Counted from the first letter of the whole stretch, positions 1 through 63,958 are shown. The stretch is DNA of 63,958 bases, filler included, from Craspedostauros australis (GCA_030167865.1; 8 parts of 8 records of this genome joined end to end with filler, not necessarily neighbours in it), one strand, 5' to 3'. The notes: generated by a model not told the origin, from the sequence alone. A program made the numbers and translations.

Positions 1-890
1 GTGATCGTGAATTGACGGATTGATGGCTGTCGTATCGGAGACATCACGGTATTTTGCCCAAGTAAGATCATCATGATTCTCCAGCGCAAAGTATCGATGG
101 CATTCACACGATCGTGTATCATAAGTATTGTACAATGTTGCTCTGCGGAGTGTGGTAGGTATGGTGCTCTGTTGATGGCCACGGTGGAGCAAGGAACAAG
201 GAACAGACGTGTGGGATTGGAGTGGGAGGACCCATTCTCCGTTGTGAATGATGAATCGGCATCTCTGGCACGGTATGCCATACTCGTATCGAGAGTGAAG
301 ACTATCTCTCTGAAGTGGCCTCTCCCTACTTGCTCGTAGTCGTACTACTATGCAGCGAGTTGCCTCCGTTGTTGTGTGCTGTGTGTTGTGCAGATCGCAG
401 ATGAGGATCATGGCGACACATCGCAACAGAGTGATCGTGTGGATGTTGTTTGTTGGAGTGATTCAGATCAACGGATCCAGCCGTTAAAGACGTTTGCAGA
501 ACAAGTTCAAATGTGCCACCTTCCGAAATCGTTGCGACGCACTCTTTGCGTGTTGCATCCCCTGTCCAGAGACATTCAGTTCTGCATAGTAGATCATATT
601 ATATAATATTCTATGACAGTACATCTATCAGATATCTGCGACCGTGAGTCGGCCACGATGGTTGCTGTTGGGGGCCCATGCATGGAGGAGTAAGGATCTG
701 GCCCATCTTCAGTACTCCACAAAGACGACATCTTCAACTGCGAGGAAGCCTATGACAGAACCACCGAGTTGTCCATGCTCCTGCTTCGGAATGAACAGAG
801 AACAGAGAAAAGAACAAAGTTCCAAACTCCACTCCATGCCGGATTAGTGCCTCAAGGTGCTCAAGCTTATCAGCGCTTATCAATGCCAGA
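1..890. repeat. Duplicated intergenic segment, copy 1 (paralog at ~2672-3625)
   Basis: gtgatcgtgaattgacggattgatggc at 1 recurs at 2672. The copies are colinear and highly similar by eye to ~720/3450, with weaker similarity to ~890/3625 (tatcaatgcc). Confidence 0.95.
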
Positions 891-996
891 GTGTTGTGGA
901 GTGTATCGTGGAGTGGGTGTTCCTATTTTATCACCCACCTCATCTCAGTCTCGTCCTTGCCGAATTTAATCAATTGCCTTCAATGTTGCCGTTCTG

Positions 997-2262
997 CTAT
1001 TTGGTCTCCAATGATCGAATCTTCTCCAACAGAGAGGACCGGTCCATGTCCTCTTCCAACATCACATCATCTCTTTTCTCCAACCACTCATACAGCTCAT
1101 CGATCCGCATTTGGCTGAATTCGTCTCCAGTTGTTTTCGTCAAGTCCTCACAACTTGCATACTGATGAATCTCCCTCATCAGCTCAACTGACTCGATCAG
1201 TTGACCGGCCTCACGTTGCCGTAACACTTTGGCCATATTCTTCCCCACCACCTTGATGCACTCTTCTTTCAGCACACAGCAGCTGTGTGCATCTGAAAAC
1301 AACAGAAGGTCGACGCATGAAGTCAGGTGGAGATGCTTTGCTGTCAACTTCGTCTCCAGCAAGATCTTGAGCTTCCAACAACCGAAGTGGTTGGCAACGA
1401 TCAGCAGATCTTGCAATTGACGTCGGGTCATGTCATCTGCAAGGAAGGATGTATCATCAGCATAGATGAAACGAAGCATGAATCGGAAATGGTCGGGGTC
1501 GATCGTTGGAAACGAGATTGACTTTCCGTCTCCATCTTCCTCGTTGGCAGTTGTAGCTTCATCAATGAATGATTTCATTGATGGTGCTCCTGCTAACACG
1601 AATGAGGTGTTCGCTTTGATGCGTTGCTGTTGATCGCTGGAGCCAACAACGAAGGTGATGTCGGCGAGAGTTCCTGCATGAAGCATCTTGAGCCGTTCTT
1701 TGTTGAAACTTAGGGATGAAGTCCAGCGCTTACAGATATGCTCCAGCTGATCGAACTTGATGTGGATAGATAGAATGTCATCATCGAGTCCACGGTCGAG
1801 CACCTGTTTCATGGTCGTAAATTCGTCCCATCCCCAATTGGTATCTTTGCCCAAACAAAATGTATGTTCTCCTGAGGTGTCGGTGATACCCAACTTGGGA
1901 ATCGAGGCTGTGTACTTCACAGAGTACTCTTCATCCAACAACCATGACGCTTCGTCGAGATAAAGATACATCCCAACACGATATCCTTGAGGCGAGTCAG
2001 AGCCTTCCCCCGACTGCGCATCATTTTTTGAGAACTTTAGCATGAACTTCCATCGAACACCGCCGCACCCAAAGACAGGAGAGTACTTCTCCGTGAGTCG
2101 TTGGCACTTGACCTTAGAGAACTGATGAAACTTCACGACAATCAAGTGTTTCTCATGGTCATCATCACAATCGTCGTCGTTGTTGCCGTCGTTCTCATTA
2201 TTTCCCCGCTTGTTGACGTGTACGACCTTCACGGTCTCGTTGTTGTTGAGTGGTTGAGACAT
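997..2262 (-). CDS. MATH-BTB/POZ domain protein (SPOP-like cullin-3 adaptor), paralog 1
   Basis: 421-aa ORF. MATH motifs: VVKFHQFS..YSPVFGCGGVRWKFML..VGMYLYL..NWGWDEF. BTB/BACK motifs: LADITFVVG..PDHFRFMLRFIYAD..LLIVANHFGCWKLK..LKEECIKVV. Confidence 0.9.
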   Translation of the reverse strand: MSQPLNNNETVKVVHVNKRGNNENDGNNDDDCDDDHEKHLIVVKFHQFSKVKCQRLTEKYSPVFGCGGVRWKFMLKFSKNDAQSGEGSDSPQGYRVGMYLYLDEASWLLDEEYSVKYTASIPKLGITDTSGEHTFCLGKDTNWGWDEFTTMKQVLDRGLDDDILSIHIKFDQLEHICKRWTSSLSFNKERLKMLHAGTLADITFVVGSSDQQQRIKANTSFVLAGAPSMKSFIDEATTANEEDGDGKSISFPTIDPDHFRFMLRFIYADDTSFLADDMTRRQLQDLLIVANHFGCWKLKILLETKLTAKHLHLTSCVDLLLFSDAHSCCVLKEECIKVVGKNMAKVLRQREAGQLIESVELMREIHQYASCEDLTKTTGDEFSQMRIDELYEWLEKRDDVMLEEDMDRSSLLEKIRSLETK

Positions 2263-2671
2263 CGTCGAAGATGATGTGGTTCTGAAACGAGAATGCGAGA
2301 AAGTGAGGGATGGAGGAAGAGGCGGATGGTTGAAAAGGGGGCAGACGAAGGGTACATGAGCGAATTATGAGCGGTTAATGAGCAAATTGTGGAATCTGAT
2401 ACCATGGACAGCCTCAATTCCACGCTGCGTCATGCTTCCCTGCTTTCCGCTCAACCTGCCACTCAACTTCCCCACATGGATGAGAGGTCATCATGCAGAG
2501 TACGACAACCCACGATACTGAGGCGCTGCGCTGAGCGTGGAATCATGCCGTAGTCCATGGTAGTCACTGCACGAGTGCTCAGACCATCTGTATCTGTATC
2601 TTCATCTTGCTGCGCAATACTCTGTGACCACACGATCATGCGATCATGCGATCACATGATCACGCGAAGAT

Positions 2672-3625
2672 GTGATCGTGAATTGACGGATTGATGGCCG
2701 TCGCATCGGAGACATCACGGCACTTTGCCCAAGTAAAATCATCATCATGATTCTCCAGCGCAAAGTATCGATGGCATTCACACGATCGTGTACCAAAAGT
2801 ATTGTGCAGTGTGGATCTGCGGAGCGTGGTAGGTATGGTACTCTGTTGATGGCCACGGTGGAGCAAGGAACAAGGAGCAGACGTGTGGGATTGAAGTGGG
2901 AGGACCCACTCTTCGTTGTGAATGATGAATCGACATCCCTGCCACGGCGTGGAACACTCGTATCGAGAGTGAAGACTATCTCTCTGAAGTGGCCTCTCCC
3001 TACTTGCTCATAGTCGTAGTCGTACTACTATGCCGTGGTTCCGCTGACGTTTGCTCTGGTTGCGATGATCCAGCGAGTTGTCTCCGTTGTTGTCTGCTGT
3101 GTGTGTTGTGCGGATCGCAGATGAGGATCATGGCGACACATCACAGCAGCATGATCGTGTGGATGCTGTTTGTTGGAGCGGTTCAGAACAAAGCAGATCC
3201 AGCCGTTAAAGACGTTTGAAGAACAAATTCAAATGTGCCACCTTCCGAAATCGCTGCGATGCACTCTTCGTGCACTGCATCCCCTGTCCAGAGACATTCA
3301 GTTCTGCATAGTAGATCATAGAATAGAATATGATATAATGTATTAGTACATCTATGTGATCTCTGCGAGCGTGAGTCGGCCATTGTGGTTGCTGTTGGGG
3401 GTCATGCCTACAGGAGTAAGGATCTGGCCCATCTTCCGTACTCCACAACAACGACATCTGCAGCTGCGAGCAAGCCTCTGGCAGAACCATTGGTTGTCAC
3501 AACCACTGGTTGATGCATGTCCTCGCCTCATCTCGGAACGAACAGAAAACAAGAGAATGGCTCAGTATGCTCTACAGGTATAATACATCCCAACGCACAG
3601 TACTCACGCGTATCAATGCCTGTGT
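2672..3625. repeat. Duplicated intergenic segment, copy 2
   Basis: Colinear with 1-890, with a short insertion near 3035-3070. Confidence 0.95.
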
Positions 3626-3747
3626 ATCTGCAGTGTGTACATTGTGTGCACTCCAATCTCATTACGGATACCCATCTTTCCCCATCGCCCACTTCATCAT
3701 CTACTTCGCTCTCCTCTACATCCCCATCTCAATCTTGGCACATCCAA

Positions 3748-5142
3748 TCAATCGGCTCTCCCATTCGCACTCTGTCCCTTGCTCTCCAATGATCGAACCC
3801 TCTCCAACAAACACCCCCGCCCCATATCCCCCTCCAACACCACATCCTCCCTCTCATCCAACCACCTGTACAGCTCATCGATTCGCATTCCATCGAACCT
3901 GTCGTCTCCACTGCTGCGCTTGTGGCCGGGACTCTCAGCTATCTTCTTCATCAACTCGCCCGATCTGGCCAGCTGGATGTGATGGCCACGCTGGAACACC
4001 TCAGTCAAGTTCTTGAGGACCACCTTGACACACTCTTCCTCCAACACACAGCACCTGTGCGCATCTGCGAACACCAGCAGATCGACACATGAAGCCACAT
4101 TCAGATGCTTCGCTGCGAGTCTCGTCTCCACCACGATCTTGAGCTTCCAGCAACCGAAGAGATGGGCCACGAGCAACAGATCTCGCAGCTCGGCTTGTGT
4201 GGTATCATCCGTGATGAAGGATATGTCATCCGCGTAGATGAATTGGAGCATGGATCGAAAGTGGCGTGGATTGGTTTCTGGCAGCGAGATGCACTTTTCA
4301 TCGCCAATGCTGCCACCAACAGCTGTCGCAGGTGCAGACGTCGTTTCCACGGGTGTGGCTCCAGCCATGATCAATCGCATGGCTGGATTTCCCACCAGTA
4401 TGAACATGGTGTTGGCCTTGATGCGTTGCTGTTGATCACCAGTGCCGACCACGAAGGTGATGTTGGCATGCGTCTCGGTCCGAAGCATCTTGAGCCTGTC
4501 CCTGTTGAAGGCGAGGGATGGTGTCCAGCGATTGCAGATGTGTTGAAGTTGATGGAACTTGACGTGCACAGAGAGGGTGTCGTCATCGAGTCCATCATTG
4601 AGCACTTTGTTCACGGTCGTGTTCTTGAGCCATCCACATGCTCGGTTTGCACCCAACCGATAGAAGTATGCTTGCTCTCCTGTGGTCTCGGTGACACCAA
4701 GCTTGGGGATCGAGGCTTCGTACCTGACGGAGTAATCTTCACCGAACAGCCACGGTGCGTCGTCAAGATACAGGAACATTCCAAGATAGTAGTCTGGAGC
4801 AAATTCGGTGCCTTCGCTCGGCTGTGCGTCGTCAATGGAGATCTTGAGCCTCAGGTACCACCGAGCGCCTCCGCACTCGAAGGAGGAAGAGTCAATGCGC
4901 TTCTTTGTCTTGTGGTAGATCTTGGAAAAGCGATGGAACTTGACCACAATAAGGTCTCTCTCGTGATCATGAGCATCACCATGAGCATCACCATGATCAC
5001 CAGCGTCGTCGCCGTCTCCGCCGTGTTCCCTCTTTGCTCGCTTGTTGACGTGCACGACCTGAACGCCTTGATTGATGTTGTGAGCTTGGGCGGGAAAGTC
5101 AGCTTCTTCCGAATTGGAATTGGAACGAGGATGTTTCGTCAT
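3748..5142 (-). CDS. MATH-BTB/POZ domain protein, paralog 2
   Basis: 464-aa ORF colinear with 997-2262 (ITFVVG..QQQRIKANT, FIYADD, FGCWKLK, MRIDELY). Confidence 0.9.
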   Translation of the reverse strand: MTKHPRSNSNSEEADFPAQAHNINQGVQVVHVNKRAKREHGGDGDDAGDHGDAHGDAHDHERDLIVVKFHRFSKIYHKTKKRIDSSSFECGGARWYLRLKISIDDAQPSEGTEFAPDYYLGMFLYLDDAPWLFGEDYSVRYEASIPKLGVTETTGEQAYFYRLGANRACGWLKNTTVNKVLNDGLDDDTLSVHVKFHQLQHICNRWTPSLAFNRDRLKMLRTETHANITFVVGTGDQQQRIKANTMFILVGNPAMRLIMAGATPVETTSAPATAVGGSIGDEKCISLPETNPRHFRSMLQFIYADDISFITDDTTQAELRDLLLVAHLFGCWKLKIVVETRLAAKHLNVASCVDLLVFADAHRCCVLEEECVKVVLKNLTEVFQRGHHIQLARSGELMKKIAESPGHKRSSGDDRFDGMRIDELYRWLDEREDVVLEGDMGRGCLLERVRSLESKGQSANGRAD

Positions 5143-5991
5143 GATTCAAGGTGATGTCGATAACACGAAGTATAGTATTGGTATGGTGTTGAGACAAGTA
5201 TAGTATTGCAATAGGTTGTGCTATGGGTGGTGCAACCGTCAGTGTGGTGAGACGAAGATCTGTCGGAGTGCTGAGTTGGTTCTGTGTGGTCGGTGTCACC
5301 TCATGTTTGTGATGAAGTGGTGGTGGGTGTGTCAATCATGACGTCTTTGGTGTCTCGTTGGCGGGAATGGGAATCTTGACCACTCAGTCACGCTTAATTT
5401 GAGTCCTTTTTCGTCGAGCGGTTATTGTGTTTATTTTAAGTAACGTTATGTTAACGTCATCATATTTTGGCAACAGAGGAACCACGGATACACATGGTGA
5501 GTTTCGCGCGCACCGTGTGGGTGGAGTCATGATCGTGTCACCGTGCCAAACGCACGAACCTCGGGCGTTGGCGGGTCGTGTTGGATCGTCGCTCCGTGTT
5601 GCGAATGGCGTGTCGTGTGAGTGTCTTTCTTGGTGGTGAGTTCTCTCTGTTGTGTTGGATCTCGGTTGTGTCCAAAGCCCATCCCAGAGTTCACTCTTCT
5701 TGCTCTGCCTCTTCACCGCATTGCATTGAATTGACTTGCATTGACTTGTATTGTTTCGAACGACACTGCCTTGATTGGCCCATCCATCATTGATTCATCG
5801 ACTGCGGCATAGTCTTGACGAGGAGACGCAGCAGCAACAAGAGAGCGAGATCAGCGCAGCGCACGACCTATTGGTACACATGGTGCAATAGCTGGTATAG
5901 TACGAGTAGAGCTGCCCAAGTACGCGTATTGGTGCCATACAAGTCAGGCGAAGCCAGCTGTTGATCATCCGCTGTTGATCATCTGCTGAGC

Positions 5992-8900
5992 ATGACGAAC
6001 AGACTGCATCACGGAGGGCAGAGCCGTGCAACAACGCGACAACACAGACCAACGCAGATGCAAGCGCACGCCGGGAAGGGCATGAAGACCAAGGGAGCTG
6101 CTGGTGCTGGTGCTGGAAAGAAGCCTGTGTCCACCGCAGCAGCGAGCTCACCAAGCAGGAAGGAGGGGATGATGGTGACGCCCACCAAGCCAAGACGATC
6201 CTCGCGGCAGCCGCAGATGACCAAGACGGGCGCTTCGAACGGAGTCCGTGCTGCGGTCACACCGGAAGAGCAGCAGCATCAACAACAGCTGCTGATGCAG
6301 CGCTCGCCTCCTGCTGCTCTGCGCCCACCTACGGCCGCGAATGCTGCGGGGTCTCCATCTGCATCGTCCTCCTCCTCTTCATCCTCGTCTTCAGATGGCG
6401 CTGGATCGGACGCCGCCGACGTCAACATCAACCACTACCATGCCACGCTGGCCAGGGAGTGGCTCAACCATTCCTTGCGCACGCAGCCATCGCCTGATGG
6501 AACCCTGTCGGATGGCTCGCTCTTCACCTGGACCTTCCTGCAGCACAAGTACGCCATCACCATGTCACCCCCATCGTCTTCCGCACCTCCGCCCAACGGA
6601 GCAGCCGCAACCACACCTGTGGTCAAGGTGGACAGCGCCGGTGATGCAGCTGTCGATCAACCCGATGCTCATCACAAGCGTTCTCGGCGACGCAAGCGAT
6701 TGCAATCCGCACACGATGTGGCAGAACAGATGCTCTCCAAGGTGGTTCACAAGGATGCGGATGGAGCATCGGCGCCTGCATCAACATTGAGCATGTGGAG
6801 CAACCAATGGCTGGGTTCCAACTGCATGCTCCTGGTCACGGCCCAGACGCTGCACCAGCACACCAAGTCGTCGCAGTCATCAACGCTCATGGAAACGACC
6901 TCAAAGATTGTCACGTACTTGCGTGATCAATGGAGGCAGATCCAAGCATCGCCCAACAACAGCCTGCCTTCATCGCCCAGCGCTGTCATTGCGTACGGCC
7001 ATCTGGCTTCCACCGCAGCAGGTGCGTTGGAGACCATCTTTTGGCTTCGCGATCGCCTCCATGATCCCAACTTGGCCTCTGACTTGGTCTTGGATCTGGC
7101 CTCGCGCATTCTGGTCTGCGGCAAGGACACTGCTGCGTACATCAAGCAATCCAAGGCCAGAACCAATTCGCCATCTCCGTACATGCTCTACTGGAAGACA
7201 ACCGGCCGAAGCGCCAACACCGATTGGTGGTGTGACATGCCCGGCATCCTGCACTCCCTCCTCAATCTGGCGCCCACGGAGTGGAAGCACCTCGAGACCA
7301 CCTCCTTCCCAAAGGCGAGGCTCATCGTGCGCAGCACCGTGGATCTCTGCATGGAACGGTACGGCTTCGTCGTCGGTTCCAAGGTCACGTCGTACGCCAC
7401 CTCGCCATTCTCCCACGTCCTGCTCAGCCTCCAGGCGCATGCTTGCTTCGGCGACGTGCGGTACTGGCGATTCGCGGAGGGCGTCGCGGACAGCCTGCTC
7501 TGGAAGCAGCAGGATTCCATCATCGATGCTTCGGACGTCCTCATCGGATCCGCGCAGATCTTCCTCCTCCTCGCATCGCGCGACGCCAACGCGCAAACGT
7601 GGAAACAGCGTGCGCAACAGACCTGCCAGTCGCTTCTGGCCAAGAGCAGCGCTGGCGTCGGAGGCGTCCTGCAGGGCGTCGGCGGCGTCATCAACCTTCT
7701 TCTGGATCTGTCGCGCAAGGATGTCGCCGCCGTCAACACGGTGCGTCGCATGATTCCGCCGCAGGCCATGCCATCCACCGTGGAATACTACCTGCACGAA
7801 GTCGCCGCCAACATCGATGACGATTCCGTGCTCCTCATGGAGGATCCGTTGGAAACGCGGACGCCCGTCAAGGCGACGACTCCGCAACAATCCACGACTC
7901 CCGTTGTGCAGGATCATTTCGATGACATTGATGGCGTGCCGCAGGAACTCAGCGAATCCGAGATTCCGTTGTCACGCGCCATGGATGAAGCACGCAAGCA
8001 GAAGCCGAACGGCGCCACGCAGTCTCCGGCTAATGCTGTGGACGCGCAAGATGGATCCTCGCAACGCAAGGCGGAGCAGACCAACGGCCACGTTAGCCCT
8101 AAATCGCTCGAGCCACAGAAGGGGCAGTCCGGCGTCGATCTCGCCATGTTCCTCCTGGAGCAGAACATGATGAACACCGACAGCGTCATCACCAACAATC
8201 ACAATGACGACCAATTGGAATCCCTGCTCTACTTGCGGGTCATGCTCAGCAACGCGCTTGCGGCAGCATGCAACGATCCCACCGGCGATAACTGCATCTA
8301 TCTCAAGACGGCGTGGGTCGATGCAACATCGGCATTGCGCGCCAAAGAAAAGCTGGCTTCGTCACGATCGGCAGATGCGCCCATGCCCGATCTACTCAAC
8401 ACCAACGCGTTGGGAATCAACTGCCTCCTGGTCGCCATCATGAGGCGACGCGACAAAACGGACAAGGCGCATAGTTTGGCGGACCAGATTATCCAGCAGC
8501 TGCAGCGCGAATACGACAGCGAAACCAAGGATTGCAGTTTGGTCGGTGGCAAGGCATCCCTCTTGCGTGCCATTGCGTACTTGCGACGCACACTCGACGA
8601 ATCCATGTTCGGCTCCACCCTCGTGCTGCAAATCGCCAAGGATATTCTCATGATCGGCATGCAAACCGCGCGCAACTACAAATCCAGCTACATGCTGCTG
8701 TGGGATCATCAAGACGACGACAGCGCAGTTCCGCAGTTGGGTGCCGCGCACGGATTGATCGGGATCCTGTACACTCTGCTGGATGCCCTTCATGCGGAGG
8801 AATGGACTGCGCTCGACCAAAGCCTCCCGCGCGTCAAGGATGTCATCTACAGCACCATCGAGAATCTGGAGAACACGCGCGATCCATGCGGGCGTATCTT

Positions 8901-11900
8901 CCCAACCATCGATGATACCGGCAGGTACGCACCGTCGCCCAGCTGGTCCCATGGCAGCATCGGGTACCTCTTTCTCCTCGTCAAAGCAGCGCAGGTGTAC
9001 GATGACGACGACTGGTTCCTCGAATTGGCATGCGACATTGGGGAACAGGCGCTGTGGCCGTACGTGGAGGATGGAGACAAGGAGTCGCGAGCCATCGACG
9101 CAGGTTTGGATGGCGGTTACACCGGCTTTGGATACGCCTTCCTCCTGCTGTCGAAGATTAGCACCTCCCACATCAACTGGCATGAGCGAGCCAAGCACTG
9201 CACAAAAATGGCAATGGAGAAGCTGTTTCAGCCGCCGGGAGATGCGAAGCTCACCATGTCGCACGGCATTGGCGGGTTGATCTCGCTGTTGACGCACATG
9301 GAGGCAAAGCAGACGATCGATTTCCCGCTGTTCGAACTGCCCATAGTGTTGCGGATCGACGAAACGCTGTACCAGAATGATCAGCGCGATGTGCGACAAC
9401 TGGACTTTGGGAACGTCGAAGATGCGCTGTCTGCCGTCATGGAGGCTCCGGATGAAGACAAGGTGTCTGTGAGCGAACCAAACGACGTTGCGGCGGAGAC
9501 CAAGCAGAACGACGACAAGAAGACCGCAAACGTTCCCATTGTTGTTCCAGAAAACGGGGCGGAACTTGCGAGCCCAAAACCGACTGCAACTGCCCCAAGC
9601 GCCGAGTCGATATCACGCGAAGAAGCTTTGGCTGCCTACAAAAAGAAAAAGAAGGAAGAGGCAGACAAGGCCTTGAAGCTCAAAGAGGAGGAGAAAGCGA
9701 AGCGACAAGCAACGGCGAATCAGCGGATCAACGGCCATCTCAACTCGCCGCCGCCGCAACAACGCAAGACAGGTGGTCCTGCTGTCGTATCGAATGGCGT
9801 GACGCAAGAGTCTCCTGCTGCGACCACCAAAGTGCAAGTCCTCACGACGTCATCCAACACGACAACGCCGACGAAATCCGCTCGATTGGCGTCAATGAGA
9901 AAGGCGAACAAGTCCACTCCTCGCAAGGCACGTGCCACTCCACAGAAGCAACAAGAGCCGCATCAGCAAGAGTCAGTCTCAACGAAGGCATCGATAGTGG
10001 GCGCTGCAACTAAAGAAGACAACAAAGACAGCAGTTATGTGATGGAAACCAAGTCTCCGATCAAGCCAGTCACGCCTGCTGGAGCTACGAATGGCACCGG
10101 TGACGCAAAAACTGATGACGCAGCGCCCAACACGAAAATCGCAAGTCCTCAGCTGACTCCAAAGACACGCGAACAGCAGCTGCAGGAGTATTTGGCACGG
10201 AAGGAGACCAAGGCGGAGACCAAGGTGAAGTCCAAGTCCACTCCATCACCATCAAGGAAAGGCAAAGATGTGGCATCATCGACCAAGAAATCTGCAACGA
10301 AACAATCTCAGAAAGCGAAATCGAGTCTGACGCCAAAGAAAGCTACCACGCCAGAAGCAACTACTGGAGGTTCGGGGAGGAAGAGCAATGCTGGAGTAGT
10401 TTCGCCAGAGCAAGGCAAGACAGTCACAGTTTCCGATGGCCAGGCAGGTGTCAGCGTGGAATCAAACACCGCCGTGGTTGAGAAAACGCAGAAAAACACG
10501 GCGGCTGCAACGACACCAACACCACCGCCGGCAACAGCATCAACCGTGGAAGAAAAACACGCTGCAATTACTCGCGCAGAAATCGTTGTGGCGAAGGAGC
10601 AAGATAAATGGAATGGAGCAACAAACCCGACTTCGGGTGCGGGTACGAACAAGGGCGACTACAAGCTTGTGCAAACACCAGCACCGAAAATCGCTGTGCG
10701 TCAAGAGATCAAGACACAAAAACGAACGAACGTCACTTCGGTTGCAGCCGCGGTCGCCTCCACAACGAAAGCAGTGACACAAGCAACACCGGCCATGTCG
10801 CCACAGGACCCTCTGTGGACCGCTCCGCAGGCCAACGTTCATTCGCAGACCAATACGCAGCAGTCGGCGAGGCAGCAAGCCTCCAACGTGAAATCCTCCG
10901 CTCGCATCAAGGACACACGATTGATCGTATCACCGCTTGCGTTGAGGCAGCTGTTTAGCCAGCCAAGACCAAGCAATGCACCAACGGCTTCGTCTGCGTC
11001 TCCATCTCCAAACAAGAAGAAGAATCACCACCAACAGCAGCGGTCAGCCTTGCCAGTCCCAGGCGCGACAACGCTATTAGCCCAGCAGTTCATCACTGGG
11101 TGCTTGCACAACTCTTCGACCGAAGGATCGTTGTATCTTGGTGGCATTGGAGCGACATTGCTCCTTCGCATTCGGCTCGGCGAGCACTTGAGTAGACGGC
11201 CGCAAGACAGCGGCATCAGCTGGCGCAGACCGCTCGTCGCCGCCAAGAACGCCGCGTTGAAGGCGCTGGAGAAGGCAGTTGTCTCTGAACGGGACAAGCA
11301 GCAGAATGTGTTCCACGGAAGCCTCCTCTCGGGACATTGGGTCGGCGCGAAGACGATGCTGGCCGCAGCATCTGCCCTGCTGGGCGACACCACTGCAGCC
11401 ATGTCCCAAGCCAATCAGTTGCTGGCCATCCTTGAAAGTGATTTCAGCATGCACCCGAAAGCATGCTGCGATCTGGTGTCCGGCTTTGCAGGTGCGTTGC
11501 AAACCATCTGGTGCCTGCGACACTACCTGAAGGACACGACGTTCGGATATGACTTCGTCGTGAACATCACGACAGCCATTCTGATCCAAGGCATGGAGAC
11601 CGCCAAGGAAATCACGAAAGAGGGAACGCCAGCATCGCCGACGACTTCGGATTCCGCATTCCTGAAGTGGAAGCGCAAGGGGCGTCTGTACTTGGGCGCA
11701 GCGCATGGCGCCGTTGGCATCCTCCAGAGCCTCCTCGGCTTGTCGACGCTGGAATGGGAGACCGTGGAAAGCGAGTTGCCTGGGGCACGCCGCGTCGTCC
11801 GGCACACCATCGAATGCTTGGATACCTTCCGCTCGGACGATCTGATCACAAAGCAGAAGCTGCATTGCAAGGTGAGCAACGAACTGCGAGATTGGACGGC

Positions 11901-12555
11901 GGGAAGCGCGGGGTACTGCATTCTGCTCATCCAGGCATCGAAGGTATTCAACGAACCGTCGTGGTTGGAACTGGCAAGGGACATTGCCGAGCACGGCATC
12001 TGGGCACGTCGCACAGAACGACGCAACCTGGGTCTGTACCGCGGTTTGGCGGGACATGGTTACGTGTGCCTGGCACTGTCGCGGGCCGCGGATCGATTGA
12101 AGAGCCTTGATGCTACGTCGAATCGGCAGCAGCCCCAGCACGAAAGGCTGGATCATGAGTCGCTGTGGTACGAGCGAGCGCAGTACTACTCGCATGCTGC
12201 AGCAGGGAATTGGGGAGACCTGCTGGACGTGCAGACGTCGAAGAATCCATTCTCGTTGTTCGAGGGGCTCGGCGGCACCGCCTGCTTGCTGATGGACTTG
12301 GAGACGCCTTCCGAAGCGTACTTCCCATTGTACGAAATCCCTCCCAACGCCAGCAAGGGGAATGCCGCCGGGGCGTCACAACCGGCGATCACCATTGCGA
12401 CGATGGAAGAAGCGACACCAAGTCCCCAGGTCAACGGTGGACGCGGGATTGCAAATGGCGGCACGCCGACGGGGCAAGACGGAGATCAGCAACACGCATC
12501 GTGGCGTGCGAAGTTGTTCAAGGAGAGTTACTCGTGCGCGTCATCGGGGAAGTGA
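5992..12555 (+). CDS. 2187-aa protein with three LanC-like (LanCL/GCR2) domains and a long low-complexity linker
   Basis: Uninterrupted ORF. LanCL hallmarks: LGAAHG.GI (8740, 11695), WSHG (8944), NPFSLFEGLGG..FPLYEI (~12244-12340), FPLFEL (~9321-9340). A third, more degenerate copy lies at ~6450-7720. Confidence 0.85.
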   Translation: MTNRLHHGGQSRATTRQHRPTQMQAHAGKGMKTKGAAGAGAGKKPVSTAAASSPSRKEGMMVTPTKPRRSSRQPQMTKTGASNGVRAAVTPEEQQHQQQLLMQRSPPAALRPPTAANAAGSPSASSSSSSSSSSDGAGSDAADVNINHYHATLAREWLNHSLRTQPSPDGTLSDGSLFTWTFLQHKYAITMSPPSSSAPPPNGAAATTPVVKVDSAGDAAVDQPDAHHKRSRRRKRLQSAHDVAEQMLSKVVHKDADGASAPASTLSMWSNQWLGSNCMLLVTAQTLHQHTKSSQSSTLMETTSKIVTYLRDQWRQIQASPNNSLPSSPSAVIAYGHLASTAAGALETIFWLRDRLHDPNLASDLVLDLASRILVCGKDTAAYIKQSKARTNSPSPYMLYWKTTGRSANTDWWCDMPGILHSLLNLAPTEWKHLETTSFPKARLIVRSTVDLCMERYGFVVGSKVTSYATSPFSHVLLSLQAHACFGDVRYWRFAEGVADSLLWKQQDSIIDASDVLIGSAQIFLLLASRDANAQTWKQRAQQTCQSLLAKSSAGVGGVLQGVGGVINLLLDLSRKDVAAVNTVRRMIPPQAMPSTVEYYLHEVAANIDDDSVLLMEDPLETRTPVKATTPQQSTTPVVQDHFDDIDGVPQELSESEIPLSRAMDEARKQKPNGATQSPANAVDAQDGSSQRKAEQTNGHVSPKSLEPQKGQSGVDLAMFLLEQNMMNTDSVITNNHNDDQLESLLYLRVMLSNALAAACNDPTGDNCIYLKTAWVDATSALRAKEKLASSRSADAPMPDLLNTNALGINCLLVAIMRRRDKTDKAHSLADQIIQQLQREYDSETKDCSLVGGKASLLRAIAYLRRTLDESMFGSTLVLQIAKDILMIGMQTARNYKSSYMLLWDHQDDDSAVPQLGAAHGLIGILYTLLDALHAEEWTALDQSLPRVKDVIYSTIENLENTRDPCGRIFPTIDDTGRYAPSPSWSHGSIGYLFLLVKAAQVYDDDDWFLELACDIGEQALWPYVEDGDKESRAIDAGLDGGYTGFGYAFLLLSKISTSHINWHERAKHCTKMAMEKLFQPPGDAKLTMSHGIGGLISLLTHMEAKQTIDFPLFELPIVLRIDETLYQNDQRDVRQLDFGNVEDALSAVMEAPDEDKVSVSEPNDVAAETKQNDDKKTANVPIVVPENGAELASPKPTATAPSAESISREEALAAYKKKKKEEADKALKLKEEEKAKRQATANQRINGHLNSPPPQQRKTGGPAVVSNGVTQESPAATTKVQVLTTSSNTTTPTKSARLASMRKANKSTPRKARATPQKQQEPHQQESVSTKASIVGAATKEDNKDSSYVMETKSPIKPVTPAGATNGTGDAKTDDAAPNTKIASPQLTPKTREQQLQEYLARKETKAETKVKSKSTPSPSRKGKDVASSTKKSATKQSQKAKSSLTPKKATTPEATTGGSGRKSNAGVVSPEQGKTVTVSDGQAGVSVESNTAVVEKTQKNTAAATTPTPPPATASTVEEKHAAITRAEIVVAKEQDKWNGATNPTSGAGTNKGDYKLVQTPAPKIAVRQEIKTQKRTNVTSVAAAVASTTKAVTQATPAMSPQDPLWTAPQANVHSQTNTQQSARQQASNVKSSARIKDTRLIVSPLALRQLFSQPRPSNAPTASSASPSPNKKKNHHQQQRSALPVPGATTLLAQQFITGCLHNSSTEGSLYLGGIGATLLLRIRLGEHLSRRPQDSGISWRRPLVAAKNAALKALEKAVVSERDKQQNVFHGSLLSGHWVGAKTMLAAASALLGDTTAAMSQANQLLAILESDFSMHPKACCDLVSGFAGALQTIWCLRHYLKDTTFGYDFVVNITTAILIQGMETAKEITKEGTPASPTTSDSAFLKWKRKGRLYLGAAHGAVGILQSLLGLSTLEWETVESELPGARRVVRHTIECLDTFRSDDLITKQKLHCKVSNELRDWTAGSAGYCILLIQASKVFNEPSWLELARDIAEHGIWARRTERRNLGLYRGLAGHGYVCLALSRAADRLKSLDATSNRQQPQHERLDHESLWYERAQYYSHAAAGNWGDLLDVQTSKNPFSLFEGLGGTACLLMDLETPSEAYFPLYEIPPNASKGNAAGASQPAITIATMEEATPSPQVNGGRGIANGGTPTGQDGDQQHASWRAKLFKESYSCASSGK

Positions 12556-13169
12556 ATATGAACATCGACATGCACACGGATTCGGGCATGAACATGTGCA
12601 AGTACATGAACGTGAATATAAAGCGAATTCTTAACAGGAGGGAGGTTTCGGTGGAAGTGCTGTATGCCTCCGCACCGCACACTGTCGCTTGGTGTGGAGC
12701 ATAATACTCTCTGATGAAACATAATAGAATAGGACCAGACATACTCGTAGCTCGTGCCCGAAGGGTTGCAGAAGTACAGCCTGTTTCGGTAGGTCGCTGT
12801 GAGTGTCGTTTCAAGGACGAAGTACCAATCGAAGCCAGAGAGAGAGTGGGTGCTGGCGCGTGCTGAATGGAAGACGAGCGAACATCCTTCTTCGAAGTTC
12901 TGGATTCTGTTCTGTTCTCGTTGTAGTTTTTGTTGTGCGGGCGAACGACCATCATTGTGACTCGATCTTGTGGTTGCGTCATCATCCACATCACATCATG
13001 GATGTTGCTACAAACAGAGAGAGAGAGAGAGGGCATGGATACCATTGCGTGGATGCCATTGGAGCATTCAGATAATCCTACTCGAAGACGAACAAAGAGG
13101 CTCGATTCCATAGTCGTAGTCGGCACAATCAGCAAGCAGCAGCAACGCAACAACAACAAACCAACCATT

Positions 13170-14036
13170 ATGCGAAGGCGGCATGATGTGTCAGTCGTCG
13201 TTGCGTCTTGTGCCATCATCGCAGCGGCAATGCTGACAACGACAGTGGTTGGCTTTGTGGACACCGTGGCGACTCATACCAGGACCCCAACAGCTTGCAA
13301 CTCTCCACAACAACATCATCAACAACGATGGTTGCATGGCCAATGTGCATTTGCGGTCACTGCGATGCAAGCCATGTCGAACACCGCAAATGATAGTGAT
13401 GGTGATAATGAAGGTGATGGGTTCCAGGAGCAAAAGAAGAAACAGAAGGAGACTGCAGTTGGTCTGGATCAATCCAATGGCGCTTCCGAAACGGCCACCA
13501 ACCTCACAACAACAACGACGACGACAACAACAGATATGACCAGCGCCTTGGCCTTGCAACATCAAGCGGAGAAGCTGCGTCAAGAAGCTGATGCTTTACG
13601 CATGGATTTGGAACTCGCAAAGGAAGAGAAGATGGTCAAACGCATGATGAAGATTGACGGTTGGATCGACAATTTGCTCCTCATCGATGCATCCAGCGAC
13701 AGCAACACCGAGGTGCTCAACACGGTCGATACCGTCATGCAGATGCTGCGCGACCAACGATTCTCACAGGAGCAGGTGCAGACCATGTACCTCCGGTTGC
13801 GCGATCTGCGTCCCAACCAGAGCAGCCGCAGTCGCTGTTCACCGCTCATGGAGCTCCTCGTGGATGCGGCCGGCAAGCTGGACAGCGTGGATCGAGAGGA
13901 CAATCCCAACAAACGCTGGAATGGCAAGGTGGAGCGCGATCTGCGACGGCGTCTGTTCGCGAAGGATTACGGCATCGATCTCGATGGTGACATCGATGGG
14001 GGCGATGGGAATGATGGGAAGGCCGGGTGGGGTTGA
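13170..14036 (+). CDS. Hypothetical protein, probably plastid-targeted, with a coiled coil
   Basis: ATG at 13170, in frame with ORF 12930-14036, gives a signal-like leader (VSVVVASCAIIAAAMLTTTVVG-F). Then a transit-like region, coiled coil (QAEKLRQEADALRMDLE) and a globular-looking C-terminus. Confidence 0.7.
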   Translation: MRRRHDVSVVVASCAIIAAAMLTTTVVGFVDTVATHTRTPTACNSPQQHHQQRWLHGQCAFAVTAMQAMSNTANDSDGDNEGDGFQEQKKKQKETAVGLDQSNGASETATNLTTTTTTTTTDMTSALALQHQAEKLRQEADALRMDLELAKEEKMVKRMMKIDGWIDNLLLIDASSDSNTEVLNTVDTVMQMLRDQRFSQEQVQTMYLRLRDLRPNQSSRSRCSPLMELLVDAAGKLDSVDREDNPNKRWNGKVERDLRRRLFAKDYGIDLDGDIDGGDGNDGKAGWG

Positions 14037-14657
14037 AAACAAGTAGGCGTCGGTATGGAATTGGTGGCGTCGAAAATGCGCACGAGGGTGAGGATACCTC
14101 GTTTCCAATCCAAGGCGCGGGATTCTTCGAGTTGCGAGTGGAGTCTGTGAGACGACAACTGTGTTCAATTGGATGAAAGGATTGGCCAGGTCGCGTGGTG
14201 TCACGTCTACCTCCTCATCTTCAGCCATCAGCATGTTCGGTACCGCCACGACCTTCGATGGCTGCCGGTGATCGTTTTCTGTTTCTGTATCGAAGAAGCG
14301 TGGGCGTCGCAGCAATCTATGAAGGATACCTGCGAAGTATGGTGTTGCTCGCGTCGCAAGATCACACACCGACTTTGAGAATAGCTCCATGTTGGTCAGG
14401 TCGGCTCGGTTCAACCAAATACAGCACGAGTCTCAAACAACTCCGTTCCGCATGTTTTCGATCAGGAGAATGAATCAGTGCGGATAGCAATTCGTCTAGC
14501 ATACAATGGTGAGACTACTTCCTGGAAAACGTCGTATTACATTATAAGTTTACGAAATCGCTTTTGCACTGCTATCTTATCTAATGTCATGCCGCATTCT
14601 AAGTCTGTGGTCTTCTCAATCATGGGGCAGAGCGTGCATTGGTATTCCACCAATAGT

Positions 14658-15356
14658 TTACTCCTTCATGTCTGCAGCTTCGGCGTTCGGATCGGATACG
14701 GTGACCACCGTCGGCTTCTTGGCAGCCTCTGCCTCTGCCTGTGGCTTGGTGTCTGTGTCCATTCCTTCTTCAACAGCAGGCAGTGCCGGAACTCCCGAGA
14801 TTGGAATCTTACGAATGCTTGGTTTGATGCGCTTGGGATCCTTCGGCGCCGTCACGACGAGGACGCCGGTGTCCAAATTCGCGCTGAGCTTGTCCACCTC
14901 CACGGACGGGTCCATGGAGTAGCTCTGGCTGAAGCTCGACTTGAATGAGCAGTTCTCGCTTGTGGACTCGCGATGTCCGCTGACGGTGAGGATGTTGTCT
15001 TTGAGGCCAATGTCAATGTCTTCCATCTTGACGCCTGGGATCTCCACCTCCAGCTTGAACTGCTTGTCATCGTTGACGATATGGGATCGTGGAGACGATC
15101 GGGTCAACGATCCCACCGCCGTCGAAAGATGACGCTGGCGACGAGGCGGTCTGGAAGTAGCTGGCCGGCCCTCCAACATGAAGTGTGGCATGGGCGAATG
15201 GAAGAATGAGGATCGAGGCGGGAAGACAAGGTCATCGAAGTCGGTATCGTCATCGTCGTCCATGAACCATCCAGGCGGCATGAATGGGGTAAATGGAGTG
15301 TGGGTATATGAAGGGAAGGCGAATGAAGGGAAGCCGATTTTCTTATCGAAGGTCAT
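14658..15356 (-). CDS. HSP20: Small heat-shock protein (HSP20/alpha-crystallin family)
   Basis: Alpha-crystallin motifs FKLEVEIPGVKMEDIDI..LTVSGHR..FSQSYSM..LSANLDTGVLVVTAPK and C-terminal IPI (IxI). Likely start MTFDKK at 15356. Confidence 0.92.
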   Translation of the reverse strand: MTFDKKIGFPSFAFPSYTHTPFTPFMPPGWFMDDDDDTDFDDLVFPPRSSFFHSPMPHFMLEGRPATSRPPRRQRHLSTAVGSLTRSSPRSHIVNDDKQFKLEVEIPGVKMEDIDIGLKDNILTVSGHRESTSENCSFKSSFSQSYSMDPSVEVDKLSANLDTGVLVVTAPKDPKRIKPSIRKIPISGVPALPAVEEGMDTDTKPQAEAEAAKKPTVVTVSDPNAEAADMKE

Positions 15357-16615
15357 GATGCACTGTTGCTTTGTTGCTTGGTTGCTTGGTTGTGGTGGGA
15401 ATGAGTTCGAATGTGCGTCTTGTTGGGTTCGAGCTATGTGTTCGGTTGTGTCTTTGATTGCGTTCTCAGTTGTTGAATTTCTGATTTTATGAGCTGATGG
15501 GAACTGGATTGTGTCGATGCACAAGCAGATGGCTTGACCACTGCAGTGCGTTGGCGTACTGGCAATTCCATTGCGAAGCAACTGACCAACCAACAAGACA
15601 GCGCATCGACGGGGCAATTGAACCATGGAAACGACGAGAGATTTGCGACAAAATGTGAGCAGGTCTCAAAATCGAAGGGAATAGATTTCTGTGGTGAGTC
15701 CCGCCAACCATCAACATTGACACCCAAAAGATGAAGATAGAACTCTGATCGAGTCGTAAGTAGGTATGGCAGTTCTTGTGGCGAGCATGGCAACCTCTCT
15801 CTAGAGAGAGAGACTGGCACCAATAGAGACGACTTAGGCAAGAACTCATTCCTATCAGAATGTTGATGTTCCCGGTATGTGGTGAACACACGAGAATATC
15901 TTGCTCTCCAGAGACAGAGAGAGAGACTTGTTTCTGTTTGTGTACTATATCGTGCCAATACACACGCACCATCGATACATCGTTGGAGTGTTGGGCCAAA
16001 CGTTGATACCAAGTCTACAGGGAGCGCATGCTGGCAGCCCGAATTCGGAAAATGGCCACACCTGGCTATGGTGCCCGTTGATACAATACAATACGAGGGT
16101 CAACTCAGGGCCACTGCACATTGGTTCACATGCGCCGATGGTTCACTCCTTCATGGTGTTGTTCTGTGCCATTCTTGCGCCGATGCTGCAGCTCCATTCT
16201 GCTTTCCACAGAAGATGCTGACGAGCACAAGGATCTTTGACTAGCTTCCGCACCAGGCGCAACAGTGATAGCCCATTCATTCTTCTCTTCATCTCGTTCA
16301 CGCGACACAGTGTATTCGCAGTGATACCAAGAGCTGCCAGGCTAGTTGCTCGACTCAGACGACTACATGTTCGAAGGATACCCTTGGGCGGTTGTGAAAT
16401 AACGGTTCCATCCAGATTTGAAAATCGGGAACGTGTGGAATTCGCACGATCTGCAACAAGAAGCAACGCCATCGTCATCAGCGAATTGAGGCTGCTGCAT
16501 GCGAGTAACGATCATGGCCATGGCCATCAAATGAACGCCAACAACATCATCAACAGCAACATTGACGTCCTGACAATACGATGCAAGCGTATTCTCGCAT
16601 TAGCACATCAGCGCA

Positions 16616-18331
16616 ATGCGAGCGAGGATGAGCAAGATGACATCCATCAAGGCAACGAGCAATGTGGATGGCTGCCACTCTGAATACAACCTTGACGCAA
16701 AGAGCATCAGCCATGTGACTAGACCGCCCACCAAACGAATGAGAAACGCAGGATACGGTACCAAGGTTATCCTCGTGTCGGTTTTCCTCTTCGTCGCAGG
16801 AGTGGTGATGGTGCAGTTTGATGAGAGCCTTCTCTCTGATTTCCGCAATTTGCAGTCGATTGATGCTCACAACGATGCGGTGGGGACAACAAACACAAAT
16901 AAAGGAATACCCACCGACACGGCCACGACCATGACGATTGTCAGAGCAATGGCTGCAACGAAGTTGGAAGCGCCTGCGACGACGGCTGATGATGCCGCGA
17001 CGGCAGATACCAACTCAGGTTCGGCCACCACGGCAGGCTCGGCTACCACCACATCCGAAATGCTCACCCTACCACGGACGAGCACCAACATCGCAGCGGA
17101 TGTTTCCAGCCAATCGCTGCTTTCCATATCCGCTGTCGTGGTTCCGACGACGAGCGCGAGTATTGTGACCAGAAAACCGACAAAGCCGAGCGTGTCTGTT
17201 CGGGTGAAACGGAAGAAGCCGGCGACCTGTTACCGACGTGCGTACGGCTCGCCGCGAGTCGTGACCTACGCACCGGACTTTGAATTTGACCTGAAGGTTC
17301 CATTCTACGTTTACGACAACGAGCTCAACATGGCAGACATGAAGTCGTGCGGGATTCCCATCGAGTTCACAGACTATACGCACTACAAGCACTCCGACGA
17401 CTATTGGATGCTGCAGAGCGCACTGGTCCATCCCATGAGGACCAATGATCCCGACAAGGCGAGGCTCTTCTTCGTGCCGCTGATGCTCAACGCTGTCGCA
17501 GATTCGTACGCGTACAAGAACAGAAACCTCTGCATTCAGGGTGGCAAGGTATGCTTCGACAACGAGCTGCGCTCTGATGCAACATTGGGTTGGACCGACA
17601 AGCACCTGGCCCAGTCCAGCCACTTCCAACGGTCGAACGGGACGGATCATGTGCTCGTTCTGTCGCATTTCCTAGGTCAAGCATCGTACAACATGTTTGG
17701 CGATTATGAACACCTGCTGTCATGCAACCGCATCATCTTCGAAGACTTCGCGCAACGACGGCCGAACAGCACCGCTCCTGATCGCATCGAGCTGCCGGGC
17801 CTGTACGTTGCCAACTTCGATGGGTGCGCACCAACGACGCAAGGTAAAAGGACGGACGATTTCGCCATGATCGCGAACATGCACCCGCTCAATCCAGATT
17901 TCGAAGATCGGGGCCACATCTGCGATTGGCTGAAGCAAGGCAACTATTCTCATAGCACATGTGGACGGGGTGCCATGTGCCCAGCCCTCGCGGATGCAAG
18001 GTTTGGATTTCATCCACGCGGAGACACCTTCGGTTCCAACCGGGCCTTCGACATCGTGGCCAGCGACGCCGTGCCCATCTTCACTCGGAAGGAACAGTAC
18101 GACATCATGCCGGAGTTTGCACCATTTCGGGAGATGAGTTTCTTCGTGGATGTGACATCCGCCGAAGCCTTCCACGCCTCCTTGAAACCGTTGATGGAGA
18201 TGTCACAACAGGAATACAACGACAAGCTGGAAATCATGAGGAAGCATGCCAGCCGCGTTGACGTGAAGTCCGGTGAACCCTTCGATGCGTACATGGCGAC
18301 GTTCGCCAGGAAGTTGCGCTTGCAGGACTGA
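16616..18331 (+). CDS. Exostosin-family (GT47) glycosyltransferase, type II membrane
   Basis: N-terminal TM (VILVSVFLFVAGVVMV) and Thr/Ala stem. Motifs FYVYD, HPMRTNDPDKARLFFVP, FQRSNGTDHVLV, FGFHPRGDT..RAFD...VPIF. Confidence 0.85.
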   Translation: MRARMSKMTSIKATSNVDGCHSEYNLDAKSISHVTRPPTKRMRNAGYGTKVILVSVFLFVAGVVMVQFDESLLSDFRNLQSIDAHNDAVGTTNTNKGIPTDTATTMTIVRAMAATKLEAPATTADDAATADTNSGSATTAGSATTTSEMLTLPRTSTNIAADVSSQSLLSISAVVVPTTSASIVTRKPTKPSVSVRVKRKKPATCYRRAYGSPRVVTYAPDFEFDLKVPFYVYDNELNMADMKSCGIPIEFTDYTHYKHSDDYWMLQSALVHPMRTNDPDKARLFFVPLMLNAVADSYAYKNRNLCIQGGKVCFDNELRSDATLGWTDKHLAQSSHFQRSNGTDHVLVLSHFLGQASYNMFGDYEHLLSCNRIIFEDFAQRRPNSTAPDRIELPGLYVANFDGCAPTTQGKRTDDFAMIANMHPLNPDFEDRGHICDWLKQGNYSHSTCGRGAMCPALADARFGFHPRGDTFGSNRAFDIVASDAVPIFTRKEQYDIMPEFAPFREMSFFVDVTSAEAFHASLKPLMEMSQQEYNDKLEIMRKHASRVDVKSGEPFDAYMATFARKLRLQD

Positions 18332-19357
18332 GAGAAGAGGTGTGGAACACAAGTACGGTTTATGAAGTCCTCGTATGTACTGGTCCTTGTCATGAGATGT
18401 ATGGTATTATCCCTTCATGACCTAGGGGATTACTTCGATCCAATATAAATTTCATTGTCACTCCATTCCGTTTTTGACCGCAACTTTTACATGTACCCCT
18501 CCACTTTTCTTGTACCAACGGAATCCTTGGGAGTTTGCGCTTCTTCTGATCTTCCTGAATCAGGGGTCTTCTTACTGCGGTTAGGTCGCCATCGGCCTCC
18601 GAAGTACTCGTGAATCATTTTTTCGACGACGGGACTGAAGGGAAAACTCATCAGCGAGGCCATCATCGCTGATTTTCGTGACACATCAATAGGGAGATAT
18701 CGCATGTAAAATGAAGCCACCCCTGGAACCTGTCGTGGTGACAACCAGTGGGGAGCTCTCCCCAAATGTTCGCGTTCGCGTTGGATCTTGGAGGGACTGA
18801 AATAATCAANNNNNNNNNNNNNNNNNNNNNNNNNNNNNNNNNNNNNNNNNNNNNNNNNNNNNNNNNNNNNNNNNNNNNNNNNNNNNNNNNNNNNNNNNNN
18901 NNNNNNNNNNNNNNNNNTTGTTTCCATTCACAGCAAACAAAAATGAATGCTCAACGCTTCCACATGCATGTTCGTGCTTGTTGGTATCACTGCCTACTGT
19001 TCCGTTTCCGTGTTTCTGCCATACAGGTCATATGTAGCACTTGCCTTGTATGTGTTCCCACTCTAGATTTCCCCAAAGCACAGCCCCAACCCTCCTCCAT
19101 CCCCAGACCGCTNNNNNNNNNNNNNNNNNNNNNNNNNNNNNNNNNNNNNNNNNNNNNNNNNNNNNNNNNNNNNNNNNNNNNNNNNNNNNNNNNNNNNNNN
19201 NNNNNNNNGAGAGCGCGATGTGATGTCCCAGCGCATGGGATTTTACTTCCAAACACTCCAAGAGCTGCCACCATGGCCCATCCCCACCCACCTTTGCCAG
19301 CTCGCCCTGCAGGTCCCAACGTCAGAGCCACGACAGGCAGAATGGCTGGTCACTCTG

Positions 19358-20879
19358 CTAATAATAATAACTCAGTGATTACATCATAGATGTGCCTCAA
19401 GGCTTTACCCTTGCCGCCGCCGGCCCCGTAGGACTAGGCTTTGAGCGAGCCGTCAAGTTGCCACTCATCCTATTCCCAGCCATGCTGCCATGGCCTGCCA
19501 TTCTGCCTGCATAGATCGAGCCCTGCGTCTGGCCTTCAATGCCACTTGTACCGCTGTCATAGAGTGCACCCACTGCTGCATTTGCAGCTCGGTATCATAC
19601 TCAATATTCCAGCCGCCCCTGAGCAGGTGAAGCTCCAATGCCGTCATGTCGCTGCTCGTGCTCTGTTGCATCCATTGCACCTGTCAGCGCAGGTCCTTCA
19701 TCGTCGGATGCTGATCCGCGTCATGTACTTTTTCGTTCCTGGCAATCCAAACCGTCCACGGTACTTTCCAGATCCACCGCACCATCTCTCGCGCCCGACG
19801 CTCTCGCGTCTGGATATATGCACTCGTTCGTTGTCATCCACTGTGTCTGCTGGCGGACCCAATCCCGATGGATGAAACCAAGCAGGAGGGGGTACCAACC
19901 GATGTAACTTTGCGACCCATCCACTCGGAGCTTTCGCCTCCATTTCACCAGCCCCACTCTCATATTTCGCACCAGTCGCGGACATGTGCCTATCCGTACC
20001 ATGCGGTCGAGAAGTTCTGACGTAGAGGTCTGCCAGGCTTCCTGGTGTTCGCTACAGCGGGGCACATGCATCGTTGTCTCGTCCTGCTGGCAGAACTGAC
20101 ACTTCGGCGTCTCTCGCTGACCAACCTGGTGCAGTTTCTTGTTGACTCCGACGAAGCCTGATGACCACTTCGAGACAAACTTTGCCACCTCTTTGTTCTT
20201 CTTGGCCGCGCGCGTCTTTTTGTATGTGTACCAGTCCACCTGTGTCAGTTGATCTTCGTCCCACTGGAACTTTGATGCCCAATAGGTAGCTGCGTTGGCA
20301 GACTGCAGCAGCTCGTGGAGCTCCTTCGCGTCCACATGCGAGTAGTCGGCGTTGCGGAGACGTAACCTCCATCTGTTCGTAGACGTGTGCCACCTTTTCA
20401 CCCGACGTCGGCTCTCTGTCAGGCTCCAGAACTGCTTGGCGTGGTCGTCGACTACTATGTTGAGTTTCTCCAGCCTTGTCAGTTGCTTGCCAGTGTCATC
20501 CTGGTGGCCTTTCATCCACTTCCAGTGCAGTATCGCCGGAATTCTGTGCTGCAGCTCTCGAATCTCAGTCAGGACATCCCAGTCGCGTTGGCCCAGGCGT
20601 AGTCCATCCTCTTGGGCCTGCAACATCGCCTGCTTACCGTCAAGTGCAATGGTAATCGCACACGAGGCGTCCAGACCTCGCATCCTGGCTATCACGGTAA
20701 GCGACGCCCAGATTCCCGCGAGTTTGCTTCTGTAAGCACTTTGCACTTCGGACGGGCCCGGGACGAACGTCTGGCACGTCATGCTTGCCGTCGTTGCCTC
20801 GTCGTACAGAATAGAAGCCGCGGTCCCTCTGGAATCTTTGAATGATCCGTCACTCACCACGAGCAGCTGGGATCTCCGT
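19358..20879 (-). mobile_element. 3' fragment of a non-LTR retrotransposon (RNase H plus C-terminal Cys/His motif), frameshifted
   Basis: RNase H motifs VSDGSF..SAYRSKLAG..ALDG..WMKGHQDD..LNIVVD, then CQFC..ETTMHVPRC. After a frameshift near 19800 another frame reads WIWKVPWTVWIARNEKVH. Short (TTA)n at ~19359-19370 may be the 3' tail. 5' part is lost in the gap. Confidence 0.8.
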
Positions 20880-20979
20880 NNNNNNNNNNNNNNNNNNNNN
20901 NNNNNNNNNNNNNNNNNNNNNNNTTAATTAATTAANNNNNNNNNNNNNNNNNNNNNNNNNNNNNNNNNNNNNNNNNNNN
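20880..20979. other. Artificial contig spacer N44-TTAATTAATTAA-N44 (also 27043-27142, 40187-40286, 44117-44216, 55607-55706, 57181-57280, 60189-60288)
   Basis: The same 100-nt pattern, carrying stops in all six frames, occurs seven times. Confidence 0.98.
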
Positions 20980-23900
20980 CCCATCCCAGCTCGGCAAGGG
21001 GACCAAACGGCCGCCGAGCAAGAAGAAGGCGACCTCGCCCAAGGCAACACCGGGGATGCCAACAACCCACCGAACCCTGGTGAAACCGAGGGAACCGCAG
21101 GACGCGAAGGGAACGTAGGCAACCAAACTGGATCCACTGGAGGTGCCTTTCCTTTCGACGCCGACGAAGACCCCATCGGACCCGGAACCACGTACGTGGC
21201 GTACGAAAGCGAAGACAAGCCAGAGAAGCCCATCATGGGTGGCCTCACCAAAGCTGGTCGTCACTGGGTGCCCTGGACGGGAGGGAAACCAAACGTCGAG
21301 TGGACTGGCCTTGCGGAAGACGCAGCCACGTCCTACGACAGCTCCCAACAGCAGCGTGTCCTCCACAACGGCTCGGACTCCAAGAACCAACCGGAGCGGG
21401 AGAAAGGCATCCGCCCTCGCTTTCGGATCGGAGACAACCGTCAGCGCATGCTGCGCCTCCTCAAGGATCACATGTCCACCGCAGGCCTCATCTCGATGAC
21501 CTACATGAGAAGCAACGAACACCCCGACGAAATGGTGTGCGTCCTCGACGCCCCAGGCAGCACCACCATCAGCCAAGCCACTGACCACCATGACGCCTAT
21601 CGCCACTTGTGGGATCGATACGACAAGCAGAACAACGCATCTGCTGCTCGATTCCTCCGCGACAGCCTTGACCCTGACCTCGAAGACCGCCTGATGAATC
21701 GCATCAAGCCGAAGTACCAACAAGACTTCAACGTGATTTTCACCGAGCTCATCAAGAGCATCACGTCAAGCTCGCTGGACAAGTACGCACGGCTCCAAGA
21801 GAAGGTCAGAAAGACCACGCCCCAGAAGTTTCAGGGAGAGAACATCCAAGCAATGGCTGACGCTCTCCGCATCATGTGCAAGGAACTTCAAGATGCCGAC
21901 CAGTTCGAAATCTCGCTCCTCCGTACCATGACAGATAACTTCTTCATGGCAGGAGGCAGAACCACGTCAGGAGAACGATACCGTCATCGAATCCTCGACA
22001 TCAGCGATCGACTCAGACGACTGATCGAAGACAAGTCCCTCAAGACCTACGAGCGAGCGGAGCCCCACCTGCTCCGTGAGGACCTCACCTGGATGGACAT
22101 TTGCAGCGTAGCTGAGGATGCCTATCTCGACGAGCTGCAGGGAAACTCCTGGCACGCCAACAGACACTCCCGTGACCGCAACACCCCGCGCATGCATGCA
22201 AACCACTCCTCGACTACAAAGGAAGCTCGTCTTCTGGAACAGAACAAAGGAGGCAAACGCATGAACGCCAAGGGCAAACAGGCCAACAAGAAAACACAAC
22301 CAAAGAAGGACCCCTGGATCACAACGCCCCCAAGGAAGGGTGAGCCACAACAGAAGCTCATGAACAACAAGACCTTCCACTGGTGCGCGAAGTGCCGCCA
22401 CTGGCGCATCTCCCACGGCACAGCCGGCCACATCGACGACTTCAAGCACAAGCCAAACAGTCCGCAGCTCGAAATCGACCATGCAGCATGGACCTGTCTC
22501 TCCGCTGAAACCCACGCAAACGAACGCTCCTGGTGGACCGCAGTGTGGAACATGTTCACCGCCTTCGAAACCATCAACATCGTTACCGGCACCTTTCTCC
22601 TCCTTTGTGCAGCACAAGTCGCTCTACTCGGCATCGAGTGCGGATGGCATGTGATGAGCATCATGGTGTGGATGACAACAGCCGTTGTGCTATTCGCCCT
22701 TCACACCAACGTCCCACGCCAGTACCAGCCAACCCCAATGCGAACCATCCGCCAAGTCAACACATGGAGGAAGAAGCAAAAGAAGTCAAATAGAGCTAAC
22801 CAAAGCTTCTATCACTACCCGGCAACGCCCCCGAACGATCTCTACGACTCTCTGTTCGGGAACAACGACTTCAAACATTTTCTCCTTCACAAGCGCACCA
22901 ACACCAAACGTCACGCCCCACGTCACGCCCCATGTGCGAACCACCAAAACAAAACTCGCCGTGCTCGCCGGTTCCGAAAACACCAAATCTCCTGTCGCGC
23001 GCGAAACAAGACGAATCCCGCTCATCCACCAAACCGGTACACGAAACATCATTGCGGCATTGACCACTTAAGGACTCCCACTCACTCCATGCGTACGTCT
23101 CACACAGACCCAAGCGAACACGCAGGTACCAACATACTTACCAACGCCTATCACACCCTCGCTACGACCTTCGGTTTCCAACATGCTTTCGCCGCACCCC
23201 ACAAGGTGGAAGGAATCATCCCTCAAGACGGCTCCTTCGACGTGGTGTGGGACACCGGCGCCTCCATCTGCGTGACCAACGATATCAACGATTTCGTAGG
23301 TGCCACCTCGGCACCAACCTCGCCAACCTTCCTCAACGGATTTCTCCGACGCACCAAGGTAAAGACGAAAGGCAGGGTGGAATGGTCCATCCTCGACATC
23401 AATGGCAACCCTCGGTCCTTATCCCTTCCGGCTTTCTATGTGCCGGAGTCCTCAGTCAAGCTCATCAGCACCGCATGCCTCCTCAATGAATACAAAGGGG
23501 AGAANATTGTCGTGGAAGCGAACAACATCNAGCTGAGCGGCATCCCTGGAAACGACGAACGAGGTCCCATCATCGCCCACAACAAGAAATCGAACAACCT
23601 TCCGACCTCACGTGCATACCGCACTGGCGACCTCACCGAACTCCCAGCGGCACTCACCACAACAGTAACGTCCGTGGCAGAGCAGAACCAAAACCTGTCT
23701 CAACCGCAGAAGGAGCTGCTCAAGTGGCATTATCGACTCGGGCACCTCTCCTTCAGACGAGTGCAGTTCCTACTCCGATCCGGCGCCCTCGTCAACACTG
23801 AGGCATCAAGGAAAATGCAGACAGCCGCTGCCCGCGTACAAGAATGCCCGCTGTGTGCGGCGTGCCAGTTTGGCAAACAGCACTGCAGGACTACACCAGG

Positions 23901-26900
23901 CACAACACAGCACGCCGTCCAAGACCGACAGGGAGTGATCAAGACGGATCACCTCTTCCCGGGCCAACAAGTCTCCGTGGACCACTTCGTGGGGCGCACC
24001 TTGGGCCGCCTCTTCACAGGAAGAGGCAAGTCCGATGCGTCGGAAATGTATAAGGGTGGAGCAATGTTTGTGGACCACGCATCTGGCTACATACACGTGG
24101 AGCCAGTCGCATCCCTCACGACCCACGCTACATTGGAAGCGAAGGAACGCTTCGAGTCCATGTGCCGCGATGTGGGTGTACCCGTGCGTTCGTACCTCTC
24201 GGACAATGCCACCACCTTTACATCGCCAGATTACGCTGAACACCTCAAACAGTTTCATCAAGTGCACCGCTTCGCTGGAGTCGGCGCTCACCATCACAAC
24301 GGGGTGGCCGAGCGCAGCATCCGCACGATCATCTCTATGGCACGAACAATGATGATGCATCAAAGCATTCATTGGCCTACGATGTTCGATGCCAAACACT
24401 GGCCCATGGCCGTCGTCCATGCCGCTTACGTACACAATCGCGTACCAAGCGCAGCAACAGGACTCACGCCTTTAGATATCCTCTCGCGCACGCGCATGCC
24501 CCTGAAACAGCTACACAACCTACATGTGTGGGGCAGCCCCGTCTACGTCTTGAATAAGGCGCTCGGCGACGGCCGCAAGATACCAAGATGGGAACCGCGT
24601 GGGGAGCGCTATGTAAACATGGGACTCTCCGCTCGCCACGCATCCACGGTTCCGCTGGTCCTCTCACCGAGGACGGGATCAATCACACCACAATTTCACG
24701 TTGTGTTTGACGATTGGTTCGCGACGATAGCGACTGATCTGGCTGATCTCCCAGACTACAACTCAACGGAATGGACGCACATGTTTGGCGACACTACGTA
24801 TCAAATACCGTTCGATGACGACGATGTCATTGCTATGGAGGAGCGGGACATCGAGCAAGAGGATGAAGCCGATCATCAGCGATTCCTTCCCTCACACGGT
24901 GACGATCCACCAGCAAAATTGTTGCCAGAAACACCAAACACAAGAACCCCGATTGTGAGTGAACAAAATTCACCAACTCACATTTTGAGGCAACCTGTGA
25001 CGCCACATACGAAAACCGATGCCACCCCAATCGACCAAGTGCAACCACCTCAGCAAATCAGCCGCTCGCCGACAACCATCGATATCAACAAGCCGATACC
25101 ACCAATGCCGTCGACAGAGGGAGCCGGAGAAGATCCAGCAAGTCACGCTGAACCGTTGCCGCCAACAGAGGGAGTTGTCAACGACAACAGTAACGACGAC
25201 GTACAACCACCAATCGACTCTCCTCCGACTTCACCGCTGCGCAAACCCATCACCGCACAGACAGAGCAACCCACGACGAAGAAGGTAAAGCTACCTCCAC
25301 TGCGCCGCTCTGAACGCATCAACAAGCGCACACCACGAGAGCGACGGACCGTTGAGCGCCTCACCTACGACACCTTGGGCGGAAAAGTGGCTTGGGCCGA
25401 CGACATCACACAACCATCCGAAACCAGCGCAAACGTAACCACCATCGCGACAAGTGAACCTAGCAAAGACCAAGCCGTGGAAGACATGAAGCACGCTCTC
25501 CAAACCTGCCGCGCGACTCTTCAGTGCTACACAACCCACACAAACGAAATAGTAACACAGAAGGCCCACGATCTGGTGCGCAACGCTGACTCCATGCTCC
25601 GAAATCTGGCGACAATCGACACCACCGAATTGACCTGGGAGGAACGACGTTGGGCACAGGGCGACCTTGAGATGGAAAGGATGCTTCGCATCCAGCAACT
25701 CGAAATCCGGGCCAGGATGCACAAGGAACAAGAGGAGACGGCAGCCAGCAAAGGAACGCCAACCAACGAGCACCACATCCTCATGATGAGCAATCACTCC
25801 GACTCGTCCTCGGAAGACGACGACCCACTTCCAGGCACCACAATGCGCCCCATTGACATCGGCCACCTTTGGCCACACCATGTCAACATCACTCGACACA
25901 TCGGCCATTACTTCGACCATGTAGTGCGATTTCGATTCCCGACGGAAGCCGCAAGGAGCCAGTGCGTTTACTACGCCATTCGCCGATTCGTCGATGCCGT
26001 CGAAGAAATGCTCGAAACAGGCGAATACCACCTCCCCGTCTCATACTTCGGTTTCATACCAAGAACACAAGGTCAGCGATACACTCTGGAACGGGCCATC
26101 GCCGCCATGGAAAATGGCCTACGACCACCGGACGAAGACGAACGGGTGCAGGACTTCATGCGACGAGCGGGTTTCGCTTGGCACCTCATTACGCACGACG
26201 AGCGTTTTGAAATCGGCATACTGCACCTGCACATCCAACTCGGCGTCGCGCCGGAGGTACCACCAACAATCATGGCTCCGCCAAGCGAATTTGAACCGGC
26301 CGAACACCGTGCCTCAGCTCCGACAAACGCCCATTCTTCACGACAACATGAGAATGACGAATCCGACGAACACTACGCGATGGCAGCAACCCTTGAGCAC
26401 GATGGTGACGATCACACCGACCACCACCGCGCCTTCATCACGTACAACTTACTCAACTTCTTCACGACCGGGGGCGATCTCAGCATCTCGGATCGACACG
26501 TCAGCTACAAGGCATCCAAGACCGACCCCGACACCCTCTCCTTCAGCGAGGCGATGAACGACGACAACAAACAAGAATGGATGGCAGCCGCACATAAAGA
26601 AATTCATGACCTTACCAAAAAGGGGACTTGGATTGAGGTGCCAAAATCCACCGCTACTGATCGCATCTTCCCTGGCACGTGGGTGTTCCGGCGCAAGCGG
26701 ATGCCCGACGGCACGGTAAAGAAGTATAAGGGACGGTGGTGCTGCAGAGGCGACATGATGACTGAAACGGAAGCGACTTACGCCCCGGTCGTTGCCTGGT
26801 CCTCTGTTCGCGTCTTTCTCATCCTTTCCATTTTGCTTCGCTGGGTCACGACATCAATTGATTTCTCAAACGCCTTCGTACAAGCCGACATCCATCGTCC

Positions 26901-27042
26901 GGTATACCTACACCTTCCACGCGGATTCCGATCAACCAACGGACCCGATACATGCCTGAAGCTGATCAAAAGCCTCTACGGGTTAACTATAGCTCCCAAG
27001 CTATGGTACCAACACCTTGTACGTGCTCTCCTCGCGGAAGGA
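20980..27042 (+). mobile_element. Ty1/Copia (diatom CoDi-like) gag-pol, truncated at both ends by gaps
   Basis: Frame is open across the whole contig. Gag with HWCAKC..H..H knuckle, protease VWDTGAS (~23245), integrase WHYRLGH..CAAC / SVDHF / SDN / NGVAER, then RT (TWVFRRKR..KKYKGR..TYAPVV..IDFSNAFVQA..KSLYGL). PR-IN-RT order is Copia. Confidence 0.95.
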
Positions 27043-28044
27043 NNNNNNNNNNNNNNNNNNNNNNNNNNNNNNNNNNNNNNNNNNNNTTAATTAATTAANN
27101 NNNNNNNNNNNNNNNNNNNNNNNNNNNNNNNNNNNNNNNNNNACACACACTGAAGGTAGTGACATGCCGGAACAAAAGGAGCCTCCTCTGCTGTAACAAA
27201 CAGGGCCAGTGATATCACCATATTCCAGGACTGACAGATACGGTAGCATGCCATTCGAAGGAACAAGGAGGAACGTCCCTTGGACAACCCCCTGGCCAAG
27301 CAAGAGCCCAATCACATGGGAGAACGTTGGAGCAACGCGTGCCAAGGGGGAAATCCCAAACCATAGGTGTCCCAACATAGTGCAACCGAAGTCAACGTAA
27401 CGGTGACAGTTGTCCGTTGGACGAAGGCTGATCCAACGATACACCCACATTGATGATCCCCGCTTAACAGTATAAGCATCACTGCATGCAATTTCATGGT
27501 GGAGGAACATGCGATTGAAGTATGCTTTTAACGTGGAACAGTGCAGTCAAGTGCGTGCCTAAGTATGATGTAGACCTTCGTGCTAATCGAATTCGGGACT
27601 GCGTTCTCAGAAGTCTAACTTTGGGTAGACTTCAGGTCGACATTGGTCGTCTGTCGTGCATACGTCAGGTTCTTGAGCATACCGAAGTTTTTGGTGTGAT
27701 TTCCAACTATACGGCAACCTCCAGGGGCATTCGCAGATGGGATCGCGAACCGCCATTTCACACACATCGCATCGTTGGTGTCGTCGTAACTGCGCAGGCA
27801 AACGCTTTGAGAATTCGCCAGGGGTTCGCGCAATCAGTCAACATCGCAGGCAGAGAAACTTGTGGAACTCTGTGGGGAGACAACTACGAGTAGGAGCTAA
27901 AATGGATTTATCGGTTGTGCCGGTGTTGCATCGTCTACCATACTGTTTTGGTAGAGCAAGACCTGTGCGACTTTGGAGGTTCTCGTGCCATCCGAGGAAG
28001 GCAGAGGCCACTGGTCTGGACGAGTGCTTGTGCCGAATCACCCA

Positions 28045-31000
28045 TTAGCCCAACAAACCCATGTCGTCATCGTTGTCCCCGTCTAGCTTCATCCCCATGC
28101 CCCCGCCACCGTCCGAGTAGCTGCTGCGGTTGCGACTGCCGCCCTTCAACTTGATCTTCCCAAAGAACTTGCGCGTGTTGCGGCCGATCTTGCTAATATC
28201 CGGTTTCATCGATAGGCCAAAGCCCTTCCTCGACGAAGACTTCTTGCCTTCGGCGCCACTCCCAGAGAAGTTGTCCATGTCGTCGCTGCTGCTGAGACCA
28301 GGTTTGTTGAAGGACGATCCGAGCATTCCGGCCGTGTCTGACGTGTTGTCATTCTCACCGATTGGTGGTAAATCAGACGTCCCGAACTTGCTCAGCATCG
28401 GCTGCTTGTTGCCTCTCAACGACGTGGACAGTCCAAAGAAGCTCGCCGGCCCGTTGCTGGTGCCACCGTCGTTGTTGGAATCCGTGTTGTCGCCATTGTC
28501 GTCTTCGTCACCCTCCATGATGGTTGGTTCCGCCCCGGCCGCCAAGCCCCCGCCGTCAGCACCGAAGCGCCGGCGTCCCGACAGCAACCCCAAATCGCTG
28601 GCGTTTGTGGCAGTTGTCCGCACGGAGTTCTGCCTGTCGAGCACAAAGTCTCCTCCCTTGTTCTGGACCTTCTCCAAGGCTTCCGCAGCGGTCATCGGCC
28701 TTGGGCCACTGTTCGCGAATGACGCTCCGGGCGCCTGCTCTTGTCCAAACTGGCGCTGGGTCGACTGGAAATTGGTTTTACCGGATGGGTTCGGAGCGGC
28801 AAATGACGTATTTGGCTGCAATGGTTGTTGGTGGAAGTCTTGGAATCCATTCTTCTTGAGATCCTCCATCTCTTTCTTGAGTTCGAACACGGAGAACAGC
28901 TTTTTGGATTTCTGCTTCTTCACTTCGTCATTGTACACCTTTGTCGGATCTGGCATGCCGCGACTGCGGTGGCGTCGACGATGGCTACCACTGTTAGGTC
29001 TGCGGTAGCTACCATGCTTGCTTGACTTGGTGTTCCGCCGGCGTTCCATCTGCGCGCGTCTCAGATTGGCCTCGAGAGAATCATCCGAAGCTGAACCATC
29101 GGTGTCGCCGGCATTGGCTTGACCGCTCTTGTTCTTCGCCTTGGACTGTTCGACCGCGGCTTTCAGTTTGCCTTCCTTTTGCATCGAGCGTGCCTTGAGA
29201 CGGAAAAGCTCGTCGTCAAAGCCATCGCTCACACCAGATAGACCTGAGACGACCGAAAGTGCCGCGGATTCTTCGTCAGAATTGAGTCCGTCGGAGTTAT
29301 CATCCTCCGCATCCGAATCCATAATGATCGACCCCCCGTCGCTGCTAAAGTTTGCCTCGTACGCCTCTTCTGGCTCTTCATCGAAAACATCCTGCATCGC
29401 TCTTCGGAACTCCTTGGAAAACTTGCTGTCCAGCTTGCGACGCCTTCGTTTGCTCCTCTTCTTGCGTTTCTTGTCCTTCTTTTCGCCTTCGAACAGGAAC
29501 AGGCGGGGGAACTCTTCCGCGCCCGTCTTGGTCATGTTCTTCTGATCGACCTTGGTCCTTTGTCTGTCCTCGCGGCGCTGGCTGATCTGCGCGGCCACGT
29601 GCTTGTCGGCTTCCATCGTCTCCCATTTTTCTTGGAAATCCGCCTCCCAGCCCTTGGTCTTCTCCGCGACCTTGCTTTCCATGAGTTCGAATTCGACTTC
29701 GTCGAATCGCAAAGATTCCATGAAATCCGCTTCAACCTCGCTGTTGCCATCGCTGCTTTCGTCCTCTTCCGGCTCTTCGTGGATGGTTGCTTCGGCGCCC
29801 ATCGTCTTTTCTTGGGCTGAGAAGGACTGGTTGAAGTTGAATACAGAACGATCGAAGAAAGAGGGATTCTTCTCGAAGAAGTCATCTTGGATGTCATCGT
29901 CCCGCTCAGATGACTCCTCCGTAATCCCACCTTTGATTCCCAGCTTCGATGCTCGATTCTTGCCAGACGACTCCCAGGGATGCGCCTTGGGTTTTTCGAG
30001 CGTAGCACTGCTTTCCCCGAAGAGGAGAGATGCATTCAGGTTCGGCTTGGGCTTGGGTTTCCTCCTTTTCGTTGCCTGCTGTTTTCTCGAATCGATGGTA
30101 CCAAGGCTCATTTCATCCCCATGCCGTGTCAAGCCGACGTCGTCGTCACTGTCATCATCCCCTCTTTTTTGAGCGGCGAGATGTGCTGATAGATCCATCG
30201 TTTTGGGTTTGCGCGGTGACAGGTGCTTTCCACGAACGGTCACAGAGCGTCCGCTAGGATCGGCCGGTTTGTGGGGGAGTTGCATTGATGATTCCGACGA
30301 GGACAGGGCCCCATCTGGCAACGCATTCTTCGGGTCACTACGCTTGTTCCGCGAGGAGGAGGAGGATGACGATTTGCTCTTGCTGATTGTCTTGCGTTTC
30401 GCTCCTTTCAGGCTCTTCGAAGATGATGTTGACCGCGGTGGTTGGCGTCGTTTGTCGTTGGACTTCGACGATGTTCTCTTGTCCCCTGACTTGCCCTTCC
30501 CTCCTCGGCTCTTCTTGGAGGTAGATGAGGCCCTGGATGCATGCGAGGAAATAGACTTTGAGCGGGGTGCTTTCCTGCCTCCGTTCGATCCATTGGACCT
30601 GCGCGACGAACGGTGCTTCTTGCCCTTACTCGCTTTGCTTGACGAAGTCGATGCGCGGTCGATAGCTGATGCTGCCGTCGACTGTGATCGCACTTCGAGG
30701 TCCTCCTTCGACGATACGCTGCCTTCGGCGTCGCTGTCGGAATTGGAGCTGTACCCGCTGGACGATGACAAAGACTCGTCGGAATCATCGCCTTCCCACT
30801 CCGTATCGGTTTCCCACGACGATGAGTCGTTCATCATTTCGTCTTGCAGCTTCTTCTCGATGGTCTCCTGGACGAGCTCTTCTTGCTTCTTCTGCTCTTC
30901 CTCCATCTTCTTGATTTCGTTGTCCATCTCCATCGCCTTCAGCTGCTCCTTGATCAGATCCTCCTGCAGTTTGCGCGCCTTTTCCAATTCAATCTCTTTC

Positions 31001-34000
31001 TTGCTCTTGCCTCTACCAAACCCAAACCAACCACGTTTTGCAGGGTCAGAGTTCCTCACGGACATCGATACGGACACCGACGCCGACGGGGCCACAGATT
31101 GATTTGACGATCTCACTGGTGGCTCTGTTGTCTCCGAGAGACTTGATGGTAAGTTGGTAAAGACGACCTCATCCTTTTTCTCGCTGGCGTCGAGTTCTGC
31201 CTCACCCGTCGAGCTCACTGGAGGAGGTTTCTTTACTTTGCGCCTCATCTTCTTTGGCTTCTTCTCCTTCCTATCTTTCTTGTTCTTTTTCTTCTTTCCC
31301 CTCTTGTCTTCTCTCTGACTCTGTTGGCTAGATGCGGTTTCGAGGTCCTTTGCGCCCTTGATGTTATCGTCTTCCTCGATCGTAGCAGCGCGAGTGAGGG
31401 CAACATCATCATCAGATGCTTTTTCGTCTGGTGGTTTACTGGACTCGATCTTCGGAGCTTCGCGATCTTCGGTTTCTGTATGCCCGCCCTGTGAAGTTGC
31501 TTTGCTGTTCGTATGTCGTTTGGATGGCTTAGTGCCGGACTTGGCAGCTGACTTCTTCGTCGGCTTGATAGGTGACTTGCTTTGCGCGGTGTCGTCGTGC
31601 GTTTCTTTCGACTTTGGCTGTGACGCAACGCTGTCAATTGGTTGGACAACTGGTTGCTGTGGAGCGTTCTTGCTGAGCCGTTCGTCCTTGAGGAGCTCGA
31701 GGTCTTCTATCTCATCTTCACCGAGCTCTTCACCGCGCTTCCGTCTTTCGAAGCAGTCCAACTCGAACAGCTCGTCGTCACTCAGTTCGTCTCCAGCACG
31801 AGCACGCTCGAAGAGCTCAAGCTCATACAATGCATCAGCATCATACTGCTCTCCACGATCGCGGCACTTGATCAAGTCCTTGAGGGTTTTTGCGTCAAGA
31901 GCGAGTTGGCGACGTTCGTCTCGCAGCAAATCGAGCTCATCCAGTTCATCGTCTTGTAGCTCCTCGCCCAACAGGCGACGCTCGAACAGCACAACCTCGT
32001 ACTCCTCGTCCTCATTCAACTCCTCTCCTGCCCGGCGCTTCTCGAACAGCTCCAGCTCATACAAACGATCTTCATCCATACTCTCGCCTGCATCCTGCAT
32101 CTTGTGCAAGTCCGTGAGCTGATTCTGTGTGAGCACATCGAATTTAGATCTTGTGAAGTGATCGAGTTCATCCAGGTCTTCGTCAGTGAGTTCGTCTCCG
32201 TTGTGCTTCTTGTGGATGATATCGAGGATGATGAGGTCATCTTCGTGCATGTCGTTGCCGTTGTGATCGTCTTCGAGTAGCTCGAGTTCGAAAAGGTCGG
32301 GGAGGTTGATGTTGTGACCTTGTTGCTGTTGCAATCTGAGATCCTTGAGTGTGTTGATCCATGCTGGAGGAGCAGCGTCAGCGTCAGTATCGTCGTCTGC
32401 GGTGTTGATGAGTTCTATATCTGTGGTTGCGTTGGTGGGCGAATCATCTGCACCGGCGACATCGTCGTTGGCATCAACACTGGCGGTATCGCCGCCAGTA
32501 TCATTATCGCCAATTCCATCACCATCACCGTTTCCGACCGGATCGCCACTCTCCTGCTTTTGCATCTGCAACAGCCTCTCGATCTCCTGCTGAGCCGCAA
32601 GCTTCTCTTCACGCTCCATCTGCAGCATCTCCAGATCTTCGATCTCGCTTTCTGACAGCACCTCACCACGTCTGCGCCTCTTGAAGAGGTCGACTTCGAT
32701 CAGTTGATCTTCGTCGAGATCGTCACCTCGAAAGTGTTTTTGGATGAGTTCGGCTTCATAGAGCGCTGCGTGGTCGATTTCGTATCCGTCATCGAGTTGG
32801 TATCTGAGTGTGACGACTTCGGCTTCTACACGTGCCTGTAGCTCGTCGTCGTCCAATGCATCATCGTGGTCGGTGTTGTCATCATCTTCGGCTGGGTTGG
32901 AGCGATGGGGAAGATCTTCTTGTTCAGCACCCTCCCCAGCATTTCTTTGGCTTGGCTGTTCCTGTTGATCAGAAGAAGCCCCGCTCTCTTTTTTTCGCCA
33001 ACCAAAGCGGCTGAACCATGGCTTTCCAGTTGTTGGTTGATCGGCTTGTGGTGCATCTTGTGTTGGTGCTTCTGGGGGATCTTGTGGGCTGTTCGCCTGT
33101 ACATCTTCTGGGACGTTTTCTGCACTTTCAGCGGGTAGCGGAGGTTGCGGAGATGCCTTTACTTTCGCTTGGTCGGCGCCATCAGAGGTTGATGCTTTGT
33201 GGTGGTGGCCAGGTTGATCTGGTTGGCCTTCGGCTTCCTCCTTGGGCCGGTTGGCTGGCTGTTCTTGCTCTTTTGGTCGGGGTTTGCTGGCATCGATGTG
33301 ATCTTCGTTGATATGCTCGTCCTTGCCGTTGCGATCGAGGTTCGTTTCATCATTCTGAGCTTCGACGTGGCCTTGGCCTTGATCGTCTTTGCCAGAATTC
33401 TCATTCTCATTCTCAGCCTCATTGACATCAACATCAGTCTCCTTGCCTTCCAAAGCGACCTCGTGGCGCTCCTCTCTCAGCATGTCAAGCTCATCCAGTT
33501 CATCATCCTGGAGCTCTTCACCTAGCATGCGACGCTCGAACAGCACAACCTCGTACTCCTCATCCTCATTCAGTTCCTCTCCAGCTCGGCGCTTCTCGAA
33601 CAGCTCCAGCTCATACAAGCGATCTTCATCGATACTCTCGCCTGCATCCTGCATGTCGTACATGTCCATGAGCTGATTCTGTGTGAGCACATCGAATTTA
33701 GATCTTGTGAAGTGATCGAGTTCATCCAGGTCTTCGTCGGTGAGGTCGTCTCCGTTGTGCTTCTTGTGGATGATGTCAAGAACGATGAGGTCGTCTTCGC
33801 TGATATCGTTGCCGCTGTGGTCATCCTCGAGTAGTTCGAGTTCGAATAGATCTGGGAGGTTGATGTTGTGACCTTGTTCCTGTTGCGATCTGAGATCTTT
33901 GAGTGTGTTGAGCCATTCTGGAGTATCATTGTTGGTGTTGGTGTCGGTGTCGGTGTTGGAATTGTCATTTGTATTGACATCCGAGGTGACGTCTCCGCCA

Positions 34001-37000
34001 ATGTCTCCACTTCTCGTGGCTTCGTTCTTGTTGGGGATATCCTCCGCACCAGTCGCTTTGCGATCCACATGCTCTTTTTGGAGCTCTAACAGCTGCTCAG
34101 TTGCTCTCTGAGCCGCACGCCTCTCCTCACGCTCCATCCTCAACATCTCAAGCTCCTCCAGATCCTCATCGGCGAGATCCTCTCCTTCTCTCCGTCGTTG
34201 AAACAGATCAACTTCGTACAGTTCGTCTTCGTCGAGATCTTCGTCTCGGAGGTGCTTCAGGATGAGCTGAGCTTCGTAGAGTGCATCATGATCGATGTCA
34301 TGTCCGTCGCTGAGTTGTTGTTTGAGTGTGGTGATCTCCTTGAGGATGTCGCTTTCTTGGTGAGTGTCGGTTGACAGAAGTGAGTTATCGTCTTCAGGTT
34401 GTTGACTGTTGGGCGACATTGGACTGTTCAGTGCGTCTGATGCAGCGCTTGGCGATGCGTTCGTGTTGTGCGATTGGCGCGACGAGAGGGACACATCATC
34501 GTCGAATGGTTGCTCTGAGCTCAGTTGATCTCCCTGGACATTTTTCTGATCTATGGCCTGAGCCTGAGAAGGATCCCCATGCTCGGAATCTTTGCCATCG
34601 ATCGTTTTCGTCTGAATCCCGTTCTGAGCACGGGTAGCACTGAGACTGTTGCTGCTGCTACTGCATTCATCACTCGCTGGTTCTTCGCGAGTGAAACGCG
34701 CTTCGCCTTCTTCTTCCTCCTCTATCTCCGATGGGCCACTGGTGTCGCTTGGTCTGTCTGCCTCCGATACTTCCGATGGCTGTTCTGATGTGGTCGCTGC
34801 ATCAACATCGGTTGCAGGCTCAGCAGAACCATCGGGCTTGCTTGCTACGTTCGTGGGTTGATCCTCGCCTGGCTCGGCCGAAGCATTCGCGTCTTCAGCG
34901 TGCTCTGATGGACGATCGTTTCCGTCACGGTCGCTTTTTGCAAATTGGTTACCCTCCTCATTATTCGCATGCGCAATCGTGTCCTGGATTTCACTGCTGT
35001 CGTTGCTTGGCCCTGATTTCCTGTCGTCGTCGGATATGACGGAATCTGACGGTCGGTCAAAGCCGCCAAATTCACCGACGTCATCAAAACCATTTGCACT
35101 CATTCCATCTTTTTGCTGGTCGATTTCGTTGGTGTCTACAGAGTTCTGTGGTTGACTTTTCGCGTGTTGGTTCTTTGTTGTTTCTCGGTTGTGTCCTTCA
35201 CCATCTCTGCTCAAGGAGTTTGTGGCAGATTCATCATCGTTTCCAGCTTGACTTTCGCTGAACCCGTTGTCGCTGTTCGAAAGCAACGCTTGTTTCGCGC
35301 CAACAACATTTTCCTCAGTGTGCGAATCGCCCCCTTCAGTTCCGCGTCCAGAACTCTCGTTTGGGTATTGCTGCGACGCTCGAGCTTCTCGCAACTCATC
35401 CAAATCATCGAGGTCATCGTCATCGAGCTCTTCGCCTTGTTGTCTCCTCTCAAAACAGTCCAGTTCGAACATCTCATCATCAGTCAGATCTTCCCCGGAA
35501 TCGGCACGTTCAAAGAGCTCAAGCTCATACAACAGCTCCGCATCGTATGACTCTCCTCGATCACGACGACGTCTGAGCTCCTCAAGCTCTCCCACCTCTT
35601 CCGTATTGATTGCATCTTCACCGCCATTGCTATCCCTGTCTCCCTCTTCATCAGCGTCTTCAACATTGACGCTGTCGCTGGTATTGACATCGCTGCCTTC
35701 GTCAGCTTGCCCATTTCCATCCTCATTCTCATCGACATCAACATCAGTCTCCTCGCGGGTAGAAGCAAGCCCGCGGCGCTCCTCTCTCAGCATGTCAAGC
35801 TCATCCAGCTCATCGTCTTGCAGCTCCTCGCCCAACAGGCGACGCTCGAACAGCACAACCTCGTACTCCTCATCCTCGTTCAACTCCTCGCCTGCCCGGC
35901 GCTTCTCGAACAGCTCCAGCTCGTACAAACGATCTTCATCCATACTCTCGCCTGCATCCTGCATCTTGTGCAAGTCCGTGAGCTGATTCTGTGTGAGCAC
36001 ATCGAATTTAGATCTTGTGAAGTGATCGAGTTCATCCAGGTCTTCGTCAGTGAGATCGTCTCCGTTGTGCTTCTTGTGGATGATATCGAGGATGATGAGG
36101 TCGTCTTCGTGCATGTCGTTGCCGTTGTGATCGTCTTCGAGTAGCTCGAGTTCGAAAAGATCGGGGAGGTTGATGTTGTGACCTTGTTGCTGTTGTGATC
36201 TGAGATCCTTGAGTGTGTTGATCCATTCTGGAGTAACCGCGCCTGTTTCGGCATGGGCAATGTCATCTGCAGCGTCATCTGCATCATCGTTGGTTTCGTC
36301 ATGACTGTGAGCTTGCGTGGTCGTTGTATCGGGCTTGTCATTGATGTCGATATCATGATCCGTCGTCTCTTCTGCCATTTCCTCCTGGATCGATGTTGGA
36401 GGAATGGAATCGGATTCGTGCCCGAGAGCATCATCGTTGTTTTCGTCCGTGGCGACATCTCGAACTGCAGTGGGAGCGAGATCCTCGAAGCAGCCAACGA
36501 TATCTACATTGGGCATGTCTGATTGCTCGGCATCGCTGTCGTGATGGCTATTTCTATCCATGCTGCTGGCGTTGATGTTGACGATGTTGTCATTTTCATC
36601 AACTTCATCATCTTCATCATCTTCACCATCACCATCAGTGCTGCTGTCTTGATTGCTGGTGCCGTTTTTATCATCGGCTTCCTCCAGCACTTTCGCAACG
36701 GTGCCTTCATGTGAACTATCGCCGGGAACGTTGATGAGATATGTGTTGGATTCTTCGGATTGGGTGGCATCGCCATCGGTTTTGCCATTTCCGTCGTCGC
36801 TGCCGTCGTCGATGAGTTTGCCGCTGATCGCAGAAGGGACGTCCTCAGGTGTAGGATCACCGGCTGAATCCACAGATGCGTCTTGGGCAGAATCGAAGCC
36901 TCGTTCATTTTTGTTGTCAGCGCTGGCATCCATGGTTTCAAAGCTATGTTCACTTTCACTGCCGACATCGACATCGACAGCGTTCGTGTTCGTTTCTGCT

Positions 37001-40000
37001 GCGATATTCTCCTCGATGGTATCGTTGCGAAGGTCAGCAGCTCCGTTGCTGGAAAGACTGCGCTGGCTGTCATCCTTGGTACCGATGATGATATCTCCGC
37101 CGACGCTGTCGACTTCGCTACCATTGATGTCGGTGCCAACCTCCAGGGTTTCAGCAGTCGCATCGTGAGATGTGAGAGTTCTGTCATGCTTTGTGCTCGC
37201 CCCGTCGGGCTTGAGACTGTTCCAGGCGTCCTCATCAACACTGCCAATGCTATTGGCTTCACCTTTCGCGGGAGCCATGAGCAGATCTGGAGCGAAAGAT
37301 TGCGAAACTCCTGCATTGTCATCACTTGACGTCGCGCTGCAAGAATCATCTTCCCTCTTGTTCGGAGTATCGATGGCATTCGCGGCTGGAATGGGACTGT
37401 CCAAGGCTTGTTCTGCACTGCTGTAAGTGCTACCAGAACTGGCAGTGCTATTACCAAGCTCACTGTTGTTGTCGGAATCGTGAACATCGTCGCTTCCGTT
37501 CGTGACGGCACCAACGGGTGTGTGAGCCGAACGTTCGATGAAGTCGCCGTTGGAGTCGGCAGATTCGTCCTCAGGATGATTACTCGTACCAGTGCTGGAA
37601 TTGCTCTCTACGTCGTTTCCATCATTGCCTTTGTCACTGATCTCATCGTCACCATAGTCATTGCCGTTGATGGGATCTATCACGATTTTCGATGCGACAG
37701 CTTCCGGAACCTCGATGGTTTGATTCACGCAGGCATCAGTTTCGCTGATATTCTCGCCGTCTTTAATGGGATTGTTGTCGATTTCACGGTCGTCCTGATT
37801 AGCAGCACTCTGGACGGAACTGACTTCACCATTGGTAAGATTTGGGTCGCGATCGAACGTGGGAGTGGCAGCGTTTTCGATGCCTTCCGTACTGATTGCA
37901 TCAGCTTCTTTATCACTGCAGCTGTTGTTTGAAGTGCTGTCTCCAGGAGCGTTGCCTTCGGCGGTACCGTTCGTCTCAGGCCTGGCACCGAAGTCCTTGA
38001 AGGCTCCGAAGTCTTCTTTCTCTTGATGCGGATGGGATTCGGGGCTGTTGCTGTCTTGAGCCGCGTTCTCGCCATCTATGGTGGCATTGGTTGGCTCAGG
38101 AGCATCGCCGAAATCTTTGAAAGCCCCGAACGCTTCAACTTCACGTGGATTGGATCCGGTGGTGCTGGTCTTCATATCGCTGTCTTCAGGAGAATTGTCA
38201 TCACAGTGGACGCTTGTCTCAGTTCTGCCACCAAAATCTTGGAACGTCCCGAATGCGCTGAAGGCCTCACTGTCGTCTGGATTTGAGTTGGTGCTGTCGC
38301 GGACGTCCAATGCATCCGCGTCGTCGATCGTTGCAGCTGTTTCTGGAACATCATCGAAATCCTCGAAAGCTTCGGATGCTTCACCTTCAGGTTGGCTGGA
38401 TTCGGCGGTGCTCTTCTCTGTGTTGCTATCTTCTGACCCATGATCGTTGTCCGTGGTACTGGTGTTTGCAACATCAGCGTCGGCGAAATCTTCGAAGGAA
38501 CCGAATGCTTCACGTTGAGGTGGATTGGAGCCGATGCTGCTGTGGCTGCTGTTTCCATTTCCTAAGTTGTCTTCAAAGGTACCGGAGATGGCGTCATCAA
38601 TCGCAGTGATGGTTTCGGGAACAACATCGAAATCGTCGAATGCTCCCAACGCGCCGAATGTTTCACTGTCGCCCGGATCACCCGGATTGGAATCGGTAAT
38701 GTTGCGGCTGTCAGAGACATCGGCGTTGTCGACGGCAGTGACGTTTGCGACATGAGCGTCACCGAAATTGCCGAAGGCTCCAATCACTTCACCTTCATGC
38801 GGGTTGGAATCCTCGCTGCTGCTAACGTCGCTGTTTGCGATGTTGGCTTCGTGGGTGTCGTCATTGGTGATGTTTGTTGCAGGAACATGACCGAGGTCTT
38901 CGACCGCTTTGGATGTTTCAACTTGACGCTGATCGGGCGTGCTTGTAGCGCTGCTACTGCTGCCGCTTTCGTTTGCAACCGTGTCCTCACGAATGACATC
39001 AGTGATGATGTCTGTCCCGGGACTTTCATCGAAATCTTCGAAGGCTCCGAATGATTCACCTTCGTATCCTTCACGTTGTTGGAAGTCGCCGGCATCACTT
39101 CTGCTTGCGCCTTCGTCAACAAGAGCATCATTGATGGGAGCTGGAGTTGCCTCAAGAGAATCGCCGAAATCCTCGGAGGCTCCGGATGCGTCGCCTTCGC
39201 GAGAATCTGAGTCAACGCCGCAAATATCATTTCTGTGGTTGTCAAAAGTCTCCTGAGAGGCGTTGGCATCGGTGACGGATGTGTATGTGTCAGGATCGCG
39301 TCCAAAATCATCGAACGCTCCGTCGGCTTCGCTGTCGATTGGATTGGAATTTGTGCTGCTGTTACGTGAATTGTTGTCTGCAGAGCTGCCGTCATCACTC
39401 TCGTTGCGGCCACTGTCGTCGCTGTCTGTGGCTGGGGTAGTGTCAGGATTGTCATCAAATGCAGCAAACGCTCCGGATGGTTCGGTTTCATGAGCATCGG
39501 CATCGGCGCCGATGTCGCTGGTGCCACTGTCACCATTGATGTTGCGATGGATCTTGGTTCCCGTGATACCAAGACCGGAATGATTATGGGAATCATCATA
39601 AGTCTGGGATGCATTGCTCTCAGAGTCTTCCTCGACGATGCCATCAATTTCATCAACAGGTGCCTCGATTGATCCACCATGACTGCTGTCATCTGGGTCG
39701 CACTTTCGTCCATCATCCACACCCTCACGCATATCCAAATCCATATCCATATCTATGTCCGCATCCGCATCCACGCCGCCACTATCCGTCCCTTCGTCAA
39801 TGCTAACGCCATCTACATGGCTGCTACCATCGAATCCTTCACCATCACTCGAGGCATCATCGATCCCGTCGACCAGATCGCGAGCTTCATCTGTTTCCAA
39901 TGCTTGCTTTGCTGTAGCCTCCAACAGCTGCTCAGTTGCTCTCTGAGCCGCACGCCTCTCCTCACGCTCCATCCTCAACATCTCAAGCTCCTCCAGATCC

Positions 40001-40186
40001 TCATCGGCGAGATCCTCGCCTTCTCTCCGTCGTTGAAACAGATCAACTTCGTACAGTTCGTCTTCGTCGAGATCGTCGTCTCGGAGGTGCTTCAGGATGA
40101 GCTGAGCTTCGTAGAGCGCATCATGATCGATGTCATGTCCGTCGCTGAGTTGTTGTTTGAGTGTGGTGATCTCCTCGAGGATGTCG
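28045..40186 (-). CDS. Giant (>4040 aa, 5'-partial) acidic low-complexity protein with 20-aa helical repeats and FGxF motifs
   Basis: The 3978-aa ORF stays open upstream to the gap (DILEEITTLKQQL.. from 40185). It has internal repeat modules and a K/S-rich, coiled-coil C-terminal part. Confidence 0.9.
31680..40186 (-). repeat. Intragenic repeat modules. A (~150 aa): ~35776-36232, ~33466-33922, ~31910-32368. B (~85 aa): ~39920-40186, ~34085-34350, ~32570-32820. C (~65 aa): ~35385-35590, ~31680-31890
   Basis: Near-identical DNA and protein copies, e.g. W(I/L)NTLKDLR..GHNINLPDLFELELLEDDH x3 and LYEAQLILKHLR..LEMLRMEREERRAAQRATEQLLE x2 plus one diverged copy. Confidence 0.95.
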
Positions 40187-40286
40187 NNNNNNNNNNNNNN
40201 NNNNNNNNNNNNNNNNNNNNNNNNNNNNNNTTAATTAATTAANNNNNNNNNNNNNNNNNNNNNNNNNNNNNNNNNNNNNNNNNNNN

Positions 40287-41188
40287 CCGTTGCAAGACAA
40301 ATCAGCGATCGTGTCATAGTTGGTACTGCACGCAGAGTAGCCGTTGCAGGTGCTCTCGCCCAGACTCCCGTAGTTGAACGTGCAGGCGTAGACACCGTTG
40401 CAAGAATCCAGCGGAATGGATACATTCGTAAAAAAGCAGGCGCTGTTGCCATTGCAGGAGTTGGGGGCAATCTGGATTGGCGTTGTTATGTGTTCTTGGA
40501 AGTTGCATGCGTCGTATCCGTTGCAAGAGTACGGGCAAACGGTGACGGTCTGGTTGTCGGTCCATACGCATGCTGGTCCGCTAGCATCGACGGGTGCCTC
40601 GCAGCATTCGGCGCCGGCGGCTGCACAGCTCGCGGCGACTTCTGCCACCGTTCCCGTGAAGCATGAATCGAAGTCCTTGAAGGATTTGAGGGACTTGAGC
40701 GATTTGGAAGATTTGGAGGATTTCGACGACTTCGATGATTTGAGTTGACGGGCACCTTCAGAGTGTGCTTCGATCTCCTTCTGACGACGAGCCAACTGAA
40801 CGGGATCCTGTGACACGCTGTCATCACCGTTGCCAGCGACGCTTCCGAGACGACCGAGATCGGTGTATTTGTTGTTGCTGGTAGCGGCGCTGTCGCTGGT
40901 GGAGGAAGATGCACGTGGATGCCGGACGTTGCTTCCCTTGGTGCTGCTCTGCGGCTTGGCAATGGCACCATCAGTCTTTTCCAAGGACCTGGCGGAAGGG
41001 AACGTACCAAGTCCGTCTCGGAGCCCAGCTTTTGCGTTGGCAATCCTCTGTTTGCGCGCCACGCGCCTCTCCTCGTGGTTGTCGATGCTTGGAGCGGCGC
41101 CGTTCGTACCACTCATCGATTCGACGCCGTTGGCCATGAGGCTCTGGCCGATGACCAGGGCGAGGAGTTCCTTCTTCATGGTTGGCAT
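40287..41188 (-). CDS. Secreted protein with RXL sites, Lys/Ser repeat and SCNGxxAC repeats (3'-partial); candidate cell-wall protein
   Basis: Leader MPTMKKELLALVIGQSLMANGVES. ARQL-KSSKSSKSSKSSKSLKSLKSFK. Repeats SCNGYDAC, SCNGNSAC, SCNGVYAC, TCNGYSAC, SCN.. run into the gap. Confidence 0.8.
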
Positions 41189-42879
41189 GGTTGTGAGTTG
41201 CTTCGTCTTTTCAGTTTCTCGGAATTGTGACCCTTGCGTCGCCTTTTGGTGAAAGCGATCAGTTGTGATCTTTGCTGTTGTTGGATCTGCCTCAGCAACA
41301 TTCACACTGTCCGACACAGATGAGTGTGATACTGGGCGACATGCAATGGTTGGCACCCTCGAGGATCACTCATGGCACGCGACGGAACCTTGTATCATGC
41401 GTTCCTGTTGGTGGTGACCACACTCCATCGCCTTGTGAAGCTCTGGATGTGGTGACCAGCAACAAATTTGTGTGACTCGAAGTCGGATCCAAAGTTTCCC
41501 CCAACCACGAACAGTAATTGGTTTGCGGACGCAACCGTTGCTGGCGTTCGACACACGAAGAGGTCTTTCCAAGTTGTTCGATGTGGCTTCTGTCGCATTG
41601 AGCGCGAGGCGACCACAACAGATGTCTGAAGCAGAGACGACAATCCCCACGAAATCCAATCGACGAAAAAATGGCTTCGCCACAATAATCCTCGTTCGGC
41701 GACGACGGCAGCAACACGTACGAGTAGAGGAATGGCATGAGACCACGGACTGGACGATCGCCAGGGACCCACCGCCGCAACGAGCGATGCATGGTGGGGT
41801 ATAGTAGTTGTTCTGTGATGAAGAGTTGGCGAGGTCGGCACCCTCAAAGCGTCTTTTGTGTTGTCGAGAACTGCCATGTTGACGTCGTCATCGTGTGCGT
41901 AGACTGAACCCACACAGCGATTTCTTTGTTGCCATCCATTGTGAATATCATGATCTCGGCACGGCAACTTATTCCAAGACAGTTGCCCCCAACTACCGAT
42001 GAGCGAGGAAGCTGCTCATCTTTCGGCTCTGCTCTTATGCCAGCAAGGCTACCAACTTCAATCGCGAAGACAGCTCGAGATTGGGCTCGTGGAAAACATC
42101 GTCAGGCGACACACGGCTTTTTGAGATGATGTCTGCTTGCCAAATCATTCTGATGCCTGTCATTTTTCCTTCGATTGTGCTTTCTTGCTGCATCCATCGA
42201 CTTGCATTCCGTCAACCTTTCAGGAAAGTACTCGATTCGATGGTGTGGCAGAGCACTCTCGCACAACTCACGAACGAAGCTACGCCGACATCCAATGCAG
42301 ACTTGCGACACAAGTCGAATCGCAAGATGGACGGTTGGATTTGGATTGAAAGTGTGCAACTCTGTTCTTCAACAAAGGGAGGAAGTTGGGGAGTGGTCAA
42401 GATCCATGAATGGGATAGCCTTGCTCCGTCCATGCGCCATGTGCTCTGCTTTGACAAATCGCGGTAGAGCCGCGAGATAACATCGTTGGTCCGCACGATG
42501 CTACGTTGTGCGTCAGTTCTGTGAGAGTTCAGCATGCGTCGGTTCATGTATTGTGGCATGTCGATACACGTGCCATAGTGATTGCTAGGTGTCGCAGCGC
42601 ACTGAAGGCAGAGAAGAGAATTGGGTCGTACTACTATCAGTATCGTACACTTGTGATAGTTGTTTGATTGATTGGTTGAAGGATTGATTGAAAAAGAAAA
42701 AAGGTTAAATTTAGTCTCTGTATTGGTGGGTGCGGGTGTATTGGAATGCAAGCATCTCTCATCGGATCAATATCACTGCTTCATGATCAAGCAGCGATGC
42801 ATAATCCGCTTGGCTNNNNNNNNNNNNNNNNNNNNNNNNNNNNNNNNNNNNNNNNNNNNNNNNNNNNNNATCAAACCAT

Positions 42880-43509
42880 TTAGGCGGTGAAGTGCTCAAT
42901 GATTCCCTTTCCATCGACAAGCTCCTGGGCGATGAAACCAGCGGCGGCGAGCATGGCAAGACGTCCGTTCTGGAGCTCCTTGGTCTGCATGATGGCGAGC
43001 TCCTCTGGGTCCTCTGGCTTGAGGCCAAGTGGATCGAAGCCGATGTCACCTGGAGTGTAGTTCTCACGCATGAGTCCAGCCTGGTCGACTGGGACGGCCT
43101 GTGGCTCAACGAAGCCCATCTCGGCACGGCGGGTCTCNGCNGCGCCGATTCCNACAGTGAGGAGGACCCAGAAGAGGGCTGGNACCTGGGAGAGGTGGGT
43201 GATGCCTGGTCCACTGATCTGGGAATCGAAGAGGAAGGAAGATCCCTCAACCTTCTCTCCGACGAGGAATCCAATGACGGCGAGCATGGAGACGCGTCCG
43301 TGGGTGAGCTCGGCCTCGCGGTAACGCTTGAGGGTGTTGGCATCGGCCTTNNNNNNNNNNNNNNNNNNNNNNNNNNNNNNNNNNNNNNNNNNNNNNNNNN
43401 NNNNNNNNNNNNNNNNNNNNNNNNNNGATCCGGAGGTGGACTGCTGGATTGGAGCGAAGGCGGCGGCGGAACCGGCGAGGGCAGCGATGAGGGTGGCAGT
43501 GAACTTCAT
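42880..43509 (-). CDS. LHCX: Lhcx (LI818-like) fucoxanthin-chlorophyll a/c photoprotective antenna protein
   Basis: Leader GSAAA-FAP. TLKRYREAELTHGRVSMLA..VEGSSFLFD..PGDIGFDPLGLKP..QTKELQNGRLAMLAAAGFIAQELV. Internal N gap. Confidence 0.95.
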   Translation of the reverse strand: MKFTATLIAALAGSAAAFAPIQQSTSGXXXXXXXXXXXXXXXXXXXXXXXXXXKADANTLKRYREAELTHGRVSMLAVIGFLVGEKVEGSSFLFDSQISGPGITHLSQXPALFWVLLTXGIGXXETRRAEMGFVEPQAVPVDQAGLMRENYTPGDIGFDPLGLKPEDPEELAIMQTKELQNGRLAMLAAAGFIAQELVDGKGIIEHFTA

Positions 43510-44380
43510 GGTTGTTGTTGGGTGTGGGTTGTGGGTTGTGGGTTGGATTGATTGATTGATCGAGTGTTGGTCAAGTATTTGATTTTATGAGAGGATGGAG
43601 GTGAGAAGTGGATGTTTGGGTTGGAGTGTTGCGCTGTGCTGTCGTGTGTTTCCTGTTTGATGCGGTGAGGTTGCACGGAGTTGGTACATGTTCACACCAT
43701 CAACAACACGCACCAACGTACAACAACACCACACATCAGAGATGGAGACATCGAATGACTGCGAATCATCACGTGAACCATTTCCGTTTCGCATTCATTT
43801 CGACTCCGCATCCGTTTTGTTTCGTTTGGAATCTTCTGACATGGGAAAGTGAGATGATGTGTGCGACGGAGTCAGCAGAGGAATTGGGTGGATGGGACGA
43901 TGACGTGGGTCATTGGCAATGTGTGAAGTTTGATTGGAGAAGTTTGCGTCGACGTTTCCTCTCTTCTGGTTTGTGATTGGTCAGTACAGCTCAGTAGCGC
44001 ACTTGTCAGATTTATGGACAGGAACAACACAGGGTTCGCCGTGCTCATTCATGTTCGCAACAACAGAGATCCACAAACAGGTGGGAAATACTGACAACAG
44101 AAAACACACCCATCAANNNNNNNNNNNNNNNNNNNNNNNNNNNNNNNNNNNNNNNNNNNNTTAATTAATTAANNNNNNNNNNNNNNNNNNNNNNNNNNNN
44201 NNNNNNNNNNNNNNNNAGATTTCGCGCCAAAACAGGAATTTCTCCCATCGGGTTGATACCGTGTTCGGTACTAGTCTGTCCCTCATTGAATCTCAACTAC
44301 ATTGAATGATTTTTTCGGCGAGTATTCGAGTGGGTCAGAACATTTTTCGCTCCGTGTTAATTCTCCGCGTTGAGTTTATT

Positions 44381-44466
44381 TTTTGCACCCTGACGCAACA
44401 AATTGAGAATCTTTGGGTGACTTGCATCAGGATGCAAAAAATGGGCGTTTTTGCACCCTGACGCAA
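44381..44466. repeat. 18-bp motif in direct/inverted/direct arrangement, possibly a DNA-transposon subterminal repeat
   Basis: ttttgcaccctgacgcaa at 44381-44398 and 44449-44466. Reverse complement with 2 mismatches (ttgcatcaggatgcaaaa) at 44422-44439. Confidence 0.85.
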
Positions 44467-44499
44467 AAAAAATTCTCCATGGATAGGAGGTTCCCTTCA

Positions 44500-47400
44500 T
44501 CAAGTCAGGAGTGAGGTGAAGGTCAGCTGACATGTGCCCCCTGTCATTCCCTTGGTCTGGCTGTCTTGGCCAGACATCGAGATTTTCAGCGGGAAGAGGA
44601 TTTTGATGATCAAGTCATCGGAACCCTTTCCTCTGGCCTTGGGTTCCAAAGATCTTCCTTCAATAACTTGTGTCTGCTCCAAACGTGGACATATCTGGGA
44701 CATGGTTTGGACCAGTTTGAGTAGAAGCAAGTTGTGAGACTCAGAAATTCTCCATTAGGCTGAATGCTCATTTATCTCTATTAATGTCCGTCCTACTGGA
44801 GGCTCACAAGGCATCTGCTGGTGAGCTACCAAGCGAGTGGGACACATGCTGGCCTACCTCGGTATTCAGGACGCGTCCAGAAAGCGTTGAGCTGCTACCA
44901 GGGCCCCTGGTTATTGGACTGGGGCAGTCGTGGTGACCCATGACTCAAGTGTGTACGGCACAGCAACGCAGGAAAAGTGGGACAAAGGTCTTGATCAGGT
45001 GGCCTCTGTCCTGGCAGATCTTGTGAGGAGTGACACCATTGAGCGAAAGAAGCTGGAACGCATACAAGGATTCTTGAACTCCCTTTGTCAGACCTACAAG
45101 CCAATGACACCCTACCTGATCGGATTCCACCTCACCATAGATGGATGGAGAGAAGGAAGGGATGCAGATGGCTGGAGAATCCTCAATTACCTCAACCAGA
45201 AAACATCAACACATGTCGCAACAGGTGATGCCACTCTTCCACCTGAGTACATCAAGCCTGCTTCGTGCCTTGCTTCTGACCTTGAAGGTCTTCATCAGTT
45301 CTTCGCACCATCAGAGCCACCACTTTGTCTTATGCAGCCTGGTCATTCCATTCGAGCCTGGTACGGTTTTGCAGATGCATCACAAGCCGGATTTGGCGCT
45401 TCCCTTCAGGTCGGCAATGAGATTGCCTTCCAGTACGGCGAATGGACCTCAGAAGAAAATGAAGCCAGCACATCAAACTGGCATGAACTCAAGAACTTGG
45501 TTGAAGCCTTGAAAGAATGGACTACCAAGTTCAAGCTGGAAGGGAGCGAGGTGTTCCTCTTCACGAATAACTCCACAGCTGAGAGTGCGTTTTGGAAGGG
45601 AAATTCAACCTCCAAACGCTTGGCGGACCTGGTGCTCAAGATGAGACTGCTCGAAATGAAGTCAAACATGATCTTGCACGTCATACATGTCAGTGGAGAT
45701 CGGATGATACTTCAAGGCACGGATGGATTGTCTTGGGCTGATCACAGCACTGGCATTATGGCCGGACAGAGTATGCTTCAACACATCCCTCTCCACTTGC
45801 AGCCATCAGATCAAAGAGGAAATCATCTCAAAGACACCATGAGAACATGCATGGAGGGAATCGAATGCGAGTGGCTCACCCCTGAAGGATGGTACAGTAC
45901 AGGTCAACGGCGAGGAAATTTTGTATGGGAATCGGCTCCTGCAGCTGCAGATGCGATGATCGATCAGATTGGCAAAGCTCGGCACAAGCGACCCCAGAAC
46001 CTGCACGTGGTCTGCATACCCAGATTGATGACTGGTCGGTGGCGGAGGAAGCTGTTGCGGTTGAGTGACTTCTACTTTAAGGTTGAACGGTGTTGGGAAT
46101 GGTCTGCTCACCTGCTGGAGCCTCTGTTTGTCTTCATTTGTCTTCCCTATCTCTCTTGGGACCCCAGACTCGACGAGCAATGCAAGCTACTGGAAGAACC
46201 AAAGGAGGTTCTGCTGCAGCGAGGTGTGTGGGAAGCTGATCCAATCAGGTGCAGGCATGCTCTGCGCGAACTTCTCCAGTCTGCGTGGGCCCTTTGCCCC
46301 CTGTCGGTCAGCTTGGTGCGGCTTGTGCTATGGCGAGATTGGGGACAAGAACTTTCCCGTCCAAACTGCCAACGACGATGACGGTATCGATCTCACTCCG
46401 GATATCGACAAGACTCGCTTCCGAATCGCCCGAAATGGTGACCATCTCATGGTGCCGTTTCAGTGCGATCGCTGTCACTTCCGCAATATCATGCTCCGCG
46501 AGCCACTTGATCACAGACAACAAGATCGAGAGATGCTTGTCTACATTCGACGAGCCAACCTTGACGTCTTTTGGAGCAGAGAGCCATCCACTGTCACGGC
46601 AAATCTTCGTGAAGCCCGACACATGGAAGCCTTTGCGGATCGGTTGAACATCCCAACCATCAGCACTCCAATAGGGCCCTTTCCGCTTCAAGACTCGTGT
46701 GGCATGGCTGTAGCAATGGCAGTACTCGACAGGTCTTTGGATACAAGTCGCTTTGCGACCAATGCTCAATGGGGGACGTTTCGGCGCACCAGGTCGGCCA
46801 TCACCAATATCCACCAAGCAGGTGCTGTTGGACTCGGGGAGTCTGTCATAGCATATGAGAGGTCTCGCATGTGGATGTCAAGTGTGCCGTCGCATCAGTT
46901 CTGGTTCACTCGATTCATGGAAGGCACCCACAGGGAGTTGGTCAGATTCGCAAGCCAGCTCATGCTTACACCTTTGACGAGATCCATGGGCTGGGAGCTC
47001 TGTTGGAGCACGAATGGAGAATGGATAACGATCACTCACGTCACAAGAGAACTGCAGAAGTGGATATGCTTACAATTGTGGCTTTCTGCACCAGGCTGAG
47101 GGGAGAGGAGATGCTACAAATCGACCTTCTTGCTACCTCTTCGAGTCTCAAGCATCTTCAAGATGTGAAGCTTCCGCACGCACGGCTTGCCATCATTGGT
47201 TGCACCAAAGGCAACAGGCATAACAGAGCACGATTTGACGTTCCATGCGTGAAAAACTTCAGGCACCGGGTTGCAACCCAGCAAATGGATCAAGCGAATG
47301 GTGTAGCAGGTCAATGGTGCAGGCCTACGTAATGGCAAGCTTTTGATGAGGAAATTGAATCCGCCAAGCCTCTTGCAGGCCCAAGGCATCATCGATACAA

Positions 47401-47624
47401 AGGTGAACATCCAAGACAAATACGGTCTTGACCGTTCAGCTTGCAGAGGGTCCACTTCTCACACGATCAACATGCATGTTCCAAGAGATATCATCAAGGC
47501 AAACAACAGATGGCAAACTGAAGCCAACCCAGTCTTGGGAAACCCAAGACTGGACATGGTGGACACCTACTCAGCACTGGAGTCACTGCTTCTGGCTGTA
47601 TTGAAGTACTTGAAGCAGATGTGA
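44500..47624 (+). mobile_element. Decayed tyrosine-recombinase (DIRS/Ngaro-like) retrotransposon: RT remnant, RNase H, YR
   Basis: YLGIQDASRKR* (~44853-44890). DIRS-type RNase H: GFADAS..GFG..SNWHELKNL..LFTNNSTAE..HVIHVSG..QGTDGLS. Overlapping Cys-rich ORF 46065-47099. YR motifs are spread over frames: LRGEE, RSACRG, NRW, DTY. Stops and frameshifts present. Confidence 0.8.
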
Positions 47625-48366
47625 TACATCTGCAGGGATGACGAGGGGAGAACGGCTCCATTGTGCCAGCACACACACTGTCACAGTGGAGCTGATTCAA
47701 GCTAGGTGCCATCATCTTCACTCACCCAATGTTGACCAGAAAAGGATGACCAGGGGAACTTGACGCTGTCGTTCCAAATGGCTAATCCAGGAAAATATGT
47801 GGGCACGTATCTGGAATCGAACTACATGTTCTTCCATGCGTTGCGAAGCTCTGCCTGCCACCAATGGCGCGAGGACTCAGTCGACTGACTGTCGGCCGGT
47901 CCACAACTATCCCCCACGTTAGCACTTCAATAGAGTAGGGTAATAAGTATACTCCTACGTATTGACGTACCACCATGTGACAATGTGAAGGAAGCTGCAC
48001 AGGTCGCAATGAACACAAAGGATGGCCAGCAATTATTGGAATCATCCGTGTTTTGACCAATCCGTGTTGCATTGGAGAACATCATGGTAGCTTCTTCTGA
48101 TTGAGACGACGGAAAGGCGTAACATGGGTTGTACAATATTTTGCCGGACAATATCGTTCTGATTATTGGTCTTCTGTGGTGACAACATCACACTGACACA
48201 AGATCCAATCGTGACGCATGACGCACTGCCCAGGATCTTCCTTGTGCATGCTCAGGAGGCGCACACCTCCACGGATCAAAGCAACAAGGGTCTGACGCTG
48301 TCGCATACGACCAACAGTCTGCCAAGAGCGGCCACACAGAATACAACACATCAACACCCTTGATTC

Positions 48367-49170
48367 ATGATGTTGCATCGCACAGGTAACGTCCCTGCCC
48401 TGCGCGGACTGGCGTCGTGGCTTGCTGTTTTGATGATCGCTTGCTGTGATCAGTCAATCCATCAATTCGGAACAGAGGCCTTCCAGCTCAGCACGAGCAC
48501 CAGCAGCACCGGCAGCGTCAACAACATCGACCCCCAAGCAACCGCGAGGGTGTCTCCGGATGAGATCTCGCGCAGAAGCTGGATGAAACAGATCATGGTG
48601 GGCGCGGCTGCCATCCCGACGGCGTCCACTGTGTCCTGCCCGCACAACGCCGCCAACGCCTTCGATGGATCCGGTTCGACCGCATCGTCCGGCATGTCGC
48701 CGGCCACGAAGATCGCCCAGCGCAAGGCCTACCAGGAGCGCGTCGTTGCCGATGTGCGCGATTTCAACGCGTTGGGCGTCGCCATCGCAACAGGCGAGAC
48801 GTCGGGCAATGCCTGGGTCAACTTCTTCATCCCCTTCCAACGCCGCGAGCCGGATGCCCTGGGTCGCAGCTATGCGGCGTTGGCCGATTTCCGCGGCGCG
48901 CCCACGCCCGATCCCAAGGTCTTTGAAGGCGGGTGCGGTTTGCTGCTGGCCACGTCCTTCACGAAGGCAGGCAAGCCGCCGGACAACACGCCGGCCGTCA
49001 AGAGCTTCAACAAGGTCTACCGCACCTTCGATGCCGTGCAGACGGCAGGGAAGAAAGGCGACGTGGCCAAGGCCAAGGTGGAGTACGAAAAGATCAAGCC
49101 CTTGCTGACGCAGTACCTTGCCGATGTGGACCTGCCTCCGGATCTGGCAGATCCCATCTATCAGAATTGA
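48367..49170 (+). CDS. Thylakoid-lumen-targeted protein, helical C-terminus reminiscent of the PsbQ-like family
   Basis: Signal peptide ending TEA-F, then a Ser/Thr transit peptide. Twin-arginine SRRSW, hydrophobic stretch and ANA-F cleavage follow. Amphipathic helices FDAVQTAGKKGDVAKAKVEYEK. The family assignment is tentative. Confidence 0.7.
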   Translation: MMLHRTGNVPALRGLASWLAVLMIACCDQSIHQFGTEAFQLSTSTSSTGSVNNIDPQATARVSPDEISRRSWMKQIMVGAAAIPTASTVSCPHNAANAFDGSGSTASSGMSPATKIAQRKAYQERVVADVRDFNALGVAIATGETSGNAWVNFFIPFQRREPDALGRSYAALADFRGAPTPDPKVFEGGCGLLLATSFTKAGKPPDNTPAVKSFNKVYRTFDAVQTAGKKGDVAKAKVEYEKIKPLLTQYLADVDLPPDLADPIYQN

Positions 49171-49459
49171 AGTACCACGAGTACAGTAGACTAGAGTAGG
49201 CAAGGAGTGGGAGCTGTAGCATCAGGCGGCTAGCTATTGAACATCTGTGGGATGGGGTTATCAGTATCAATTCAGAGAATACAACCTCGTGTTGGTACTC
49301 TGCAGCAACTCATTCATGAGCGGTGGATTGCAGAAATACTTGGAAGGTTAGCTTCTTGCCCAGAGCAGCATCCAACAAGACCCTCTCTACGTGGAATACA
49401 ATAATTACATTCGCTGCACTCGCTACACATACCCCATCATCTGTTCATGTATTATACAC

Positions 49460-52400
49460 TCAAGCATCCTGCCTTCGAAACCCTCCGGCTTCATCGTTCA
49501 TCCAGCCAGGCCTTCCCACAACGATCTGCCGATCGCGTGCGGAGAGGATATCCTTTGCATTGCGCATGGCGCGATCACGAGCCGTCGATGCTTCGCCTGC
49601 TGCGTTCATCACGTCGGGAGGTGACGAGGATTGTGGCGGTGAATACTTGCTCATCCTTGGATTCCGTTTCGGCGTTCTCGGCGTACTTGGGGTGGCAGTG
49701 CCTGCACCAGCACTAGGACTAGTCCTTGTACTAGTATCCTGCTCCGTTGCCATTGCCGCTTCGTTGTTGACGCCGTCGTTCTCACCGCCTTGGTCACAGT
49801 CGATGCATACGAAGGAAGACTCTGCTGCATCAGACTCGCTCTTCTGCTTTGCCACATTTGCCTTGTACAAATGCGTCTGTTGGATGCGGTGCAGTATCCG
49901 TCTGCCAATCGTGATGGCGGCCGACTTGGACAGGTAGTCATTGAATTTGATGCAGCTACCGGATTGGATGCATGCGGGACACCCGCCTTCGTACCCGCTG
50001 TCCTCCTGGCAGGACGAACACGAATCCATTAAGTCGACGGCTGCCTCCACAATACCATTTGGCAGAAACACGGCCTTCCACAGCTGAGCGCAGATTCCGG
50101 ACCCACCGGCACGCGAATCGAAGATCGTCACTCGGGTCGGGCGGTAGACTGAGTGATCGCACTCCACATCCGAAGCAACGCACGGAACGAACAGAGGGGC
50201 AACTGCCATTATGGCATGCGACAACGCATGGACGCCGTGAGCGTAGTCGTTCCCCAGCAGCAGACCCATTGCTTCTGCCTCGCAGTCCAGCCATATCGCG
50301 AAGCTGTCGTACTCCATGTCCGGCAAGGACAACTCGGAACGGCCAATCTCCTTCCGCGTCACCATCGAGAGCTTCGTGTATCCATGCACGTTGCGTTTCA
50401 CGTTGACGATGCCACATCCGGCGAACGAACCGAGCGAGGGATCATCTGCGTCCGTGGCGTACAGCTGGGTGACGTCCGGGAGCGGCATTGTCGGATCTTG
50501 CGGCACGGACTGGGCCAGCGATTGGGCCTTTGCATGGTCATCAGCGGTAGTGGTCGACGACTCGACTTCGTTGCCAACCTTGCGAATGTCAACGCGTTCC
50601 ATCTGCTTGGTCACTGTGATCGAAAGATTGCTCAACGGTCGGGTCATGTACCGCTGGTTGCTCGGCTTGGCATAAGCCGCCAGCGTCATGCTTCGGTAGG
50701 ACGCGCCCGTGTCTTTGGCAAAGGCTGGTGGTCGAGTGACGGAGACAATCTTGTACCGACGCCCACGGTGCATGATCATCGCACCAGGAAATGCATGGTA
50801 GAATATCCGAGAGTATGGCATGTGATCCATCACGGCCTTTTCGTTGCGGACGCCGTCCATCTGATTGCCCTGCATCGGGTGGGACAAGTCCACGATGGCG
50901 TACGACACGGGCTCGATGGATCGCAGCGACACCTTTTGGCTTGGTCTGTCTATCGATCCGTGCGTCTTGTACACCTTGGTTTGCAAAGGTCGGCCATTGT
51001 TGTCGATGGATATTGTTTCCTGCTTCAAGTCACCTGCTGCATGCAACGTCTCCATGGCGTCCATGTACACCTCGGCCGACCCGAACAATTCCTGATCGGA
51101 AAGCAGCCTAGGACCGTCGCTGGGAACCGTGTCTCCATTAATAGCCCCCGTTTCCTGTATGTTGGCCACGGTAAGGCGAGACAGAGTCAGCGGGAATTCG
51201 GATCCAGCGCACAGAAGATGACCCTGAACAAGACCTGGGTAGATGGGCATGCAGATCGGCGTCGACAATCCCTTCGTGAGAAGGGTCGTTGGATGTCGCC
51301 AGAGGTGCTGATCCGGTGGACTATTGAAGCACACCACGACTGCCAAAGACGGAACCTCCATGCGAGCACCGCCTCGACCAGCCCGGCCTGCCTGCTGCAG
51401 CAAGGATGCGTAAGAGCTGGGAAAGCCGCAGTGCAACGTCAAATCCAGGCCGCCAATGTCAACGCCAAGCTCCAACGCCGACGTGGCCACCACGCCCAGT
51501 ACCTGATTTTGGAATAACCGTGCCTCGATCTTGCGGCGTTCGTCGCGAGAGTATCCACCGCGGTAGGATTCCACCTTGGATGCTAGATCAGCAGTGGACT
51601 TGTTCTGTTTCAATGCAGAAACGGCGCGTTCGTACACCCATTCCACGAGACACCGAGTCTTGCAGAAGGCGATGCAGCGCACACCCTGCGCAACGGCACG
51701 AGCCAACAGGAATGCAGTTTCATCTGCTGAATGGCGTCTGTGGAAGTGTGTGACGGATTGTGATGTGTCTGAATCAGTTGCTGCGGTAGTGATGTTCCTC
51801 TTCCTGTTGGTGCTGGTACTGGTGCTGATTCTATTGCCTGCTAATGTCGTTGGTGCGACAACTGACGCACCAACCATTTCTACTCCATCCGTCCCCGATT
51901 GCGTGAAACCAAATGTCGAATTCGGACAAGGAACGGTGTTGCCGGTCTTGACAGCGTCCATGACGGTCATTGGCTGTCCCTTCTTGCCCCTCCTTTTCGG
52001 AAACGTTACTTGCCCGATAGATCTGCCATGTGCGTTGAGGATGGGCGGATTCCAAATGAAGAAATGCTTTGTGGACCGCGGCGATCCATCCTGCTGCACG
52101 ATGTTCACAGGGTCGCTTTTGGCGATGGGGCACAGCAGCCGCAGATGATGTTCGGGATGAGGTAGCGTTGCGGAGCATGCTACAATCGTGGGTGGAAGAG
52201 GTGGCCGATCGGCGTTGCCTGCAGCCAGCGCGGACACGCGTGCCAATCGACTGAGCACCATGGCCACATGGGCCCCAAAGACGCCTTCGTAGAGATGCGC
52301 CTCGTCAATCACCAGGTACTTCAACGCAGCGAGCATCGGTTGATACAGATGCTTCCATTGCGGGAGGATAGCGGCATGCATCGTATCAGGATTGGTTAGG

Positions 52401-54247
52401 ATGATGTTGGCGGACTCGACAATGCCAGTTCGTTGCATGTGAGGCGTGTCACCATCCAGCGTGGCCGGACGGATTCTTTGCGCAAGATCCGGCGAAGTCT
52501 CCAGCAATGTTGTGAGTTTCGAAAGCTGATCTTGTGCCAGCGCTTTGGTCGGGAACATGATCAGCGACGTGGCATTGTCATTGTACGCAGCAGAAAGGGC
52601 CGGTAGCAAGAAGCACAGCGATTTTCCTGATCCAGTGCCAGTGCACACAAGTGTGTGAGTGCGCGACAGTGCTGAATCAATCGCTTCGACTTGATGGCTG
52701 TACAGCTCTCGTTGTGGTGGTTCGTTTGAGCATGTCTCCGGAGCATCCGGATACTTCAGATGGAAGGCATCCATGACTTCCGATGGAAGCTGATCGAGGC
52801 TTGTTGGTGATAGGCTGCAAAACACAGACGATTGCGCTGGGTGGGACCCAGCATAGGCCAGCTGTTTGGGCAGCACGTAGGTTGGAATCTTGGAACCTTC
52901 AACTTCATCTTGAAGCATCCTGTGCTTCGATGCGTTGTTCCTTTGCGCGGCCTGTGTTGTCTGAAATTGGAAGCACGTGACCAACGCCTTCCTCGCGTTT
53001 GCGGCTTCGTGATGGATGATTTCGTCTTCCTCCTCTTCAATATCATTTGCATGACTAGAAGCCGGCGGACCTCTCCAATCCTTCGAAGCCTCGTTTGATT
53101 GTGAGCGGTTCTGAGAAGATTGATCATGTTCATCGACTCCGTTGCCGTGCCCTTGTGCAGTGCCATCATTGCCGTCGGCTTCGTCTTGTTGGTGTGGGTG
53201 TTGAGAATTGAGATGATCATATGTGCTGCACTTCCTGGATGATTGCTTGGTGATCTTCTTTGGCTTCAACTCCTGAGTGAGAAGCTTGCGCAAAGCTGCC
53301 ATGCGGCGTTTCGCCGCCGTCTTTGTGCTGGCATGCAAGTTGGTTGGTGCCATACCCGCAACCGGGACTGCGCCAGTCGCAACATACGGTGATGGGAATC
53401 CCACTCTCTCCTGTTGCTTTGGCGTGTCATCGGCGTTGTTGCTGCTGTTATTTGTGGCGGAGGATGCTGCCACATCATTTGCGTTGTCGCGAGCGTTGGT
53501 TGTGGTGTTGGTGATAATGTTGCCTTCGCCTCCTAAATTGTCAGCCTCGTCATCTTTGCTCTTCCCAGCATCTGATCGGCCAGCGCCCCTACTTTTTCCC
53601 CCTATCGCTTCGTCGGGATGCTCTTGGGATCCTTCATCGTAGTGCAGAATGCCATACTTGTGTAGCCGGCGCAGATGTTCCACAAGTTGCGCTTGCGGCA
53701 TGGACTTTGGGATGGTGGCCTGCAAGATCTTCCGTTGAACCATCGTCTGTCCAGTTGCGCGCGTCAAGAACTGTAGGATGGGGTCCAGCAGCTTCAGAGC
53801 CCGAACTAGTTCATGATTGTCAACTAGCTCGCTGAGTTGCTGCCTCTTCGTCTTCGCCGGAGCTCCTCCTGCTACGCATGCACTTGAAGATGTGGCTTCA
53901 GACGCAGCAGCTTTGGGCGAAGCCCCATTGCTTGTGCCAGCGGCATCACGGCTGCGAATAGTGGAGGCCACTTTGTTGTTCTTGCGCTTCGCGTTGCCAC
54001 CTGTTGCTCTCTTGCGTTTTCGGATCGGCGGCATCTTCGCTTCTGCTTCCATGGAGTTGCCATCGTCCTTCGGAACGCGCTCATCTCTTGAAGCACAGAG
54101 CGCCACTGATTCGATCACTTGCTTGGACGAGACAGCAGCATTCTTGTCTTGACCGGTGGCCGTTGTTCCGCTTTGTGCTGATCTTGTCATTGTCATTGTT
54201 GGCGTTGTTGTTGTCCTTGTCGTTGGCGCTGTCGTGGTCGATGCCAT
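49460..54247 (-). CDS. HRQ1: HRQ1-type DEAH-box helicase with C-terminal DUF1998 zinc-binding domain
   Basis: TGTGSGKS, PTKALAQDQ, TNPD, DEAH, SAT, YRGG, ATSALELGVDIG, QQAGRAGR. C-terminal HALSHA..AGGSG..CSSC..GCPACI. Likely start MASTTT at 54247. Confidence 0.93.
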   Translation of the reverse strand: MASTTTAPTTRTTTTPTMTMTRSAQSGTTATGQDKNAAVSSKQVIESVALCASRDERVPKDDGNSMEAEAKMPPIRKRKRATGGNAKRKNNKVASTIRSRDAAGTSNGASPKAAASEATSSSACVAGGAPAKTKRQQLSELVDNHELVRALKLLDPILQFLTRATGQTMVQRKILQATIPKSMPQAQLVEHLRRLHKYGILHYDEGSQEHPDEAIGGKSRGAGRSDAGKSKDDEADNLGGEGNIITNTTTNARDNANDVAASSATNNSSNNADDTPKQQERVGFPSPYVATGAVPVAGMAPTNLHASTKTAAKRRMAALRKLLTQELKPKKITKQSSRKCSTYDHLNSQHPHQQDEADGNDGTAQGHGNGVDEHDQSSQNRSQSNEASKDWRGPPASSHANDIEEEEDEIIHHEAANARKALVTCFQFQTTQAAQRNNASKHRMLQDEVEGSKIPTYVLPKQLAYAGSHPAQSSVFCSLSPTSLDQLPSEVMDAFHLKYPDAPETCSNEPPQRELYSHQVEAIDSALSRTHTLVCTGTGSGKSLCFLLPALSAAYNDNATSLIMFPTKALAQDQLSKLTTLLETSPDLAQRIRPATLDGDTPHMQRTGIVESANIILTNPDTMHAAILPQWKHLYQPMLAALKYLVIDEAHLYEGVFGAHVAMVLSRLARVSALAAGNADRPPLPPTIVACSATLPHPEHHLRLLCPIAKSDPVNIVQQDGSPRSTKHFFIWNPPILNAHGRSIGQVTFPKRRGKKGQPMTVMDAVKTGNTVPCPNSTFGFTQSGTDGVEMVGASVVAPTTLAGNRISTSTSTNRKRNITTAATDSDTSQSVTHFHRRHSADETAFLLARAVAQGVRCIAFCKTRCLVEWVYERAVSALKQNKSTADLASKVESYRGGYSRDERRKIEARLFQNQVLGVVATSALELGVDIGGLDLTLHCGFPSSYASLLQQAGRAGRGGARMEVPSLAVVVCFNSPPDQHLWRHPTTLLTKGLSTPICMPIYPGLVQGHLLCAGSEFPLTLSRLTVANIQETGAINGDTVPSDGPRLLSDQELFGSAEVYMDAMETLHAAGDLKQETISIDNNGRPLQTKVYKTHGSIDRPSQKVSLRSIEPVSYAIVDLSHPMQGNQMDGVRNEKAVMDHMPYSRIFYHAFPGAMIMHRGRRYKIVSVTRPPAFAKDTGASYRSMTLAAYAKPSNQRYMTRPLSNLSITVTKQMERVDIRKVGNEVESSTTTADDHAKAQSLAQSVPQDPTMPLPDVTQLYATDADDPSLGSFAGCGIVNVKRNVHGYTKLSMVTRKEIGRSELSLPDMEYDSFAIWLDCEAEAMGLLLGNDYAHGVHALSHAIMAVAPLFVPCVASDVECDHSVYRPTRVTIFDSRAGGSGICAQLWKAVFLPNGIVEAAVDLMDSCSSCQEDSGYEGGCPACIQSGSCIKFNDYLSKSAAITIGRRILHRIQQTHLYKANVAKQKSESDAAESSFVCIDCDQGGENDGVNNEAAMATEQDTSTRTSPSAGAGTATPSTPRTPKRNPRMSKYSPPQSSSPPDVMNAAGEASTARDRAMRNAKDILSARDRQIVVGRPGWMNDEAGGFRRQDA

Positions 54248-54535
54248 TGTGCCTCTGTCGGAAAATGTGGCACCAACAACAGCGTGGTGATGTGTCTGTT
54301 GCCGTATTGTGTTCTTTGGTGGGAAGTGCGCGAAACAATCGAACTGGTCGTGCCAATGGAGATCTGGCGATTGGTCCAATGAGTCAAGATCTGTTTTTGG
54401 CGCCAAAATAATCTGCACCCACAACAACCACAACAATCGCACGAGCAAGAACAGCGTCGTATCCAAACTGGGAACAATCGATGGAAGCAACAGAACTACT
54501 CGCACACTGCAGCGTGAGCGACCGTTGAAGCTCGT

Positions 54536-54723
54536 TGTTGATTCCAGTCCCGCCCGTGACTCGCCTGTCCATCGCCAGAACGCTATGCACCTCGCGCCCA
54601 CTTTTCTGCTAGAGACAGGCAAGCTACGATCAGGAATCCTTTCCGCAACTCCAGCGCTAATCAATACAATCTCTCATAAATATTAGCGAACAACATTGAT
54701 TCACTCACTCAGTCCTATTAACA
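54536..54723 (+). mobile_element. Putative 5' LTR (~188 bp) of the adjacent Copia element
   Basis: Starts TGTTGAT and ends ATTAACA (imperfect terminal inverted repeat, TG..CA), 67 nt before the gag ATG. No second LTR is in the window, so the 5' boundary is inferred. Confidence 0.55.
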
Positions 54724-54737
54724 GTTGTTCGCTAATA
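54681..54737 (+). promoter_or_regulatory. Perfect 14-bp inverted repeat spanning the LTR/PBS junction
   Basis: tattagcgaacaac (54681-54694) is the exact reverse complement of gttgttcgctaata (54724-54737), with a 29-nt loop. Confidence 0.9.
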
Positions 54738-54790
54738 GCAAGTTCACCCAAACATCGGGCACCAAGACCAACACCACCACCATCATCACC

Positions 54791-55606
54791 ATGGCCAACA
54801 GCCACGAAAAAATCCTCGCCACATTCCCGCAGGCCGTCGTCAAGCCGATCATCGGATTGCCCACCTACGAAACCATCGCCGAACTCAACGTTGTACTCAA
54901 CGCCAACGCAGCTTCCGTCCATTGCCCCCTGGGAAATGGAGGGCTGGGATACCTGGTTCTCACCGTATCCAACGAGATCTACAACGAGCAATCGGCAACG
55001 GCATTCGTCATACCAGCCAATCCAGGACCGCATCCAGTCATCCCAACGGGAGCCACAGCAGCACAGATCAGCGCAGCCACCAGCATCCACAAGGAACAAG
55101 AGCGCCTGTGGAGAGAGTACCGCGCCGTCGACAACGCGCTCAAACAACAACTTCTTGGCGCCGTGGAGGATCAATACGTGCGAACCCTTCGGCACAACAT
55201 TGTGGGATACGCCAACGTCTCCACCTTGCAGCTGCTCACGCACCTGCACAGCACGTACGGCAAGATCACCCCTCAAGACCTGGATGCCAACGACAAGGCC
55301 ATGAAGACTGCCTACGATCCAGCGGAGCCTTTCGAGGTGCTCGTCGCACAGATCGAATCCGCGCGCGATCTTGCCGCGGCAGCCAAGACACCGTACACCG
55401 ATCACCAGCTGGTCAACACCGCGTACAACCTTGTGTTCCAAACACAGGAGTTCCCCGAAGCATGCCGTTCTTTCCGCGCCCTCAGTGCCGCCGACAAGAC
55501 CTGGCCACGGTTCAAAGCCGACTTCGCAGCCGCCCACCAAGACCACCGCGAAGCCCAGTCGTCAACCACGACTTCGGGATTCCAAGGAGCCAACGCAGCT
55601 ACAACA
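54791..55606 (+). mobile_element. Diatom Copia (CoDi-like) gag, 3'-truncated by gap
   Basis: FP..PIIGLPTYETI..LNANAASV..LGNGGLGYL..NPG..ALKQQL..VGYANV..HLHSTYG..KTWPRFK. Recognised from memory as the diatom Copia gag pattern; no pol on this contig. Confidence 0.75.
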
Positions 55607-55706
55607 NNNNNNNNNNNNNNNNNNNNNNNNNNNNNNNNNNNNNNNNNNNNTTAATTAATTAANNNNNNNNNNNNNNNNNNNNNNNNNNNNNNNNNNNNNN
55701 NNNNNN

Positions 55707-57180
55707 CTACATGCAATGCCCAAAGGGCATGAGGCATGAGGCCGACGAATGCTTGCTGCTCAAGAAGACCATCTATGGATTAGTGCAGAGTGCCAGACAA
55801 TGGAACAAAAAGCTGGTCGACATTCTACTCAACCTGGGATTTCGACAGAGCAAAGTGGATCCATGCCTTCTGATTTGGAATCAGGAAGGGAAACTGCTGC
55901 TGATAGGCACCTACGTCGATGACTGTCTATGCATCAGAGAGAAGGAGGAATTGAAGCAACTGACGATCGACATCAAAGCTGAGCAATTCGGAATCAAGGT
56001 GGAGAACGACCTCGAAGACTACCTCAGCTGCAAGATCATCTTCAACAACGAACAGTCGAACTGCTGGGTGAACCAGCCACACATCATCAAGAACATCATC
56101 GACACATTCAAGGATGACGTGCTGACTCTACAACGATACGGAACTCCAGGAACACCAGGACAAGGTATCCAGAGAAACAGCAACTTACCCAAAGTGGACA
56201 GTGACCGACACAGCAGATACCGAAGCGGAGTAGGTATGCTGCTATACTTGGTGAAGCACTCGCGACCAGACATTGCGAATGCGGTGCGCGAACTTACCAA
56301 GGTACTGGACGGACCATCAGCTGCAGCATACAAGGAGATGCTGCGAGTTATGAAGTTCGTATCGGACACGAGGGACTACGGACTACGAATGCAACCAACC
56401 CCGCTGGAGAACGACGCATGGAAGATCGAGATCTACGCNGACAGCGAGTTTGCGGGAGACAAGGATAACCGGATCAGTGTCGGGGGACATCTCGTCCTAC
56501 TGCAAGGGGTGCCCATCGTATGGAGATCGAANGCACAACNAAGNGTAACTCTCAGCTCAACAGAGGCGGAATACGTCGCCCTGTCAGAAGCAGGAAAGGA
56601 GATTCGCTTCCTCACGCAGCTAATGGAGGACATCGGCTTGACGATGACCAAACCAGTGGATGTGTATGTGGACAATGTGGGAGCTATCTTCATTGCCTCC
56701 AATCCATCGACATCAGCGCGGACGAGACACATCGATATACGACATCATTTCACTTGGGAGCTGATAGACAACGGAGAGGCACGAATTCAATTTGTGCGCT
56801 TAGAGGACAACATCGCAGACGGCTTCACCAAGAACACAAAGAAGGAGATCTACGACAGACACAAAGGGAGCATCATTCAATTGAGATNNNNNNNNNNNNN
56901 NNNNNNNNNNNNNNNNNNNNNNNNNNNNNNNNNNNNNNNNNNNNNNNNNAGACGATTTGTGTGTGTGAGTGAGTATGGTGGTGCGACAATGGAAGGGTGT
57001 CAGGAATCGGGGGTACGACTTTGCAAAGATACCGTATTCTACCGCAGCTCCCATGAGGACTGACTGGAACCGGAATGGTATTAAGTGCAAAGATACCCCA
57101 CGATTGCCGCAACCCCCAATAGCATCTCCCAGACAAACCGCAACCTAGCAATCGACCAGTTGCACTCGGACAGCCCAATG
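55707..57180 (+). mobile_element. Copia RT/RNase H 3' part, polypurine tract and start of 3' LTR
   Basis: KKTIYGLVQSARQW, YVDD, YRSGVGMLLYL..SRPDIANAV, DSEFAGD, LSSTEAEY, VDNVGA, RTRHIDIRHHF, ADGFTK. Purine run ggaaggg directly precedes TGTCAGG at 56998. Confidence 0.93.
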
Positions 57181-57280
57181 NNNNNNNNNNNNNNNNNNNN
57201 NNNNNNNNNNNNNNNNNNNNNNNNTTAATTAATTAANNNNNNNNNNNNNNNNNNNNNNNNNNNNNNNNNNNNNNNNNNNN

Positions 57281-60188
57281 CATGCTGATCATCTCTTCCT
57301 TGCAGCTGAAGGTGGAGACGAAAGACGAGATGCCATGACCCAGGTCCACATTGCCACCGAGGAATTAAGGCGCCGACGGGAAGCGGCCAAGGCAAGATGG
57401 TCTTCACACATCCACGACCTTCAGGTTGAGGGACTGACATGTGCCCAACGTGACCCACTCTGGTTCATGCTACGGAAGTTCGCACTCACAAGCTCATCAA
57501 CATACAAGCTCATTTCGACTNNNNNNNNNNNNNNNNNNNNNNNNNNNNNNNNNNNNNNNNNNNNNNNNNNNNNNNNNNNNNNNNNNNNNNNNGCAGAGTA
57601 TCTTGGGATCGACCATGACAAAAAATTGGGAGACCTTGATCGAACAAGGAAAATGCGGAGGATCAATGACAGGGCCCATTCGGTGTACAAGGCGCTGACA
57701 GAGAACAGCATTGACTCGTCTGCTTTGGAAGAGAAGATGCTCGACGCATTGAGCAAACGTGCAGAATCGGTTCCTGACTCGGACAGTGCCACCAGTGCCT
57801 CTCATGAGGATGATTCTGCTACAGGCAACACACTGTCGGATGAGCAGATACTGCTACATGCATTACTCTGTGACCACAGTGTGTTGTCTCAAGCAGCAGC
57901 TGAGGAAGAAATCCGAGCATTGGTTGGACTCTTCTATGGTGACAACAACTCTCGTGGTCTGGGCACGTTGCTGTCAAAACTGAAGAAGATCCTACAAATG
58001 AAGTGCAAGTTTCATCGACGATACTGCCTCATGACTACAACAATGCTGAAATCAATGTACACCAAAAGATATCCAGCATCCAGGAGGGACAAGATCGCTG
58101 CTGGAGACCTTCGGAGAATGCTGGTCAAAAATGACCAAGCACAGCCATCCGCACCTGCGAACACTTCTCAGCCACGCAACAACAGGGAGGGGTCAGAGGA
58201 TGCAGGTACCAACAAATACCTGCAGGACCTGCAGATGCGCCTCATGCAACAGGTGCTGTCCTGCTGGTATATGAAGCCTCGAAAGGGTGAAGAGGGAGAA
58301 CCAATCCAGCTCGGGTTGGACAACGAAGACCCTTTGATGGAAGAGGTGATGACACATGCCAACATTTGTGGGCCCAACACTCGACTGAAAGCTGCATTCA
58401 GTGCTGGGCTGGTGAGGCATCCCGACCAACCTTATGCTCGAGCATCAGTGGACTTTCTTGCAGTTGTGGGAGAATCTGCCAATGAATCACAAGAAAAGGT
58501 GTTCGTGGTCGAAATGAAAACTCGAGCATCACCAAAGACAGAACTGAACGAAAAGGAGTGGCATGCAAAGGCAAAACAACGGCCTGGTCACCCCAACAAC
58601 CACAATGCGTTCTTCCCACTGCAGGATGATGAGTTCAGAGCGGCTTTTTCGAGACCAGAGGAAATGATACAGTTGTTGCATCATTCCTTTGTGTTTGGTG
58701 TTCCGAACGCCCTCCTTTGCATTGGTACGTATCTGAAGTGATATCATCATTTTCCGTCTTTGCATGACAATCCACATCACTAACCTCCATCCTCTATCTT
58801 CACTTGTCATGAAAATCACCTCACAACATTGGATTGCAACGGGACGAACTGTGTCACCACATCACAGGCNNNNNNNNNNNNNNACCAATTCGCACCATCG
58901 CAACCAGCTTCACACCATCACTTCTTGCAGCATATGGCAGGGTGCTGAAGGACCTCTACAAAATGGTTATGGAATTCGCATACTCGGAAACTCCTGTGAG
59001 AGGGGCAACTGCATCACCATCGTATGCGTTGTTGACAAGACTCCTTGCTTCGATGTCGACACAAGCACCATTTCGAGGATGTAACGAGGTCCTTGCATCG
59101 CTCACAGAGAACAACCTCATGCAGGAGGTACGGAAATGGCAAGCCTGTCACAGAAACCTGAAGTTTCCAGTACCCAAGGTGAAAACCTTCCTGCCCAAGA
59201 TCTACTCCGTATGGAATTCGTTGAAGGGAGGCTCAGACATAATGACAAAGATGATGGAATCACACTCTCCGGACCTGCCCATCCCAACCATGGGCTGCAC
59301 TGCCGTCTCACGACAGCTGCAAGTCATGTTCATGGCCATTCACAAGGTCAGCCAACACGTGGATCCGAATCGGCCAGCAGACAACACTGACGTGATTCGA
59401 AGTGACACACTCGGCCACTACAGGAACAAGGTGAATCAGCGTCGCAGCTTCCAGCAGACCATGGTGGAAATCAACACATGCTTCCGGCAAATGTTGCAAC
59501 ACATATGCGATGATGAAGAGGTCCACAAGGCTGAGGGTGATGGCAACTATTCTGGCACTATATCGGTCCATTGCAAAAGGATCCCACATGGTATGCCAAG
59601 GCTCTTCGAAGGCAATCCTCCAACAAATTCGAGTTCGGTACAACCAGCGGAACTACNAGACATCCTTCGCCTGAAGGCCACTCCAGATACCCCAAGACAA
59701 GGCAGGATACGTGCCAACATGAAGAAAAGAGAGCACATCCCAAGGAAGTGCGTCGTCAAACGAGGAACCTGCGTCGTGTGCAACATCGTGACTCCCTGGG
59801 TGTGCGCGGGATGCCATATGTTTGTGTGTGCACAGTCAAATGAGGAAAAGAGGGCGTGGATGGAGACACAGGGGATACCACCTACCCTGGCACTGTGCAA
59901 TTTCCCTGTGAAGAAGGTGGCAGCGGTGGTCGAGAACACATGCCATCATCTTCTCCACCGCAACCCAACATTATGGTGTTCTGAAACCAACCTGGACTAC
60001 ACCAAGCGCAGCACAAATGAGGAGGTCCGACAGAAGAAGGCAGATGCCCGGGCAAAGCGTGCTACCGCAAGGATCGCCCAAGAAAGAGCAAGACTTGCCA
60101 CGGAAATTGCTGCAACTGCAGAAGCTGATGCCGAAGATGCATTGCTTGCCCAGGCCTCTGCTGTTCCTGCCCATGGACTGAACAATAC
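57281..60188 (+). mobile_element. Putative DNA-transposon gene: YqaJ/lambda-exonuclease domain plus piggyBac-like C-terminal motifs; predicted intron 58725-58867; partial at both ends
   Basis: YqaJ motifs QRDPLWFMLRKFALTSS, GLDNE, GLVRHPDQPYARASVD, VEMKTR. WNSLKGGSD at 59212. CVVC..CAGC..VC..CHHLLH at ~59770-59957. A GTACGT..CTAAC..CACAG intron joins the two ORFs in frame. Confidence 0.7.
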
Positions 60189-60288
60189 NNNNNNNNNNNN
60201 NNNNNNNNNNNNNNNNNNNNNNNNNNNNNNNNTTAATTAATTAANNNNNNNNNNNNNNNNNNNNNNNNNNNNNNNNNNNNNNNNNNNN

Positions 60289-61083
60289 CATTTCGGCAAT
60301 CAGCAGCTTGGCATTGGGGCATTCATAATCGAAAGCACCCACGTGAAATCGCTTGCGCTCTTCATCGCATTGACCGGCTGTCGCATCGTCGGCTTGGCTT
60401 CCGGCCGCATCAGTGGCGGATGCTGCCCGCCTCAACTTGCCTTCAGGCATGGCATGCCGATGCTGATGGTAGTGAATCGCGATGTAGATCATCCGGATCT
60501 TCCACATCGACACTCGCTCATTGGATGAGTCGGACGTGTTGTCTTGTTCACCGATGAAGCCATCGTCACCGCGCCACGATGACCTTATGCGAGATGTGGG
60601 AGAGCACACTGTCGAACTGAACACGTCCATGAACTGCATCTGATGTTGCTGTTGTGGCATGTCCGCATGGCTGCTGGTATCACCAGCATCATCCGCAGCA
60701 GCGCCGTCAATCGATCCCTCCAATGCATCCAGCCAACGGAACAAGGAATCATCCTCGTTGGCTCTGTTTTTCACAGCATTCTGAAATCTTGGTCCCAACA
60801 GCCACTCTTGAGAATTCAATCGCAGGCAACTCTGCGACATGGATTGCGTCGACAGCCCATCAGTTGTTGCGTAGTTCGAGACGGTCGATGGGAGACCCTC
60901 ATTCAATTCCTGCCAAGGATCTTGCTGTTGCTGTGCGGCAATGGGTTGCTGTTGGCCTTGCACCACCTTCGCGGAGTAACGCACATTGCGAATGTCGCCG
61001 GCGAAGTGCAGGACGAAAAGCACAACGATGCCGCAGGCCATCCACTTGTGGCGACTTCCTTTTGGTTGGCTCACCTGCTTCAT
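60289..61083 (-). CDS. Type II membrane protein, 3'-partial; possibly a glycosyltransferase N-terminus
   Basis: Short basic tail, TM (WMACGIVVLFVLHFA), Gln-rich stem. WKIRMIYIAIHYHQH..FDYECPNAKLLI runs into the gap. Function is not determinable here. Confidence 0.6.
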
Positions 61084-62561
61084 ATTTCGGCCGTGCGCTT
61101 GATGTTGCTTGTTCACGCGTAGAAAACAGATGGGGTCTTGTGAGAGTAGCCACGATGGAGGCTTCGATGGTGCTGCCTTTGCGATGGGTCTGCACTCTCT
61201 CGCTGTCTCTGTGAGAGTCTGTGTCAGATGGAGAAACTATTGAAGCGGAAGTGGGTGTCAAGTGATGGTGAAAGGATCGTCTGAACGGATTATGACCGAA
61301 GTCTTTGTTTTTGTTTTGGGCGACCTCGTTTGTGTTTGCCTTTTCTTCGGCTAATCCATAGTCACATAGCTTTGTCTGCGTTGGGTGGTAGGTTTACTAG
61401 CACCTTCAAGCTTGCCTTGAATCATCCAGCTCGATCCCTCCTGGGAGTCATCGTAAAAGTTGCAAATAAATTTAATTTGCTTTTTTGCCGACTTCACGGG
61501 TCCCACAACAACAAGAGCACAAAGTTGTTGCGCAGACAATGACCACTTCGACCAAAACAAAACGAACACCGTCGACCCACTCGACCAATGCACAACACAA
61601 TCCGCCTCAACACTGGTGACCTGGTAAGACTTCGAGAACATTGGAGATGACTACTTCGAATGACCTTCCAGGAAGAACTTAGTTAGGCTCTATTTTTCCG
61701 CTTCAACGATTCTGGCGTATTGGTGTGGTGTGTTCTGTCTCACACGTTGGGTCGCGACCGATGGCCGTTTGCCGCACATCCCATCGTGCCGCATCCCATC
61801 GCGCCGCATCACATCACACCACACCCTGTTTCTCGTCTCACAACACGACGCCTGCGATCCACGCAAGAGGGCCCAAAACATCGAACAACACAAACCTGCT
61901 TTGCGTCGCGTTTCATTGCCAGGACAAGTTGCGGTTGGTGTTTTGCCTGACAGTGTCGTTTGTTATCGAATGGTGTTTGTTGCAACAGATAGTAGGAGTC
62001 CATCATTCCTTACCAATGGTGAAGACAAGCTTGGCAGGGTCTGCAAGTCCTGGTTACACCACCATCATTTTCTCTTCGTCATGCTCTTGTTCGTCCCAGA
62101 ATTCTGCCATGATGGTCTGCGCTCGAAGATCATGGTCGGTACAGCTGAATACCTGGCATATTCATTGCTGTGACAGTGTTGTGCACGATGGCTCGTCGTC
62201 GTTCATCAAGCTTGCTGTAGAGTATTGGAATTGCATGCCATGTCACATGCGATATTGTGTGGAACAGAAACACTGAATGCAGTGCATCCTGTGTCGATCG
62301 ACGTGATGAGTTGGTTCACACAATTTCCACATGGTCAATCGCACTATCGAGATGCTTGGAACCAAAAATGAAATGAATACTATTCTGTGAAGCATACTGC
62401 TTGCACTTGCAGTGGCTCCAATCTGCACACAACAGAGTAGAATAGAGAAGAGGTGTGCTGCCATATTAACTTAATTGCTCTCAGGTTATTCTGTGCTATT
62501 GATGAACCAGATCGAGGCCATCTTTGTCATGGCGATCAGCAGTTGATTTGTAAATAATTCC

Positions 62562-63562
62562 TTAGTATGTGACATGGAATGGGCGATTGCCTGCATTGAT
62601 CTGAATCTGTGTGATGGCGACAATGGCCTTGAACACATACTTGTGCAGGTTGCGATCATGGCAGAAGCGCTGCTCAAGAATCTTCCAGTTCTTGAACCTG
62701 CCATTGATGGTCTCGTGCCGTGCTCGTGCGATGCCCTTGGCCCTCTTCTCTGCCATGGAGACAAAGTCATCAGATGTTCTGACGCATTCATCACCATGAT
62801 ATCCACGGTCCACCTTGATCATCTCACCATCGTCGAGGTAATTCTTGAGACCAAGCCGAAAGATCTTGAGGTCTGGATGAGACCCACAAGGGAAGGGTTT
62901 GTTGATCCAAACAATGTTGCCGCGTTGGATGGAGATCCCAACTTCATATCGCAAACCAGGTCCGTGGAATTTGTGGGAGTACCATTTCTTGTTGAATGGG
63001 GTTGGTTCTTCAATTTGAAAATCGGTGCCATCCACTGTGATCCTGCATGAGTGGTCAACTTGGCCGAGGTTGCGGCGCTCCCACACAACCTGAAAAGGAA
63101 TATGCACAATGGGTGTGAGTGTGTTCATTGGGAATCAAGCAATTGCACATCATCACAGCAAAGCAGATCCAGACAGGCTTCATGCGGACTTACCAGAGTG
63201 TAGAGCTTCGAAGCAATTTGCTTGATCACAAGCCACGTGTATCTCTTGAGAGTCCGATCTGCCACTCCAAGGAAGACACAAGCCATGCGGACAGTTGGAT
63301 AGTGACGCAAATAGTAGAGCGTCCACAACAGATGTTTGGGCTTGAATGGAGCAGCAAAATCGCAGTGCTCCCAGATGCGAAGACACAAGTGTGGATTCAC
63401 ACCGAATGTGGATGCGAAGCTCTCTCCGAACTGAGACTGCGCAAGAGGGTGGTTACCATTTCTGGCCTTCAGAGTGATGTTCATCAAGAACTGACCGACA
63501 GTCACGAAGTCACTGACATCCACATTGGCGTAGTCGAAGCGAGATGCCATGCTTGCTTTCAT
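62562..63562 (-). mobile_element. PIF/Harbinger (DDE_Tnp_4-like) transposase, two exons: 63562-63194 and 63089-62562 (~298 aa)
   Basis: Exon 1: FGV..KHLLWTLYYLRHY. Exon 2: TVDGTD..YSHK..GLRYEV..DRGY..RARHETINGRFK. A phase-0 104-nt intron GTAAGT..TTCCTTTTCAG (63193-63090) joins KLYTL to VVWERR. Confidence 0.88.
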
Positions 63563-63958
63563 GTGCGATGGTGATGGTGTTTGTGATGGTGCTTGCGATG
63601 GCTTTTGTTCGATCAAAATTTCGAAAGTATGCGCTCAATGATGATGTTGGGTGCACGTTTTTGTTTGTTGCTTGCGTTTGAATGCCAGGATGGCATCTTG
63701 ACGATCTTCTGTGGCTGTCAACCTCAGCTAGCTGGAATGTATCAATGTACAAACAAGGAAATGGAGATGGATGGTGTGAGAATCAACATGGAATGCAGAT
63801 CAAGGAACCCGCCTTTGGTACGAATGCCACATGACACGCCACGACAGCAAAGACTGACACCACTCATCCTCAGTGTGCTCGTCATGATGAGCGGTGGGAT
63901 CAAAGCAACGACACTCAATTCAAGGATTGTCAATGGCAGCAATGTTCAGAAGATCAAA

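Follow-up and report, generated by a model that had tools for sequence, protein, structure and literature searches.

The stretch analyzed here, referred to as the window, comprises 63,958 nucleotides from Craspedostauros australis (GCA_030167865.1) and consists of unplaced scaffolds strung together with N44-TTAATTAATTAA-N44 linkers, so that sequences on the two sides of a linker are not genomic neighbors. Seven such linkers with stop codons in six frames were located at 20880-20979, 27043-27142, 40187-40286, 44117-44216, 55607-55706, 57181-57280 and 60189-60288. The scaffold of interest (44217-55606) carries the 5′ portion of an LTR retrotransposon on the plus strand, consisting of a 188-bp 5′ LTR (54536-54723) that runs from TGTTGATTCC to CTATTAACA (TG...CA), a leader whose last 53 nt (54738-54790) reach to the gag ATG, and the first 272 codons of a gag open reading frame (54791-55606). 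The gag frame is broken by the end of the scaffold, and therefore neither the 3′ LTR nor the pol gene of this copy lies within the window. Upstream on the minus strand, a 1734-codon open frame (49460-54664) showed DEAD, Helicase_C and MZB (MrfA Zn-binding) domains and represents a host-type helicase. This frame extends 129 nt into the LTR (54536-54664), so that the element is located in, or borders on, the 5′ end of a gene with divergent orientation. A blastn search with 54300-55606 found no second copy in the window, only short chance matches, and tblastn with gag returned the gene itself only.

The limits of the LTR were examined using the contigs of a public run (X1) that shares words with the stretch (share 0.12). 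A contig of 310 nt aligned exactly to 54536-54723, with one other letter and with unrelated sequence on both sides. Because the match ends exactly at 54536 and 54723, the 188-bp unit is a repeat with those ends, in agreement with the limits that the initial annotation had deduced from the window itself. Beyond the position of 54723, the contig continues with TTCGGTGCC instead of the sequence that follows the LTR in the window. That following sequence, the putative primer-binding site (PBS), is thus internal to the element and outside the LTR. The flanks of the contig showed neither a purine tract nor a 5-bp duplication, and both a solo LTR and a 3′ LTR are possible. A second X1 contig shares 54679-54709 (31 nt, one other letter), differs elsewhere and ends with ...TTATTGACA, a terminus typical of the clade described below. 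Judged by this shared segment, it is a related LTR family of the same organism with nearly the same arm 1 as the inverted repeat described next.

The end of the LTR lies within a perfect inverted repeat. Arm 1 (TATTAGCGAACAAC, 54681-54694) is located inside the LTR, and arm 2, the putative PBS (GTTGTTCGCTAATA, 54724-54737), begins 0 nt after it; both are given for the plus strand. The arms are complementary at 14 of 14 positions and are separated by the last 29 nt of the LTR (54695-54723). The stem is bounded on both sides by unpaired bases, with a at 54680 facing g at 54738 and a at 54695 facing a at 54723, and the 3′ C of arm 1 (54694) pairs with the first base after the LTR. Upon re-reading of the window, the sequences and coordinates given in the initial annotation, their exact complementarity, the stop of the pairing at the CA boundary and the absence of TGG from the first bases 3′ of 54723 were all borne out. 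When the 250 nt before gag were dinucleotide-shuffled 100 times, the longest perfect inverted repeat had a mean length of 6.3 nt and a maximum of 9 nt, and the observed 14 nt were equalled in none. The whole window contains three perfect inverted repeats of at least 11 nt with a loop of 10 to 100 nt, of which the 14-nt pair is the longest. RNA folding of 54676-54745 gave −19.8 kcal/mol (z −6.5, 0 of 200 shuffles), with arm 1 and the PBS forming the outer stem of the minimum-energy fold. A scan of 54400-54900 against Rfam matched no family at E values up to 1.

In order to find related elements, the gag sequence was used as query. The gag fragment matched 0 Pfam families but had 130 homologs, mostly stand-alone proteins of about 400 residues with a best identity of 56%, nearly all of them found in environmental assemblies and one in a transcriptome with the label "Coscin...". 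An alignment of 29 of the gag sequences showed no conserved stretch, and a 9-sequence alignment was used for retrieval instead. The profile built from these nine sequences identified 43 metagenome loci, 32 of which contain the start of gag. The set examined consists of the 31 loci with at least 140 nt upstream of gag together with the window, giving 32 sequences; one locus with 102 nt (L036) was left out. The same gag query in viral contigs gave 32 pattern matches and 0 relatives. The clade is common in marine sequence data and is probably of diatom origin. Both LTRs are present in three loci, where the LTR end and the start of arm 2 fall at 484|485 (L011), 888|889 (L007) and 67|68 (L019, ambiguous by 2 nt), with unrelated sequence after the 3′ LTR. 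The LTR of L007 begins with TGTTGATTCC, as in the window.

The related loci also indicate the superfamily, with gag sitting upstream of a pol of Copia order. RVT_2 was found in all seven scannable pol open reading frames (best E value 4.9e-9; for L011, 27.7 bits, below the Pfam cut-off of 31.6), SH3_retrovirus in six of the seven and rve in two (best E value 0.0043), the latter two upstream of the reverse transcriptase (RT). In the L011 pol, the integrase-type matches span 451-509 and RVT_2 spans 706-900. The pol consensus (alignment A4) has an order that we take to be a protease-like D-x-G-C-T, an integrase-like core, an RT with VVDDF and an RNase H-like HSDAS. A PDB sequence search with the L011 pol and the pol profile gave 0 matches. 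On the basis of these domain matches, the relatives are of Ty1/copia order, with integrase before an RVT_2-type RT. The initial annotation had assigned the element to Copia, and this holds for the relatives; the copy in the window breaks off in gag and appears to be Copia-type through its gag, which ties it to the relatives at 35 to 54% identity. The next scaffold in the window carries, at 55708-57063 on the plus strand, a classical Copia RT/RNase H fragment with internal N runs (RVT_2, E value 6e-14). The L011 pol aligned to it with 21% identity (E value 8e-10), by which measure the fragment belongs to a different Copia family from the clade studied here.

Retention of the complementarity in related elements had been set beforehand as a test by the initial annotation, and it was found throughout the clade, in different letters. 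In all 32 sequences, the bases that directly follow the LTR form pairs with an LTR-internal site located 19 to 90 nt upstream. The pairing is perfect over 9 to 14 nt in 19 of them, including the 9 nt of L020 and the 10 nt of L022, and in 17 of these 19 it is the longest inverted repeat found there. The remaining 13 have one or two mismatches or G-U pairs over 10 to 12 nt. The LTR termini preceding arm 2 read ...TTGTCA, ...TTGACA, ...TCATCA, ...TTAACA or ...TTGTTA. For 15 of the 32 sequences, 0 of 100 shuffles reached the stem length of the sequence itself. When the best complementary 10-mer in the 200 nt before gag was sought without constraint, this pair was returned in 28 of the 32 (off by one base in L030), and another 10-mer pair tied or won in L007, L022, L023 and L025. 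In each of the 10 relatives that were folded, the outer stem of the structure of lowest energy was likewise formed by arm 1 and the PBS.

Covariation between the arms was analyzed in an alignment (A3) of 25 sequences that remained after removal of seven near-duplicates (L005, L008, L018, L025, L030, L034 and L043). In all 25, arm 2 follows the LTR without an intervening base. Across the 14-pair helix of this alignment, which was cut by coordinates from the pairing search and leans towards the structure to that extent, 85.4% of cells were paired against 64.0% after shuffling, and the covariation score was 0.522 against 0.108; none of 500 shuffles reached the observed measures, a control that is indicative and not a probability as the sequences are related. 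Both sides change in 12 of the 14 pairs (60 cells), and the ten core pairs hold only 8 unpaired cells out of 250. When the 3′ partner was shifted by 1 to 3 columns in either direction, the share of paired cells fell to 20 to 53%. At one position the pair types were GC 9, AU 6, UA 5 and CG 4, a diversity that, to judge from the alignment, would be hard to get without constraint. Mismatches common to several contigs were also observed: an A-C in L001 and L025 (L023 has two), and others in L004/L005, L027/L030/L034 and L003/L008. At the start of the loop directly after arm 1 (columns 25-34, corresponding to 54695-54704 of the window), GTCTTTA is found in many families, ATGNTTTAC in others and ATTGATTCAC in the window. 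This motif could mark a cleavage site, a poly(A) site or a strand-transfer region.

The PBS itself varies widely. The 25 aligned sequences contain 22 different PBS 10-mers (for example GTCGTTACTA, GAGTTGAGTA, GTTATCACTT, GAGGTAATTA and TACTTGTGTA), and TGG is present in the first 8 bases after the LTR in 0 of 25; one host tRNA therefore cannot fit them all, and this diversity speaks against any single tRNA, the initiator tRNA-Met included, to an internal part of which the half-tRNA(iMet) PBS of Copia elements is complementary. The window contains 0 tRNA genes. Among the 43 loci, ARAGORN made one call, an 84-nt tRNA-Ala (GGC) at 1582-1665 on the minus strand of L011, which lies on the opposite strand inside the gag frame and is probably a false positive.

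Immediately before arm 1, each of the 25 aligned sequences has a short motif, NCAT[AT], which reads TCAT[AT] in 16, CCAT[AT] in eight and ACATT in one. From the T of the motif to the 3′ end of arm 1, the distance is 15 to 16 nt in 24 of the 25 and 18 nt in the window, while the loops range from 19 to 90 nt. PMC4686930 gives TCAH+1W as a proposed initiator (Inr)-like consensus for Phaeodactylum tricornutum, and the TCATA of the window (54674-54678, plus strand) fits this consensus, which is that of P. tricornutum. The motif and its spacing suggest a candidate transcription start at the T of 54677, 4 nt upstream of the 54681 predicted by the initial annotation. With a start at 54677, the first 18 nt of the RNA would consist of 4 unpaired bases followed by arm 1. 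As a short motif, NCAT[AT] could also have another role, for instance as a poly(A) signal. In L017 and L020, arm 1 is followed by 19 nt of LTR, and R would all but vanish if transcription began downstream of that arm. The reading of CAT[AT]A as a TATA box was rejected as unlikely on similar grounds, since these two loci have about 35 nt from the motif to the LTR end and a start 25 to 30 nt downstream would again leave hardly any R. A search of cDNA-like contigs for poly(A) tails, or for ends coinciding with the putative start, gave nothing usable. L011 (415-430), L001 (about 1530-1545), L014, L024 and L037 carry a CCAAT-like box, GCCAAT(A)GCTCATTA, immediately before the Inr-like motif, and the window has ATCAAT at 54660-54665. 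This box may belong to the core promoter.

From the way LTRs are formed, it follows that the minus-strand primer has its 3′ end at the base after the 5′ LTR. Fission-yeast Tf1 primes with the first 11 nt of its own transcript. On the evidence of the pairing and its variation, Tf1-type self-priming is the best reading of the site, and we consider it probable that the clade primes from its own RNA and not from a tRNA. It is the simplest account because the first post-LTR base pairs with the 3′ end of arm 1, TGG is absent and the PBS varies with its partner following. The suggestion of the initial annotation that this Copia element could self-prime is accordingly strengthened, having come through the checks on both the LTR limits and the complementarity in relatives. 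The criterion of PMC6317226 asks that 10 bp or more of the 5′ LTR be complementary to a region that begins 0 to 5 bp after the LTR; the window has 14 bp at 0 bp.

We infer the following course for the window copy. Transcription would start at the TCAT[AT] initiator-like motif, at about 54677, and the first 15 to 18 nt of the RNA would fold back, with their 3′ part (54681-54694, the proposed self-primer core) pairing with 54724-54737. The RNase H of the element would cut at the end of the duplex, after 54694, and the freed 3′ OH would prime minus-strand DNA by copying the 29-nt loop from 54723 back to 54695, the loop acting, on the Tf1 model, as the remaining R-U5. The resulting short strong-stop DNA would be transferred to the repeat at the 3′ end of the RNA. 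Plus-strand strong-stop DNA would later copy the RNA primer, and the PBS would thereby be rewritten from arm 1. Such rewriting would keep the arms complementary and make them covary, and would explain the perfect stems. If the PBS is rewritten in each cycle, shared mismatches should be purged, unless the copies concerned are inactive or the mismatch is tolerated. The R-U5 left after the primer would be very short, at 29 nt in the window and just 19 nt in L017 and L020, and would offer little homology for the first strand transfer, which, like the shared mismatches, counts against the proposal.

It is unlikely that the conserved hairpin instead acts in cis as an RNA structure for some different function, be it packaging or dimerization, translational control or 5′-end protection, with some other RNA priming at this place or close to it. 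Stable, conserved hairpins in the 5′ leader are common in retroelements, and the fixed mismatches kept by some families would be in line with such a role. A precedent is also provided by the fungal Copia element GalEa, for which the passages of PMC5445492 on the PBS region describe a conserved hairpin of unknown role at the PBS position. However, a structure serving another purpose has no reason to hold its register exactly where the 3′ end of a primer must sit, and the 3′ arm begins at the very first post-LTR base in every aligned sequence, with verified LTR ends in the window, L011, L007 and L019 (within 2 nt). In addition, no alternative PBS is visible, given the missing TGG and the 22 different 10-mers at the site.

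The same segment might also prime without acting in cis from the 5′ end, with arm 1 supplied by the 3′ LTR region or by a second, co-packaged RNA. Arm 1 is inside the LTR and is therefore present in both LTRs (as in the 3′ LTR of L011) and probably also near the 3′ end of the RNA, and cis and trans priming are indistinguishable from sequence alone. The fixed spacing of 15 to 18 nt from the Inr-like motif, however, is what one would expect of a primer taken from the 5′ end of the RNA and has no explanation otherwise, and the hairpin is the predicted minimum-energy fold in cis; we consider priming in trans or from the 3′ copy quite improbable. A functionless inverted repeat that arose beside the LTR by chance has next to no probability left. 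A single 14-nt repeat in one copy is conceivable, and a pattern search gave 2 matches at up to 2 mismatches in 1 of 100 shuffles, but 14 nt were reached in 0 of 100 shuffles, the repeat is the longest of its kind in the window, and the pairing recurs with covariation in 32 of 32 sequences. The chance reading was ruled out by the shuffles together with the covarying pairing in relatives.

The nearest comparison is with the self-priming elements Tf1 of Schizosaccharomyces pombe and Tj1 of S. japonicus, for which the definition and the Tj1 figure legend in PMC4600332 provide the points of comparison. As described there, the PBS of Tf1 and Tj1 can pair with a 5′ stretch of their mRNA that lies in the 5′ LTR, the primer reaches with its 3′ end to the first post-LTR base, and complementarity to a tRNA is absent; the clade resembles them in the pairing with the 5′ LTR and in its register, and shows no TGG at the site. 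Tf1 and Tj1 are Ty3/gypsy elements with integrase after RT, whereas the clade has integrase before an RVT_2-type RT. The arms of the clade are moreover only 19 to 90 nt apart (29 nt in the window), and the putative primer is 15 to 18 nt long with 3 to 5 unpaired 5′ bases. Since the clade does not have RT/RNase H before integrase, it is not a member of the Tf1/sushi group (Ty3/gypsy chromoviruses); its case, known from the sequences only, would be one of Tf1-like working.

The initial annotation regarded self-priming as known mainly from Gypsy-type elements, and this has to be widened, as the passages of PMC6317226 on the plant Ty1/copia TAR lineage (Houba, Osr-1) report self-priming as predicted there as well. 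Like the clade, the TAR elements are described in these passages as Copia elements with a PBS region complementary to the 5′ LTR. They differ in belonging to another host kingdom and another Copia clade. A further difference is that the pol of the clade is weak on RVT_2 (27.7 bits against the cut-off of 31.6 in L011) and its gag is without a Pfam family.

GalEa is placed, in the sections of PMC5445492 that deal with it, in Copia "branch 1" together with diatom CoDi-like clades. According to the same sections, fungal GalEa has no tRNA-type PBS and carries a conserved hairpin at the PBS position; the clade studied here likewise has a conserved hairpin there and shows no tRNA signature. The first conserved sequence of GalEa forms a palindrome that takes in the final A of the LTR, a complementary LTR (U5) sequence was never found by its authors, and no known model is said to fit. 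In contrast, the PBS GTTGTTCGCTAATA is not palindromic and has its partner inside the LTR at 54681-54694, which is the geometry of Tf1; the palindromic site of GalEa has no counterpart here. For CoDi elements (Copia from diatoms), the main text of PMC2806351 describes LTRs of 153 to 844 bp, TG/CA termini and the Copia domain order, and reports that in one element a 163-bp LTR suffices to act as promoter. Nitrate limitation is reported in PMC2806351 as a stress that induces diatom LTR elements. The 188-bp LTR of the window and its TG/CA ends are compatible with the CoDi elements, in a comparison by length and termini. That main text contains no passage on a primer-binding site, with 0 occurrences of "tRNA" and "priming" and a single "PBS" that denotes the buffer.

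A full-text literature search, which covered PMC2806351 in its main text, turned up no account of self-priming for diatom elements. According to PMC6317226 and PMC4600332, experimental demonstration of self-priming is confined to Gypsy-type elements of fission yeast, and the other cases, including one plant Copia lineage, are predictions. Prediction of self-priming for a Copia lineage is thus already known from TAR, and what would be new is a clade of marine-protist Copia-type elements in which it is backed by covariation. The priming mode of reverse transcription is a defining trait of LTR retroelement lineages. More tentatively, and with some doubt on our part, a whole abundant clade of marine diatom Copia elements may have dispensed with tRNA primers and may use the first 15 to 18 nt of its own initiator-driven transcript, with an R-U5 of 19 to 90 nt, a mode that may be ancestral in branch 1 or in LTR retrotransposons generally. 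If this is true, that R-U5 would be among the shortest strong-stop templates of any LTR element. On this view the clade would lie in Copia branch 1 beside GalEa with its unexplained hairpin, and for this reason hairpin self-priming may be ancestral there; the clade likewise offers a comparison case for the fungal site. The architecture, consisting of an initiator-like motif, a primer of 15 to 18 nt, a short loop and a PBS flush with the LTR, is testable and predicts a very short strong-stop DNA. It also provides a diagnostic signature for the annotation of diatom transposons where tRNA-based PBS finders will fail.

Further features were observed in the related loci. GCGAGGGTG adjoins the start of the LTR (TGTTGATTCC or TGTCAATTCC) in L007 (5842-5850), L001 (1413-1421), L023 and L025, and from this position it is likely the polypurine tract of the clade. 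In the leader between PBS and gag, two copies of C(C/T)CTCGAACGC lie about 20 nt apart in L002 (1015-1055), L004 (915-955), L020 (335-375) and L036 (25-65); the leader of the window does not contain this motif. The first 127 to 332 nt of L004, L005 and L015 recur at the end of the contig with 96 to 100% identity, and these contigs are circular permutations with LTRs collapsed in assembly, not true circles or tandems. Finally, the element in L007 is flanked by a CGGCAAA-type tandem array with 14-nt spacing and, on both sides, by tandem units of about 182 nt (1-200, 170-660 and 6080-6610), and it is inserted in satellite-like DNA.
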